Below, piece after piece: positions 1 to 64,000 of a stretch of DNA of 64,000 bases. A model generated the notes under the pieces. It was not told the origin of the DNA. It did not search any database and saw nothing but the letters and a program-made list of their open reading frames with translations. The position numbers and the translations under genes were made by a program. Numbering within the stretch: the stretch's first letter is position 1; each line of letters opens with the position of its first letter. The stretch lies in the NCBI GenBank assembly GCA_963749915.1, contig CAVVOP010000022.1, positions 96,001 to 160,000 of the forward strand, read 5' to 3'. The stretch comes from an uncultured cyanobacterium. GTDB taxonomy: Bacteria; Cyanobacteriota; Cyanobacteriia; Cyanobacteriales; Cyanobacteriaceae.

Positions 1-288
1 TTTAAATTTGGCGGCTTGTTCAAAAACTAAAGCGGTTAAAAGGGTGTTACGATAATAAAAATCGGCAGGATAGGCACGATTCGCCCCAATTCCCCCCGAA
101 TAAGCGGCTAAATGTATTAATATCTCCGGGTGTAAATTCTCGAACATTTTTAGCACTTCCACAGGATTCATCAAGTCGTAATCTTGAGAAGATAAACCAA
201 TGATTTCGGCTTGGGGATATTGTATTTTTAATTGGGGTAAAAGGTGTCTACCTAAAAAGCCACTTGCACCAGTGACGACTATCTTCAT
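1..288 (-). CDS. fcl: GDP-L-fucose synthase / NAD-dependent epimerase, N-terminal part (runs off the window)
   Basis: Manual translation from ATG at 288: MKIVVTGASGFLGRHL...DYDL...IHLAAYSGGIGANRAYPADFYYRN. It has the Rossmann GxxGxxG motif and the GGIGAN motif. Not in the ORF track. Confidence 0.8.
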   Translation of the reverse strand, partial: MKIVVTGASGFLGRHLLPQLKIQYPQAEIIGLSSQDYDLMNPVEVLKMFENLHPEILIHLAAYSGGIGANRAYPADFYYRNTLLTALVFEQAAKFK

Positions 289-710
289 ATTCTGGGTTTT
301 TTCTTATCTTATTTTTATTCTCAATTATCATATAATAAATGGGGAGACTAAAAGTAATTTTTTTTCCTACTGTCTATTATTTTCATTTTAAACATAAGTA
401 TTTATTGAACAAAATAATTATCTAAATAAGTAGAATAAATTTTATATAGAAACATCAAGAACTAGCAATTTAACCTTAAAATTAAAAAAATGGTTATATT
501 TATTGCTAGATTTTTAATATCATCTACTTTGTTATGGATAATAAAGTTTTTGTTTTTTAAAATACAAGCCAATATTGTTTATTAATTTTAAACAAATAAA
601 TATTTCATGTAAAGTTTGACATTTTTTTGTGGTTTTTCATCACCTAATTGGTTAGTAAAAGTAGCAATTTTATTACCAAAGGTTAAACTAACATTACTTA
701 AGTTAAATAT

Positions 711-2801
711 ATGGAAAAATTTTTTGCAATAATTCCGAATACTCCCCTCCTCACTTTTACTATTCTTTTATTAGTAATTGTCACAATTCCTCCCCTTTTT
801 GAAAAAATCAAATTACCTGGATTAGTGGGTTTATTAGTGGCGGGAGTTATTTTTGGAAATGATGGCTTGGGTTTATTAGATAAAGACAGCGAATCTATCA
901 AACTTTTAGCTGATATCGGTAAAATTTATTTGATGTTTGTGGCTGGTTTAGAAATTGATTTAGAAGATTTTCGCAAGAGTAGAAATCGTTCTCTAACTTT
1001 TGGTTTTTGCACCTTTATTGCACCTTTAATTATCGGTACTTTGGTGGGTTTTGCCTTTAATATGGGTATCAATGCCTCTATTTTATTAGGTTCTTTATTG
1101 GCTTCTCACACACTTTTGGGTTATCCCATCGTTAATCGTTTAGGGGTAGTGAGAAATGAAGCCGTAGTCGTGACCATTGGTGCCACTATTTTTACCGATA
1201 TAGGGGCTTTATTCGTGTTAGCTATCTGTATTTCGATTCATGGAGGAGAATTTACTGTTGCTACGTTATTTTTTCAATTAGCTAGTTTAGCCATTTATTC
1301 TGCCATCGTTTTATATGGTTTTGATAAAGCGGGGAAAGAATATTTTCGACGCACGGGAGATGAGGAAAGTAACCAATTTTTATTCGTCTTACTGGCAGTT
1401 TTTCTGGCTTCTGTGGGTGCACAATTAATTAATATCGATAAGATTGTTGGGGCATTTTTAGCAGGTTTAGCGGTTAATGATGTGGTGAGAAAAGGCCCTG
1501 TTAAAGAGAAAATTGAGTTTGTGGGCAGTACTTTATTTATACCTTGTTTTTTCGTTTCCATTGGATTAATTCTCAACTTATCCGGTTTTCTCAATACTTT
1601 AAGCCAAGATTTTCTTCTTACTATTGCCATTGTTGGTGGTTTATTTTTCAGCAAATTCATTGCTGCATTAATTCCCAAATTAATTTATAAATATAGCTGG
1701 GATCAATGTATGACTATGTGGTCATTATCCTTACCTCAAGTAGCGGCAACTTTAGCGGCAACCGTAGTAGGAGTTAATGCCGGTTTATTGTCAGAATCGG
1801 TTTTTAATGTTGTCATTGTCATGATGTTAGTTACTTCTGTGGGGGGACCAATTTTAACTGGTAAATTTGCCCGTAATTTATTCGAACCCACTGAAAATGT
1901 AGCTCTAAGAGAAACTGTAGAGGACATAGATAATTCTGAGTTGGGTTTAGATGAAAGTATCGATGATCATAACTTAATTAATTCTTTCTCGATTATTGTC
2001 CCGATTTCCAATCCCTACACAGAAAAATTACTGGTGGAAATTGGTGCTATTTTAGCCCGTAATGAAAAAGGATTAGTAATACCTTTATCGATAGTTAAAG
2101 CTCATGTTCACATGGATGAACCAGAATTGAAAATTGCCCTCCATCATAGTAATAAATTATTAGCCAGAAGTCGGAAATATAGTCAAGATTTACAAGTATC
2201 TATTAAACCTATTATCCGCATTGATGACGATTTAGCGGAGGCCATCAGCCGAGTAGCAAGAGAAAACCAAGCTAACTTAATTGTTATGGGTTGGAGTCCA
2301 AATACTACTATTCAAGCTCGTTTATTCGGCAATTTGATTGATAACGTCTTTTGGTCATCCCATTGTCCTGTAGCGGTAACGAAACTTGTTGACGAGCCAA
2401 ATAATATACATAAAATCTTAGTGCCTGTTAAAAATCTCGATCAAAAAACCCTCCATATTATTCGTTTTGCTTCTATTTTTGCGAAGAATAATCAAGGTAG
2501 TATTACATTACTTCATATACATGATCGCAAAGTTAACAAAAGTCAAATTGAAACTTTTAAGTCTGCTTTAAGTCTTGCGGTGGAAAAAATAGCCACCCAA
2601 ATCCCCATTACTATTAAAATAGTACGTTATTCTGATGCCGCCCGAGCCATAATTCGTATGGCACATAAATATGACTTTGACTTAGTTATTTTACGTTCTG
2701 TACGTCGTCGTACTGCCGGAGGGTTAGCTGTTAGTGATGTAACGACAGAAGTTGTCAAGCAAATTACTCGTTCAGTGATCATTTTTGGTGAACCAGATTA
2801 A
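711..2801 (+). CDS. Cation/H+ antiporter (CPA2) with C-terminal universal stress protein domains
   Basis: Hydrophobic N-half with LMFVAGLEID, ATIFTD and GAFLAGLAV. The C-half has USP-like repeats (IIVPISNP, LIVMGW, ILVPV). Confidence 0.9.
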   Translation: MEKFFAIIPNTPLLTFTILLLVIVTIPPLFEKIKLPGLVGLLVAGVIFGNDGLGLLDKDSESIKLLADIGKIYLMFVAGLEIDLEDFRKSRNRSLTFGFCTFIAPLIIGTLVGFAFNMGINASILLGSLLASHTLLGYPIVNRLGVVRNEAVVVTIGATIFTDIGALFVLAICISIHGGEFTVATLFFQLASLAIYSAIVLYGFDKAGKEYFRRTGDEESNQFLFVLLAVFLASVGAQLINIDKIVGAFLAGLAVNDVVRKGPVKEKIEFVGSTLFIPCFFVSIGLILNLSGFLNTLSQDFLLTIAIVGGLFFSKFIAALIPKLIYKYSWDQCMTMWSLSLPQVAATLAATVVGVNAGLLSESVFNVVIVMMLVTSVGGPILTGKFARNLFEPTENVALRETVEDIDNSELGLDESIDDHNLINSFSIIVPISNPYTEKLLVEIGAILARNEKGLVIPLSIVKAHVHMDEPELKIALHHSNKLLARSRKYSQDLQVSIKPIIRIDDDLAEAISRVARENQANLIVMGWSPNTTIQARLFGNLIDNVFWSSHCPVAVTKLVDEPNNIHKILVPVKNLDQKTLHIIRFASIFAKNNQGSITLLHIHDRKVNKSQIETFKSALSLAVEKIATQIPITIKIVRYSDAARAIIRMAHKYDFDLVILRSVRRRTAGGLAVSDVTTEVVKQITRSVIIFGEPD

Positions 2802-2847
2802 GCTATAAAAAAAGAGAGGTTTTCCCGGCTAAACACCGGATAATTTT

Positions 2848-3729
2848 ATGAGTGAAAAAGTTAGTAATCAAAGAGAGTGGATTTGGCGAGGTTGGCATAT
2901 TCGTTATACTTTTCAAAGAGTGGCATTAGAAAATAAACCTACTGATATACCTATTCTACTTTTACATGGTTTTGGGGCATCCCTTGGGCATTGGCGACAT
3001 AACATCCCTGTTTTAAGTCAACACCACACCGTTTATGCCCTTGATTTACTTGGGTTTGGTGCATCGAAAAAAGCCTATACTAACTATGGTATTGAATTGT
3101 GGTCAGAATTAGTCTATGATTTCTGGACTGCTTTTATTGCTCAATCTTGTATTATTATCGGTAACTCCATTGGTTCATTAATTGCTTTAAATACTATCGC
3201 TGAATATCCCTTGATAGCAAAGGGTTTAGTGATGTTAAGTCTGCCCAATATATCCTCAAGACAAAAATTAACACCTGCCAAAATTCGACCCCTTGTCAAC
3301 ACATTAGAAAATTTAGTGGCTTCTCCCTTACTTATCCGTCTAATTTTTTTTGTGGCCCGTCAACCTAGTGTTATTCGTCGTTGTTTAAAAGTTGCCTATA
3401 TTGATCATACTAATGTCGATGATGAATTAGTAAATATTATCAGTGTTCCCCCCCGGGATCCTGGTGCTGCTCGTGCTTTAATTGCTTTAACTAAATCTGT
3501 TAGTAATTTCTCCTTCTCCGCGGCAGAATTGCTAAAACAGGTTAATATTCCAATGTTATTACTTTGGGGTAAAGGCGATCGGTTAACTCCTCCAACTTTA
3601 GCGGCGGAATTGGCACAAATAAACCCTCAAATTGAACTAAAATTATTGGAGAATTTAGGCCATTGTCTCCATGACGAAAATCCACAATTATTCCATCAAT
3701 TATTATTACAATGGTTGAATAAATTTTAA
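2848..3729 (+). CDS. Alpha/beta fold hydrolase
   Basis: LLHGFGAS, DLLGFG, GNSIG nucleophile elbow and GHCLHDE motifs. Confidence 0.9.
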   Translation: MSEKVSNQREWIWRGWHIRYTFQRVALENKPTDIPILLLHGFGASLGHWRHNIPVLSQHHTVYALDLLGFGASKKAYTNYGIELWSELVYDFWTAFIAQSCIIIGNSIGSLIALNTIAEYPLIAKGLVMLSLPNISSRQKLTPAKIRPLVNTLENLVASPLLIRLIFFVARQPSVIRRCLKVAYIDHTNVDDELVNIISVPPRDPGAARALIALTKSVSNFSFSAAELLKQVNIPMLLLWGKGDRLTPPTLAAELAQINPQIELKLLENLGHCLHDENPQLFHQLLLQWLNKF

Positions 3730-3754
3730 GAAAAATAAAACCATAAAAAAAACT

Positions 3755-4297
3755 CTATTTACCTTCGACGTACCGAGCAATCTGCCACACCTTACAATCT
3801 TTGCAATGGGGATCACCTGAGTTTTGCATTCTCAGATTATCTGCGACGGTATTGGCACGGGCAAGATCCTCCAGCAATCCGTACTGATTTACTTCGGAAG
3901 GTTTGAAAACAGAGGAAAATTGACCGCAGTTCGTCAGCACGCTGATTGAATCGTATGAATCGAGAATGTCGAAGCCGCACTGTTCGAATCCCGCCGGAAC
4001 AATGGCGACATCGAGGGGCTGTTCACGTAGTGCGAGAAGATTGTGAATCCGAGAATCAAAGTTAACTCGTCGTATCAAGTAGTCGCAATCTAAAAACCAG
4101 TCGATACGATAGTCTGTTTGCACGTTGTGATCCCAGTCGTCGTCAACAATATCATCAATGAGGTTTGGGCAAAGGATCTGGTCTGCGGATATAAGCTCGA
4201 CGATGTCATGGAATCCTGAGAAGTCGAGATAGGATTGCCAGCCATCCGCCGTTGACGGCGAGAAACGTTTGCGGGCAGTATAGTACCACAGGATCAT
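3755..4297 (-). CDS. Hypothetical protein, GC-rich relative to the host
   Basis: Clean 180-aa ORF. Visibly higher GC (roughly 50%) than its neighbours. No family recognised. Confidence 0.65.
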   Translation of the reverse strand: MILWYYTARKRFSPSTADGWQSYLDFSGFHDIVELISADQILCPNLIDDIVDDDWDHNVQTDYRIDWFLDCDYLIRRVNFDSRIHNLLALREQPLDVAIVPAGFEQCGFDILDSYDSISVLTNCGQFSSVFKPSEVNQYGLLEDLARANTVADNLRMQNSGDPHCKDCKVWQIARYVEGK

Positions 4298-4395
4298 GCT
4301 TTCAGGGAAATATACTCTGAACGGGTTAAAACTTTACTTTTAGCGATCGCTTTAAAACATTGAAAATATGGGAGAGTTAAATTTTCAGCACTTGA

Positions 4396-5460
4396 TTAAC
4401 CTTTCAATGCCATAACAGAAACTTTGGCAGCTATTTGTTGTGCTATTTTTGTCAGGGCTATCGCTGATGCAGATTGAGGCTCACTGACGACAATGGGAAT
4501 ACCTGCGTCTCCTCCTTCTCTTAAGGAAATTTCTAGGGGAATACACCCCAATAAAGGCACATTTAACTCTTTAGAGGCTTTTTCACCGCCACCAGAGCCA
4601 AATAGGTCATAATTCTTATCAGGCATATCAGGAGGGATAAAATAGCTCATATTTTCCACCAATCCTAAGATATTTGTCCCTAACTGTTCAAACATTTTTA
4701 AACCTCTACGGGCATCTTGTAAGGAAACGGTTTGTGGTGTCGTGACGATTACTGCACCTGCGAGAGGAACTGCTTGTGCTAAGGTTAATTGGGCATCCCC
4801 AGTACCGGGGGGCATATCTACGATTAAGTAATCTAACTCTCCCCAGTTCACTTGGTACAAAAATTGGCGTATGATGCCGTTCAACATCGGCCCTCGCCAC
4901 ATTACGGGCTGATCAGGATCGATTAAAAAGCCCATAGACACCATTTTAATACCGTGATTGAAGGCAGGTTGCAGAATATCCCCTAATGGCGATTTTTCTA
5001 CCTCAATCGGTACCTTATCTAACCCTAACATCATAGGTGCATTAGGGCCATAAATATCAGCATCCAATAAACCAACTTTAGCACCGGCTTGGGCGAGAGC
5101 GACGGCAACATTAACGGAAATAGTACTTTTCCCGACCCCTCCCTTACCGCTAGAAATGGCAATAATATTTTTCACTTGATTCACCGATTGCCTATCAGGT
5201 AAAGGTTTTTGCTGAGGGGTTTCGGCGGTGATTTCTATGGAGACAGATTCTACACCCTCTAGGGTTTTGACGGCTTTCTCACAATCTTCTCTAATAAATT
5301 CCTTTAATGGGCAAGCAGGGGTAGTCAAAACGAGAGTAAAACTAACATTACCATCTTTGATCCCTATATTGCGGATCATGTTCAATTCTACTAAACTTTT
5401 TTGTAATTCGGGATCTTGAACTGGTTTTAAAACTTCTAAAATTGATTCAGTATTTAACAT
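4396..5460 (-). CDS. mrp: Mrp/NBP35 (ApbC) Fe-S cluster carrier ATPase
   Basis: DUF59-like N-terminus (DPEL, TTPACP), GKGGVGKST, DADIYGP, MWRGPM, DMPPGTGD and ENMS motifs. Confidence 0.95.
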   Translation of the reverse strand: MLNTESILEVLKPVQDPELQKSLVELNMIRNIGIKDGNVSFTLVLTTPACPLKEFIREDCEKAVKTLEGVESVSIEITAETPQQKPLPDRQSVNQVKNIIAISSGKGGVGKSTISVNVAVALAQAGAKVGLLDADIYGPNAPMMLGLDKVPIEVEKSPLGDILQPAFNHGIKMVSMGFLIDPDQPVMWRGPMLNGIIRQFLYQVNWGELDYLIVDMPPGTGDAQLTLAQAVPLAGAVIVTTPQTVSLQDARRGLKMFEQLGTNILGLVENMSYFIPPDMPDKNYDLFGSGGGEKASKELNVPLLGCIPLEISLREGGDAGIPIVVSEPQSASAIALTKIAQQIAAKVSVMALKG

Positions 5461-5565
5461 AGTTTTTAAAATTGATAATGAATTAGATACGGCTCTTTTG
5501 AGAAGACAGCGAGAAGTCTTTAATGAACAAGGCTTGGAAGGTTATAAAATTTTCTGGTGGAAAGC

Positions 5566-5636
5566 CAGGAGGCAGTCCCCATGAAAAAAATTTTCACCAT
5601 CAGAGATGAAGGTGCTTACTTTCAACTCAGAGGGCA
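5566..5636 (+). repeat. Dispersed repeat module B (shared with 63640-63712)
   Basis: CAGTCcCCATGAAAAAAATTTTCACCATCAGAGATGAA...CTTTCAAcTCAGAGGGCA is near-identical to the copy after tkt. Confidence 0.85.
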
Positions 5637-5664
5637 GAGGGACGAAGAAGGAAGAAGAAACAAG

Positions 5665-5978
5665 GCCATTTTTTCAGCTTATTCAAGCTTGAGACCATTA
5701 TTCTTTGCATTTCTTCCACTTCATCCATAACAGGTTTAAATAACCTAGTGGTCTGTCAAGATAGTTTTGAGGGACTGGGAACGGATAATTTTGGATTTTG
5801 GATTTTGGAAGATTGTTTTATCCCTCATTTCAAAATTGGCAGACCACTAGTTTCACCGGCGTCTGATTTGATTGGTTAAACCATAAAGTTCCGATTGGGG
5901 AAAATGCTGGGTTAGTCTGTAACACTTAGCAGAAACCTGAATTGCACGTTTCCGGATAAATTGTTTTCGATAACTCAT
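5665..5978 (-). pseudogene. Four-helix-bundle protein (S23/IVS-protein, TIGR02436-like) split by a MITE
   Basis: 5978-5853 encodes MSYRKQFIRKRAIQVSAKCYRLTQHFPQSELYGLTNQIRRR*. Beyond the MITE the strand reads LFKPVMDEVEEMQRIMVSSLNKLK. The central SNIAEG segment is missing. Confidence 0.75.
5745..5850. mobile_element. MITE family 1, copy 1 (CTAG ends, internal TTTTGGA heptamers)
   Basis: CTAGTGGTCTGTCAA...TTGGCAGACCACTAG terminal inverted repeats. A second copy lies at 22304-22416. Confidence 0.85.
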
Positions 5979-6309
5979 AAGCAAAAAAGTCCGAAGTTTG
6001 AAGTAATCGCCAATAATAACATCTGCCTTACCCTTGCCAATAATTTTAGCAAACCCACCAAGTCGTCTAATGAAGTCGATTTTACAAAAATGATACCAAT
6101 ATTTTGATGCTCTAAAAAAGGATTTATCTGCGATCGTTTTTGTAGTTTTAGATAAATATGATTGTCCTCTATCTATCGAAAGAAAATAACAGCTTAAACT
6201 ATGTCATAGGTATCTTTTCTGTTACCGATGATTACTTATTGTTAATTGCTCATTATCCGATGCCCATTTATGAAATAATTAAATGTGAAGAATTCTTTAA
6301 AAAACGACG

Positions 6310-7428
6310 ATGAAATTCACTTGGTGGAAACCTATAGTAAAAATAACTATTGCAACTATCTTAATTTTAACTTTTGCGATCGCCTTTAACCCCCTGGGGT
6401 TACGAGTAGTACAAGCGCAAACAGTAAGAAGAAGTATCTTGGCACAGGGAGATGCCATCACAGATCCTGAAGCCATCTTAAGGTATGCTTTACCCATAGA
6501 TAACGATATTATTAGACAAATTCAGCAAGATATTGAGAAAATCGCCAAAAATTTGCGATCGAAACGGTGGGCATCCATCGAAAAAGAAGTCAAAAATGCG
6601 GCCTTCTTATTAAAACTACATCAAGATGATTTATTAAAGAGTATACCGGAAGACTTACAACCAAGAGCAAAAGAATTAGTTACCGCTATCACAGAAGATG
6701 TGGCCCAATTACGGGAACTGGTGGAAAGAGAAGATAAAGACCAAATTTACCTTGTCAGAACCAGAATCCTAGGTAATGTCACCGAATTAGAAGAAGCTAT
6801 GGTCACAAGATTTCCTTTTAAAGTTCCCGAAGAATATGCTTCTTTACCCCAGTTATTAGGTAGAGCAAAAGTAGAGGTAAAAACTACTCAAGGAAATTTA
6901 GTTATTGTGGTGGATGGTTATAGTGCGCCCTTGACTGGCGGTAACTTTGTTGATTTAGTGGAACGTAAATTTTATGATGGTTTACCCTTTATTCGTGCAG
7001 AAGATTATTATGTGTTGCAAACAGGCGATCCTGAAGGCGAAGCAGAAGGTTTTATTGATCCGAAAACCAATAAATACAGATCAATTCCCTTAGAAATACT
7101 TGTCAAGGGTGAATCTGAACCGATTTATGGTTTTACGACTGAAGATGTAGGAATGTATTTAGCTCAACCAGTTCTGCCATTTAATGCTTTTGGTGCGGTC
7201 GCTTTGGCCCGTCCTACCACCGACACCAATGGTGGTTCTTCTCAATTTTTCTTCTTCAAATTTGATACAGAAATAACCCCTCCTGGATATAACCTAATGG
7301 ATGGAAGATTTGCCGTCTTTGGTTATGTTACCGAGGGTGCGGAAGTATTAGATCAACTAACGGCGGAAGACAAGATTATCTCCATGCAGGTCATTGAGGG
7401 GAAAGAGAATTTAGTCGAACCAAGTTAA
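6310..7428 (+). CDS. Cyclophilin-type peptidyl-prolyl isomerase (TLP40/CYP38-like)
   Basis: Signal peptide, ILRYALPI helical domain, and DGYSAPLTGGNF, QTGDP, SSQFF and FAVFGYV motifs. Confidence 0.9.
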   Translation: MKFTWWKPIVKITIATILILTFAIAFNPLGLRVVQAQTVRRSILAQGDAITDPEAILRYALPIDNDIIRQIQQDIEKIAKNLRSKRWASIEKEVKNAAFLLKLHQDDLLKSIPEDLQPRAKELVTAITEDVAQLRELVEREDKDQIYLVRTRILGNVTELEEAMVTRFPFKVPEEYASLPQLLGRAKVEVKTTQGNLVIVVDGYSAPLTGGNFVDLVERKFYDGLPFIRAEDYYVLQTGDPEGEAEGFIDPKTNKYRSIPLEILVKGESEPIYGFTTEDVGMYLAQPVLPFNAFGAVALARPTTDTNGGSSQFFFFKFDTEITPPGYNLMDGRFAVFGYVTEGAEVLDQLTAEDKIISMQVIEGKENLVEPS

Positions 7429-7653
7429 GATAAGTTCCGTGTTCTGTTCAGGATCAGATTTGGTAGTTTTATCAAGAGTTAAAAAACTACAAAAAGTTGA
7501 CAGCACCAGAACAGGAACAACAAAAAGCCAGACATCAGGGAATTGGTAAAAAGAAAAATCAGTGGCAGTACTAGGGCGTGTTTTAAAAGTTGGGAAAGAA
7601 GATTCTAAATTATATTCCGTTAAAATCGTAAGTAAAAATACTCTAGCAATCCC

Positions 7654-7995
7654 ATGACAACAACTTTTTCAGATAATCACCCCCATTCTCATCAGGATCA
7701 TAAACAACATTCTCATGGTCATATTCATGGTGAAGCATCTCAACGAAAAATAATTAATCGTTTATCTCGTATTGAAGGTCACGTCAGAGGAATTAAGACT
7801 ATGATTAATGAAGGTAGAGATTGTCCTGAGGTTTTGATTCAAATTGCCGCTATTCGTGGTGCTTTAGACAGGATAGCAAGGTTAATTTTAGATGAACATC
7901 TCAGCGAATGTGTTACTCGTGCCGCAAAAGAAGGTAGTATTGAAGAAGAAATAGAAGCCTTGAAATCTGCTTTAGATCGTTTCCTACCATCTTAA
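7654..7995 (+). CDS. CsoR/RcnR-family metal-sensing repressor with His-rich N-terminus (InrS-like)
   Basis: NRLSRIEGHVRGI, RDCPEVLIQIAA and EHLSEC motifs. Confidence 0.9.
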   Translation: MTTTFSDNHPHSHQDHKQHSHGHIHGEASQRKIINRLSRIEGHVRGIKTMINEGRDCPEVLIQIAAIRGALDRIARLILDEHLSECVTRAAKEGSIEEEIEALKSALDRFLPS

Positions 7996-8228
7996 GTCTT
8001 ATAATGCTATAATCGTTTCGGGTATGAAGATTTAGTGATTAAAATTTGGCTCAGTATTTACTCTTTTGCTTAGCACAATAAAGGCTAATAATCTTAACTC
8101 TCTATAAATCGACGATTTCATGAGTTGCTCATTTGATGTCAACTATTCCATGAGAAACCTAGTTTTTCCAGCTTCTAATCACAAGATATTTAAGCATTAG
8201 AAGAAAATTATTCATTTATGAGGACATA

Positions 8229-8387
8229 ATGGCTAAAAGTAATCCTAAAAAAGAAAAAGCAGAACGTAACAAGGCATACGCTCGTCAGTTTAGAAAAAAA
8301 ACCACTACGTTCAACTCCAAATTTAAAAGAAGAGACTACAACGGTTCTAATGGTTCTAATCCACAGTCTGAAGATGGCAAAGAATAG
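8229..8387 (+). CDS. Small basic protein (52 aa), missed by the ORF track
   Basis: MAKSNPKKEKAERNKAYARQFRKKTTTFNSKFKRRDYNGSNGSNPQSEDGKE*, with a GAGGA ribosome-binding site just upstream. Confidence 0.7.
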   Translation: MAKSNPKKEKAERNKAYARQFRKKTTTFNSKFKRRDYNGSNGSNPQSEDGKE

Positions 8388-8628
8388 AACAATCCTAAGC
8401 TGTGATTAATTAAGTCCTTGACTACTTAATGTTCCAATATGCCACCGCCGCTAATACTTATTATCTGCCAAAGATAATTTTGGGTTGGTGGTTTTATTTT
8501 TTTATTTAAAATTTGAGCGAAGACTCCTCAAATATCCCCACTGTGAAAAGATATATCGCGGCCATTTAAGTTCATTCAAAATTAATTTGATATTTCATTA
8601 CGATTGTTAGTTATTATATTTTCTGGTT

Positions 8629-9681
8629 ATGAATAAAGTTGTGGTAGGTTTATCAGGCGGTGTCGATAGTTCCGTGGCCGCGGCTAGTTTACAAAGTCAA
8701 GGTTATGAGGTTGAAGGTTTAACTCTCTGGTTGATGAGGGGAAAAGGTCAATGTTGTTCGGAGGGAATGGTTGATGCGGCCTCCATCTGTGAACAGTTGG
8801 GCATTCCTCATCATGTTGTCGATACTCGTGATCTTTTTCAGACTTATATTGTGGATTATTTAGTCTCTGGCTATGAAGCAGGGATTACTCCTTTACCTTG
8901 TTCTCAGTGTAACCGAGCGGTAAAATTTCCGCCCATGTTAAAATATGCCCAAAACAATCTCGGTATTGACAAAATTGCTACGGGACATTATGCCAGAATT
9001 GAATATGATGCTAAAAGCGATCGCTATCAGTTACTTAAAGCCGTTGATGATGTCAAGGATCAGTCTTATTTTCTCTACGATCTCACTCAAGAATTATTAG
9101 CCCATTTAATTTTACCGTTAGGAGAACAAACCAAGACGGAAACTAGGGCAATGGCAAATAAATTTAAACTGACAACGGCGGAAAAACCCGACAGTCAAGA
9201 TTTATGTTTAATTGAAAGTCATGGTTCGATGAAAGACTTTTTAGATCAATATATTCGACCAAAACAGGGGCAAATTGTTGATTTACAGGGGACTGTGTTA
9301 GGGGAACATGAGGGGATACATCATTATACTATTGGGCAAAGAAAAGGCTTAGGAATAGCCTATGCAGAACCGTTGTATGTGGTTAAGCTAGATCCTGTAA
9401 CAAATCAGGTTATTGTAGCAACCCGCTCTCAAGGTGGTCAAACAGAGTGTATTGTCAGTCGGATGAATTGGGTTTCAATTGTTCAACCAGAAAATTCCAT
9501 CAAGGCCGAAGCGAAAATAAGATACCGCAGTGTGCCTAAAATCGTTAATGTGATTCCTTTAGATGATCAACGGGTCAAGTTAGTATTTGATGAGCCTCAG
9601 TTTGGTATTACTCCGGGTCAGGCGGCGGTGTTATATCATCAAGATTTACTTGTAGGTGGTGGAATTATAGATCGCAATTAA
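8629..9681 (+). CDS. mnmA: tRNA 2-thiouridine(34) synthase
   Basis: SGGVDS PP-loop, [30 protein letters not shown] and TPGQAAV motifs. Confidence 0.97.
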
Positions 9682-9841
9682 GAGATATATAAGAACTAGC
9701 CCTACCTTTCCTTTTTATTTCTACGTCTTTAATTTACCTCTTTTTTTATACTTTTTGTTCTTAACTTGCCAAGTCGTGTCTTTTACGACATAGGGCAGCA
9801 TTCTAAATTCTAAATTCTAAATGATTACCTCTCCTAATGAT

Positions 9842-10885
9842 TTAAACCAAAGAGTAAATTTTACCATCCATGAGAATACGACTAATACCTTTAGCTTGTA
9901 AATAAGGCGACGTTTTTTGTAGAATTCTGCCATCGGGTACTTTGATTACTTTTCCTTTGCGATCGCAAAATCTTTTCGCAACTCGGTGATTATCAAAAAC
10001 CGGTAAAGTGCGTTGTTGAGTTTCCTGTCTGGGAATTGTACCTAAATCCGCAAATTCTCTCAAAGGTTTAGTAATCAATTCAGAATAACGATCGATGACA
10101 AGATAACAAACTCTAGGAAAAGTGGCTTTTGCTAAAGGTAACACTTGTAATTGTTCGGGGAGAAAATTCCTTTTACTGATGGATTGAATCTCATCATCGT
10201 CGTCATCATCCTCATCCTCATCCTCATCCTCATCATCGTCTATATCCTCCCCAAACATGGCTGCTAAAACATTAACAGATTCAAGATCGTCATCGTCGTC
10301 CTCTAAATCTTCTTCTTCTTCTTCGATTTCCGTATAGTCTACGATATCCTCTTCTGATTGATATTTAGGAATAATAACTTCTAATTCTTCTCCTTGGTCT
10401 TCTTCTGATTGAGATAAAAAATTATCTGAATCCATCTTCATTACTTTAGCACTTCTGAGTACAGGTCTATCAACATTTGAGGGTGTTTCTACTATCAAAA
10501 TTTCTTCGATGGAAGTTTCAGGTGAAGCGACAATTTCCGCCTCTAAAGTGGCAAATTCCTCTGTATTCGCAATAACCTCTGAGGATGATTTTTGCGTTCC
10601 TAATTTTTTGGTCGAGGTGAGAGTTAATTTTGCTTGAGGATCATTTTCCCCTGAAGATCCAATGGTGCGTGCTAGACGCTTTTTTTTAATCAAATCTTCA
10701 TATTCTAAGTCAGACAAACTGGTTTTGAGAAAACGACTAACCGTCGAACTACTTACACCAAAACGAACCGCTAAGGTCGAAGTTGTTTCTTCCGTGTTGC
10801 AATATAGTTCTAAGATTTCTTGGCGATCGCCATCAGATAATTTTCTCGGACTCATAATCTCAACCTTACTCGTTAATGTAGTCAA
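9842..10885 (-). CDS. Conserved cyanobacterial hypothetical protein with N-terminal HTH and acidic linker
   Basis: STLAVRFGVSSSTVSRFLK HTH, long Asp/Glu tract and C-terminal ELITKPL...LPVFDNHRVAKRF domain. The start may be the ATG of MSPRK. Confidence 0.75.
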   Translation of the reverse strand: MTTLTSKVEIMSPRKLSDGDRQEILELYCNTEETTSTLAVRFGVSSSTVSRFLKTSLSDLEYEDLIKKKRLARTIGSSGENDPQAKLTLTSTKKLGTQKSSSEVIANTEEFATLEAEIVASPETSIEEILIVETPSNVDRPVLRSAKVMKMDSDNFLSQSEEDQGEELEVIIPKYQSEEDIVDYTEIEEEEEDLEDDDDDLESVNVLAAMFGEDIDDDEDEDEDEDDDDDDEIQSISKRNFLPEQLQVLPLAKATFPRVCYLVIDRYSELITKPLREFADLGTIPRQETQQRTLPVFDNHRVAKRFCDRKGKVIKVPDGRILQKTSPYLQAKGISRILMDGKIYSLV

Positions 10886-11056
10886 ACTAACCTAGCCATT
10901 CTTAATGTGACTTATGCCAGTCCTATTTGTCAAGAATAGCTGAAATAAGAGTACCACTCAAAGCTAATTTTAATGTACATTGCTTATTAGTATATTTTAA
11001 TCTGAACTTCAGATAAAGTGGCAAGATTGCCTTACCTCTCATAAAATTTATTCCTA

Positions 11057-12199
11057 TTGCTTATGTCTATTTTGCGTTTTAATCCAGCAGTGTTAGTTTT
11101 AGCCGATGGTACATCCTATGAAGGTTATGCTTTTGGTGCAAAAGGTACAACTTTCGGAGAAGTGGTTTTTAACACAGGCATGACAGGTTATCAAGAAGTC
11201 ATGACAGATCCAAGTTATTCTGGTCAAATAGTCACTTTTACCTATCCAGAATTGGGAAATACAGGGGTTAATCCTGAAGATGAAGAATCTTTTAAACCCC
11301 ATATTAAAGGAGTTATTGCCCGTAATATTACCAAAAAACCTAGTAATTGGCGATCAACTCAATCATTACCAGACTATTTAGCAGAACATAAAATTGTTGG
11401 CATTTATGGCATAGATACCCGTGACTTAACCCGTCGTTTACGCTCATCAGGGGCGATGAATGGGGCCATTTCCAGCGAAATCTTAGATCCTGATCAGTTA
11501 TTAGTTCAACTACAAACAGTACCATCTATGGCAGGTTTAAACCTCGTCAAAGAAATAACTACCAAAGAAGTTTATGAGTGGACAGAAGCGACTTCTTCCC
11601 AGTGGGAATTTAGCAATCGAGCCAATTTAGAAGAAGAAAAATTCACCGTTGTCGCCGTTGATTTCGGTGTTAAACGCAATATTTTACGTCGTTTAGCCAG
11701 TTATGGTTGTAAAGTAATTGTTGTCCCTGCCAATACTCCCCCTGAAGAAATTCTCAAATATAATCCTGATGGTATTTTTCTCTCTAATGGTCCCGGAGAT
11801 CCTTCTGCCGTAGCTGAAGGGATTGAAATCACAAGAGTATTGCTAGAGGCAAAAAAACCCACTTTTGGCATTTGTATGGGACATCAAATTCTCGGTTTAT
11901 CTTTAGGTGCAGAAACCTTTAAGCTAAAATTTGGTCATCGAGGCTTAAATCAACCCGCAGGACTAAAGCAAAAAGTCGAAATTACTAGTCAAAATCACGG
12001 TTTTGCGGTGACGGAAGAATCTTTGGGGGCTGATGTAGAGATTACCCATTTTAATTTGAACGATCACACAGTGGCAGGGTTAAAACATAAAACTTTACCC
12101 TTCTTTTCAGTACAATATCATCCTGAAGCGAGTCCGGGTCCTCATGACGCTGATTATTTATTTGAACAGTTCGTCAAGATGATGGGTGAACACAAATAA
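11057..12199 (+). CDS. carA: Carbamoyl-phosphate synthase small subunit
   Basis: [28 protein letters not shown] and [12 protein letters not shown] motifs. Confidence 0.97.
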
Positions 12200-12293
12200 G
12201 TTAATAAGCTTCAGACGCATCTAAGTTACTGATGAAGACGGAGAATGGGTAAATAGTGTTAATTGTTAATTGTTAATTATTAATTATTAATTG

Positions 12294-13205
12294 TTAACGA
12301 TTATTCATTCTCTCAAAACCACTTTTAGTTAAATTGTATCTCGAAGGCTGAGATGAATTAACTCTCACTTCGTCTTCTTGATTATTGATAATAGGAGTAT
12401 CTTTTTCTTCAAGGATGTTTTTCTGCGATTGAACATCTGGTGATACTATTTCCTGAATTGTGCCTTGGGGAGGAATTTCTTCGGGGGAGGTTGCAGATTC
12501 CCCAATTGTGCCTTGGGGGGGAATTTCTCCGGGGGAGGTTGCAGATTCCCCAATTGTGCCTTGGGGAGGAATTTCTCCAGGGGAGGTAAGAGGAGTATCA
12601 ACTTCCTGATTATTACTAGTATTCAGCGAAGGCACAACATTTCCAGCACTGGCGGAATCATAGCTGAAATAAACATGACCTAATGCTTTTCCTTCATAAG
12701 TTCTTCTACTGAAACGCCATCCGGGATTAAGTTGTATTTTCATTGGCTTATCATTTAAACCTTCTGCAGTACCGACTATTATTGGGGGTTGACTGCTATC
12801 TTTGCGATTCATCCCGATCAACAATAAATTACCGTCTCTTTCTACTAAATTAAGAAGAATATCTAAGCCAGAGTCTTCACCATCGTAGCGAATAGAATAA
12901 CCATTAGCATCGGTACTCCGGCGACAATGACCGCTAAAATCGAAGTTAAGTAATAATAAGTCAACATTGACAGGATTCGCCCCGATTTCACTCCAACAAT
13001 TATTTTTACCAGGAACTTGTTCAATGACAATTAAATTGTATTTATTTTCTCCATAGGGTTGTGCTACGGCAATAAATTCATTTTGATTGACTTCTGTTTC
13101 CTCAAAAGTAACCGCTTTGACGGCGTTCAAGGGGAAGAAACTAGATAAGGATAAAGCAGTTAAAGCTAAAACTGACAATTTGTTTGATAGTAATGATTTG
13201 ATCAT
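12294..13205 (-). CDS. DUF3747-type secreted protein with Pro-rich repeats
   Basis: Signal peptide, LIVIEQ...CWSE...LLLNFDFSGHCRRSTDANGYSIR, PGWRFSRRTYEGKALGHVYF. Confidence 0.8.
   Translation of the reverse strand: MIKSLLSNKLSVLALTALSLSSFFPLNAVKAVTFEETEVNQNEFIAVAQPYGENKYNLIVIEQVPGKNNCWSEIGANPVNVDLLLLNFDFSGHCRRSTDANGYSIRYDGEDSGLDILLNLVERDGNLLLIGMNRKDSSQPPIIVGTAEGLNDKPMKIQLNPGWRFSRRTYEGKALGHVYFSYDSASAGNVVPSLNTSNNQEVDTPLTSPGEIPPQGTIGESATSPGEIPPQGTIGESATSPEEIPPQGTIQEIVSPDVQSQKNILEEKDTPIINNQEDEVRVNSSQPSRYNLTKSGFERMNNR
12456..12587. repeat. 48-bp tandem repeat (about 2.7 copies) encoding TSPGEIPPQGTIGESA
   Basis: AATTGTGCCTTGGGG..GGAATTTCT..GGGGAGGT repeats with a period of 48 bp. Confidence 0.9.
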
Positions 13206-13633
13206 AGTTATTATGAGGATTTTATTTGAAATACAGTTAGTATTATTGTATTTTGTATGGAATAGTTAAGTAGTTGTCTTTAAGGAATTTATTTTATTTC
13301 CCTATTGTAGAGTTATACCACTTGACTTATAGATCATGAACCATGTTCCGAAAAATTTTTAAGATTTACCCTACTTTACTCTATTTTTATGGGGAGAATA
13401 TAGGAAACTAGGGTTTTTACGTTAACAAAATTAGAGACACCTTGAACTTTAAGTACAAGATGTCCCCACATTTTATATTAATTTATTTATGGTTAAGGTC
13501 TTTATATAAGCTGACCCAAATTCATCTTCGAGAACTATAATCCCACGTTTTTAAAGTTCTAGTTATTTTCTTAATCTTTTCTTTAGATTTTGTGAATGAG
13601 TGTCACAAAATGTTAACTATTACTAACTTAATA

Positions 13634-14149
13634 TTAACTTTTGTAAATGGTAACACCTAACTTTTGGGAGAACCACACTTCAAAATTGCGTATAGAAAAA
13701 GGTTTTGTTTTTTCAAGTTCGACCATCGGCTCAACTAAGATGGTAAACATTCCCAAACGATTGCCTGCCAAAACGTCAGTAAATAAGCGATCCCCCACCA
13801 TCGCAACTTGTTCAACGGGATGATTCATGGTATTAACTGCATGTCGGAGTTTACGGCGGGAGGGTTTACCGGCACCAAAAATAAAGGGTAAATCTAAACT
13901 AGAGGCAATAGTCCCAATACGATTTTGACTAAGATTATTACTAACTAACCATAAATCGACTATTTGACGCACTTCTGTAACCCAACTGATTAACTCGGGG
14001 GATAACTGTTTTTCATTCCAAGGTACAAGAGTTTCATCAACATCTAAGACTAACCCCTTAAGATTGTGTCTTTGAATTAAACTAGGACTAAGATGAATAA
14101 CAATATCCCCTAAAACTAAATCAGGTTGTAAAATTTTTGCTTTGGACAT
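13634..14149 (-). CDS. YqeG-family HAD IIIA phosphatase
   Basis: LDVDETL, VSNN, AGKP and MVGDRLFTDVLAGNRLG motifs. Confidence 0.92.
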   Translation of the reverse strand: MSKAKILQPDLVLGDIVIHLSPSLIQRHNLKGLVLDVDETLVPWNEKQLSPELISWVTEVRQIVDLWLVSNNLSQNRIGTIASSLDLPFIFGAGKPSRRKLRHAVNTMNHPVEQVAMVGDRLFTDVLAGNRLGMFTILVEPMVELEKTKPFSIRNFEVWFSQKLGVTIYKS

Positions 14150-14314
14150 GATAAAAATAATTGATAGTTGATACTGGAGGGAACACGAAACACTATAAAG
14201 TCGTCATTAATTGTTAATTGTTAATTAATTTTTCATTGTCCATTATTAACTGCCTCAGTAGCCAAAAGTTTAAGTTAAACTAAATAAAAAGAAATTAATG
14301 TCGAAAAAACAACT

Positions 14315-14920
14315 ATGAGTGAAAATTTACCAGAACATGAGCGGCCGAATATTATTACTAAAGAGGAAAATCCTTGGGCAGAAATATTGAAAACTATAGG
14401 CATGGCAGCAGTTTTATCTTTTGGTATTCGTACCTTTGTGGCCGAAGCTCGATATATTCCCTCATCTTCTATGGAGCCCACCTTACAAATAAATGATCGC
14501 TTAATTATCGAAAAAATGAGTTATCGTTTCCATCAACCGGAAAGAGGTGATGTAGTTGTTTTTAACGCCACAGAAGCCCTACAAGCTGAACATTTTAACG
14601 ATGCTTTTATCAAGAGAATTATTGGTTTACCTGGAGATGAGGTAAAAGTTCGTAACGGTCAAGTAATAGTAAACAATGAAGTATTAAGAGAAGCCTATAT
14701 AAAAGAGGCTCCCCAGTACGATTATGGTCCAGTAATTGTTCCTGAAGATCAATATTTGGTATTAGGAGATAATCGTAACAATAGCTATGATTCTCATTAC
14801 TGGGGATTTGTGCCTCGGAATAAATTTATTGGTCGTGCTTCTGTTCGTTTTTGGCCTCCCGACAGAATGGGCCTAATTGACGAAAAACCCGCCTATGCGG
14901 ATACTCCCCAGAAGAATTAA
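14315..14920 (+). CDS. lepB: Signal peptidase I
   Basis: IPSSSMEPTL, FIKRIIGLPGD and GDNRNNSYDSHYWG motifs. Confidence 0.95.
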   Translation: MSENLPEHERPNIITKEENPWAEILKTIGMAAVLSFGIRTFVAEARYIPSSSMEPTLQINDRLIIEKMSYRFHQPERGDVVVFNATEALQAEHFNDAFIKRIIGLPGDEVKVRNGQVIVNNEVLREAYIKEAPQYDYGPVIVPEDQYLVLGDNRNNSYDSHYWGFVPRNKFIGRASVRFWPPDRMGLIDEKPAYADTPQKN

Positions 14921-15113
14921 TAAGGAAAGGAAAGTTCGCCTCTCTCAACTCAAGGCGAATTGTTAATTATTCTATCGATTTAACACGAGCAATGACTTAG
15001 CAATGTAGGATTAACTCTGGTGCAATTATTTGTTACTGGTCAATCAAGATTAATATTCAATGATCTTTTCGTGTGTCAGAAATTAAAGCTGAAAGCAAAA
15101 TTAAGCAGATTCG

Positions 15114-17120
15114 ATGAGTAATCCTAATTCTGTCGTTACCGAGCTATTAACCGCCTTTCCCCAATGGCGTACTCAAATGTATTTTAAGTCTTCTTTAACG
15201 GCCCTTTCTCATGCGATGGAAGATCAGGTTTTAGCTAGTGATGAACAACCTTTAATTATTGCTAGTTTTCAAAAAGAAAGATTTTATCGTCAAGAAGCTC
15301 ATCGCTACCAGCGTATTGGCAAACTTTCTCCTCATGTTTATGTTTTGGCGGCACCGGAGACAGAGTTTAGTAGTATGTCTGATGTTTATGAAAAGGTAGC
15401 TTTTCCACAAGAAGATGCTTTGAGTCAGGAATGGCATTTAGTAGTAATTGCCAAAAATTACGCTAATTGTTTGATTTGTCGGGAAAAAACCCATTTACCA
15501 AAAACTAGGGTTGAAGAAACTGCGATGGATAACAGTCGTCGTTTTGAAGGTATTTGGACTTTCGATCGTCAAGTAAGTCAAAAAGCAGGGGCAATTTTAT
15601 TGCATCGTATCCCTAACTATCGTCCCGAATTGAAACGGAAAATTAATCGGGCATTGAAGCTATATTGTCCGGAAGTTAAAAATTCACCCAATTCTGCTCA
15701 GTTGCCTCTTTTTGACTCTCCCATAGTAAATCCTGATCCTTTTGTGCAAAGATTGGTTACTTATTTACAAGCAGGACAATACAAACTCATCAAAGCTAAT
15801 CGTTTTTTGAGTGTTAAAGAGAAAAAAGAACGGTTACTTAATTCTGTTACGAGTGCAATACGGCGATCCCTCAATCCCCAAGAAATTTTACAAGTAGCGG
15901 TAGATAAACTAGGAGAAGGTTTGGGGGTGTGCCGTTGTTTGATTTATCGCTGTCAGGAAACGGATTTAAACGCTAAAATTCATCATGAGTTTTTAAATGA
16001 AAAAATTGATTCCCTCAAAGGGAAAACTTGGCCTCTGAAAGATAATCCTTTATTTCAAGAAGTATTAGTGGTCAGAGAATCCATTAGTATTGATGATGTT
16101 ACCATTGATCCCCGTGTTCAGGATCACTCATCTGAGTTATCGCAATTAATCACCAGTTGCTCGATTATGTCATGGTTGATGGTGCCCATACTCTACCAAG
16201 GAAAATTATTAGGAATGATGGAGTTACACCATTGTGATTCTATTCCTATCACCTGGAAATCCGAAGATATTGCCCTGGTGGATGCCATTGCCACTCAAGT
16301 GGGAGTTGCCTTAATCCAAGCAGAATCTTACGCTAATTTAGAAAATCTTAACGAACAACTAGAAGCTCTCGATCGCACTCGTTCTAATTTAGTAGCCATT
16401 ACGGGACATGAATTACGCACCCCTTTATCAACTATTCAGGTATGTTTAGAAAGTTTGGCTAATGAGCCTGATATGTCCGAGGAGTTACGTCAAGTAATGT
16501 TAAGTACAGCCTTAGATGATGCCGAAAGAATGCGTAAATTAGTGCAAGATTTTCTTACCCTCTCCCAGCTCGAAGGTGGTACGGTGGAATGGAATCCTGA
16601 ACCGTTATCCTTAGAAGAATGTATCGATTTATCATTATCCCATATTCGTTCTCGACAGGATCAAAGTGTTATACCTACCATTAAAAACTTAGTGGTGGAT
16701 GAGTTACCTTTAGTACAAGCCGATGGAGAATGGTTAGTAGAAGTATTGAGTAAGTTATTGGATAATGCTTGTAAATTTACTGATGGTAGCGGACAAATTA
16801 CTATTCAAGCGGAAGAAATAGACGAGGACAACTTAGAGGTAACGGTGTCAGATAACGGTAGAGGTATCGAACCTGATAGATTAGATCAAGTATTCGATCG
16901 ATTTTACCAAGAAGAAGGGGCATTAAGACGATCGGCCGGTGGTACAGGATTGGGATTAGCTATTTGTCGGCAAATAGTCAAAAATTGGGGGGGCAGAATC
17001 TGGGCGGAATCCGTAGGCAAAAATCTCGGAAGTAAATTTCATTTTACCGTGCCAAAATTTAACAGTACCAATACATCTCCGATAAACTCTAATACAGTGA
17101 AGAAAAATCGTCGGCGGTGA
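15114..17120 (+). CDS. DICT-GAF sensor histidine kinase
   Basis: DICT (YFKSSLTALSHAMED, FQKERFY, EWHLV), GAF, HELRTPL H-box, DNACKF, DNGRGI and GGTGLGLAI. Confidence 0.9.
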   Translation: MSNPNSVVTELLTAFPQWRTQMYFKSSLTALSHAMEDQVLASDEQPLIIASFQKERFYRQEAHRYQRIGKLSPHVYVLAAPETEFSSMSDVYEKVAFPQEDALSQEWHLVVIAKNYANCLICREKTHLPKTRVEETAMDNSRRFEGIWTFDRQVSQKAGAILLHRIPNYRPELKRKINRALKLYCPEVKNSPNSAQLPLFDSPIVNPDPFVQRLVTYLQAGQYKLIKANRFLSVKEKKERLLNSVTSAIRRSLNPQEILQVAVDKLGEGLGVCRCLIYRCQETDLNAKIHHEFLNEKIDSLKGKTWPLKDNPLFQEVLVVRESISIDDVTIDPRVQDHSSELSQLITSCSIMSWLMVPILYQGKLLGMMELHHCDSIPITWKSEDIALVDAIATQVGVALIQAESYANLENLNEQLEALDRTRSNLVAITGHELRTPLSTIQVCLESLANEPDMSEELRQVMLSTALDDAERMRKLVQDFLTLSQLEGGTVEWNPEPLSLEECIDLSLSHIRSRQDQSVIPTIKNLVVDELPLVQADGEWLVEVLSKLLDNACKFTDGSGQITIQAEEIDEDNLEVTVSDNGRGIEPDRLDQVFDRFYQEEGALRRSAGGTGLGLAICRQIVKNWGGRIWAESVGKNLGSKFHFTVPKFNSTNTSPINSNTVKKNRRR

Positions 17121-17267
17121 TCTCAAGACAGTTAAAACCATTGTCAGAGTCCTTATTCCCTATTTCCCACTCTGACGACAATACTTTTTCGAAAAACCCT
17201 AATTATTTGATAGACTTCTTAGTATAATAAGGATTTGTGACTAAATATTGAAAATCAAAACCTATTT

Positions 17268-17588
17268 ATGACAACCATCTATACAGTAGAAATTATTAAC
17301 GAAGGTCAAACTTATACAATACAAGTGCCCAAAGATCAAAAAATCTTAGAGGTAGCGGAAAAAGAAAACCTTAATTTACCGAACTCTTGTAATGCTGGAG
17401 TTTGTACTACCTGTGCCGCCAAAATTATCAGCGGTGAAGTAGAACAAAGTGAGGGTATGGGATTATCCCTTGAGTTACAAGGAGAAGGTTATGCTTTATT
17501 ATGTGTTTCTTATCCTCGTTCTAATTTAAAACTCGAAACAGGAAAAGAGGACGAGGTTTACGATCGCCAATTTGGCAAAGCTAGTTAA
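17268..17588 (+). CDS. 2Fe-2S ferredoxin
   Basis: SCNAGVCTTCA...LLCVSYPRS. Confidence 0.93.
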   Translation: MTTIYTVEIINEGQTYTIQVPKDQKILEVAEKENLNLPNSCNAGVCTTCAAKIISGEVEQSEGMGLSLELQGEGYALLCVSYPRSNLKLETGKEDEVYDRQFGKAS

Positions 17589-17616
17589 TGGCTAAAGTTT
17601 AGACTAATTTGGCACG

Positions 17617-17656
17617 TTGACATCCTCTCCGCCGTAAAATGGGCGGGGATTCCCCT
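17617..17656. mobile_element. Orphan IS200/IS605-type end hairpin
   Basis: TTGACATCCTCTCCGCCGTAAAATGGGCGGGGATTCC: TTGAC followed by an imperfect GC hairpin. Confidence 0.55.
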
Positions 17657-17698
17657 AGAACAAACTTAACTGTTTGTGTCTAGCAGTGGGTGAAAAAA

Positions 17699-19039
17699 CT
17701 AATAATTAAATAATTTTGACTTACGCGTACTACTACACCATCTAAATAAAACTTTACCTAATAATTGAGAATTATGGCGTACATAGGTATCATCCGGATT
17801 CTGACTCATAATATTAGCCTTGACAATCCTTCTCCCTAGTTTAATCACTTCTTCTCTGTCAAGATATACTGGATGACAATGTTTTTCAGCATATTTTCTC
17901 AGCACATCTTCAGAAGGTAATCGCCCTTGGACTAATACAGCGTCAAAGATTTTACCACCACACACTTGATCAATGGCACGAATATGATCACCAACGGTAT
18001 AACCGTCGGTTTCGCCTTTTTGAGTCATAATATTGCAGACATAAATTTTGGGAGCTGAACTTCTGGCGATCGCCGCTCTAATTTCAGGCACTAATAAATT
18101 AGGGATAATGCTTGTGTATAAACTACCCGGTCCTAAAATGATATATTCTGCTTGTTCAATGGCTTTAATGACCGCAGGAGTGGCGGGAGGATGAGGAGGA
18201 TGACAACCCACTTCGACAATTTTACCCCCAACTTCGGGAATGTTAGACTCTCCCTCGACAATCTTACCATCGGTAAATCTCGCCCACAAACTTACATCGG
18301 ATAAAGTGGCAGGTAAAACTTTACCCCGAATAGCCAATACTTTTGCACTAGCATCGATCGCTCCGACTAAATCTCCTGTAATTTCATTTAAAGCCGTTAA
18401 AAATAAATTACCGAAACTATGACCATTTAAACCTTCTCCCGCCGTAAAACGATATTGAAATAATTCCGTTAGCAACTTTTCCTCATCAGCCAAAGAAGCG
18501 ATACAGTTACGAATGTCTCCTGGCGGTAAAACCCCCATTTCCCTGCGTAATCTTCCAGAAGAACCTCCATCATCTGCTACTGTAACAATCGCCGTAATAT
18601 TAGCACTATAATCCTTAATTCCTCGTAATAAAGTCGATAAACCGGTACCACCACCAATGGCGACAATTTTTGTCCCTCTATTGAGACGGCGATAATTCCA
18701 AAGGACATCTATCAATTCTTCATCATTATTAGGTTTTAACACCTCGGTGATTGAGCCAAAAGTACGAGTTTGACCCCAATATAATAAAAATAAACCAAAA
18801 ATGATCACCACAGGACCAGAAATATAACTGGGGACGTTATTCGTAATTTTATTGAGAATACCAATGATAAAGTCAAGAAAACGATAGGTAGGAGTCAATT
18901 TAGTCCAAATGGCTAAACCTAAAACTACCATGACAATGCCAATTATACTGGTGAGTAACCAACGTTTGACGAGAATACCCGGAGATAACCATTTATATAA
19001 GTGATTGACTTTTTTACGACCGTTACGATGATTAACCAT
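17699..19039 (-). CDS. YvcK/UPF0052 (CofD-like) gluconeogenesis factor with N-terminal TM segments
   Basis: [34 protein letters not shown] and GPGSLYTS motifs. Confidence 0.93.
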
Positions 19040-19316
19040 AAAAGTGGAAGATTATAACAATTAATTCCTTATTGGTAATAGATTATAGTTGATAGTTAAG
19101 AAAGGCAACAGTTAACGGGCAATAAACCATGAACCATGACAAAAAGTAATACTGCTATGGTCAAACAGGAAGTGGACTTCTGGCAGGAAAAATCAACTCC
19201 ACAATCCGAATTATTAGCTCAAATTAGGGTACCAGTTAATTGTGAATTTTTCATTTAGAAATGTTAGTATACTGAATAATCTAAGTGAAAACCGCAATAT
19301 TTTATAAAAAATTATT

Positions 19317-20075
19317 ATGTTACTCAGTCAATTAGATAATATCGGCGAAAAAACTATCAATAAAATTGCGGAGATGGCTTTGAAAAGTCAAATCAAAAAT
19401 TTTCAACACTTAAATGTACAGGTAAAAACTGATCCCCATAAATTGTCGAAGGGAATTTTAGAGTCTTTAAATATTGATGGTTATGGTTTGGAGATGCAAA
19501 AGGATTTACGGCTAGAAAAAATGCAGATTACTTTAAATGATATCGCTGTCAGTCCTCTAAAAGCTTTAATGGGCAATGTACAATTAACTCAGCCTAGTCA
19601 AGGAAAGGCTTGTGTTGTTTTGAGCGAGAAAGACATCGAAACGGCTTTAAATATAGATAACCTTAACCAACACTTACAAAAACATTATATTCGCCATCAT
19701 CAAAGTGTGGAAGTGAAATTCTGTCGAGTAGATTGTCGTATTCTTGCTGATGGTAGAATTGTAATTAAAGTCAAATTAAAAATGGCAAATAGTCAAACTG
19801 TCGAGAGTATTTGTTTGATCATTAAGCCTTGTATATGTAAAAGTGGTCAAGGCATATTTTTAGATAGGGTTAGATGTACTCAAGGTGAAAAGTTTTCCCC
19901 CATTCTCGTTAATGGCATTTTGAAAGAGTCGGCAAAAATTTTAAATCTGGATAACTTTCTCATGGATGGTATTTCCCTCGAAGTAAATCATTTAACCATG
20001 GAAGAAGGAAAACTTAATCTTTTAGCCATTGCGGGAATAACCCATCTACCAAAAATTAGTCGCTGTACAAATTAA
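19317..20075 (+). CDS. DUF2993/LmeA-like protein
   Basis: GEKTINKIAE...LNVQVKTDP..L..G..ESLNIDG.GL.MQKDLR pattern. Confidence 0.7.
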   Translation: MLLSQLDNIGEKTINKIAEMALKSQIKNFQHLNVQVKTDPHKLSKGILESLNIDGYGLEMQKDLRLEKMQITLNDIAVSPLKALMGNVQLTQPSQGKACVVLSEKDIETALNIDNLNQHLQKHYIRHHQSVEVKFCRVDCRILADGRIVIKVKLKMANSQTVESICLIIKPCICKSGQGIFLDRVRCTQGEKFSPILVNGILKESAKILNLDNFLMDGISLEVNHLTMEEGKLNLLAIAGITHLPKISRCTN

Positions 20076-20513
20076 AAAGCCTTTGACGAGGATTGAAGTT
20101 GTGAGTTTCTCCTGTTTTATTTTTTTGGCTATAGTTTTGCACTAAAAAGGCAACAAAATCAATTACTTCTTTAGAACTTAGGCATCGTACAAAAGAACTA
20201 TCTTATGTATTAAGGTAAATACGTTGTTTCAGGCTTTTGGAGGTCGCTTTTGATAGCTGGCGATCGCTTGTTTTGACTCAACTCACTTTTTCGCATTGTT
20301 CCCTTCCCTTTGTGGGTAACCATGGGAACGTCACCTTCTCCAAAGAGAATAAAACGCAGTAAATATTGAATCGAATTGCCCTCTGACCAACCATTTTGAG
20401 AATTTACAAGGGTTGTAACTTGAGACAGAAACCTAAGTTTAAGTAGGTAGGTCGACTTTTTACCGTCCAGTCTTTTGATTATTCTCAATAAATTATTATC
20501 TCACAGATTTTGT

Positions 20514-22212
20514 ATGCAAAAGTTAACATTTTTTCTGAGTTTAATTATTCTGACGAGCTATTCTACTATCGGTTTAGCTCAAATCTTCCCACGACTTAAT
20601 CCTCCTCCCCTCAATCCTTCTCCCGATATTCAACCATTACCCCCCATTGATGACATTTTGCCTACATCTCCAGAAATAACCCCCTTTCCCTCTTCTCCTC
20701 TTGACAATGTAAATAATGAAATCACAGTCAAAGAATTTAAGAATCATCGGTAGCACTGTTTTTAGTGAAGAAACATTACAAAAAATTTTACAACCTTACA
20801 CTAATACTCTTATTTCTTTCCATCAATTGGTGGAAGCCCAAGAAAAAATTACCCAATTATATTTTGATAATGGTTATATCACCTCTGGTGCATTTATTCC
20901 TCAACAAACTATGTCTAAGGAGAATAGTGTAGTTACCATTCAAGTTATTGAAGGTAAAGTTGAATCTATCGAAATTAATGGTTTACACCGTCTTCAAGCT
21001 AATTATATTCGCAGTCGTTTAGCCATTGGTGCGCAATCTCCTTTAAATCAACAGAAATTACTCCAATCTTTGCAACTACTACAAGTCAATCCCCTTCTTT
21101 CTCGAATTTCTGCCGAATTGATACCGGGTAAAACTTTTGGGAGTAACATTCTTCGAGTAAATACAAGGGAGGCTAATGCGTTTCATATCTTAGCCAGTTA
21201 TGACAATTATCGTAATCCCAGTGTCGGCACCAATCGCATTTTAGGGCAGATAACTCATGATAACCTAATAGGATGGGGCGATCGGTTTAATCTAACTTAC
21301 TATCATACTGACGGCAGTGATAGTTTTGATAATATTAGTTACAATTTACCGATTAATCCCCAAAATGGCACGATTGGCTTTACTTTTCGCAATAGTGATT
21401 CCAAAGTTATTTACCCTGAAATTTTTGAGCCTTTTGACTTAGAATCTTATTATCAAAAATATGAATTTACCTATCGTCAACCTATCTACCAAACTGCTAA
21501 TCAAGAATTTGTTTTAGGCATTACTGCCGATTGGCAACATAGTAGTAATTATTTCCTCGGTGAGCCTTTTCCTCTATCTCGTGGTGCTGATAGTGAAGGT
21601 AAAACCAGAATTTTTGCCGTCAGATTTTTTCAAGAGTATAATGTTCGTAGCCAAAAAGAAGTTTTTATTGCTAGATCTCAATTTAGTTTTGGCATAAATG
21701 CTTTTGGTTCGACAAATAATCCAGATGGACGACCTGACAGTAATTTTATTGTTTGGCGAGGACAGGGTCAATACCTAAATTTGTTGACTCCCGATGTGAT
21801 CTTATTACTGCGTTCTGATCTGCAATTTGCTAATCAAACTTTACTCCCTTTAGAGCAATTTAGTCTAGGCGGAGTTTATACTGTACGAGGTTACTCTCAA
21901 GATGCCTTACTTGCGGATAACGGTTTTTTTGCTTCCGCCGAATTACGGGCGAATATCCTGAAAATTCCCGAATGGCAAACTATTTTACAAATATCCCCTT
22001 TCTTTGATTTTGGTACAGTGTCGAATAATAACGACATTCCCTTACAAAAAAATAGTCTCTGTAGTGTAGGTTTAGGCTTAAAACTATTAATTCACGATAT
22101 TTTTTCTGCCAGAATTGACTATGGTATTCCCCTCATAAGTTTAGATGATGATAACAACACTTTACAAGGAGATGGTATTTATTTTTCTTTTGAATTAACA
22201 CCTTTTAAATAA
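20514..22212 (+). pseudogene. ShlB/FhaC/HecB (TpsB) outer-membrane transporter, frameshifted near 20740
   Basis: The signal-peptide ORF ends ITVKEFK and the next frame continues IIGSTVFS (one extra A in AAGAATC). POTRA motif YFDNGYITSGA, VIEG and VRGY are present. Confidence 0.85.
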
Positions 22213-22303
22213 TCAAAAAATCATGAAAATTAAATTGTATTTAAGGTTTGGTAAAAATGGCTTTTTCGCCAAACCCCAAAGTAATTAATTCGGTAAGCAG
22301 AGA

Positions 22304-22416
22304 CTAGTGGTCTGTCAAGATAGTTTTGAGGGACTGGGAACGGATAATTTTGGATTTTGGATTTTGGATTTTGGAGGATTGTTTTATCCCTCATTTCAAA
22401 ATTGGCAGACCACTAG
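22304..22416. mobile_element. MITE family 1, copy 2
   Basis: Same CTAG-bounded TIRs and body as 5745-5850, with one extra TTTTGGA unit. Confidence 0.85.
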
Positions 22417-22584
22417 TGTAGCCTCAAACAACGCAAAATCGTTCAATTGGAGGTTATGTCAGTAGCTGATTTGTCCAAAGTCCAAAATCCTAAAAGTGTT
22501 TTCCTAAGATGTTGGTAGCATTTATTTCCCTTAATAAATAGGATCTGCGAAAAAATGCTGATTTGAGCTGATAAGTAAGTAGAT

Positions 22585-23274
22585 ATGAGGTGTATGATTA
22601 AATTAAAAAAAATCATGGGTGAGGTACAAATTAATCAATTAAACCAAGAACTAAATCAGCTAATTATTGAAACTTGTCAGCACTCTCCTGACAGTCGAGC
22701 TCGCAAGAGTGGTTTAACTAAAATTATTCAAGGGATTATTCAATCAGGCAAGCTGTGGCATTCTTATGAACCTTTCTATGAGGATGCCCTACAACAGACT
22801 TGGCTATACCTCTGTCGCAATCTCTGTGAAGCTAATACTGGCAAGCGATATGACCCGAACCAAAGTAAAGTTATTACTTGGCTCAACAGTTATCTTAAAT
22901 ATAGACTGCTTTCTTTCCAACAAGAAAGACAGGAACGGAAATATCAAGAAGTTTCCTCTTCTCTAACCGAAGATGAAGGGACAATAGATCCAATTCGACA
23001 GCTTGAATCTCCTTCAGATACTCCACCAATTTGGGAAGAAACTCTTCATTGGGTCAAAAATGACCGTGATGGTGAGTTAAGGTCAATCCACATCAAAAAT
23101 CGCCCGGATATTACCTGCCAAGTTTTAATTCTGCGCCGTCTGCCACCACCAACAGATTGGAAAACTCTTGAAGCAGAATTTAACTGTTCTTACTCAACCT
23201 TGGCTAACTTCTATAAGCGACAATGCCGTCCTCGCTTGCGTCAATTTGCCCTCACTCAAGGATATTTAGAATAA
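22585..23274 (+). CDS. Sigma-70/ECF-like factor of the cyanobacterial DUF1822-linked type
   Basis: YEDALQQTWLYLCRNL, YDP...VITWLNSYLKYR, C-terminal HTH (WKTLEAEFNCSYSTLANFY). Adjacent to DUF1822. Confidence 0.7.
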   Translation: MRCMIKLKKIMGEVQINQLNQELNQLIIETCQHSPDSRARKSGLTKIIQGIIQSGKLWHSYEPFYEDALQQTWLYLCRNLCEANTGKRYDPNQSKVITWLNSYLKYRLLSFQQERQERKYQEVSSSLTEDEGTIDPIRQLESPSDTPPIWEETLHWVKNDRDGELRSIHIKNRPDITCQVLILRRLPPPTDWKTLEAEFNCSYSTLANFYKRQCRPRLRQFALTQGYLE

Positions 23275-23287
23275 AGGAAAATAAAAA

Positions 23288-24352
23288 ATGACACTTCAGC
23301 AAAAATCTCTGGAAATACCGATTACGAGTAAGGCTCTGGCAACTGCCGAACAGTTTGCCTCTCAACAACCTCATCCTCAAAAAAAAGAAACAGTTCGCCT
23401 TAATACTCTGGCAGTTTTGGCGGTGCATGACTATTTGGAGTTAATGGCCATAGAAACCGAACTTCAGGAAAGTGATAGCTGGAATCCGGTGGTGCGTTTG
23501 TGTGAAGATGTGGGGGACTTAATGGTGAGCGGATTAGGCAAACTGGAATGTCGTCCACTGTTGCCAGATTCAGTAAATAGGCGTATTTATCACCTGCCTC
23601 CAGAAGTTTGTAGCGATCGCATTGGTTATGTCGTTGTGGAGATAAATAATGACCTAAAACGATCAACTTTGTTAGGTTTTACTCCCATGGTGGTCAATGA
23701 TGAATTACCGCTTACACAGTTACAACCTCTTACTGATTTGCTAGAACATTTGGAGTCTCTAACTCAACCCCAAGTCAATTTAAGTCAGTGGCTTAACAAT
23801 ATCTTTCCATCTAGTTGGCAGGAAATAGAAGCGATTTTTTCTCTCGAACCAGAACCAACTACTTCCCCAGAAGAAAATCAGCCTTCATCGAAGTTAGGTA
23901 AATGGTTAGAGTCGATTGTAGATGCGGGGAAAAATATTTGGGCAGATTTATCGGGTTCGCAAAGGCCGGAATTACAAAGTGCAGGAGCTTTTCGTAGTCT
24001 TACGCCAGTGAATAATTTATTGCCCGAGTGTGAACTAATGCGAGCTAAGTTAATTGATTTGGGAGTACAATTAGGTTCTCAAAATGTAGTTTTGCTCCTT
24101 GCTTTAACCCAAGAGCCGGATCAGAAACTGCGGCTTATAGTTCAGATGTATCCTGTCCCTGAGGAAGAGTATCTACCATCAGATCTTAAATTAGCTTTAC
24201 TTTCTGAATCAGGAGAAGCTATTCAGGAAGTTACTTCAAGAACTCAGGATAGAGGCATACAACTAAAACCATTTAAAATTCCTCAGAATACTAATTTTAA
24301 GTTAGAAATGAGCCTAGGTGATTTTAGTTTAACGGAAACTTTTAGTTTTTAA
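23288..24352 (+). CDS. DUF1822 family protein
   Basis: NTLAVLAVHDYL, SDSWNP, GKLECRP, DRIGYVVV, LLGF and VNLSQWL motifs. Confidence 0.88.
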   Translation: MTLQQKSLEIPITSKALATAEQFASQQPHPQKKETVRLNTLAVLAVHDYLELMAIETELQESDSWNPVVRLCEDVGDLMVSGLGKLECRPLLPDSVNRRIYHLPPEVCSDRIGYVVVEINNDLKRSTLLGFTPMVVNDELPLTQLQPLTDLLEHLESLTQPQVNLSQWLNNIFPSSWQEIEAIFSLEPEPTTSPEENQPSSKLGKWLESIVDAGKNIWADLSGSQRPELQSAGAFRSLTPVNNLLPECELMRAKLIDLGVQLGSQNVVLLLALTQEPDQKLRLIVQMYPVPEEEYLPSDLKLALLSESGEAIQEVTSRTQDRGIQLKPFKIPQNTNFKLEMSLGDFSLTETFSF

Positions 24353-24356
24353 GGCT

Positions 24357-26711
24357 ATGACTAAGTTAGTTATTCTCAATTTAGGAGAGGGAAGTTTCCA
24401 GAATGGTTTTCCCAATATAACTATGCAGTTGGGGGAAACGGGAAACCTGTGGATGCAAGTGACTGGAAGTTTACCACCTGCACCAGAATTACCAAAACTT
24501 TATCGCTCTTGGAAGATATTATATAAAGCTTTAAATTATTACAGCCATAAAAGTAGATCTATTGAAGTGCAAGAAGCTGGTATCACCAATTTTTCTGAGT
24601 ATGAATATAGTAATATTTGTCAAAAATTAGATCAGAGTCTTAATGATTGGCTTGGTAATTCTGGATTTACCAATATAGAACAACAGCTAAGAACCCAACT
24701 TAATGCTACAGACTCAATCAGAATAATTATTCAAAGTGACAATCATGATGTTTGGCAGTTACCCTGGCATCGCTGGCGATTAGTTAAAGAAGATTATCCC
24801 CAAGGGGAAGTTGCTTTCAGTTTCACTGAATATCCGCCCCCGCCACTAAAATTAACCAAAAAACGAGACAAGACTAAAATATTGGTGATTTTGGGCAACA
24901 GCACCGGGATTAGGGTTCAAGAAGATCAAAAATTCCTGAAAAGGTTACCCAATGTCGAATTGCTCCTGTTAAATGAGCCACAGAGACAGGAACTCAATGA
25001 GCGACTCTGGGAACAAGGTTGGGATATTCTCTTTTTTGCCGGACATAGCCAAAGCGAGGATGAGGGAGAAACAGGACGGATTTATATCAACCAAAACTCA
25101 GAAAATAACAGTTTGACTATGGGAGAGCTAGAAGAAGCCCTCAAGCGAGCCGTAGCCCAGGGGTTACAGTTAGCTATCTTCAATTCCTGCGATGGTTTGG
25201 GTTTAGTGCGAGAATTGGCATCGGCGGCGGTTCCCCTACCAGTGGCGATCGCCATGAGGGAACCTATAGCTGACCAAGTAGCACAATTTTTTTTGAAGTA
25301 TTTTTTGTCCGCTTTTGCCTCTGGAGAAGATTTTCAGGTGGCAGTAAGGCAGGCGAGAGAACAACTCAGAGGCTTGGAAGGAGAATTTCCCGCCGCTAGT
25401 TGGTTGCCGGTAATTTGTCAGCACCCGGCGGTAGAGCCTCCTCGTTGGTGCCAGCTCAGTAAAAGCGGGGGAGTAACGGGAAAAAAACTAGCTTCGACCT
25501 TGACTCTCAGTTTTTTGGTCACTGTCTTAATAATAGGAATGCGAATGCTGGGCATTTGGCAGTGGTGGGAACTGAACGTTTTTGACTTGCTACTGCGGAT
25601 GCGTCCTCATGAGGCAGTAGATCCCAGAATATTAATGATTATCGCTACGCCAGAAGACATAAAACAGCAGTCGGTGAAACCTTCGGGCAAAGCTTCATTA
25701 TCAGATCTGACTCTGAGTGTACTATTACAAAAACTACAGCAGGAGTATCAACCGATAACTATTGGTTTAGATATTTATCGGGATTTCCCTGTGGAAACTG
25801 CCAATTCCGAATTGGCAACTTATTTGGAACAGAATAACCTTTTTGGAGTCTGTAAGGTCAGATCTCCCCAGGATGGCGACGAGCAAGGTGTTGCTCCCCC
25901 CCCAGAGATTTCTGCTCAACAGATAGGCTTTGGTGATTTCGTAGCTGATGCCGATGGAGTTGTCCGCCGTCAGCTTTTGGCGATGAGTCCCTCGGCTGAT
26001 GCTACTGATCCCTGCATAGCAGTTAATAGCTTTAGTCTTTTGGTTGCCCTTCATTACCTGCAACAAGCTCAGGGAATCAAATTTGACTACACTCCAACAG
26101 GAGAATTAAAAATTGGTGATGTGGTTGTTCAAGAATTAGATGGTTACTTTGGTAGCTATCGAGCTACGGATACTCGTGGACGACAAATTTTGTTGAATTA
26201 CCGCTCTGGGGATTCTCCTCTGGAGATTGCCACCACGGTTACTGTAAGAGATATCCTTGATGACAGGATTTCTAGTAGTGTTTTATCGCAACTCAAAGGG
26301 CGAATTGTCTTGATTGGCATTGCCGATTCCCTTGCTACTAGTGGCGATTACTGGCTCACACCCCTGAGTGCCACTCAGCCCATTGCCCAGAAAGAAATAC
26401 CGGGAGTATTCATTCAAGCTCACATGGTCAGCCAGTTAGTTAGTGCTGTTTTGGATGGGCGATCTTTATTTTGGCTTTTACCTTGGTGGGGGGATTTTTC
26501 GTGGACTTGGGGATGGTGTTTACTCGCTAGTTTACTATATCGGTCGGGTTTGTTGCCAATAGAAGTTCGTATTTTGCTAATATTAGGCTTCAATTTGGGA
26601 GTGGGTTATCTCCTGTTTCTTCGAGGTGGTTTGGTGCCTCTAATTCCTTCAATTATGGCGATCGCTCTGGTTAGTTTTGGGGAAAAGATATCTTCCCAGA
26701 AATTAGATTAA
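24357..26711 (+). CDS. CHAT (caspase-like) + TM + CHASE2 protein
   Basis: FFAGHS and IFNSCDG dyad, a TM segment, then CHASE2 motifs (DPRILMI, IGLDIYRD, DADGVVRR, PGVFIQA). Confidence 0.88.
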   Translation: MTKLVILNLGEGSFQNGFPNITMQLGETGNLWMQVTGSLPPAPELPKLYRSWKILYKALNYYSHKSRSIEVQEAGITNFSEYEYSNICQKLDQSLNDWLGNSGFTNIEQQLRTQLNATDSIRIIIQSDNHDVWQLPWHRWRLVKEDYPQGEVAFSFTEYPPPPLKLTKKRDKTKILVILGNSTGIRVQEDQKFLKRLPNVELLLLNEPQRQELNERLWEQGWDILFFAGHSQSEDEGETGRIYINQNSENNSLTMGELEEALKRAVAQGLQLAIFNSCDGLGLVRELASAAVPLPVAIAMREPIADQVAQFFLKYFLSAFASGEDFQVAVRQAREQLRGLEGEFPAASWLPVICQHPAVEPPRWCQLSKSGGVTGKKLASTLTLSFLVTVLIIGMRMLGIWQWWELNVFDLLLRMRPHEAVDPRILMIIATPEDIKQQSVKPSGKASLSDLTLSVLLQKLQQEYQPITIGLDIYRDFPVETANSELATYLEQNNLFGVCKVRSPQDGDEQGVAPPPEISAQQIGFGDFVADADGVVRRQLLAMSPSADATDPCIAVNSFSLLVALHYLQQAQGIKFDYTPTGELKIGDVVVQELDGYFGSYRATDTRGRQILLNYRSGDSPLEIATTVTVRDILDDRISSSVLSQLKGRIVLIGIADSLATSGDYWLTPLSATQPIAQKEIPGVFIQAHMVSQLVSAVLDGRSLFWLLPWWGDFSWTWGWCLLASLLYRSGLLPIEVRILLILGFNLGVGYLLFLRGGLVPLIPSIMAIALVSFGEKISSQKLD

Positions 26712-26730
26712 TGGTGACATCAGGAGTTTT

Positions 26731-27525
26731 TTGATGAATAACAAAATATTTAATCTCATTATTGCTTTTAGCCTTTTTAATTTAACAGTTTTACCGTTAC
26801 ACCTACAAGCGCAAATGGCTGAATCAAATCAGAATATTAATATGTCGGTTAATTTTAAACAGCCAGAACCGCCACCGGATGCTCCGAAGTCTGGAAGAGC
26901 AAAAGGAGGAGCAAGTAGGGGTGAATGTTCTCTTGCTAGCTCTACATTAAAAGAAGAGCTAACTTTAATTCCTTTACTTCCCTCCAATGGTTGGGGTTTG
27001 ACAGTGTCTGAGTCCCCGACGCTATGGGTGTATATTTCTTACCCCTCCGGTAGATTTAATGGGGAAACGGAAAGACACCTAACGGCAGAGTTATCGGTGG
27101 AAGAGCGAGAAACCGATCTTAAATTAGAACCTAAAAGTTATCCTCTTGAATTACCTAAAACTTCAGGGATTTTTAGTGTTTCTCTACCTCATTCTTTAGG
27201 GTCAAATAAATGGTACCGTTGGTATTTAGTGGTTGATTGTCAGGGGGAAAATATCTCGGGAAATGATGTCTTACAAGTTGAGGGTTTTTTATACCGAAAA
27301 GGGTTAAATGACTTGACAAAACCTTCAGAGTCCGCTAGGTCATCGGAGTTGGTTCGTTTCTATACCGACAATCATATCTGGTACGATGCTTTTCATGAAG
27401 CGGCTCTCCTGCACTGTAATAATCGCTCGAATAATGAATTGAAAAATTATTGGCAAACTTTGTTAAACATTGATGCAGTTGAGTTAGATGAGGTTAGCGA
27501 TCTCTTTCTTATTTGTCCCAATTAG
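26731..27525 (+). CDS. DUF928 family secreted protein
   Basis: GGASRGEC, GLTVSESPTLWVY, YRWY and IWYDA motifs. Confidence 0.88.
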   Translation: MMNNKIFNLIIAFSLFNLTVLPLHLQAQMAESNQNINMSVNFKQPEPPPDAPKSGRAKGGASRGECSLASSTLKEELTLIPLLPSNGWGLTVSESPTLWVYISYPSGRFNGETERHLTAELSVEERETDLKLEPKSYPLELPKTSGIFSVSLPHSLGSNKWYRWYLVVDCQGENISGNDVLQVEGFLYRKGLNDLTKPSESARSSELVRFYTDNHIWYDAFHEAALLHCNNRSNNELKNYWQTLLNIDAVELDEVSDLFLICPN

Positions 27526-27706
27526 GTAATGTTTTCCCCAAAGACTAATGGCACTTTCCGATTTAGTCAGACAATAATATGGGTTTAATTATTTCTGAAA
27601 TTAGTTGTTTTGAAGTTTCATCAAAGCAAACTAAGGGATAATCTGGGTCATATTTTTGGGTATAAAAATGCTATAATAACTAAGAATATTTGTTAAGAAA
27701 AGGAAA

Positions 27707-28312
27707 ATGGAAGCGTTCACCGAAAGTGTGGTTGTGTCGCTCTCTATTCCTAAGGGATTCAGAGTAACTCCAGAACAGTTCGAACAACTAGCAGACATCG
27801 AACAACTAGCACGATTGGAGTTAACTAAGACTGGAGAATTAATTATCATGAGTCCCACTGGGGGAACTGCTGGAAGAAAAAATAGCCGTTTAACCCAGCA
27901 ACTTAGAAATTGGGCAGATAGAAACGTTACAGGAGAAGTCTTTGATTCTTCTACAGTGTTTGTTTTACCAAATGGTGCGAGAAGAAGTCCCGATGTCAGT
28001 TGGATTAAATTAGAAAGGTGGAATCAACTCACTCAAGCCCAACAAGATGGATTTCCTCCTCTAGCTCCTGATTTTGTGATCGAGCTAGTCAGTCCCAGTG
28101 ACATCAAAAGCCAACGATATGAAGACTTGCAGGCAAAGATGCAGGAATATTTAGATAACGGAGTGCAACTAGGTTGGTTAATCGAACCATCAGCAAAAAA
28201 AGTTGAAATATATCAATTTGGGCAACAGGTAGAGATTTTAAATAATCCTCAAACTTTATCAGGAAAAGATATCTTACCTGGATTTATTTTAGATTTAAGT
28301 GAGATTTTTTGA
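27707..28312 (+). CDS. Uma2 (DUF820) family endonuclease-like protein
   Basis: GELIIMSPTG, FDSST.F.LPNGA.RSPDVSW, APDFVIELVSPSD and KMQEYLDNG motifs. Confidence 0.93.
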   Translation: MEAFTESVVVSLSIPKGFRVTPEQFEQLADIEQLARLELTKTGELIIMSPTGGTAGRKNSRLTQQLRNWADRNVTGEVFDSSTVFVLPNGARRSPDVSWIKLERWNQLTQAQQDGFPPLAPDFVIELVSPSDIKSQRYEDLQAKMQEYLDNGVQLGWLIEPSAKKVEIYQFGQQVEILNNPQTLSGKDILPGFILDLSEIF

Positions 28313-28428
28313 TTTCAGAAAATAATGTGAGCAAAATTACGATTTGTTTCCATCAAGGATTTTTGAAAGGGTAGCTATCCCACAGGACCGGGACTACCTA
28401 CTTTCGAGTGTACTCCCACAATTATTAA

Positions 28429-31224
28429 TTAAAGCCAATTACCGACTATCACAAATGGAGCCCAAAAATAAGGTCTTCGTCAATTTAGATCTCTCAAAAA
28501 ATAGAGTTGGGTTTGTCGAACAGCTTGGGCAACAGTTGCTCCATCTCTCAATTCTTCATAAAACTTAATCATAAACTCAGCAGTGGCTGAATCGTTGACT
28601 TTCCACAAACTGGCTAATGTAGTACGCACTCGTGCCTGTGCCGATACCCCTGCCAATCCCAAAGCGGCTCGCCGATTGCCTTGAGCCGTTTCACAAGCAC
28701 TGAGAATTAGTAATTCGATTACTTGAGGACTATCAGGGTTACTAATCTGGAGAATCCGATGGAAATCTTTAACTTTGATTCGCTTTCCCCAAACGAGAAT
28801 GTAAGTTTCGTCTGGGTTAGAACTAAATTCACCATGAGTGGCGATGTGGACCATCGGAAAAGTAGCCGAGTCAATCTGTTGTTCTAGTTTTCCCTCGGTA
28901 AAGGTTTGATTTAACAGTATTTCAGTGGCAGCATCAGTCAATTCTTGGATGTTTGCTAGTTCAGTGGCGACATAGGGCAGAGCTTCAAATTCGATTCCAT
29001 CAACTACCTGTCCTTCGCTGACTCCCGCAGTTAAGACTTTGAGTTGTTTTTGTCGGGGACGGGGATCAAAAAGCTGCCGATTAGGAATTGCCGCTAGGGC
29101 ATACTTTTCGATTAAATATTCTCCCTCATTATAAAGTACAGACAGGGGAATGTTCCGTAGGGTATCGTCTAGGACAAAAACTAGGGTCGTTATTTGACCT
29201 TTCTGCCTCAATGTTTCTAAGTCTTGTTCAATGGGTTTAATCATCCATTGATAGACCTTTTGGGCTTCTTGTTTAACTTCTTCGGTGAAACGAGATTGTC
29301 TTAGATAGCCCTGGAGTTGTTTAATTGTCTCTTCAACTTCTGTATGGGGGATGAAAGTGGCTTGGTGAGCGAGGGGTTGCTGGGGTAGTTTGAAAATAAG
29401 CTCCAAACGATCTGAGAGAATTAAGGGATAGAGAAATGCGGCTTGGGGATCTATTTCCCCCACCACTGTTTCCACCTGCAATTCGGGAGTTAGAGAACAT
29501 TGCAAGAAATTTTCTAGTTCCGAGAGGCGGAGAAAGTCAACGAACTTTAAAGCCTGAGCGGGAAAACCTTGAGAATCAGATTCGGAAACATCTTCTGCCG
29601 TTAAAAGTAGATCAATTAACTGACGGTATAGAGGTTCGACGAAATCTCGGAAAGAAAATTGCACATCTGAGTCGATGGTAAGTAAGTCCCTGCGCACAGA
29701 TTCTAGAGTTTTGGTCGCCTGTTGGTAAATAACGATCGCTTTTTTTCTATCTCCTTGAGCTGACCATAATCTGCCCAACTGCCATTGCCATTGATAGGCT
29801 ATCTGCGGTGCTTGAACAGGTTGAGCTAGTGATAAGGCTGTCGATGTTAACTTAATCGCTTCTTGCCGACAATCCTGAGCTTTTTCACACCAATTAGATG
29901 ATTTCTCCGAGAGATTATACCAATCGGAATTCACGTTGTCTAGCCACCAAGCACGATATTCGTACAATCCCCCAAAATTACCAAGAACATAAGATTCTAA
30001 AAACTGATCTGGAATGGATTTGGCATTATTATATGCTTGGTTGAGCATTTGTCCAATCCTGTGCCAATCGGTGGGATTATTTGTTAGTGCAGACAGACAA
30101 GCTTTACCTTTGGTGAAGTTAATCTGAGCGTAAATTGTTGCCTTATTTATGGGTAGGTGAGAAAAGTCAACCTCCGATAATAATTGATTGGCTGTAGCCA
30201 ATTGTTGACGATCTCCAGAAGCAGTTTCTAAAATTAGGTTGACAAGATTGAGCTGGGCTGAGATTCTGGTAGTTTCTAGAGCAGATTGGGAGATAGCCGC
30301 AGAAGTTCTTTCAGAGGTAACCGAAGGTGTGCCTACGGCGATTGCCTGTGAGTATTGTTGTTGGGCTTGTTGATAAAAATTCTTTGCTTCTTGGGGGAGA
30401 TTAAGGGATATAGGCTCAATAATATCACAGCGCCAAGGGATATAGTCGTATTTGGGGGAGGCTTGACGATCACGGATAATATTCCCCCTGGCCCGTAAAG
30501 TATTGCCAAGGCTGAGTCTGGTAGCTGCTGGATCTGTATCTGAAGAGCTTTGAGCTAGTGTTTGTAAGACTAACTCTGACTCTTTTAACTTACCTAACAA
30601 GCGCAGAACATTACCGAGGCTACGCCAGCCATTTATTTCCAGTGCATCTGATTGTTGTGGGAGAATCTGAATTTTTGCCTCCAGAGTCTGGACTGTTACA
30701 TCTTCACAACTATTAATGTCCAGCTCTAAAGCTGAGAGCAACATGACACAAGCACCACTGTAGAATCCCAATTGCTGTAGGGCTTCTGCTTGGTAAATTT
30801 GATTACGGACTATTCCTGGGTGATCTCTTAATTGCTTCTCCGAGATAGTAGTAGCTTTCTGCCAGTTTTCTAGGGCTAATTCTGGTTTGCCCAAACTCAA
30901 CTGCAAGCGACCTAAATTAGTCAAAGTTATAGCCAAGTTTTGCCAGTCTTCTTGGGCTTGAAAGAGTAGGATAGCTTTTTCGAGGTAGTTGACGGCTGAG
31001 ACAAACTCCCTCGCACGATAGTCAGCCTCTGCCTGTTGTACCAACTGTCGAGCATTATCTGCCGGTATTTGGGACAGTACTGATGTAACTCCTGTACTGA
31101 GAAAAATACTTAGTAGGAATACAATCAGATATCTTTTGAGACTGGGATTTTTCCCTAGCCAAGAACGGAAACCTTCTAGAATAGAACTCACCGCATTGTA
31201 GAATAAATACCATTTTCTTGCCAT
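28429..31224 (-). CDS. Secreted TPR + CHAT domain protein with a premature TGA at 28480-28482
   Basis: TPR motifs, QWQWQLGR, VHIATHG, LSACETAQG and ASLWKVND. The frame continues past the TGA as RRPYFWAPFVIVGNWL* ending at 28429. Confidence 0.85.
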
Positions 31225-31490
31225 GTTCTTTTTCTCGAATTTACATTTACTAACGGAATACCGATGTCACCTGACTTCGGAGTTGGCAGTTCGGAGTTCT
31301 GAGTTAGAAAAGTAAGGCTCATCTGCGTTATAAGGTTTAATCCGTCTATTCTACATCATATCTGCTGAGGATATTTTCCTTTTGACTCAGATGTTGCACT
31401 AGCACTACGTGCAATGTTGTCGTTCATTATCAAACCCTAACTAGAAGATTCTATTGTTAGAATCTTAGTTGAGTAATAATTAATAATTAA

Positions 31491-31601
31491 GGGGAAGTAG
31501 CTCAATGGTAGAGCCGCGTTTTACTTTCCGCATAATGCAAAGAAAGTTCCTAATATTGGCTTATAACCCGCAGGTTGCAGGTTCAAATCCTGCCTTCCCC
31601 A
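31491..31601 (+). ncRNA. tRNA-like RNA with a 39-nt insert in the anticodon stem (nominal anticodon UAU)
   Basis: Acceptor GGGGAAG/CTTCCCC-A, D arm GCTCAATGGTAGAGC, T arm GCAGG-TTCAAAT-CCTGC. Anticodon stem GCG[insert 31519-31557]GG / CCCGC around the loop CTTATAA. Confidence 0.85.
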
Positions 31602-31682
31602 AAGAAAGGGGGCAAAAGAGATTCCTTATGATGGCGAAAGCCATTAGTCTTGGGTACTAACATTATCTCTCGCCCTCTTTTT
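31602..31682 (+). ncRNA. Second structured RNA (Y-RNA-like) or attenuator hairpin
   Basis: AAAGGGGGC/GCCCTCTTT and AGAGAT/ATCTCT stems, plus an internal TGATGGC-GAAA-GCCATTA GNRA hairpin, followed by a T-run. Confidence 0.6.
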
Positions 31683-31707
31683 CTCTTTAAATTACAGTTA
31701 TTTGATC

Positions 31708-33576
31708 ATGAATAAGGCAACACTGAGATTATTTAATGCCATCGAGGTTAACAACAAAGACAATAAAAATATTCCTCAATCCATTTTGGCTAGAACAATT
31801 CAAAATGGTTATATTCTTGATTCAGCAATTGAGCCAGAGGAAGAATTGCTAGATCTAATCGAAAGTGTTGTTGGTATTGCTGGAATCAAAGCTAATTCTG
31901 CGTTTCATAAATCTTGGGCGGTAGTTCAAGATTCTTGGATGGAATCACTGGTTATTCAACAAATTATTCACTACATTACAACCTATGGATTTGAGAGTTT
32001 AGGCATTTATCGAGAAGATGCAGTTTATATTCCCCAGGAAGTCTTAGAGTTACCCACTATCACAGATGATATTCCCTTAGTTGTGATCAAAGCGATAACA
32101 GCGGAAGAAATTCTGGATAACATCATTAATTTAGCGGATGGTATTGCCTTAGCACAAGAAACCCTTAATGATATTATGACGATCGTCAAAAGTCATGATT
32201 ACGATCCCAGTTTTGTAGAGAAAATAGACAATCGAGAATTAAAAGCCTTATTATACGATTTCTATGGCATCGTACCATCTGAGCCGGTAGAATTTTTACG
32301 TCATTTAATCAGTAAACTAACCGATGAATCTTTACTGATCAAAAATAAAGATCTCATCGATAAAATTAAACAATCTAACGGTAAATTTTTAGATACTTTA
32401 CTCAAAGATGCACCAGATGATTTAGCTTCTATTTTCTTTCGCTTTAAACCCTTATTCTTAGCAATGAAGTCGATTTCTAATAACAAAAGATATTTTAATC
32501 AGTTAAGAAAAAAAGCAAATAAATTACATAAACCTCTCCCACAAGATTATCTCAATAGTGTTAGTAGTCAAATCAAGTATGAAAAATTAAATTTAGAAAC
32601 TTTAGTAGAAAGACTGAAAAAAGCAACTATTTTTCGAAAAATTCGCCTCGCTTATGCCTTAAAATATCGTCTAAGTGCCTCAGATTCTATTGTTTATCGA
32701 GTCAGAAATGGGCGTGGTTGGACCACAGAATTTGACTTTGAATGGTGGGAAGTTGTCCAAGAAAAAACTCAAAAAGCATTGGATATAGTTGTCGATTCTA
32801 TTGTTGATGATGTGAAAAAAAATGTTGAGGGTAAAACTCTTTATATTCCCAATCATGTTTATTATGCTTTACCCGCTACTGAGAAACAATTTACGGGATA
32901 CTTACCAACTGGTACTTATGTTTTAACTCCAGAAGATATGATTGTCGGTATCCATTGGACAAATACTGAAAAAAAGAGAGTAGATTTAGACTTATCTGTA
33001 ATTGGCGAATCAGGTAAAATCGGTTGGGATGCGGCTTATCGTTCCCAAGAAAAAGAGGTATTATTCTCTGGGGATGTTACAGACGCACCCCCGCCTAATG
33101 GTGCTTCAGAGCTTTTCTATCTTAAACAAGCACACCAAGAAGCAAGAATATTAAAAGTAAATTACTATAATTTTGCCAAGGGTGATAAAGTAGAAGCTAA
33201 GATCTTGGTAGCGCAAGAAAAACCCAAAAATTTTGGGACTAACTATATGGTGGATGTAAATAAAATGATTGCTTCAGCCAATATAAATATTACTAAAAAA
33301 CAAAATATTCTTGGTTTGATTGTTAATATAAATGAAGAAAATAGGTTTTATTTTGCTAACATAAGCATTGGTAATTCGATTACTTCTAGTAATAATAAAC
33401 AGTCCCAACAGGCAAGAAAATATCTAGTGAGTAAGTTGGTTAATTCCCTTGATTTGAGAGAAATTTTAACGATGGCGGGTGCCAAAATTGTGGATGAAAT
33501 ACCTGAAGAAGAAGAATCTATTAATCTGTCTCCAAAGGCATTAGATAAAACAACTATTATCAATTTAATTAGGTAA
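31708..33576 (+). CDS. Hypothetical protein with helical (TROVE-like?) N-part and TerD-like C-terminal domain
   Basis: QQIIHYITTYG and PVEFLRHL in the N-part. GIHW...VDLDLSV...IGW...LFSGDVTDAPPPNGASE in the C-part. ATG at 31708. Confidence 0.7.
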   Translation: MNKATLRLFNAIEVNNKDNKNIPQSILARTIQNGYILDSAIEPEEELLDLIESVVGIAGIKANSAFHKSWAVVQDSWMESLVIQQIIHYITTYGFESLGIYREDAVYIPQEVLELPTITDDIPLVVIKAITAEEILDNIINLADGIALAQETLNDIMTIVKSHDYDPSFVEKIDNRELKALLYDFYGIVPSEPVEFLRHLISKLTDESLLIKNKDLIDKIKQSNGKFLDTLLKDAPDDLASIFFRFKPLFLAMKSISNNKRYFNQLRKKANKLHKPLPQDYLNSVSSQIKYEKLNLETLVERLKKATIFRKIRLAYALKYRLSASDSIVYRVRNGRGWTTEFDFEWWEVVQEKTQKALDIVVDSIVDDVKKNVEGKTLYIPNHVYYALPATEKQFTGYLPTGTYVLTPEDMIVGIHWTNTEKKRVDLDLSVIGESGKIGWDAAYRSQEKEVLFSGDVTDAPPPNGASELFYLKQAHQEARILKVNYYNFAKGDKVEAKILVAQEKPKNFGTNYMVDVNKMIASANINITKKQNILGLIVNINEENRFYFANISIGNSITSSNNKQSQQARKYLVSKLVNSLDLREILTMAGAKIVDEIPEEEESINLSPKALDKTTIINLIR

Positions 33577-33828
33577 TCGTAGCTGGGGTTTTTTGTCGGA
33601 ACCCTAGTTGCTGTTGTCCCTAACCGGATATTCTCCCAAATCCAGTTGAAATAACTGATTACTTCCCTCTCTATTCCTCAACTTAAAATTGTCAGAGTGC
33701 TAGCTGCGACCAAATAATGTTTGAAATAGACAGATAAAGGTATTAAGGTAGAAAGTATCCATTTCCTAAATTAAACATAGGGCAGGATAAAAATCTAATT
33801 TGGTTGTTATTTTCAGCTTACTACCTTT

Positions 33829-34650
33829 GTGCTTGTGACCAGACTTGCAATTCGGATGATGGGAAAAATATTGTTATCGGCTTTAATCGGCTACCTAACG
33901 TTATTGTTGCTCGTTTTTATATTTCAATGGAAATTGCTTTATTTGCCTAGCCAATTTCGCTTGTCAGAGGAAGCGGCACTTGAGGAAGGCTTAGTTTATT
34001 GGCCTTCGTTTGAAGATTATCGGGGATTTATCGGTCAGGAAAAAGCGGCCTCCGCAGAGGGAACCGTCATCATCTTTCACGGCAATGCCGGCGCAGCTTA
34101 TCATCGTTATTTCTACGTCAAAGCACTCTCAGCTTTAGGTTTACGAGTTATTTTGGCCGAGTATCCTGGTTATGGAGGCCGACCCGGACAACCCAGTGAA
34201 GAGATCTTGGTCAAGGATGCCTTGGAAACTATAGGGCTTACCTATCGGCAGTACGGCGAGCCTCTGTTCGTTTGGGGTGAGTCACTGGGGAGTGGAGTCG
34301 TTTCCAGTGCGGTTAGTCAAACTGACATCCCCTTAAAAGGAGTGGTCCTGTTTCTGCCCTGGGATTCGTTAGCGAGTTTGGCTCAAACACACTATTGGTA
34401 TTTTCCCGCACGCTGGTTAATACTAGATAAATACAATAATATTGATAACTTACGACAATTTGAAGGGAATGTCGCTGTCATACTAGCTGAAAACGATGAG
34501 GTTGTTCCCGTACAGCACGGCCAAAAGCTCTATGATTCAATTACAACCAGGAAAAAACTATGGTTGTTCGCCAAAGCAACACATAATGAGATGCCAGTTG
34601 CAGCAGAATTAAAGTGGTGGAAAGAGGTCATCGAATTTATTTCCCAGTGA
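33829..34650 (+). CDS. Alpha/beta hydrolase (ABHD13/Bem46-like) with N-terminal TM
   Basis: FHGNAG, EYPGYG, GESLG, DEVVP and HN motifs. The true start is probably the MMGK ATG. Confidence 0.88.
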   Translation: MLVTRLAIRMMGKILLSALIGYLTLLLLVFIFQWKLLYLPSQFRLSEEAALEEGLVYWPSFEDYRGFIGQEKAASAEGTVIIFHGNAGAAYHRYFYVKALSALGLRVILAEYPGYGGRPGQPSEEILVKDALETIGLTYRQYGEPLFVWGESLGSGVVSSAVSQTDIPLKGVVLFLPWDSLASLAQTHYWYFPARWLILDKYNNIDNLRQFEGNVAVILAENDEVVPVQHGQKLYDSITTRKKLWLFAKATHNEMPVAAELKWWKEVIEFISQ

Positions 34651-34785
34651 GACCCTCGTCATTGTCTCAAGGTTTGGTTAACTAAAAGGCGATCCCCATT
34701 GTTCTCTTGTTAATTATTTCGGCAACCCTCAGAGCAAGCAGTACAGGTTTTGAATTTTGGAGAATCATCTTCAGAACTGCATTAT

Positions 34786-35760
34786 TTACGTCCAACTACG
34801 GAAAAAATTAGTTTCTTGCCATGTTTGGGCGGTAAGTTGTTCAATCTCTGTTAATTGTTTTTCTGTCAAGGGTTGGAACTGTTGAGCAACCCGAACATTA
34901 CTCTCCAATTGGGCGGCATTTTCGGCCGCAATAACGCAACAATGAACACCTGCTAAAGACAAAACATAACCCATGGCTTGTTCCATTCCTGTTAATACTC
35001 CTTTTTTAAATAATTTCCCATAAGCAGGTATTTTCATCGTAACTACGCCAACATTCTTTTCTTGAGCTACAGGGAGAACAGTCGGTGCAAAGGGACGAGG
35101 ATGGTGAATATCGGCTGCATTCAAGGAGATTAAGGTCATATCAAAAGGATAACGTTGTAACGCTTCAGCAATAACATCTGGTTCATGATGCCCAGTTATG
35201 CCCGAAAAACGGATAATTTTTTGCTCTTTAGCTTCTTCTATAGTTCTGGCGGCACCATTTTTAGCAAATATCTGTTCTAATTCTTCTGGGAATGAAATAT
35301 GATGGAGTTGCCAAATATCCAAATAATCCGTTGTGAGTCTTTTTAGCGATCGCTCTAATTCTCTCCAGGCACTGTCTCGGTCTAGTTTTGCTGTTTTACT
35401 GGCAATAATTATTTGCTGACGATAGGGAGATAATGCTTGCCCCAAATACTCTTCCGAGGGGCCATAACTAGCCGCCGTGTCAAAATAGCGTATTCCTAAA
35501 TTGATAGCAGCTTCGATGATAGAATAGGATTCAGCCGCTTTTCCCCGATGAGATAAAGGTGTCTTTCCAGCACCTCCTAAACCCAAAAGGGGAACAGAAA
35601 GTCCTGTTCTACCTAAAATTCTCTCAGGCATAGGATTGATTGGAGCAGCCAAGGAAGCTCGTTTAACTAATGGTTCTCGACCACAAGCAACTGTTGTTAC
35701 CGTTGTTATTCCCGCTAAGATTAAGTTTCGTCTGCTAATTAAGTGCTTATTCGTGAACAT
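34786..35760 (-). CDS. Aldo/keto reductase with Tat/lipoprotein-like signal
   Basis: SRRNLIL...VAC N-terminus. LGRTG, FDTAASYG.SE and SLKRL.TDYLDIWQLH motifs. Confidence 0.9.
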   Translation of the reverse strand: MFTNKHLISRRNLILAGITTVTTVACGREPLVKRASLAAPINPMPERILGRTGLSVPLLGLGGAGKTPLSHRGKAAESYSIIEAAINLGIRYFDTAASYGPSEEYLGQALSPYRQQIIIASKTAKLDRDSAWRELERSLKRLTTDYLDIWQLHHISFPEELEQIFAKNGAARTIEEAKEQKIIRFSGITGHHEPDVIAEALQRYPFDMTLISLNAADIHHPRPFAPTVLPVAQEKNVGVVTMKIPAYGKLFKKGVLTGMEQAMGYVLSLAGVHCCVIAAENAAQLESNVRVAQQFQPLTEKQLTEIEQLTAQTWQETNFFRSWT

Positions 35761-35886
35761 TGACTGTATCTTCCCAGAGAAAGTTTGATATATGGATCTA
35801 TGATTTCCCGTTGATTCTCAGCTAATAATAGTCTTGGATAGAACCCAATGGCAAGATAAAAATATTTTCATAATTAGTCTAATTTT

Positions 35887-35946
35887 TAACTGTCCTTCGG
35901 GCGAGGCAGAAGGGAAAATTTTTAGACCAGGAAAAAAGCCTTTTTG
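35887..35946 (+). repeat. Dispersed repeat modules A+C (shared with 63621-63758)
   Basis: TAACTGtCCTTCGGGCGAGGCAGAAGG-GAAAATTTTTAGACCAgGAAAAAAGCCTTTTTG. Confidence 0.85.
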
Positions 35947-35953
35947 TCTCGCC

Positions 35954-35984
35954 CAATTGGGTTTAAGTCCCCCGTACCCAATTG
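35954..35984. terminator. Hairpin just downstream of the 46-aa small ORF
   Basis: CAATTGGGT...ACCCAATTG inverted repeat. Confidence 0.45.
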
Positions 35985-35989
35985 TTGTT

Positions 35990-36130
35990 TTAATTTTTTT
36001 CTTTGTAAGGATCACCCTCAAAAGGCTGGGCACCTGTTTCGGGATAGTCGTCTTCGCTGGCACTAAAAATACGACGGACTCCACTGCCAATATATTGAAT
36101 AAAGTTCTGTAACCATTTGAAGATATTCAT
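35990..36130 (-). CDS. Small protein (46 aa), missed by the ORF track
   Basis: MNIFKWLQNFIQYIGSGVRRIFSASEDDYPETGAQPFEGDPYKEKN*, with a GGAGG ribosome-binding site upstream. Confidence 0.75.
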   Translation of the reverse strand: MNIFKWLQNFIQYIGSGVRRIFSASEDDYPETGAQPFEGDPYKEKN

Positions 36131-36299
36131 AGCTTTTAATCCTCCATCTATTGTTGGGATGATTAACCTCTCTTCTAGTCTAAACTAAACCGACAATATA
36201 TTTCCTTAACCGAAAAGTATTGAGCGTCATCCGATTAAACAAAACCAAAAAGCACCCCCTATTACTAGAAAGTGTTTTTTATTTATTATTTAGTTGTCA

Positions 36300-38411
36300 T
36301 TATTTGTCTGTGTGTCTGTCTAAAAATGCTAAAAAATCTTCCTCTTTTAATGGTTTACTCAGTAACCATCCTTGGATAATATCACAGTTAAGATGTTTTA
36401 ATAATTTTTTCTGATTTTCCATTTCTACTCCCTCAGCTACCACCATCATATTATATCCTTTTGCTAAGGTAATTACCGCGGAAACTAAGGCCTGATCCTG
36501 TTTATTTACAGCTAAGTCAACGATAAAAGATTGATCTATCTTGATGATATGAAAAGGGAATTTTTTTAAGTAACCAAAAGAAGAATAACCCGTACCAAAG
36601 TCATCTAAAGAAAATTTTACTCCCAGACTAGACAATTCACCAATAATAAGTTCTGTTCTTGTCACATCCTGCATTAAAAGACTTTCGGTAATTTCTAATT
36701 CTAAATACTGAGGATCAAATTGCGTTTTGTCTAAAATATCTTTGACTTGTTCGACAAAATCTTCTTGTTGAAATTGTTTGACAGAAACATTGACGGCTAT
36801 AATTAGATTTTTATAACCCAAATCATGCCATTTTTTACCGTAAATACAGGCATTTTCCAATACCCATTTCCCAATCGGTATAATTAAACCAGTTTCTTCT
36901 GCTAAAGGAATAAATTTCGCTGGAGAAACCATGTCCAAACTGGGATGTCGCCAACGTAATAATACTTCTACACCGGAAATACGATTAATTTTTAAGTCTA
37001 ATTGGGGTTGAAAATTTAAAAATAATTCTTTATTTTCTAAGGCATTATATAAAGAGTTTTCCAACTCAAATAAGAGAGTTTGTTCCTGACTTAATTTAGT
37101 TGTATAAAATTGACAATTATTTTTGCCCATTTGTTTTGCCCTAAATAAGGCAATATCAGCATTTTTAATTAATTTTTGTTCGTCTAAACCGTTGTCAGGG
37201 TAAACAGCGATTCCGATACTGCAAGTCACAAAAACTGTATATTTTTCTACTAAAAAAGGCTCTCTCAGACTATTGAGAATAAGATCAGCAACATTTCTCG
37301 CACTGGGTAAATCATCGTCTAGTGGGGCTATGACGGTAAATTCATCTCCTCCCCAACGTGCCAAAAAACAGTTGGAGGGAAGGCAAGAAACTAGACGTTG
37401 AGAAAAACCTTCTAATAATTTATCTCCTACAGTATGATTGAGAGTTTCGTTTATATTTTTAAAGCGATCGATATCAATAAAGAAAATGGCTAATGATTTT
37501 TTCTGTTCTTCTTTCTTCCCAAGATATTTTGTTAATTCCCAATAAAAAAATTCCCGATTAGGAATGCCCGTTAAAGAATCATGGTAAGCTTGATATTTCA
37601 ATTTAGCTTCAGAATTTTTGCGGCTAGTAATGTCAAAAATATAACTTCTAACTACATTTTCCCTAGACAAATAGTGAATATATTGCTCAAAATATTTATC
37701 TTGGACCTTGATTTCTCTAATGATTAATTCTTTATTTATTTGATTGCTATTATTCAAGCCAGAAGTTAAAGGATTAATGAAAATATCATCAGTTAATAAC
37801 TCTCCAAAAGATAAATTAGCGGCAGGATTTGTGTAAATTATTTTTCCGTTAAAATCAAATTCTATAATTGGATTAGGGGACAATTCAGGAAAAGATGCTA
37901 ACCTGTTAATATCTTTATTACTCAAATTTTCACTTAGATTTTCTTCCGAAATAATCAAAGTATCCTGTAGTCTTTCCCTAAAATTAAAAGATGAAGGAGT
38001 GTCTTTTTTTGATATTTTTGATAATATACCAGCAGGGGAAAAATTATCCTCTGGTAAAACACTTTCCTGTTGATAAATAGCTTTAATTTCGCTAGTGCCA
38101 AAAACAATTATATCTCCATCATGTAGTTGATGATTAATAATTCTTTTCCCATTAACTAAAATACCATTTTGACTTCTTTTACCTTTTAAATCTCCATCAA
38201 TTAAAACATATAAACTTTCCTCAGTAGCTAAATCTTTTCTGATCAAAGTACCATGGTATCTTGATACTGCATCTGAATTTAACTGAATATTATTATCAGA
38301 ATGGCGGCCAATAGAATAGATACTCTCCGTCAAAGAAATGATAGTTTGCGGTGAGACATTATCCGGATGTAATAAGATAAAATGATTTTTCTTGTTGTGA
38401 GAGTTATTCAT
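36300..38411 (-). CDS. FHA-PAS-GGDEF-EAL protein with intact catalytic motifs
   Basis: FHA motifs IGRH and VSRYH, SFPELSPNPI, HDSLTG, GGDEF, EVLLRW and DDFGTGYSS. Confidence 0.92.
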   Translation of the reverse strand: MNNSHNKKNHFILLHPDNVSPQTIISLTESIYSIGRHSDNNIQLNSDAVSRYHGTLIRKDLATEESLYVLIDGDLKGKRSQNGILVNGKRIINHQLHDGDIIVFGTSEIKAIYQQESVLPEDNFSPAGILSKISKKDTPSSFNFRERLQDTLIISEENLSENLSNKDINRLASFPELSPNPIIEFDFNGKIIYTNPAANLSFGELLTDDIFINPLTSGLNNSNQINKELIIREIKVQDKYFEQYIHYLSRENVVRSYIFDITSRKNSEAKLKYQAYHDSLTGIPNREFFYWELTKYLGKKEEQKKSLAIFFIDIDRFKNINETLNHTVGDKLLEGFSQRLVSCLPSNCFLARWGGDEFTVIAPLDDDLPSARNVADLILNSLREPFLVEKYTVFVTCSIGIAVYPDNGLDEQKLIKNADIALFRAKQMGKNNCQFYTTKLSQEQTLLFELENSLYNALENKELFLNFQPQLDLKINRISGVEVLLRWRHPSLDMVSPAKFIPLAEETGLIIPIGKWVLENACIYGKKWHDLGYKNLIIAVNVSVKQFQQEDFVEQVKDILDKTQFDPQYLELEITESLLMQDVTRTELIIGELSSLGVKFSLDDFGTGYSSFGYLKKFPFHIIKIDQSFIVDLAVNKQDQALVSAVITLAKGYNMMVVAEGVEMENQKKLLKHLNCDIIQGWLLSKPLKEEDFLAFLDRHTDK

Positions 38412-38500
38412 TCAGGGATATGTTTTTATTCATCAATCATCAGCAATAATGCGAGTTCCTTTCGGGTTCAGATCTAGAGAACCTGATTGTCTCTAAAAGC

Positions 38501-41068
38501 TTATAAATTATAACTAGAATTAGCTAAAAATTTGTTTATATCTTCCAAATTTAAAGCTGGAGTGAACCAATTACCCTGTATTTCTTTGCAACCTAATGCT
38601 AATAACTGATCTACTTGTGCCTTAACTTCCACTCCCCCGGCAACTACTCGCAAATTTAAAATTTCAGCCATGGTCATCAGTACTTTTACCATCGCTTTCT
38701 CCAGATTATCGGCCATAAAACTTTGTATTACTGGGCGATCGATTTTTAAGGTAGAAAATTCAAACTGTTTCAAGTAACCTAAGGATATGGCCCCCGTGCC
38801 AAAATTATCCAAAGCAATCCTTACCCCTAATTCATTTAATTCTTTCAAGGTTTTGGCGGCCAATTCCATATCGGCGGCGATGGTTTTTTCGGTAATTTCT
38901 AATTCCAATAAATAAGGTTCTAATCCAGTTTTGGTTAAAATATTACTAATCATTCCCGCAAAATCAGGTTGTTGAAATTGTTGGGTAGAAATGTTAATGC
39001 AAATTGGTTGACTTCTTAATGTATTTTGTTGCCATTGTTTCCGTTGAAAACAGGCCGTTTCTATGATCCATTCACCTATAGGCACAATTAACCCTGTTTC
39101 TTCCGCTAAGGGTATAAATTGATCTGGGGTGATCCTCCCCAAATCTGGATGATCCCATCTTATTAACGCCTCTAAACCGGTGATTTTCTGTAAATCTGTC
39201 GCTATCTGGGGCTGATAGTACACAGGAAATTCATTTCGTTCTAAAGCATGGGCCAATAATTTTTCAATTCTTAATAAACGCTCAACTTCTAATTGTATTT
39301 TCTGGTCAAAAAATTTATAGTTATTACTATTGCTACCAGATTCTTTACTTTTAGATAATGCTGTTTGCCCTTGGTTAAGTAGTCCTTCCGAAGTTATATC
39401 CTCCTTCACTTTTAGTGCTACCCCCATGCTAGTTTTAAAGTAAATTTTGTGGTTATCCAAGAAAAACGGCGGTTTCAAAGATTCTAATATTCTATTACTC
39501 ACTCTTCCTACATCTTTTATGCTTCTTACTTGAGGCAACAAACAGACAAAGGTAGATAATTCCCAATGTGCTACTGTGTCACCTGAACGCAAAGATGCCC
39601 TTAAACGTTTAGCAAAACCATCTAAAATACTCGATTTGAGACTATGATTTAAATTGTGCCTATTTTCTTCCAAAATTTCCAATTCAAGAAAAATTATGCA
39701 CAATAACCCCTGATTGCGACAACTATTGGCAATGGCAGTGTTAAGCTGTTCCATAAATAATTGTCGATTAGGTAAGCCTGTTTCGAGATCATATAATCCT
39801 TGTTCCTGAATAAAAGTATCCTGGTTAATATTTCTACTACTAATCGGGCGCACAGCAAAGGATAAAATTGTTTGATCACCGTAATGAACCCAAGTGATAT
39901 TTGACTCTAATTCAACTGATGACTTATTTTTACTTTTATAAATAAATTGTTTAACAAAAGTTTTGTCTTTTTTGGCTTTTAAAATAAAATTAATTTGCTC
40001 ATCCAAAGCAGGTGTATTAAGATCGATTAAATCATATAATTTTAACGAATAAAGATCATCTAAACTATAACCTAATAAATCCGCCAAAGCATTATTAGCC
40101 TCTAAAATCTTTTTACTATTAGCATCTGCTAAGAAAATTCCATCTTTAGTTTGACTAATAAAAGCCTTATATCTTTGCTCACTTTCCTGTAATTGAGTCT
40201 CTAAAACCTTACGTTTTGTAAAATCAAAAATGTAACTTCTAATTAATTTTTTATCCGATAAATAATGAATATATTGCTCAAAAATTTGATCTTTGATGCT
40301 AACTTCTCTGACAAATAATTTATTGTTGTTGCCGTGATTTTCAATATTTTTAATTAAACCAACTAAAATAGGATGATTATCCTTTAAAGGATTATTTTTT
40401 AGTTCAGGAAATTTATTAATAGCCGAGGGATTAAGATAAGTAATTTTTCCTTCCCAATCCATTTCAATAATGGGATTTGGACTCAACTCAGGGAAAGAAG
40501 CTAACTTAGTAATATCAGTATCTTGAGTATCTTGAAAAACCGTATTCTCTTCTGACTCCATATTAGGTTCAGAAATAACTAAAGTTTGTTTTGAATCTCG
40601 ATCATACTGAGACGTTTTCCCACCCATAATAGTACTTTCAGGCTCCACAGACTGATTAAAATCACCAGATTGTAATAAAGCTAAATCAGACATACTATTC
40701 AGAACATAATAACTAGCTCGAATTTCAAAGCCTAAACGGATTACATCTTCGTGTTTTAACTCTTGAACTAAACATCTTTTATCGTTAATAAAAATGCCAT
40801 TAGTACTACGATTTCCTTGTAAATCTCCATCTAAAAGCCAATAGGAAAAACTCTTATTCTTGGTATCAGCTCTTCTTAGTAAAGTGGCGTGAAAACGAGA
40901 AACTTTTTTGGAGGATAAGGGAATTTTATTGCGAGGATCTCGGCCGATAGAATAATTTGCTTCCTCTAAAATAAGAGTTTTGCGTGAATGTTCTTCTTCT
41001 AGCACTAAAACATGAGTAACAGTCTGTAAATCTCGATTTAAAGTTGTTTTGTTATAGTCGTTATTCAT
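38501..41068 (-). CDS. FHA-PAS-PAS-GGDEF(degenerate)-EAL protein
   Basis: IGRD, VSRFHA and STNG. The GGDEF site reads ELSTF. EALIRW and LDNFGTG. Confidence 0.9.
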   Translation of the reverse strand: MNNDYNKTTLNRDLQTVTHVLVLEEEHSRKTLILEEANYSIGRDPRNKIPLSSKKVSRFHATLLRRADTKNKSFSYWLLDGDLQGNRSTNGIFINDKRCLVQELKHEDVIRLGFEIRASYYVLNSMSDLALLQSGDFNQSVEPESTIMGGKTSQYDRDSKQTLVISEPNMESEENTVFQDTQDTDITKLASFPELSPNPIIEMDWEGKITYLNPSAINKFPELKNNPLKDNHPILVGLIKNIENHGNNNKLFVREVSIKDQIFEQYIHYLSDKKLIRSYIFDFTKRKVLETQLQESEQRYKAFISQTKDGIFLADANSKKILEANNALADLLGYSLDDLYSLKLYDLIDLNTPALDEQINFILKAKKDKTFVKQFIYKSKNKSSVELESNITWVHYGDQTILSFAVRPISSRNINQDTFIQEQGLYDLETGLPNRQLFMEQLNTAIANSCRNQGLLCIIFLELEILEENRHNLNHSLKSSILDGFAKRLRASLRSGDTVAHWELSTFVCLLPQVRSIKDVGRVSNRILESLKPPFFLDNHKIYFKTSMGVALKVKEDITSEGLLNQGQTALSKSKESGSNSNNYKFFDQKIQLEVERLLRIEKLLAHALERNEFPVYYQPQIATDLQKITGLEALIRWDHPDLGRITPDQFIPLAEETGLIVPIGEWIIETACFQRKQWQQNTLRSQPICINISTQQFQQPDFAGMISNILTKTGLEPYLLELEITEKTIAADMELAAKTLKELNELGVRIALDNFGTGAISLGYLKQFEFSTLKIDRPVIQSFMADNLEKAMVKVLMTMAEILNLRVVAGGVEVKAQVDQLLALGCKEIQGNWFTPALNLEDINKFLANSSYNL

Positions 41069-41201
41069 AAGATATTAAAAGTATGTAGCTTTTGTGTTGT
41101 AGTAATGACGAATTAAGATGTAAAATTGAAACAATACTTGATAATCAATTATAAAATGGCAGACAGAAAAAAAATAATGTTTTATTGCTCATGACTAATT
41201 G

Positions 41202-43674
41202 CTAGTTCATCATAGTATGTTCTGCCTTACGAAGAAAGATCGTTGCCTCTTTAGAAGAAAGAGGCCTACTCAATAAATTACCTTGAATTTCTGCACAACC
41301 CAAATCCCTAAGTAATTCCATTTGTTCTAATTTTTCAATACCTACGGCTACTAATCTGATACCATAGCCTTGGCATAAAACACTCATACTTTGAATAAAG
41401 GCTTTATTTTTGGTATTTTCTTCTAATAATTTAATCAAACTAGAGCTAATTTTCACAGTATCAAAGGGTACTTTTTGCAGATAAATGAAAGAGGAATTTC
41501 CCGCACCAAAATTATCTAAACATAAGTTTACTTTTAAAGCCGATAAATCAGCTAATATTTGATATGCCAATTGAGAATTTTGTAAAAAACAACTTTCTGT
41601 AATTTCTAACTCTAGTAGATGTGAGGGCAATGTGGTTTGTTCTAAGACTTTTTCGATGGTTTTCACAAAATTAGGTTGAAAAAGCTGTCTTGCAGAAATA
41701 TTTATCCCCATAGGCAAAGGAGAAATATTTTGTTTCATCCATGTTTCCATCTGTAAGGTTACTGTTTGTAAAATCCACATTCCCAAAGGTAACATAAAAT
41801 CTGTTTCTTCCGTTAACCGTAAAAAATGACGGGGAGTGACTTTTCCCAATTCGGGATGATTCCAACGCAACAAGGCTTCTAAGCCTGTTAATTGCCGAGT
41901 TTCACTATCGATTTGGGGTTGATAACAAAGGAAAAATTGTTGATCGCGAATGGCATTACCGATTAAATTTTCCAATTTTAACAAACTGGCCGTTTTCGGA
42001 CTAACAGTAAATCCGGTTATCCCATAAAGGTTGTTATTTTTTGCCTTTTTGTTTTGTTCAAGGGAGAGTAAACTATTTTTTAGTAATAATGAAAGTTCAT
42101 CGCCGTCGATGGGATAAATCGCTAAATTTATATTTATATTTAATTTAATATCACCGGAAGATTCTCGTAAAAATTGCTCTAAAGTAGAAGATAATTTTTT
42201 GGCAATTTTAGCGGGGTTCCTCGGTCCATTGATACGGGGAAATAACACCATAAATTTGTTTTCATCCCATCTTGCCATCAGTTCTCCTGCCGCCAGACAA
42301 GATGTGATTATTTGAGCAAAATTTTTGATTAATTTATCAATATTTTCTTGAGTATTATTTTGTTTAAATTCCTCAAATTTATCAATCCCTACTACGATTA
42401 AAGCCATTAAATATTGACACCGCTCTGCATTGGCGATCGCTATAATTAATTGTTCATTAAATAACTTTTGGTTAGGAAGATGAGTTGTGTAATCGTGGAA
42501 GACTTGATCATTTGAATTATCAATATTTTCTGAATTAATACTATTTTTTACCACAAAACAATAAATATCCCTGTTTTGATAGCTAATGGAACTAATACTA
42601 GATTTTAAATTAATTAAAGAACCATCCTGATGACGATATAAATATTGTCTTGTAAAATCCTCCTTGTTTTCCAACACATTCGTTAAATCTTGGTTAAAAC
42701 TACTTAAATCACTAGCAATAAGATTGTAAAGAGTCAAATTCGTAATTTCTTGACCAGAATAACCCAAGAGATTCAAAAAAGAATCATTCGCTTCAATAAT
42801 CCGCTTATTACTGGCATAGGCCAAGAAAATCCCCTCGGAAGTTTGTCTGGCGATAGCACGATAACGAGCTTCACTTTCTCGTAATTGAGCCTCCACCTGT
42901 TTTCTTTTGGTAAAATCAAAAATATAACAACGAATTAATTTTTTTTCCGAGAGATAATGAACATATTGTTCAAAAACTTCCGCACCAATTTTAACTTCTC
43001 TTAAAAATAAATTACCTTGTCGATTATTATATTCCGTCAACAAGCCTGAGAGAATGGGATGCTCTAATTTAAGAATCATGAATAGTATCAAATTTAATAC
43101 TAGCCGCCGGATTGAGATAAGTAATATTACCATCCCAATCTAGCTCAATAATAGGACTAGGACTCAATTCAGGGAAAGAAGCGAGACGAATTAACTCCTG
43201 TTGATCTTCCGTATTACTAGAATTCTTCCATTTCTCACTCATAGTTTCACTAGATTGACTCGTGAGAGTTATAGAAGAAGCATTAATTTTGTCTAAACCA
43301 TCGGGATTAAATAAATCAATATTCGAATCCTTAGGAATAATGTAATAATTAGCCTTAGCCTCATTAGCAAAACGAATGGCATCACCATGTTTTAATTCAT
43401 GAGAAATACAAACATGTCCATTAACTAAGATTCCGTTAGTACTTCTTTTTCCTTGTAAATCACCGTCAATAATACGATAAGAAAAACTATCGCTTCCAGT
43501 CTCCATTCGGCGAATTAAGGTTGCATGAGTACGAGAAACTTGATAGTCATAAAGAATGATGGAATTATTGGAATCTCTACCCAGACTATAGTTACTTTCT
43601 TCAAGAGAAATTATCCTTCTACCTTTGCGATCTTCAATGACTAAAACGTGACGAAATTCTTGTCCTTCGCTCAT
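41202..43674 (-). pseudogene. FHA-PAS-PAS-GGDEF(degenerate)-EAL protein, frameshifted near 43075
   Basis: ORFs 43069-43674 and 41202-43133 join as IKFDTIHD|LKLEHPIL when one T is removed. The GGDEF site reads DENKF. EALLRW and LDNFGAG. Confidence 0.85.
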
Positions 43675-43832
43675 GTAATTCTACCCCAGATAATTAATAT
43701 AACCTAATAAATATTAATATTTCTTAATTATTTATTTTCACAGTTTATTCTCCCTAACTATTATAGATGAGTTAGAAGATGACAGTTAAAGTTTAATGTA
43801 AAACCGATTGATTCTATTAGTTAAAAACTTTT

Positions 43833-45089
43833 TTGACAATGTCGAAATTTTTAAAATTCAAAAATTTAGTGACTTTATTGTATTATTTTCTGATTAGTAT
43901 TTTACTGATTTTATTGTTTAAAACTTGCCAGATTAATCAATCCGACCAACCATCAAAACAACTTGAAGGAAAACTGTTGATTCGGCATTCCATAGAGGGT
44001 AAAGTCTCCAATGTGATCAGTGATGCAGTGAAAAAATTTGAATCATTAAATCCTCAAGTTCGTGTGATTACTCAATTTATTCCTCCAAATCGAAATCCTT
44101 CACTTTTTGTCGAAGAATCCCAAAGGGGTTTTGGTGAAAGTATGTTGATCCTTCAAGCTAGAAATATTGGGGAATTAGTTAAAAAAAGGCTGATTAACCC
44201 CATTAATTCAGAATCCATCGATTTATCTACCTATTTCCCTACCACTTTAAATCAAGTTCGCTATGGAGGTCAAGTCTATGGTGTGCCTTTAGGCTCGCAG
44301 ACACAAGTTTTGTGCTATAACAAAGCCAAATTGCAAATAACAGAAGACCCTATATTTAGCAACCCGCCAAGGAATTTAGACGGATTAATTGAGCGGGCGA
44401 AAAAAGGTTATTCTGTGGGTTTGGTCTCCTCCTTTGAAGAGACCTTTTGGGGAATGGGAGCTTTTGGCGGCAGATTTTTCAATGAACAAGGATTATTGGA
44501 ACCTAACCTAGGGGGATGGGCAGAATGGATTGATTGGTTAAAAAAAGCCAATCTACAACCTAACTTTATTTTAGCTTCTGAACGTAGTATTCTACACAAT
44601 GCTTTCGCTCAGGGGGAATTAGCCTATTATATCTGTGATTCAGGAGAAATTCCGGATTTAGAAACCAGTCTCCAAGATAGCTTACGAATTGCTCTACTAC
44701 CTCAAGGGGAAAAAGGAAAAGCAATCCCTCTTCTTAAAACAACAGTAATAGTTTTTAATAAAAGTAATAGTGCCAGTGAAAATAATTTAGGATTAGCCTT
44801 TACTAAATTTATGACAAATCCAGAGCAACAACTGATAGGAATTATTAAAACTCAGAGTTTTATACCTTCTAATCGTAATGTTAACCCCAATGTCGATTTA
44901 CTTCCCCTCGAATCCGTTTTATTAAAACAGGTTGAATCTGCCATTGCTATTCCCCTTGATAACTTAGAACAATTTACACAAGTTTTTGAGAAAGGAGAAA
45001 TCTTATATCAACAAGCCTTTCAGGGGGAGATCCTTACCACCGAAGCCCCTCAAAAATTAATGATGTTTATGAATAGTCTCACGGAATAA
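43833..45089 (+). CDS. Sugar-type ABC substrate-binding protein
   Basis: N-terminal hydrophobic anchor, FESLNPQVRV, YGVP...LCYNK, F..G.LA and FMTNPEQQ. Confidence 0.8.
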   Translation: MTMSKFLKFKNLVTLLYYFLISILLILLFKTCQINQSDQPSKQLEGKLLIRHSIEGKVSNVISDAVKKFESLNPQVRVITQFIPPNRNPSLFVEESQRGFGESMLILQARNIGELVKKRLINPINSESIDLSTYFPTTLNQVRYGGQVYGVPLGSQTQVLCYNKAKLQITEDPIFSNPPRNLDGLIERAKKGYSVGLVSSFEETFWGMGAFGGRFFNEQGLLEPNLGGWAEWIDWLKKANLQPNFILASERSILHNAFAQGELAYYICDSGEIPDLETSLQDSLRIALLPQGEKGKAIPLLKTTVIVFNKSNSASENNLGLAFTKFMTNPEQQLIGIIKTQSFIPSNRNVNPNVDLLPLESVLLKQVESAIAIPLDNLEQFTQVFEKGEILYQQAFQGEILTTEAPQKLMMFMNSLTE

Positions 45090-45122
45090 ACAGAAGTCGT
45101 CGTAAACTGCACACACTAGTGC

Positions 45123-46502
45123 TTGAACAATTTTGAAATTAACAGATTAAGATTCATTTTCAAGTCAGGTATTTGTATGGAAACTAATGCAATAAGTTTA
45201 TCGGAAATTATCGTTACCCAAGTACTTTTTGTAACACGACTGGATGTTCAAATTCAGTCTTTGATTATCATTGTTTCCCTGATAACAGGTTGGTTGTTAT
45301 CTAAAGCCTTTTGGAAGTGGTTTCATAAAAAATTTCCGAAAATCACCACCTTTGTCTTGAGAGATGAAAAACTCTCTGCCAATGAGTCTTTAGCCCTATT
45401 TATACAAACTATTGATTTTCCTTTAATTACTTTTATTTTACTTCAATTAATCGAAGTATTTTTTCATAATCAAAATTGGACAAGGGGATTAATTATTGGC
45501 GTCATAAAATTAGTCTTAGTTTATTTAATTTACCGTTGTTTATTAGCACTTTTATATGGTGCTTTTCCCTTAAAAATAATTTATCAATATGACTTTAGAC
45601 TTTTTACCCCTTTATTTATCCTTTATGTTTTATCAATGTGTATTAACTTTTTTACCGATTTAGAGCAATTGTCCCAAGTTGTATTAATAACATTATTTAA
45701 TAGTGCTATTACTTTTGGGGAAGTATTTTCTCTCATTATCGGCTTATATTTTTGGGTTATAATTGTCCTTCTTTCAGAGAAAGTTTTGCTGAATATAATT
45801 AATTCTCAAACTACTGCAAGAAAAGGATCAATTGAGGTAACTTTATTATTAATACGTTATTTTTTAATTGCTTTGGGTATTGTTTTAAATTTAGGCTATG
45901 CGGGATTTGATGGTAGGGCATTAACAGTTATTTCAGGAGGGTTATCTGTGGGGATTGGCTTTGGCTTAAAAGAAATTTTTAGTAATTTTATTAGCGGTAT
46001 TTTTCTGTTATTTGAAAAAGTTTTAAAACCCGGAGATCTTATTAGTATTGAAGGACAAACTTGTGAAGTTAAAAAACTGGGTATTCGGGCAACCACTGTC
46101 AAATTATTAGTAGATAACTCAGAAAAAATTATTCCTAATCAAACTTTTTTTACTCAGGATATCACTACTTATACAGGAACTAATAATTTAGTTAACTGTT
46201 GTGTTTTCGTCGGCGTCGGCTATGATTCTAGTGCGGTACAAGTGATGGATTTATTGTTTGAAATTGCTTACAATCACCCCTTAATATTAAAAAATCCTTC
46301 TCCTTTAGCTTTTTTTCTCAATTTTGGTGATTCTAGTTTAAATTTTGAGTTAAAATTCTGGCTAGATGATGTCAATCTCAGAAAGCGGGTTATTAGTGAT
46401 CTTAATTGTTCGATATTGACTAAATTTGCTAATCATAATATTGAAATTCCTTACCCTCAAAGGGATATTCATTTAATTGATAAGGTAACGGCAGAAAAAT
46501 GA
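45123..46502 (+). CDS. MscS-family mechanosensitive channel
   Basis: GGLSVGIGFGLKEIFSNFISG, GIRAT, IIPN, FGDSSLNFEL and IEIPYPQRDIH motifs. Confidence 0.92.
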   Translation: MNNFEINRLRFIFKSGICMETNAISLSEIIVTQVLFVTRLDVQIQSLIIIVSLITGWLLSKAFWKWFHKKFPKITTFVLRDEKLSANESLALFIQTIDFPLITFILLQLIEVFFHNQNWTRGLIIGVIKLVLVYLIYRCLLALLYGAFPLKIIYQYDFRLFTPLFILYVLSMCINFFTDLEQLSQVVLITLFNSAITFGEVFSLIIGLYFWVIIVLLSEKVLLNIINSQTTARKGSIEVTLLLIRYFLIALGIVLNLGYAGFDGRALTVISGGLSVGIGFGLKEIFSNFISGIFLLFEKVLKPGDLISIEGQTCEVKKLGIRATTVKLLVDNSEKIIPNQTFFTQDITTYTGTNNLVNCCVFVGVGYDSSAVQVMDLLFEIAYNHPLILKNPSPLAFFLNFGDSSLNFELKFWLDDVNLRKRVISDLNCSILTKFANHNIEIPYPQRDIHLIDKVTAEK

Positions 46503-46580
46503 AGTATCAATACTACTATTTAAGTATAAAGCTCCTGAATCCTGAATTCTGGCTCCTGTCTCCTATCCTCACGAAAGAAT

Positions 46581-46600
46581 CTTAACCAAAACTGAGGTTA
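46581..46600. mobile_element. Isolated IS982-type terminal repeat
   Basis: CTTAACCAAAACTGAGGTTA resembles the reverse complement of the end at about 56810-56830. Confidence 0.4.
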
Positions 46601-46617
46601 GATACGTGGCATAGGGT

Positions 46618-46691
46618 AGCAATCTCCTAGTCGTGAGATGATTAGGAAGCCCACACTGAATGCGATAGCATCAGTGTTGGGAGGATGTTAC
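46618..46691 (+). mobile_element. IS200/IS605 (TnpB-type) right-end remnant
   Basis: TCCTAGTCGTGAGATGATTAGGA hairpin followed by AGCCCACACTGA...TCAGTGTTGGGAGGATGTTAC. Confidence 0.6.
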
Positions 46692-48698
46692 TTAACTAAT
46701 CACCGTAAATGCGATGGCAAAACCTAAAACGGCGGCAAAAACGATTAAGGCATAAAATTGTGCTCGTCCATTTTCGAGATATTTTAAGCCTTCTCCACTG
46801 ATAATTGTGACTAAACCCGTTAAATTGACTGCACCATCTACTACTTTATAATCTACTTCCATTATGGCACGGGCAAGACGACGACAACCTTGTACAAAAA
46901 CTTTGTCGTAAAAATCATCGAAATACCATTTATTTAAGGAAAGCTCATATAAAGGTTGAATTTTCTGGGCGATCGCTTTGTAGTCGATTTTACCCTGTAG
47001 ATAAGTCAAAGAGGCGATAGTGATGCCGATTAAGGCGATACCGACGGAATTACCCCCCATGATCAAAAACTCATTTAAGTCAAAATGGTGGGCAACTTCT
47101 AATACTTCTTCGTTGGGGGAAGCAATAAACTCCTCAAAACGATTATTCCAAGGCATACCCAATAAACCAATTAAAATAGAAGGAATTGCCAACATCATCA
47201 AAGGAAATGTCATAGTCAGAGGGGATTCGTGGGGTTTTTCACCATGATGTCCTTCACCCCTAGGGGTAACACCAGCCTCTTTTAATAATTCCTCTTGAAT
47301 TTTATGATCTTGTCCGCGGAAATCCCCTTCAAAGGTCATAAAATACATCCGGAACATATAAAAGGCCGTCAAACCCGCCGTTAACCAACCCACCAACCAT
47401 AAAGCCGGATTCGCTTCAAAGGCTAAACCGAGAATTTCATCTTTTGACCAAAATCCGGCAAAGGGAGGGATGCCACAAATAGCTAGAGTGCCGATTAAGA
47501 AGCAACTGGAAGTAATGGGCATATATTTACGTAAATTTCCCATTAATCGCATATCTTGGGCTAAAACAGGCTCATGACCCACAACTTCTTCCATGCCGTG
47601 AATAACTGAACCCGAGCACAAGAATAACATTGCTTTGAAGTAAGCGTGAGTCATGAGGTGAAATAAACCGGCACTATAGGCACCGATACCCATAGCCATA
47701 ACCATGTAACCCAATTGGGAAATGGTAGAATAAGCCAAGCCTTTTTTTATGTCATTTTGAGTAATGGCTATCGTAGCACCAAGGAAGGCAGTAAAGCAAC
47801 CAGTCCAGGAAATCAGGATCATTACGTCGGGAATCGGTTCAAATACCGGGTACATGCGTGCAATTAAGAAAACTCCAGCCGCCACCATTGTCGCCGCATG
47901 AATTAATGCCGATATAGGGGTAGGACCTTCCATTGCGTCAGGCAACCATACATGAAGGGGAAATTGGGCTGATTTGGCAACAGGACCTAAAAACACCAAA
48001 ATGGCGAATAATGCCGCTAACCATCCAGCCACCTGTCCTGATAATACCAATTCATGAAGGCGATCGCCCATTGGTCCAAAATCGAAACTACCAGTAGCCC
48101 AATATAATCCTAGCATCCCCAGTAATAGACCGAAATCCCCTACCCTATTGACGACAAAAGCTTTTTGACAGGCATCGGCAGCAGGTTTGCGATCGTACCA
48201 GAAACCTATGAGTAAATAAGAACAAACCCCCACCAATTCCCAAAATATATATACTTGTACTAGATTGGGACTGATGACCAAACCTAACATGGAAGCACTA
48301 AAAATACTCAGATAGGCATAAAAACGCACATAACCCGCATCATGTGCCATATAACCATCGGTGTAGATCATTACCAGTAAGGCAACAGTAGTCACAATAA
48401 CAAGCATTAGTGAACTAAGGTGATCGATGGTATAACCCATACTGAGCTTGAAATCACCAGCAGAAGCCCATTCTATCATTTTTGTGTAGGGTTCGTGACC
48501 TTGCCATTGACTCCAAAATAAGGCGATGGCTATAGCTAAACAAACTCCTAAAATGGAGATAATGAAAATAGAGTTAACTTGCCTTAATTTGTTGGTGGCT
48601 TGATTAAAAGAAATTAACCCAATACCGACTATCATTGAAGAGAGTAGCGGTAGTGCAGGTACTAACCAAGCATATTCATACAATTTTAAACTATCCAT
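46692..48698 (-). CDS. ndhF1: NAD(P)H-quinone oxidoreductase subunit 5 (NdhF1)
   Basis: YEYAWLVP, KSAQFPLHVWLPDAMEGPTPISALIHAATMV, THAYFKA and C-terminal ENGRAQFY. Confidence 0.95.
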   Translation of the reverse strand: MDSLKLYEYAWLVPALPLLSSMIVGIGLISFNQATNKLRQVNSIFIISILGVCLAIAIALFWSQWQGHEPYTKMIEWASAGDFKLSMGYTIDHLSSLMLVIVTTVALLVMIYTDGYMAHDAGYVRFYAYLSIFSASMLGLVISPNLVQVYIFWELVGVCSYLLIGFWYDRKPAADACQKAFVVNRVGDFGLLLGMLGLYWATGSFDFGPMGDRLHELVLSGQVAGWLAALFAILVFLGPVAKSAQFPLHVWLPDAMEGPTPISALIHAATMVAAGVFLIARMYPVFEPIPDVMILISWTGCFTAFLGATIAITQNDIKKGLAYSTISQLGYMVMAMGIGAYSAGLFHLMTHAYFKAMLFLCSGSVIHGMEEVVGHEPVLAQDMRLMGNLRKYMPITSSCFLIGTLAICGIPPFAGFWSKDEILGLAFEANPALWLVGWLTAGLTAFYMFRMYFMTFEGDFRGQDHKIQEELLKEAGVTPRGEGHHGEKPHESPLTMTFPLMMLAIPSILIGLLGMPWNNRFEEFIASPNEEVLEVAHHFDLNEFLIMGGNSVGIALIGITIASLTYLQGKIDYKAIAQKIQPLYELSLNKWYFDDFYDKVFVQGCRRLARAIMEVDYKVVDGAVNLTGLVTIISGEGLKYLENGRAQFYALIVFAAVLGFAIAFTVIS

Positions 48699-49051
48699 CC
48701 TAGTTATTGTCTAATTTATTCATAACGTTTTAATTGTGACATAGGATCATAAATAATGAACAACTAAGAATTAAATTTAGCGGCAAGGTAGGCAATGTCC
48801 ACCGTAGATTTAGAGTTTAAAGTTGACCATTTTTTGAATTCAAAATTCAAAGGGCAAAATTAGGAAAAGATAATTTTTAATTGATTAATTTTGGGTACAA
48901 GCCCCCACTAATTGTCTTTAATTTTGAATTGATAATTTTGAATTTTGAATTCCAAATTTAAGATGACGCAACTGACGAGTCGATCGCCTCAGCTAAATCC
49001 TTTAACTCCGACGTGATCGCTCTAGCTGACATCTTTCTCACATCAAATGAG

Positions 49052-49125
49052 AAGTGTGGGGAGTGTGGGGAGTGTGGGAAGTATGGGATTTTTCTTCCCC
49101 ATCTTCCCCATCTTCCCCCTCTTCC
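49052..49125. repeat. Adjacent 9-mer tandem repeats (AGTGTGGGG)n and (TCTTCCCCA)n
   Basis: Seen directly. They account for the low-complexity N-terminus of ORF 49054. Confidence 0.8.
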
Positions 49126-49158
49126 AAGTCTCACCTTCGCCCAAATATTAAAAACCTA

Positions 49159-49404
49159 CACCCTCTTAAATCAATCTTAAACAAGAAAGGTTATAGTACT
49201 GGAGTAGGGGATGAAGGAGGTTTTGCTCCCGATCTTAAATTCAATGAGGAAGCAGTAGAAGTGATTCTGGAAGCTATTACCGCTGGAGGTTACAAACCTG
49301 GAGAGGATATCTCTATCTGTTTAGACCCAGCTACCAGCGAGTTGTGGAGAGATGGTAAATACTTATTATTCAAGTCAACCAAGGAATTGCCAATTCAATT
49401 TTGA
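49159..49404 (+). pseudogene. eno: Enolase internal fragment
   Basis: [24 protein letters not shown]...[18 protein letters not shown]. Both termini are missing. Confidence 0.88.
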
Positions 49405-49537
49405 TTAAGTTAAACTAAACCAAATCGGAACTATGACTGAAACCCTTGATACCATTAACCTAGCGAATCCGTTATATCCTTAAATCTGATTCAAATTGTG
49501 CTTTCCTGAAGATTTACACCATTAGATTAGTAAAGAT

Positions 49538-50236
49538 ATGTCTGAACTCATTTTGATCCGTCACGGACAAAGTCTCTGGAATGCCCAAAATAAGTTTACC
49601 GGTTGGGTGGATGTTCCCTTGAGTGAAAGGGGAAGGGCTGAAGCAATGGTTGCTGCTTGTAAGCTAAAAGAAAAGCAGTGCCAGGTCAATATTTGCTTTA
49701 CCAGCCTACTCATCCGTAGCATCGAGACGGCAATTATCTGCCTGACTGAATGCGATGAAGTCTGTGGGGGCAGGATTCCCATCCTCAAGCACAATGCTGA
49801 TGACCCCAACTGGCATGGCTGGGATCGCTATGAAGGCAATGCGGATGAAGAACTACCCATTTTCCCCTCTCAGGCTCTAGACGAGCGTTATTACGGGGAA
49901 TTGCAAGGATTGAATAAAGCCGAAACGGCGAAGAAATACGGTGAAGATCAAGTCCACGAATGGCGACGCTCTTATGGAACACGCCCTCCGGGAGGGGAAA
50001 GTCTGGAGGATACCAAACAACGGGTACTGCCTTTCTTCGAGAATCGCATTCTCACTCATATTAAACAGAAAGATTCGATCTTAGTGGCAGCCCATGGCAA
50101 CTCTTTGCGTTCTATTGTCATGATTCTCGATAACTTAACCCCTGAAGAAGTTCCTAAACTGGAACTGGGTACAGCCGCCCCCATAGTTTACGAACTGGAT
50201 GAGGAGGGCAAAGTCCTAGATAAAGTTCTTCTTTAA
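49538..50236 (+). CDS. gpmA: 2,3-BPG-dependent phosphoglycerate mutase
   Basis: [27 protein letters not shown] and AAHGNSLR motifs. Confidence 0.95.
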
Positions 50237-50318
50237 TGGAAACAGACCCGCCCCGTTCACAAGAATCACTATTTCTTTTTGTTTACAACTTAAACATAAA
50301 TACTATGGATGGATAGAT

Positions 50319-51896
50319 ATGGATATTCTCTGGCAACGCTATCAAGACTGGCTTTATTATCATCAAGGTTTAGGACTATATTTAGATATCAGCCGTATGG
50401 CCTTTGATTCTGGTCTTTTAGAAGCTCTTAAGCCCAGGTTTAATAAGGCTTTTAAGGATATGGAAGCTCTGGAAAAAGGAGCGATCGCCAATCCAGATGA
50501 GAACCGCATGGTGGGTCATTATTGGTTACGTAATCCTGACTTAGCACCTCCTAACCTAAAGAAAGAAATTATCGAAACTTTAGAAGGAATTGAAGATTTC
50601 GTTGAAAAAGTTCATTGTGGAGCGATTAAACCCCCTGAAGCAGAGAAATTTACCGATATTCTCTCGGTGGGTATCGGCGGTTCTGCCCTAGGCCCAGAAT
50701 TTGTGGCTGAAGCATTAGCCCCCGATTTTCCGCCCATGGCAATTCATTTTATTGATAATACCGATCCCGCAGGTATAGATCGAGTACTTAACCGCCTCAA
50801 GGATCGCTTAAAAAGTACCTTGGTGATTATTACGACTAAATCAGGGGGAACTCCTGAAACCCGTAACGGGATGTTGGAAGTTAAACACGCTTACGAACAA
50901 CTTGGATTAGATTTTCCAGGTCATGCGGTGGCAATTACCATGATTGGTAGTAAAATGGACGAATTAGAGCGGATGGAAGGCTGGTTAGCTGAATTCCCCA
51001 TGTTTGATTGGGTCGGGGGGCGTACCTCAGAAATGTCAGCGGTAGGGCTATTATCAGCTTCTTTACTGGGCATTAATATCCGCGAGTTATTGGCTGGTGC
51101 CCAGGAAATGGACGAAGCTACTAGAGTAACAGATATCAAAAATAATCCCGCCGCTCTCCTCGCATTATCTTGGTATCATGCCGGTGAGGGGAAGGGTAAA
51201 AAAGATATGGTGATTTTGCCCTACAAAGATAGCTTATTGTTATTCTCTCGCTATTTACAGCAATTAGTAATGGAATCCTTGGGTAAAGAAAAAAATCTTG
51301 ATGGTGAAATTGTCCATCAGGGTCTGGCTGTTTATGGCAATAAAGGCTCTACGGATCAACATGCCTATGTTCAGCAATTACGAGAAGGCATTCCTAATTT
51401 CTTTGCCACTTTTATTGAGGTGCTAAAAGATCGAGAAGGGGATTCCCTTGAAGTCGAACCAGAGGCAACTTCAGGAGATTTTTTGTCGGGCTTTTTACAA
51501 GGTACAAGAGAGGCATTGTATGAAAATCAGCGAGAGTCTATTACCGTTACCATTCCCCAAGTAACAGAAAAAACCGTCGGAGCACTAATTGCCCTTTACG
51601 AAAGAACGGTGGGACTTTATGCTTCTTTAATCAATGTTAATGCCTATCATCAACCAGGGGTAGAGGCTGGTAAAAAAGCCGCTGCTTCCATTCTGGCCTT
51701 ACAGAAACAAGTGTTACAAATTTTAAAACAGGAGGGAAAAGCTATTTCTCTAAGTTCTTTAACACAAAAAGTTGGCTCTCCAGGCAAAGAGGAAGTAGTT
51801 TATAAAATCCTGCGTCATTTAGAAGCTAATGGACGAGGGATCACTATGGAAGGAGATCCCTCTAGACCTTCTAGTCTCCTGTTTTCCGCTTCTTAA
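50319..51896 (+). CDS. pgi: Glucose-6-phosphate isomerase
   Basis: [38 protein letters not shown] and [10 protein letters not shown] motifs. Confidence 0.96.
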
Positions 51897-51980
51897 ACTT
51901 CTTCATCAAACCAGTGCTTAGTGGGAAAATTATCATGATTTTCTTCATTCAACCAACAATTATTCAATTACGCCATTAAA

Positions 51981-53174
51981 GTGAAAACCATGAACAAAAG
52001 CTTATTAGATCAACTCAAGGAAATGACCGTTGTGGTGGCAGATACAGGGGATATTCAAGCCATTGAAAACTTCACCCCCAGAGATGCGACCACCAATCCT
52101 TCTTTAATTACTGCCGCAGCTCAAATGCCTGAGTACCAAAGTATTGTAGATGATACTTTAAAACAAGCAAGAGCAGAACTCGGTGACAGTGCCTCCATTG
52201 GCCAAGTGGTGACTTTAGCCTTCGATCGCCTTGCTGTTTCCTTTGGCTTAAAAATTTTAGAAATTGTGCCCGGAAGAGTTTCCACCGAGGTGGATGCGAG
52301 GCTATCCTATGATACAGAAGCAACTTTAGCAAAAGCCCGTTACCTTATTTCTCAGTACAAAGCAGCGGGAATTTCCGAAAAACGTGTCTTAATTAAGATT
52401 GCCTCTACTTGGGAAGGTATTCGTGCGGCGGAAATCTTAGAAAAAGAAGGCATTCATTGTAATCTTACTCTCCTGTTTGGTTTACACCAAGCCATTGCTT
52501 GTGCAGAAGCAGGAGTAACCTTGATCTCTCCTTTTGTGGGACGAATTTTAGATTGGTACAAAAAATCAACAGGAAAGGAAAGTTATCCCCCAGCGGAAGA
52601 TCCCGGAGTGTTGTCCGTGGCAAAAATTTACAATTACTACAAAAAATTCGGCTATAAAACTGAGATTATGGGAGCAAGTTTCCGCAATATCGGTGAGATT
52701 ACTGAATTGGCAGGTTGCGATTTGCTCACAATTTCTCCCAAGCTACTAGCTGAATTGAAGGAAAGTACCGAAGAGTTACCACGGAAATTAGATCCAGCTA
52801 AAGCCGCTAATAGTGATATTAAGAAAATGTCTATGGATAAAAAGACTTTTGAGCAGATGCACGCTCAAGATTCTATGGCTAAAGAAAAGCTAGCGGAGGG
52901 AATTGAGGGATTTTCAAAAGCTTTGGAAGCTTTGGAAAAGCTTTTGGCAGAAAGGCTTGCTCGTCTTGAGGGAGAAAAAACTCTCAGCAATGCCGCCCAA
53001 GATATTTTCCAAGTCTATGACTTAGATGGGGATGGCGTTATCACTCGAGAAGAGTGGGCAGGCACCGATGCAGTATTTGATGCCATCGATCTCAATGGAG
53101 ACGGTCAAATTTCTCCAGAAGAGTTGGCCGCTGGAATGGGCGCTGCCTTTCGCCTAGTCAAGAGTAATTCTTAA
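51981..53174 (+). CDS. tal: Transaldolase with C-terminal EF-hand pair
   Basis: [24 protein letters not shown] and [12 protein letters not shown]-hands [12 protein letters not shown] and [12 protein letters not shown]. Confidence 0.95.
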
Positions 53175-53183
53175 GGAATTCTG

Positions 53184-53210
53184 ATAGAGACAAGGCCTGT
53201 CTTGTCTCGA
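53184..53210. repeat. REP-like palindrome between tal and glgP
   Basis: GAGACAAGGC-CT-GTCTTGTCTC inverted repeat. Confidence 0.55.
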
Positions 53211-53287
53211 TAAAGTTCACCTCAGTTCCATTGGCCATTCCCAAATTTGTCCCATTTCAAAATAAGCAATCAATTCACTAATTAATT

Positions 53288-55834
53288 ATGTTCACAGAAA
53301 AACTAGGCAAACAAACCAAACAAGGCAATCAAATCCAAGTAGAAGACGATCGCACCGGTTTAGACATCGAAACCCTACGTCGTGCCATGGCGGATAATCT
53401 CTATTATGTACAAGGTAAATTTCCCGAAATTGCTACCAGTCATGACTACTACATGGCATTAGCTTATACGGTGCGCGATCGCTTGTTGCAACATTGGCTC
53501 AACAGCACTCGGACTTACCTCCAAAGTAAAGTTAAGAAAGTTTGTTACCTCTCTGCGGAATTCCTTGTGGGTCCTCATTTAGGAAACAATCTAATTAATC
53601 TTGATATTTACGATAAAGTTAAACAAGCAGTAGAAGAGTCAGGACTTACCTTTCAAGAACTAATCGATATCGAGGAAGAACCAGGTTTAGGAAATGGTGG
53701 TTTGGGAAGATTAGCGGCTTGCTATCTTGATTCCCTTTCTACCTTAGAAATTCCCGCTATTGGTTACGGAATCCGCTATGAATTTGGTATTTTTGACCAA
53801 GAAATACGAGGTGGCTGGCAAGTAGAAATTACAGATAAATGGTTACAATATGGTAATCCTTGGGAAATAGCCCGTCCCGAAGCCTCTGTGTTGGTTAATT
53901 TTGGTGGTCATACAGAGGCTTATACTGACGATCAAGGTAATTATCGAGAGCGATGGGTTCCAGCTTACGTAGTTAAAGGAATACCCTATGACACTCCCAT
54001 TCTCGGCTATAAGGTTAATACTGCCAATACTATGCGCCTGTGGAGTTCTGAAGCCTGCGAAACCTTTGATTTTCAAAGATTCAATCAAGGAGACTACTAT
54101 GGGGCAGTTAATGATAAGGTGAAATCAGAAAACCTAAGTAAGGTACTATACCCCAATGATGAGCAAATTGAAGGCAAAGAATTGCGTTTAGAACAGCAAT
54201 ATTTTTTCGTTTCCTGTTCTCTTCAGGATATGATTCGGATTCACTTGAGTCAAAATCCAAATCTCGATAATTTTGAGCAACAGTGGGCGGTACAACTTAA
54301 CGATACTCACCCATCTGTAGCTGTAGCCGAATTAATGCGTTTATTGGTTGATGTCCATCACTATGAATGGAAAAAAGCCTGGGAAATTACGAATAAAACT
54401 TTTGCTTTTACCAACCATACTCTATTACCCGAAGCACTAGAAAAATGGCCTTTAAACATTTTTGGTAAATTACTTCCCCGTGTTCTGGAAATTATTTATG
54501 AAATTAACCGCAGATTCATGGATGAAGTTCGGATTAAATTTCCAGGGGATGAGGGAAAAACTTTTTCCCTTTCCCTAATTGATGAGGGTGGTGAAAGATA
54601 CGTGCGCATGGCTAATCTGGCTTGTGCTGGTTCCTCTGCTATTAATGGCGTAGCTGCATTGCACTCAGAGTTAGTTAAAGAAACCATACTGCACGATTTC
54701 TATCAGATGTATCCCGGCAAATTTACTAATGTTACCAATGGCGTAACTCCCCGTCGCTGGATGGTACTCAGTAATCCGCGATTGACTCAATTAATTAGTT
54801 CCAAAATTGGGGATGGTTGGATCAAAAATCTCCATGAACTACGTCAATTAGAGACCTATATTAGTAATGCTGAGTTTCGTAGCGATTGGCGAAAAGTCAA
54901 ACAAGCGGTTAAGCAAGATTTAGCAGATTATATTCAAGAAAAGGTCGGTATTACCGTGGATGCCAGTTCTCTTTTTGATGTGCAGGTCAAGCGGATTCAC
55001 GAATACAAGCGTCAACACCTCAATGCCTTACATATCATCACCCTCTACCATCGCCTAAAAAATAATCCTAATTTGGATATTCCTCCTCGTACTTTTATTT
55101 TCGGAGGCAAGGCGGCTCCTGGCTATTACATGGCCAAACGTATCATTAAATTAATTACGTCCATTGGTGATGTCGTTAATAATGATCCCGACATTGGCGA
55201 TCGCCTCAAAGTAGTGTTTATCCCTGATTATAACGTTACCCTGGGTCAACGAGTATATCCCGCAGCAGATCTTTCTGAGCAAATTTCTACGGCGGGGAAA
55301 GAAGCGTCCGGAACGGGAAATATGAAATTTTCCCTGAATGGGGCTTTAACTATCGGGACTTTAGATGGGGCTAATGTCGAAATTCGAGAGGAAGTAGGGG
55401 CAGAAAACTTCTTCCTTTTTGGCTTAACTACTCCAGAAGTAGAACAAACAAAAGCTCAGGGCTACTATCCTCGTGGTTACTATGAAGGCAACGAAGAATT
55501 GAGAGGAGTTCTCGATTCCCTTAGTTCGGGTTTCTTTTCCCATGGAGATACAGAAATGTTCCGCTCCATCGTCGATAATTTACTTTATGATGACCCTTAC
55601 TTATTGTTAGCTGATTATCAGTCTTATATTGATTGTCAGGATCAAGTATCTCAAGCCTATAAGGATCAAGAGCAATGGAGTCGTATGTCGATTCTCAATG
55701 TAGCTCGCATGGGTAAATTTTCTAGCGATCGCTCTATTCAGGAATATGCTGATAATATCTGGAAAGTTAAACCAGTGAAAGTAGAACTTCAAGATTATGC
55801 TCAAGCCAAAGCAGGATTGAAAGTTAATCGCTAA
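53288..55834 (+). CDS. glgP: Glycogen/starch phosphorylase
   Basis: LGNGGLGRLAAC, QLNDTHP, TNHT, KRIHEYKRQ and EASGTGNMK motifs. Confidence 0.97.
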   Translation: MFTEKLGKQTKQGNQIQVEDDRTGLDIETLRRAMADNLYYVQGKFPEIATSHDYYMALAYTVRDRLLQHWLNSTRTYLQSKVKKVCYLSAEFLVGPHLGNNLINLDIYDKVKQAVEESGLTFQELIDIEEEPGLGNGGLGRLAACYLDSLSTLEIPAIGYGIRYEFGIFDQEIRGGWQVEITDKWLQYGNPWEIARPEASVLVNFGGHTEAYTDDQGNYRERWVPAYVVKGIPYDTPILGYKVNTANTMRLWSSEACETFDFQRFNQGDYYGAVNDKVKSENLSKVLYPNDEQIEGKELRLEQQYFFVSCSLQDMIRIHLSQNPNLDNFEQQWAVQLNDTHPSVAVAELMRLLVDVHHYEWKKAWEITNKTFAFTNHTLLPEALEKWPLNIFGKLLPRVLEIIYEINRRFMDEVRIKFPGDEGKTFSLSLIDEGGERYVRMANLACAGSSAINGVAALHSELVKETILHDFYQMYPGKFTNVTNGVTPRRWMVLSNPRLTQLISSKIGDGWIKNLHELRQLETYISNAEFRSDWRKVKQAVKQDLADYIQEKVGITVDASSLFDVQVKRIHEYKRQHLNALHIITLYHRLKNNPNLDIPPRTFIFGGKAAPGYYMAKRIIKLITSIGDVVNNDPDIGDRLKVVFIPDYNVTLGQRVYPAADLSEQISTAGKEASGTGNMKFSLNGALTIGTLDGANVEIREEVGAENFFLFGLTTPEVEQTKAQGYYPRGYYEGNEELRGVLDSLSSGFFSHGDTEMFRSIVDNLLYDDPYLLLADYQSYIDCQDQVSQAYKDQEQWSRMSILNVARMGKFSSDRSIQEYADNIWKVKPVKVELQDYAQAKAGLKVNR

Positions 55835-55848
55835 ATTAACAGTCTAAT

Positions 55849-55884
55849 AGACCTCTCCATAAATTATAATTTATGGAGAGGTCT
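55849..55884. mobile_element. Perfect 36-bp palindrome, minimal MITE family 2 (likely doubles as the glgP terminator)
   Basis: AGACCTCTCCATAAATTA-TAATTTATGGAGAGGTCT, flanked by AAT on both sides. Confidence 0.7.
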
Positions 55885-55999
55885 AATAAGTATTTCAGCC
55901 CCTTTTTTCTCAAATGTGGTCGATGTCTAATTTTTAAACTACGGAATGAGGTCTTCTTGATAAAGAAACAAATAACGATAGAAAAGGAGAACTGTAACG

Positions 56000-56419
56000 G
56001 TGCCAGTTCGTGATTACTATCATGATGTTGTACGCAATGCTCTTCAAAAAGATGGTTGGACAATTACCCATGATCCCTATCGTTTAAAACTGACCAGAAA
56101 AAAGAATTTGTATATTGATTTAGGGGCAGAACAACTAATTGCTGCGGAAAAAGGTGTGCAAAAAATTGCTGTTGAAATCAAAAGTTTCCGCAGTGCCTCA
56201 GAAATGAAAGATTTAGAGGAAGCAGTAGGTCAATTTGTCTTGTATGAACACTTACTAATACGCTACGAACCAGAAAGAAAACTCTATCTAGCAGTTCCCG
56301 AAGATGTAAGAGAATCTGTCTTTGAAGAAGAAGCAGGACTTGTCTTAATCGAAGACAAAATTATTCGCCTTTTTACCTTTGACTTCAACCAAGAGGAGGT
56401 TATTAAATGGATACCTTAA
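56000..56419 (+). CDS. xisH: XisH family protein
   Basis: HDVVRNALQKDGWTITHDP, DLGAE, KIAVEIKSF, AVGQF and LYLAV motifs. Confidence 0.93.
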   Translation: MPVRDYYHDVVRNALQKDGWTITHDPYRLKLTRKKNLYIDLGAEQLIAAEKGVQKIAVEIKSFRSASEMKDLEEAVGQFVLYEHLLIRYEPERKLYLAVPEDVRESVFEEEAGLVLIEDKIIRLFTFDFNQEEVIKWIP

Positions 56420-56748
56420 ACAAAACTCATCTGAAACAAGCAATTATTAAAGTCTTACAAGACTACATTGAATTTTTAGGTAATGACCCCGAAAGCGACC
56501 TTCAATTAATCATTGACGAAAAGAAAGATCACTATCTCCTAATTGAAATAGGTTGGCACAAAAATCAAAGGATTTACGGCAGTCTGATTCACATTGATAT
56601 CATTAACGAAAAAATATGGCTCCAACAAGACGGTACCGAAGAAGGAGTTGCCAACGAACTGGTAAAACAAGGCATTTCACCCCAACAAATTGTCCTCGCC
56701 TTTAAAACCTTAGAACGTCGTAGAATTACCGACTTTGCTGTTTCTTAA
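56407..56748 (+). CDS. xisI: XisI family protein
   Basis: DHYLL..GW, IHIDI, KIWLQQDGTEEGVANELV and IVLAF motifs. Confidence 0.93.
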   Translation: MDTLNKTHLKQAIIKVLQDYIEFLGNDPESDLQLIIDEKKDHYLLIEIGWHKNQRIYGSLIHIDIINEKIWLQQDGTEEGVANELVKQGISPQQIVLAFKTLERRRITDFAVS

Positions 56749-56979
56749 ACCAGCAATGAATTATTGATGAAGAGGGATTAATTCATTAGAGTCAATTACC
56801 TCTGATAGTACCTGAGTTCGATATAAGAAAATAGTCTCAAACTCTTAACTTATATGAGTTTTGGGTTTATACTATTTTTCGCTATTTTACAATTCTTAAT
56901 GTATTAAAAGTTCTACCCAGATTAATAAGTTAATTTTTCTGAATATTTTTGGTTCTTCTACAGTAGCTATGATACATTT

Positions 56980-57300
56980 TTAAGATACAGACCAATTTAA
57001 TAAGATTCTTCGCCTAAAATTATCAAAATTTGTCATGCCATAAGCTCTTCTCTTAATCAGCTTAATTTTTTGGTTAATTCCTTCTACTATACCTTGACTT
57101 GTTCTGTTGTCAAAATAGCCTAATATTTCATCTAGCCATCTTCTTTATTTTTAATTTCTGAAGCTGACCTTTTTTGCTTTTTTCGCATCAGATCTAATTC
57201 TTCATTTATTTGTTTCATTACATGGAATCTATCTGCCACTATATTGGCATTTGGCATTAACTCCAATGCCAAAGTTTTATATCCTATCCACAAGTCTATT
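56980..57300 (-). pseudogene. ISL3-family transposase remnant (internally deleted)
   Basis: [36 protein letters not shown], then after a frame break [47 protein letters not shown]. Confidence 0.85.
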
Positions 57301-57465
57301 CAGCTACAAAATATATCACAAATAGTGCATTCTCGTCACAGAAGTCCAATTAATTTTTTAGTGAATGCCGTGGCAGGATTAATAGCTTATACATGGCAAG
57401 AGAAAAAACCAAAATTGCAATTAGAAAAAGATGAGATAAATTTATTATCTGCATTAGTAATTTAA
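57301..57465 (+). pseudogene. IS982-family transposase C-terminal remnant
   Basis: [37 protein letters not shown]. Confidence 0.82.
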
Positions 57466-57815
57466 TTTTTTATCCATATAAAAATAAATAAAATTAAGCT
57501 AAAAATGGTTATTTTAGCTGTGATTTGTTCTGGGTATTTGTTGTTGAAAATTAACATAAAGGTCAAAATACTTGACATACCTTATTTTCAGTTTTATTGT
57601 TACATCGCTTAGGTGTTAAGGGTAACGGCTAAATTCAAATGGGATTATTGAAACTGTAATTGCAGTGACCTAACCCAGCCCAGATCTCATCGCGCAAATT
57701 TGAACGGACGGAAATTAATTGTTTGGTTGTTCAGCCTTAGAGTGTTAGATCCCATAATAAAGCAATCGATTTTGAAAATTAACCATAAAAATGCGATTAT
57801 ACTAATCAGTATGAC

Positions 57816-57869
57816 GTCACCGGCAATTTTGTGACAGCGGAAAAATGTCAGGTACACAATTTGTTATGT
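57816..57869 (-). other. Degenerate/truncated attC-like site after mcrC
   Basis: Minus strand: ACATAAC (R'' box) ...CCTGACATTTTT-CCGCTGTCAC-AAAATTGCCGG hairpin. No clear R' GTT box. Confidence 0.45.
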
Positions 57870-57889
57870 GTATTGGCGACGAACCTTCA

Positions 57890-59319
57890 TAATGAACCAT
57901 TTCACTGACGACTTCATTAATGCCGTTTTGACTAACTTTATCAGCTTTTACTTCTATTTCCAATCATTGTAACGTTTCGTAACTGCTAATTCCCCAATCT
58001 TCATACTTGCAACCTGTCTTACTGATATGAATGTAGCCTGATCTTGATGTAAGTCGTGTCTGTGGTGCTTTACCTTTTAGTGACATCACTTTGGTCAATA
58101 CTTGTTCGTATAGAATTCGATTTGTATTAAATGGCGTATCTCTATAAAAACCAAAACATTTTGGGAATAATTGCTGAATGACAATTGGAACAGGAATGTA
58201 AACTTCATCATGATGTTATCTCTACCTCCAGCAGTCACTGGTTTAAGCCCTTTTTTCAATGAAACGTTTGAGTTTCGACATAAAGAGGTAAAAAAACAGT
58301 TTTTTCTATTTTTGCGCACTTGCTTTACTACTAGGATATGTTGCAAAGCACTTTTGCAAATCAATCAATGGGTCTTGTAAAATGTCAACATCGAACTCAA
58401 AAAGCGTATTTTCTGTTTTACAAGGTTATAGTTTAAAGTCCTTTGGCTTGATACATTGCAGGACATAATCAGTTGGACTCATCGTTGAAAACCGGATTGT
58501 AACTTTTATTAGCTTGATATTCTGGTTTGTCGATGATCAACCCATCCGTTTGCTTTCAAGGAAACTCTAAATTTACCTTTATCTCGTAATACGCAGTGTT
58601 CAATTGATTTTTCAAGATTGTGGGTATTTTCAGTGAAAGCAATTCTACTGTTTACAAATGTCAAAGACACATCTAATTTCAGAATATTCAGTATGAAACT
58701 CACTTAAAACATTTGTTCTTGCCGGAAAATTTAACCTGTTTTCTACTTTGTATTCGTTGTTGATATATTTTGTCGCAATTAATTTGACCAGTAGGCTGAC
58801 TTAAAACCTTTGTCAATATTGTCAAACTTTCTCGCACGGTGTCATTGTCAGTTTTTCAAGAGCTGCTATGAATTTTACAGCTTCCAAGTACAATGGCGGT
58901 CTGAAATTCTTGCCTGATGACAATGGTAAACTGTCAATGACCTCTGGACTAATTTCAGTTCCAAGTAGGTTCAGAATTTCAATATAGTCCTCAAATCTGT
59001 CACGCCCGGCAAACCTAGGCATAACTACAAAATCACCAATTTGCTTTCCAGTGTCAGAAGCTCTCAAAGGAATAGAGCCAATGAAACCTGATGAACGGAA
59101 TGTTAGTGCAGTGCTTTGGTCTGAGCCCATTATGTATGGCTGAACACCTAGGAATTTAAATTGCTCAGAGTTGTAGTCAATAAATTTCTGGAGATATTGA
59201 CCAATAATTCTTTTGTCTGCTGACTTAAACCACTTTTTTTGCAAGGCAACTCCACCAAACTGTTTTGATTGTTCAGTTAGGCAAGGAATTTCGCAAAAAA
59301 CATCTAATGGCTTTGTCAT
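57890..59319 (-). pseudogene. mcrC: McrC-family nuclease, multiply frameshifted (3' boundary approximate)
   Basis: ATGA overlap with the mcrB stop. FIGSIPLR...VVMPRF at the N-terminus. Fragments including HRHDLHQ lie further downstream. Confidence 0.7.
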
Positions 59320-60708
59320 TCGAAAAGAGATAGATTTATTCTAGTAGAGAAATAGTTATTGAATTCTTCTTTAGCATTTCGTAAAAGTCCTTCTTGTAGA
59401 TATTCTTTTATCAAGGGGAATATTTGCATAGCGAATGCGATTTTTCATTTCGTCCTCGGAGTCAGCAATGAAGTAGCCTTGACCAGGTTGCAAGTTCAAT
59501 TCAGTACTTAAGGCATACCAGTCAAAAATTTCTTGAATCCTGCTAAAGTCTTCGTTGTAAAACTGTCTCGACTTTATGGCTTTTGGCTTTAAAGTGTACC
59601 AGGCAAAACGTCTTCTAAGTGCAAAGTCAACAACGGCCAAACTTCTATCGGCAGTGTTCGATAGTTGAAATTACAGAAAAGTTATCAGGCAGTTGCTTTA
59701 CCTTGAAGTTGGGAGCAATTTCAATCTCAACATTTGAAACGTCCATCTTATGTTCAAAAAGGTAAAAAATAGGTCCCAATACATTTGAAAGATTGGCTCT
59801 GTTTATTTCATCTATGATAAGGGTAACTTTTTCATCTTTGTGGTCAATGGCAGTATTTTAAGGCCTCTGAAAAACTACCTAAATTTTCTTTATATCTCAG
59901 TTCTTCGTTTGCTGTGTCTGGTCTAATTCCGAAAATAAGATCGGAGAAACTTGTCTCTGCGTGAAATTGAGTGAAGAATGTTTTTGCGCCTATTTTTTCG
60001 GCAACAACTTTTTGCAGTCCTTGTTTTTCCAGTTCCAGGAGGCCCTTGAAGAACAATGTACTTTCTTTCGTTTAAGAGATTTTTTACTTCTTCAGATTCA
60101 TCTAGTTGTTTCTGTTTTAAAAATGGCTCTAAAGCTTCTGAAACTGCTTTCCGATGGTCTTTGTTAGAAGGCCAATCTCTAAGCTTTGCATAACCTGCGA
60201 CAAAAGCTGCAATAATTTGTTTTCCGTCTTCGCTTTCTGGGTCGTCAACTATTTGACAGGTTGGTAAAACTTTGGTGTAAGTTTTAATCGTGTTTTTTAT
60301 ATGTTGTAAATCCAGACTGCCAGTGATTGATTTTGGTAGACTAGTTTCGATGTCTGAAAAATCAGATTTGCAAAATCCTCTTTCGTTAGTCAGCTTTGAA
60401 AATAATCTTCTAAGTCCTGGATAGGTTGCAAGTTCGTAGTCATTTTTGAAACCACTGGACCCAATTCCAAGACATACTAACCAAGGTTTATTTTGGTCGT
60501 TTGGAAAAATTGTCAATGAAAAGTCGTGGAAAGGGCCGGACGCTTCTTCCTCTGGATGGATAAATCCAAAATACGCTCCGTTGTCTTTAAGTGCTTCCTG
60601 TCCGGTGTTGTTTCGTTCAACATAAGGTTTGTTGAATTCGTTGTTTGTCTTGGCACCGAATTGTTCCGCTTTTTCTTTTATGAATTGTCTAATGTTTTCT
60701 ATGCTCAT
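59316..60708 (-). pseudogene. mcrB: McrB-family AAA+ GTPase, multiply frameshifted
   Basis: LQGPPGTGKT, QFHAETSFSD, IDEINRANLSNVLG and NTADRS-AVVDFALRRRF are spread over several frames. Confidence 0.85.
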
Positions 60709-60724
60709 AAAACGTCCTTACGAT

Positions 60725-60743
60725 GCCTAACTATTTATTAGAC
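60725..60743 (-). other. Integron attI core site
   Basis: Minus strand TCTAATAAATA-GTTAGGC (GTTRRRY), 16 bp before the mcrB ATG and upstream of the divergent intI. Confidence 0.7.
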
Positions 60744-60744
60744 C

Positions 60745-60912
60745 GAAACTTTCCTGATAGTCAGCCCTTATGGAACAAAAAAACGAAACTTTCTGGATAT
60801 TCACCCCAATGAAAATAATATCAAGAAATTTTCCGTATTTTCTTTGATGATAGCCAGAAACTTTCTGGGTATCATACCAAATAGTCATAATATCAAGACT
60901 TTTTCTGAATAT
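60745..60912. repeat. Five spaced GAAACTTTC-like direct repeats between attI and intI
   Basis: Copies start at 60745, 60785, 60825, 60857 and about 60897. Confidence 0.65.
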
Positions 60913-60919
60913 CATTACC

Positions 60920-61249
60920 ATGGAAAAACCTCCTAAAAAATTGCTCGAACAGGTTAGCGATATAATTCGTCTGAAACATTACTCTTACAAAACTGAAAAA
61001 AGTTACGTTAATTGGATTAAACGCTATATCCTATTCCATAATAAACGGCATCCCAAAGGGTTCAGTTTATTTACCATTTGCCTTGGAGAGAAAATATAAA
61101 AATGCAGATCGAGAATGGATATGGCAGTTTGTGTTTCCTTCCCATCGAATTTCACAAGATCCTCGTAGGAAAGTTTTTCGTCGTCTATGATTTATACTCA
61201 TGTCCTAAATCGAGGTGGGAGAGGTGTTATAAGTCCTCTTGATCCATGA
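60920..61249 (+). pseudogene. intI: Integron integrase with two large internal deletions
   Basis: [45 protein letters not shown] | [34 protein letters not shown] | [19 protein letters not shown]. Confidence 0.9.
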
Positions 61250-61330
61250 GCAACTTCAATTAATGGGATTATAATGCAGCGATCGCTTTTCATAATACAA
61301 TTAGTTTGGCTGAGGTATCGCCAGTTTCAC

Positions 61331-61612
61331 AGGTGACTATAGCGATTTAAGTATTTACGATATTTATACAGCAGAAGGGGATTTTGGTGATGGTGAACAA
61401 TTGACAATTAATGTAATGATGTTCATAGTTATGAGACAATTGATAATGTTCATAAGACCTCTTGCAAAAGTCTAATTTTGTGAGGCAAAATCAATATTTT
61501 CAGACCTTGTTCTGGTATTTATGCAAGAGGTCTATAGTTATGAGGATGACGGTGTTTATGTTGTCACCTTAAAAATGACAAATAATGATACTGGAAGCAG
61601 TAGTGATACATA
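61331..61612 (+). pseudogene. PKD-domain remnant interrupted by a MITE
   Basis: DYSDLSIYDIYTAEGDFGDG...VHSYEDDGVYVVTLKMTNND resembles the PKD WDFGDG...HTY...G.YTVTL pattern. Confidence 0.55.
61455..61533. mobile_element. MITE family 2 (79 bp, AGACCTCTTGCA TIRs, ATA duplication)
   Basis: Perfect 12-bp TIRs with ATA on both sides. An uninterrupted copy of the target (GTTCATAGTTATGAG) lies about 30 bp upstream. Confidence 0.85.
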
Positions 61613-61703
61613 ACCTATAGCTGGTATTGTAAGCAACTGTTGATTAGTGCGTAATATCAGATATTTAATAAACCAGATACTTTAATATTTAAAAAGATTA
61701 ACC

Positions 61704-63623
61704 ATGAACTTTGTAACCAAAAATACTTTCCCGATCGATCTAAACGCATATAAACTCCTGACATTAGATCCAACTATCCCTAGTTTGACTGATCAGCAAA
61801 GAAAAGATCTTCAAGCTAATATTAAATTGTGTCGAGATGCCATCGTCTTTTTTACAGCGACAGGAGCTGCCAAAGGAGTTGGAGGACACACAGGAGGGCC
61901 TTATGATACTGTTCCTGAAGTCATGATTTTAGACGCTTTCTTTCGGGGAAATCCTGATAAATTTGTCCCCATCTTTTTTGATGAAGCAGGACACCGAGTT
62001 GGCACTCAATATCTCATGGCAGTTTTGCATGGCGAACTTCCCGCCGAAAAACTACTCCATTATCGAGAAGCTCATTCTCAACTGCCCGGACACCCAGAAT
62101 TAGGACTTACCCCTGGAGTTAAGTTTAGCTCAGGACGATTGGGACATCTTTGGCCATACGTTAATGGTATAGCCATGGCTAACCCCGAGAAGATAGTCTT
62201 CTGTCTAGGTTCTGATGGGGCACAGCAGGAAGGAGATGATGCGGAGGCAGCTCGGTTTGCTGTTGCCCATAATCTCAATGTCAAATTGATTATTGATGAT
62301 AATGATGTCACTATTGCTGGTCATCCTTCTGAGTATCAACCTGGCTATGATATTTCTCGTACTTTGGGTGGACACGGGCTGGCTACTATTAGTGGAGATG
62401 GAGAAGATCTCGACAATCTCTATAGTCGTCTTTGTCAAGCAGTTAGTAGCGACGGGCCTATGGCTGTGATTAACAAGCGCAAAATGTGTGTCGGTATTGA
62501 CGGGTTAGAAGGTTCACCTCATGGACATGACGTAATTTCAGTGGATCTGGCGATCGCTTATTTAGAAAAACGAGGACAAGATGAAGCGGCGAATTACCTC
62601 AAAGGTATTCCTAAGCTGAAGAATCCTGATGTCTTCCTTGGCTCTGGTAGCCAGATGGGATCAAACCGTAATATCTTCGGTGATAGTGTAGTCTCAGTTC
62701 TCAGTTCCATGAGTGAAGAGGAACGGAAGCAGAAGGTACTTTGTGTCGATAGTGACTTGGAAGGTTCCTGCGGACTAGCACAAATTCGTAAAGCCTATCC
62801 AGAAATTTTCGTCAGTGGTGGCATTATGGAGCGGGCTAATTTTTCTGCGGCGGCTGGCTTCGGTATGGAAGAGGGTAAGCAAGGTATCTTTGCCACTTTT
62901 AGTGCCTTTCTGGAAATGTGTATCTCGGAAATTACCATGGCACGACTAAATGGCTCTAATGTCCTCTGTCACTTCTCCCACGCTGGCATTGACGATATGG
63001 CAGACAACACCTGTCACTTTGGTCTCAATAACTTTTTTGCTGACAATGGACTAGAAGAGGACGATCAAACCCGCCTTTACTTCCCTGCCGATGCCAACCA
63101 GATGAAAGCCTGTGTAGAAAAAGTGTTCTTCGATTTAGGAATGCGTTTTATTTTCTCCACTCGTTCTAAAGTTCCTAATATTCTTGATTCTGAAGGCAAG
63201 GATTTTTATGGGGATCACTATCAGTTTGTGCCTGACAAGGATGAAGTTATCCGAGAAGGAACTGCTGGCTACATAGTCAGTTTTGGAGAGTCTCTTTATC
63301 GTGCTTTGGATGCAGTAGAGCGGCTTAAACAAGAGGGAATCGATGTGGGCTTAATTAATAAACCCACCCTCAATGTAGTCGATGAGGAAATGATGGAAAA
63401 AATCGGTCAATCCCCTTTTGTAATGGTAGTCGAATCATTTAACCGTCGCACAGGATTAGGTAGTCGTTTTGGCTCTTGGTTATTAGAGCGAGGACTAACA
63501 CCAAAATATGCCTACTTGGGTACTTACCGAGAAGGATGTGGAGGTCTGTGGGAGCAATTTCCCCATCAAGGCATTGACCCTGAAGGAATCATGAGTCATG
63601 TCAAAGGATTGATCGCCAATTAA
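61704..63623 (+). CDS. tkt: Transketolase-family enzyme (divergent type)
   Basis: GGHTGG, DEAGH, LPGHPE, SSGRLGH, TPP motif SDGAQQEG...DDN and DSDLEGS. Confidence 0.85.
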   Translation: MNFVTKNTFPIDLNAYKLLTLDPTIPSLTDQQRKDLQANIKLCRDAIVFFTATGAAKGVGGHTGGPYDTVPEVMILDAFFRGNPDKFVPIFFDEAGHRVGTQYLMAVLHGELPAEKLLHYREAHSQLPGHPELGLTPGVKFSSGRLGHLWPYVNGIAMANPEKIVFCLGSDGAQQEGDDAEAARFAVAHNLNVKLIIDDNDVTIAGHPSEYQPGYDISRTLGGHGLATISGDGEDLDNLYSRLCQAVSSDGPMAVINKRKMCVGIDGLEGSPHGHDVISVDLAIAYLEKRGQDEAANYLKGIPKLKNPDVFLGSGSQMGSNRNIFGDSVVSVLSSMSEEERKQKVLCVDSDLEGSCGLAQIRKAYPEIFVSGGIMERANFSAAAGFGMEEGKQGIFATFSAFLEMCISEITMARLNGSNVLCHFSHAGIDDMADNTCHFGLNNFFADNGLEEDDQTRLYFPADANQMKACVEKVFFDLGMRFIFSTRSKVPNILDSEGKDFYGDHYQFVPDKDEVIREGTAGYIVSFGESLYRALDAVERLKQEGIDVGLINKPTLNVVDEEMMEKIGQSPFVMVVESFNRRTGLGSRFGSWLLERGLTPKYAYLGTYREGCGGLWEQFPHQGIDPEGIMSHVKGLIAN

Positions 63624-63758
63624 CTGCCCTTCGGGCGAGGCAGAAGGCAGTCTCCATGAAAAAAAATTTTCACCATCAGAGATGAAAGTTGGCACTTTCA
63701 AGTCAGAGGGCATCCGCGCAGGAGGGAAAATTTTTAGACCACGAAAAAAGCCTTTTTG
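63621..63758 (+). repeat. Composite dispersed repeat A+B+C starting on the tkt stop codon
   Basis: Contains the module seen at 5566-5636 nested inside the sequence seen at 35887-35946. Confidence 0.85.
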
Positions 63759-64000
63759 AACAGATGGCAAACTGCTTGCAGAGTGTGCTTGCGCTCCCGC
63801 CATGACTCATTGAAAATATTAAATTGATTTTTTGGCTCTCGATTTTTTGATCGTACTATCTTTTTACTCTCTTTTCTTCGTAAAATTGCCAAGTCGTGAG
63901 GTTATTGTTTTTTCCTAAAATTCGATGACCTCGGTAATTACGATATTTCTCTTATCAATTAGTAATCCAAAGTTATACTTAATTTAGGTAATACATCCTC

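Follow-up and report, generated by a model that had tools for sequence, protein, structure and literature searches.

We analysed a 64,000-nt stretch of DNA (the window) from a cyanobacterial assembly of 4.69 Mb in 34 contigs (G000, the host genome below), in which a tRNA cloverleaf carries a short insert in its anticodon stem. Our best reading of the sequence comparisons is that this element belongs to a widespread family of tRNA-shaped RNAs in bacteria and phages, and is not a broken or intron-split tRNA. Judged by the same comparisons, the RNA family is conserved and functional at the family level. We consider it probable, if well short of certain, that the RNA and the gene for a 622-aa protein form one co-transcribed cassette, that host enzymes free the RNA, that the protein binds both this RNA and its own leader, and that the resulting RNP acts around tRNA or translation. 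The features of the locus are collected in Table 1.

Table 1. Features of the tRNA-shaped element and its neighbouring gene, in window coordinates.
Feature	Position	Strand	Details
Candidate extended -10 promoter, TGTTAGAAT	31455..31463	+	Putative; separated from the RNA by 27 nt
tRNA-shaped non-coding RNA, linear carrier, class I	31491..31601	+	Rfam RF00005, family model R1, covariation in 40 carriers
Acceptor stem, 7 bp	31491-31497/31594-31600	+	Direct sequence reading
D stem	31500-31503/31511-31514	+	Direct sequence reading
39-nt insert between tRNA positions 29 and 30	31519..31557	+	Conserved bulged helix, built from strands B (31521-31531) and A (31537-31551)
Retained anticodon hairpin, 2 bp + 7-nt loop	31558..31568	+	UAU at 31562-31564; CAU in relatives, other anticodons elsewhere
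T stem	31577-31581/31589-31593	+	Direct sequence reading
Discriminator (A)	31601	+	CCA not encoded in the 111-nt element
Leader hairpin, second motif copy in reverse order	31603..31682	+	A 31612-31626, GNRA hairpin 31632-31643, B 31663-31673
622-aa protein gene	31708..33576	+	N-terminal alpha/beta part, basic helical middle, C-terminal TerD fold

A preliminary description of this DNA had reported a 111-nt cloverleaf with perfect acceptor, D and T arms, a 39-nt structured insert, a UAU anticodon and no encoded CCA. Direct reading of the sequence confirmed this layout, as did the Rfam tRNA model, which scored the element at 53.6 bits (E 1e-8; cut-off 29). The family model R1, of which the element itself is part, gave 102.7 bits. 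None of 200 shuffled sequences was as stable as the whole 111-nt RNA (z = -3.08). The perfection of the arms held for the complementarity of the acceptor, D and T stems, but the predicted best fold of the G000 copy loses the D stem (pair probability 0.02), with a minimum energy of -35.5 kcal/mol compared with -30.7 kcal/mol for the cloverleaf with its three-way junction. This loss is due to C26, private to this genome, since tRNA position 26 is A or G in the seven relatives. Two further private changes of the G000 copy are the UAU anticodon and the single insert. Apart from tRNA, no Rfam family matched in the window or in 16 loci, the rows for SraG and CRISPR-DR55 being weak and below cut-off.

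The insert itself folded as had been claimed, with pair probabilities of 0.95-0.99 for ACTTTC/GAAAGT and 0.65-0.99 for the apical GCA/TGC. Its removal in silico was also borne out, ARAGORN then calling a 72-nt tRNA-Ile(TAT) with a 5-bp stem and a CU-UAU-AA loop. On the intact element ARAGORN made no tRNA call without intron mode, and in intron mode it called tRNA-Lys(CTT) with a 37-nt intron. Because many neighbouring deletions likewise yield the TAT call, ARAGORN cannot fix the boundary of the insert; the sole break that gives a 5/5 stem with U33 and a purine at 37 lies between positions 29 and 30.

Among 20 genomes of the host family, 8 contained the long carrier, at 72-103 bits on R1 (ordinary tRNAs scored at most 65), and exactly those 8 encoded a homologue of the 622-aa protein. 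At none of the 8 loci was there an uninterrupted tRNA, which speaks against the insert as a one-off. Two tandem inserts (164-165 nt) were present in 6 of the 8 cyanobacterial copies, some with a spare anticodon-like hairpin; the copy in G007 has a single insert and lacks the anticodon hairpin. Contig ends interrupt the loci of G005 and G017; the family gene of G017 (L265/L266, G017:C94) is matched in two parts and may be frameshifted or mis-assembled. Across the phylum, the protein was found in 4 of 401 sampled genomes, all 4 in the host family. A Pirellulaceae genome carries the same RNA and leader hairpin ahead of a 60% identical gene; a search of genome contigs with a single protein query returned one locus. 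That the element is a decayed tRNA pseudogene, a one-off insertion or an assembly artefact is extremely improbable. The private changes and the predicted D-arm misfold of the G000 copy allow some relaxation in this lineage, but the same architecture recurs, with covariation, in 7 relatives, the Pirellulaceae genome, metagenomes and phages, which refutes decay for the family. The earlier argument against neutral decay thus stands, on family conservation and covariation.

The bulged helix of the insert is a two-strand motif, 5'-GCANANNNNGUUCCU paired with 5'-UACNNNYCGC (consensus of 301 copies). Homologous loci came from metagenomes (the 80 best among at least 513 matches) and from viruses (79 loci out of 191 matches); 125 of 164 were kept after exclusion of loci whose upstream DNA was shorter than 250 nt or a duplicate of another's, and of loci that had no N-terminal match. 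Within 600 nt upstream of the gene, on the coding strand, the motif was present in 119 of the 125 loci, from bacteria and phages, against 1 on the opposite strand, 0 in coding DNA and 0.2 in shuffled sequence. Most loci had 2-4 copies, clustered within 300 nt of the start codon, and the last hairpin ended a median of 27 nt ahead of it (40 nt or less in 81 of 103 loci). Six loci lacked the motif within 600 nt, two of which have a more distant carrier. When strands were picked by their invariant letters alone, the three variable positions were fully paired in 231 of 243 hairpins, compared with a mean of 52 and a maximum of 71 for shuffled partners, and 55 different cores occurred among these hairpins. 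This pattern suggests that the middle of the helix is selected for structure and its edges for sequence, as for a protein site. A terminator role for the hairpins was considered, but only 65 of the 243 have U-rich tails. In the host assembly we found two copies of the motif, in the insert and in the leader hairpin, and no others. At one locus (L021:2741-2815) a further imperfect hairpin, with GATGTATTCT / AGAATTAATAGATATCATC arms, stands just 5' of the motif hairpin and may be a second, different RNA motif.

The motif is carried by plain hairpins, by tRNA mimics in linear form and by YrlA-like mimics in circularly permuted form. A tRNA-shaped carrier was found at 50 of the 125 loci (43 linear, 7 permuted); the other 75 had none in the locus DNA examined, so that a tRNA body is not required, in cis at any rate. 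The preliminary description had named covariation in homologues as a check, and it was found. An alignment of 40 linear carriers had 93.5% paired cells and 202 double changes, a level that none of 500 shuffles reached, although related sequences inflate these statistics. Double changes fell in 24 of 30 pairs, slid controls being far lower. Pair counts for the acceptor and T stems are circular because both stems, and partly the D stem, had served in carrier selection; the anticodon stem and insert helix were not used there, and insert pair 47-82 showed 21 double changes and zero breaks. A Levitt pair was present in 38 of the 40 carriers (G15:C48 in 21, A15:U48 in 17), and its covariation argues that the L shape is kept. 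U8/A14, TTC and A58 were found in all 40, and G18G19 in 38. Together with the linkage of motif to gene and the co-occurrence in the same 8 of 20 genomes, this covariation favours one of the original suggestions, a non-permuted tRNA mimic with a putative protein-binding helix grafted onto its anticodon arm.

The 54 linear carriers fall into two classes. In class II (42 carriers) the motif replaces the anticodon loop on a 4-5 bp stem, whereas in class I (11 carriers: 6 cyanobacterial, 4 other perfect, 1 imperfect) it sits at 29/30 and the anticodon hairpin is kept; one carrier was unclear. CCA is encoded in 14 of the 54. A perfect class I hairpin in the same register occurred in 5 independent lineages, where shuffled linkers (rate 0.017) would predict about 0.7. 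The class I loops hold U33, a purine at 37 and a 7-nt length constant, with the anticodons UAU, CAU, UGU, UCU, UGG and UCC; permuted carriers also show GGU, AUU and GAU. Acceptor stems remain family-typical whichever the anticodon, and presumably mismatch the identity rules for Pro, Thr, Arg, Gly and Ile. Ten circularly permuted carriers with YrlA topology and closed acceptor stems were found, one of them in the cultured cyanophage S-CRM01; another permuted match (L073) was discarded as the join of two tandem linear carriers. A viral scan for the class I layout returned 14 stretches, which by eye were 8 motif carriers and 6 ordinary tRNAs. Two of these 8 (L347, L349) have degenerate strands, and several are permuted, with the break at 29/30. 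In a few phage RNAs, read by eye, the motif seemingly takes the place of the D arm.

The weight that had been placed on the UAU anticodon was not justified by these comparisons. In the seven relatives the same hairpin reads CAU in 5 and CAU with one extra base in 1, and is absent from 1, so that UAU is, as far as the alignment goes, private to this genome and not conserved; in addition, the 42 class II members have no loop at all. A special AUA-reading tRNA-Ile(UAU) that replaces the tilS/CAU route is not supported, since the relatives have CAU and tilS is present in the host genome, scoring above cut-off. The host genome also holds a separate CAU tRNA, which we take to be Ile2-like. A third CAU tRNA, the elongator tRNA-Met of G003, G006, G008 and G010, was not found in G000, where the neighbouring gene is present next to a different neighbour (L212-L214); an assembly gap is the likelier cause. 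The element as a replacement for this tRNA was rejected, because relatives hold both and the G000 copy has UAU.

The precise position of the insert bears on another early suggestion, a novel short intron. The 622-aa protein or a host enzyme would then remove the helix at 29/30 and turn linear and permuted genes into mature tRNAs. Such an intron would account for the exact 29/30 break in five unrelated linear lineages and in permuted carriers, which recalls the pairing of linear and permuted bulge-helix-bulge (BHB) tRNA genes; 4 phage contigs encode uninterrupted tRNAs that have this anticodon arm, with CAU, and different acceptor stems, and elongator tRNA-Met, which all 4 relatives tested possess, is the one not found in the host assembly. 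However, the BHB, the hallmark of archaeal and eukaryal introns, has 0 of 4 central pairs here and 0-2 of 4 across 11 class I carriers, and the splicing endonuclease EndA (PF01974) was not found in the host by a search that was positive in 4 archaea. At 39 nt the insert is shorter than a group I/II ribozyme core (at least 200 nt), the window has no Rfam intron match, the host genome has no group I intron (RF00028), and a structure search found no catalytic fold in the protein. Moreover, with a single fixed junction, 42 of the 54 carriers would be left without a canonical loop, most of the cyanobacterial copies have a doubled insert, the motif also occurs in tRNA-less hairpins, acceptor stems do not track the anticodon, and relatives G003, G006 and G010 hold the element beside a normal tRNA-Met. 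An intron is therefore disfavoured, and we rate it as very unlikely. A related idea is that the helix is a processing signal, a bacterial counterpart of the BHB, at which the protein, with or without RtcB, excises at 29/30 to give mature tRNAs or tRNA-like RNAs on demand. We give this little credence; if true, it would amount to protein-dependent tRNA splicing in bacteria and phages. In a milder form, the retained loops may together act as sentinels for anticodon nucleases, all of them connected to a single effector.

Neither the second motif copy, 10 nt downstream, nor the link to the next gene had been noticed before. The leader hairpin (-31.9 kcal/mol) begins 2 nt past the discriminator, its strand B stops 34 nt short of the start codon, and it is kept in 6 aligned relatives. 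A simple scan found no terminator between the tRNA-shaped RNA and the gene. On the upstream side, a TG/TAG-TTAAACT element stands at comparable distance in 5 of 7 relatives; a consensus promoter scan did not report the candidate promoter of Table 1. Positions 23288-31224 of the window hold a Uma2 gene in a typical cyanobacterial cluster, unrelated to the element, whose transcription points away from the cluster; the cluster also encodes what we take to be CHAT-domain proteins with CHASE2-like and TPR parts and a DUF928-like gene. No conserved neighbour gene was found across the loci, the largest neighbour cluster covering 6 of 125. A stand-alone rtcB (L024, G000:C20:265928-267019) lies about 2 kb from a tRNA-Ala gene, unlinked to the element.

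This compact arrangement would suit a leader that works only in cis, in which the tRNA body would serve as a t-element, a cut signal to generate the 5' end of the mRNA, and the helix as an operator. The 2-nt spacing, the lack of a detected terminator before the gene and the concentration of motif copies within 300 nt of the start all fit. Some phage carriers, however, lie 17 kb, 96 kb or more than 100 kb from the gene, which points to action in trans, and others lie downstream of it. Permuted carriers have closed acceptor stems, CCA is encoded in more than a quarter of linear carriers, and the helix is inside the piece that cutting would remove. We hold an exclusively cis-acting role to be quite unlikely.

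Of 8000 proteins scored, 2225 were homologues of the 622-aa protein, the nearest named ones, from Geminocystis sp. NIES-3709 and Cyanobacterium sp. Dongsha4, being 82-83% identical. At 50% identity the family comprised 1609 clusters. The 622-aa protein matched no Pfam or PHROG family, and PADLOC gave 0 matches among 5 family proteins. Its structure model (pLDDT 83.8) ends in a TerD fold (Foldseek, 2kxt, E 1.8e-5) and matched proteins of Campylobacter and Lactobacillus phages over the full length; Foldseek rows to large helical proteins, botulinum complexes among them, had TM-scores near 0.1 and were dismissed as noise. For the helical part, neither a Foldseek match at E<=0.001 nor a solved relative by sequence was found. 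Residues 236-345, which are basic helical repeats, have a median net charge of +14 (+4 to +25) in 141 homologues and conserved F/R/K/H residues. NF041916 matched residues 407-475 weakly (33 bits; cut-off 600). The nearest named Atlas clusters, TerD and Prok-RING_4 (scores 0.88 and 0.86), serve as leads only, and the nearest Atlas clusters are 70-91% viral. No plasmid record was found. We propose that this protein is the cognate RNA-binding protein of the motif helix. The host genome also encodes a distant paralogue (G000:C22:457354-459435, L331) of 694 aa, NF041916-like, with a TerD-type C-terminus and no RNA motif upstream.

A motif scan of viral contigs returned 24 stretches, and the protein was encoded in 6 of 10 records tested and in 4 of the 5 complete ones; among class I viral records the protein was present in 4 of 5, and in 3 of 3 complete. 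In the cyanophages S-CBWM1 and S-CRM01 the family gene sits inside the tRNA array. In a complete 35.6-kb phage (G439, L048:1486-1577) a motif-bearing tRNA-like RNA heads a tRNA cluster and the protein was not detected; a near-identical twin of this RNA occurs in L044, and the G439 RNA could be a decoy for the protein of another element. Phage Phass-1 (OQ749652; L276:6008-6467) has a six-hairpin motif array on the downstream side of the gene, about 1.2 kb away. The array overlaps a CDS annotated as hypothetical, and by eye an apparent tmRNA start comes after it. In S-CRM01 an annotated reverse-strand ORF, g173c, overlaps a motif array (L275:2791-2937) and is probably spurious. A complete phage with the RNA and no detected protein, like the tandem RNA repeats directly 5' of a stand-alone, patchily distributed gene, is what a type III-like toxin-antitoxin system would produce, with a toxic protein neutralised by the repeated RNA and RNA-only phages carrying the antidote. 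But Pfam, PHROG and PADLOC gave no toxin match, no terminator was found between repeats and gene, and in many large phages the gene stands among the phage's own tRNAs, so we attach very little weight to this possibility.

Taken together, our preferred reading leads to the following model. One transcript from the candidate promoter would run from the tRNA-shaped RNA through the leader hairpin to the end of the 622-aa gene, and host RNase P and 3' trimming enzymes would excise the RNA. Once freed, it would take the L shape and show the bulged helix on its anticodon arm, where the protein would bind to form a stable RNP. The leader helix would let free protein repress its own translation, and in this way match protein output to RNA supply. 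The RNA would neither decode nor be spliced; its tRNA body would confer nuclease resistance and probably present the protein to the tRNA-handling machinery. The setting may be a phage-host fight over tRNA and translation, as the position of the gene in phage tRNA arrays weakly suggests. Against this model count the predicted D-arm misfold of the G000 copy, the 75 of 125 loci with no tRNA-shaped carrier, the 6 of 125 loci without the motif within 600 nt and the G439 carrier with no detected protein. The perfect anticodon hairpin in five lineages also counts against a pure scaffold, because a scaffold needs none.

A variant of the same model gives the tRNA body an active job, close to the anticodon-nuclease decoy of the preliminary description. 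Here the RNA would be bait: cleaved at the loop it retains (for class II, at the U-rich linker), it would free or activate the bound protein. We consider this sentinel role unlikely, as 42 of the 54 linear carriers have no loop and many loci have plain hairpins only; besides, no nuclease or ligase is a conserved neighbour (with the largest cluster at 6 of 125 loci) and none of the 5 proteins matched PADLOC. For class I, which retains the loop, it may still apply: there U33, purine 37 and the 7-nt length are constant under varying anticodons. Also in its favour, the gene lies within phage tRNA arrays and the host has rtcB, though not near the locus.

For the 622-aa protein family, the cassette model supplies a hypothesis of function, and it explains a class of pseudo-tRNAs with long anticodon arms in phage tRNA arrays. 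The motif has been grafted onto tRNA bodies in at least four ways, and the system occurs in cultured organisms (Geminocystis, Cyanobacterium and the cyanophages S-CRM01 and S-CBWM1). A new RNA tag could perhaps be made from such a short motif and its dedicated protein.

Several known systems resemble the new family in part. Linear and permuted BHB tRNA genes are paired, according to 10.1101/312249. Like the present element, archaeal and algal BHB tRNA introns are short inserts at a non-canonical stem position, with a break point common to linear and permuted forms; unlike them, the new family has no BHB and no EndA, its insert sequence is conserved and also occurs outside tRNAs, and most members are non-decoding. 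Engineered tRNA scaffolds, made for stable RNA expression, have the same layout, with a cargo helix in the anticodon arm, whereas here the layout is natural, conserved and tied to a cognate gene. The proteins of Prok-RING_4 (PF14447) and MXAN_6230-SCO0854 (NF041916) have the TerD fold in common with the 622-aa family, in which the RING finger is absent. For PF14447 proteins Pfam describes ROT/TROVE-like repeats plus TerD and guesses at a role in RNA processing. Unlike loci of the 622-aa family, 12 loci of distant RING/TerD relatives, including the G000 paralogue, had neither motif nor carrier.

The Y RNAs (YrlA, YrlB, Yrn1/2) that partner Ro60/Rsr contain a tRNA-mimic domain with a conserved elbow (PMC4201824; 10.1101/312249), and PMC12135203 records a phage case as well. 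In both systems, found in bacteria and phages, a protein-binding bulged stem (a candidate one here) extends the anticodon stem, and several RNAs, some of them plain hairpins, lie on the same strand just 5' of the partner gene. A tRNA-like domain with conserved tertiary contacts is likewise found in the new family, as in YrlA, and 10 members have the permuted YrlA topology, the element of the window being linear. The partners differ: that of the new family has no detectable Ro60/TROVE similarity and ends in TerD, whereas Ro60 ends in vWA. TROVE (PF05731) was unmatched in the host genome, and the family alignment compared with 17 TROVE proteins gave an hhalign probability of 0.15% and a best hmmsearch E of 0.28. 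The motifs differ too, GCANANNNNGUUCCU / UACNNNYCGC being conserved in both strands, in contrast to the Ro-binding GNCGAAN0-1G of YrlA; the new motif was absent from 20 TROVE loci, and Rfam Y RNA models matched neither the window nor 16 loci. The tRNA-shaped carriers are for the most part linear, having true 5' and 3' ends, and a subclass keeps the anticodon loop, unlike YrlA, which has none.

In the literature searched, for the most part the main texts of freely available papers and including the accessible parts of PMC4201824, 10.1101/312249, PMC12135203 and PMC7824862, neither the motif nor a TerD-ended partner was described, and this pair of tRNA-mimic RNA and protein is apparently undescribed so far. 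By analogy, the pair would work like Ro60/Y RNA while standing apart from the Y RNAs in its other protein, its other motif and its mostly linear form. Our results thus point to a second, independent-looking Ro60/Y-RNA-like system, built from a large unannotated protein family and a precise RNA motif, in which linear and permuted tRNA mimics occur side by side, an observation that bears on the origin of YrlA.
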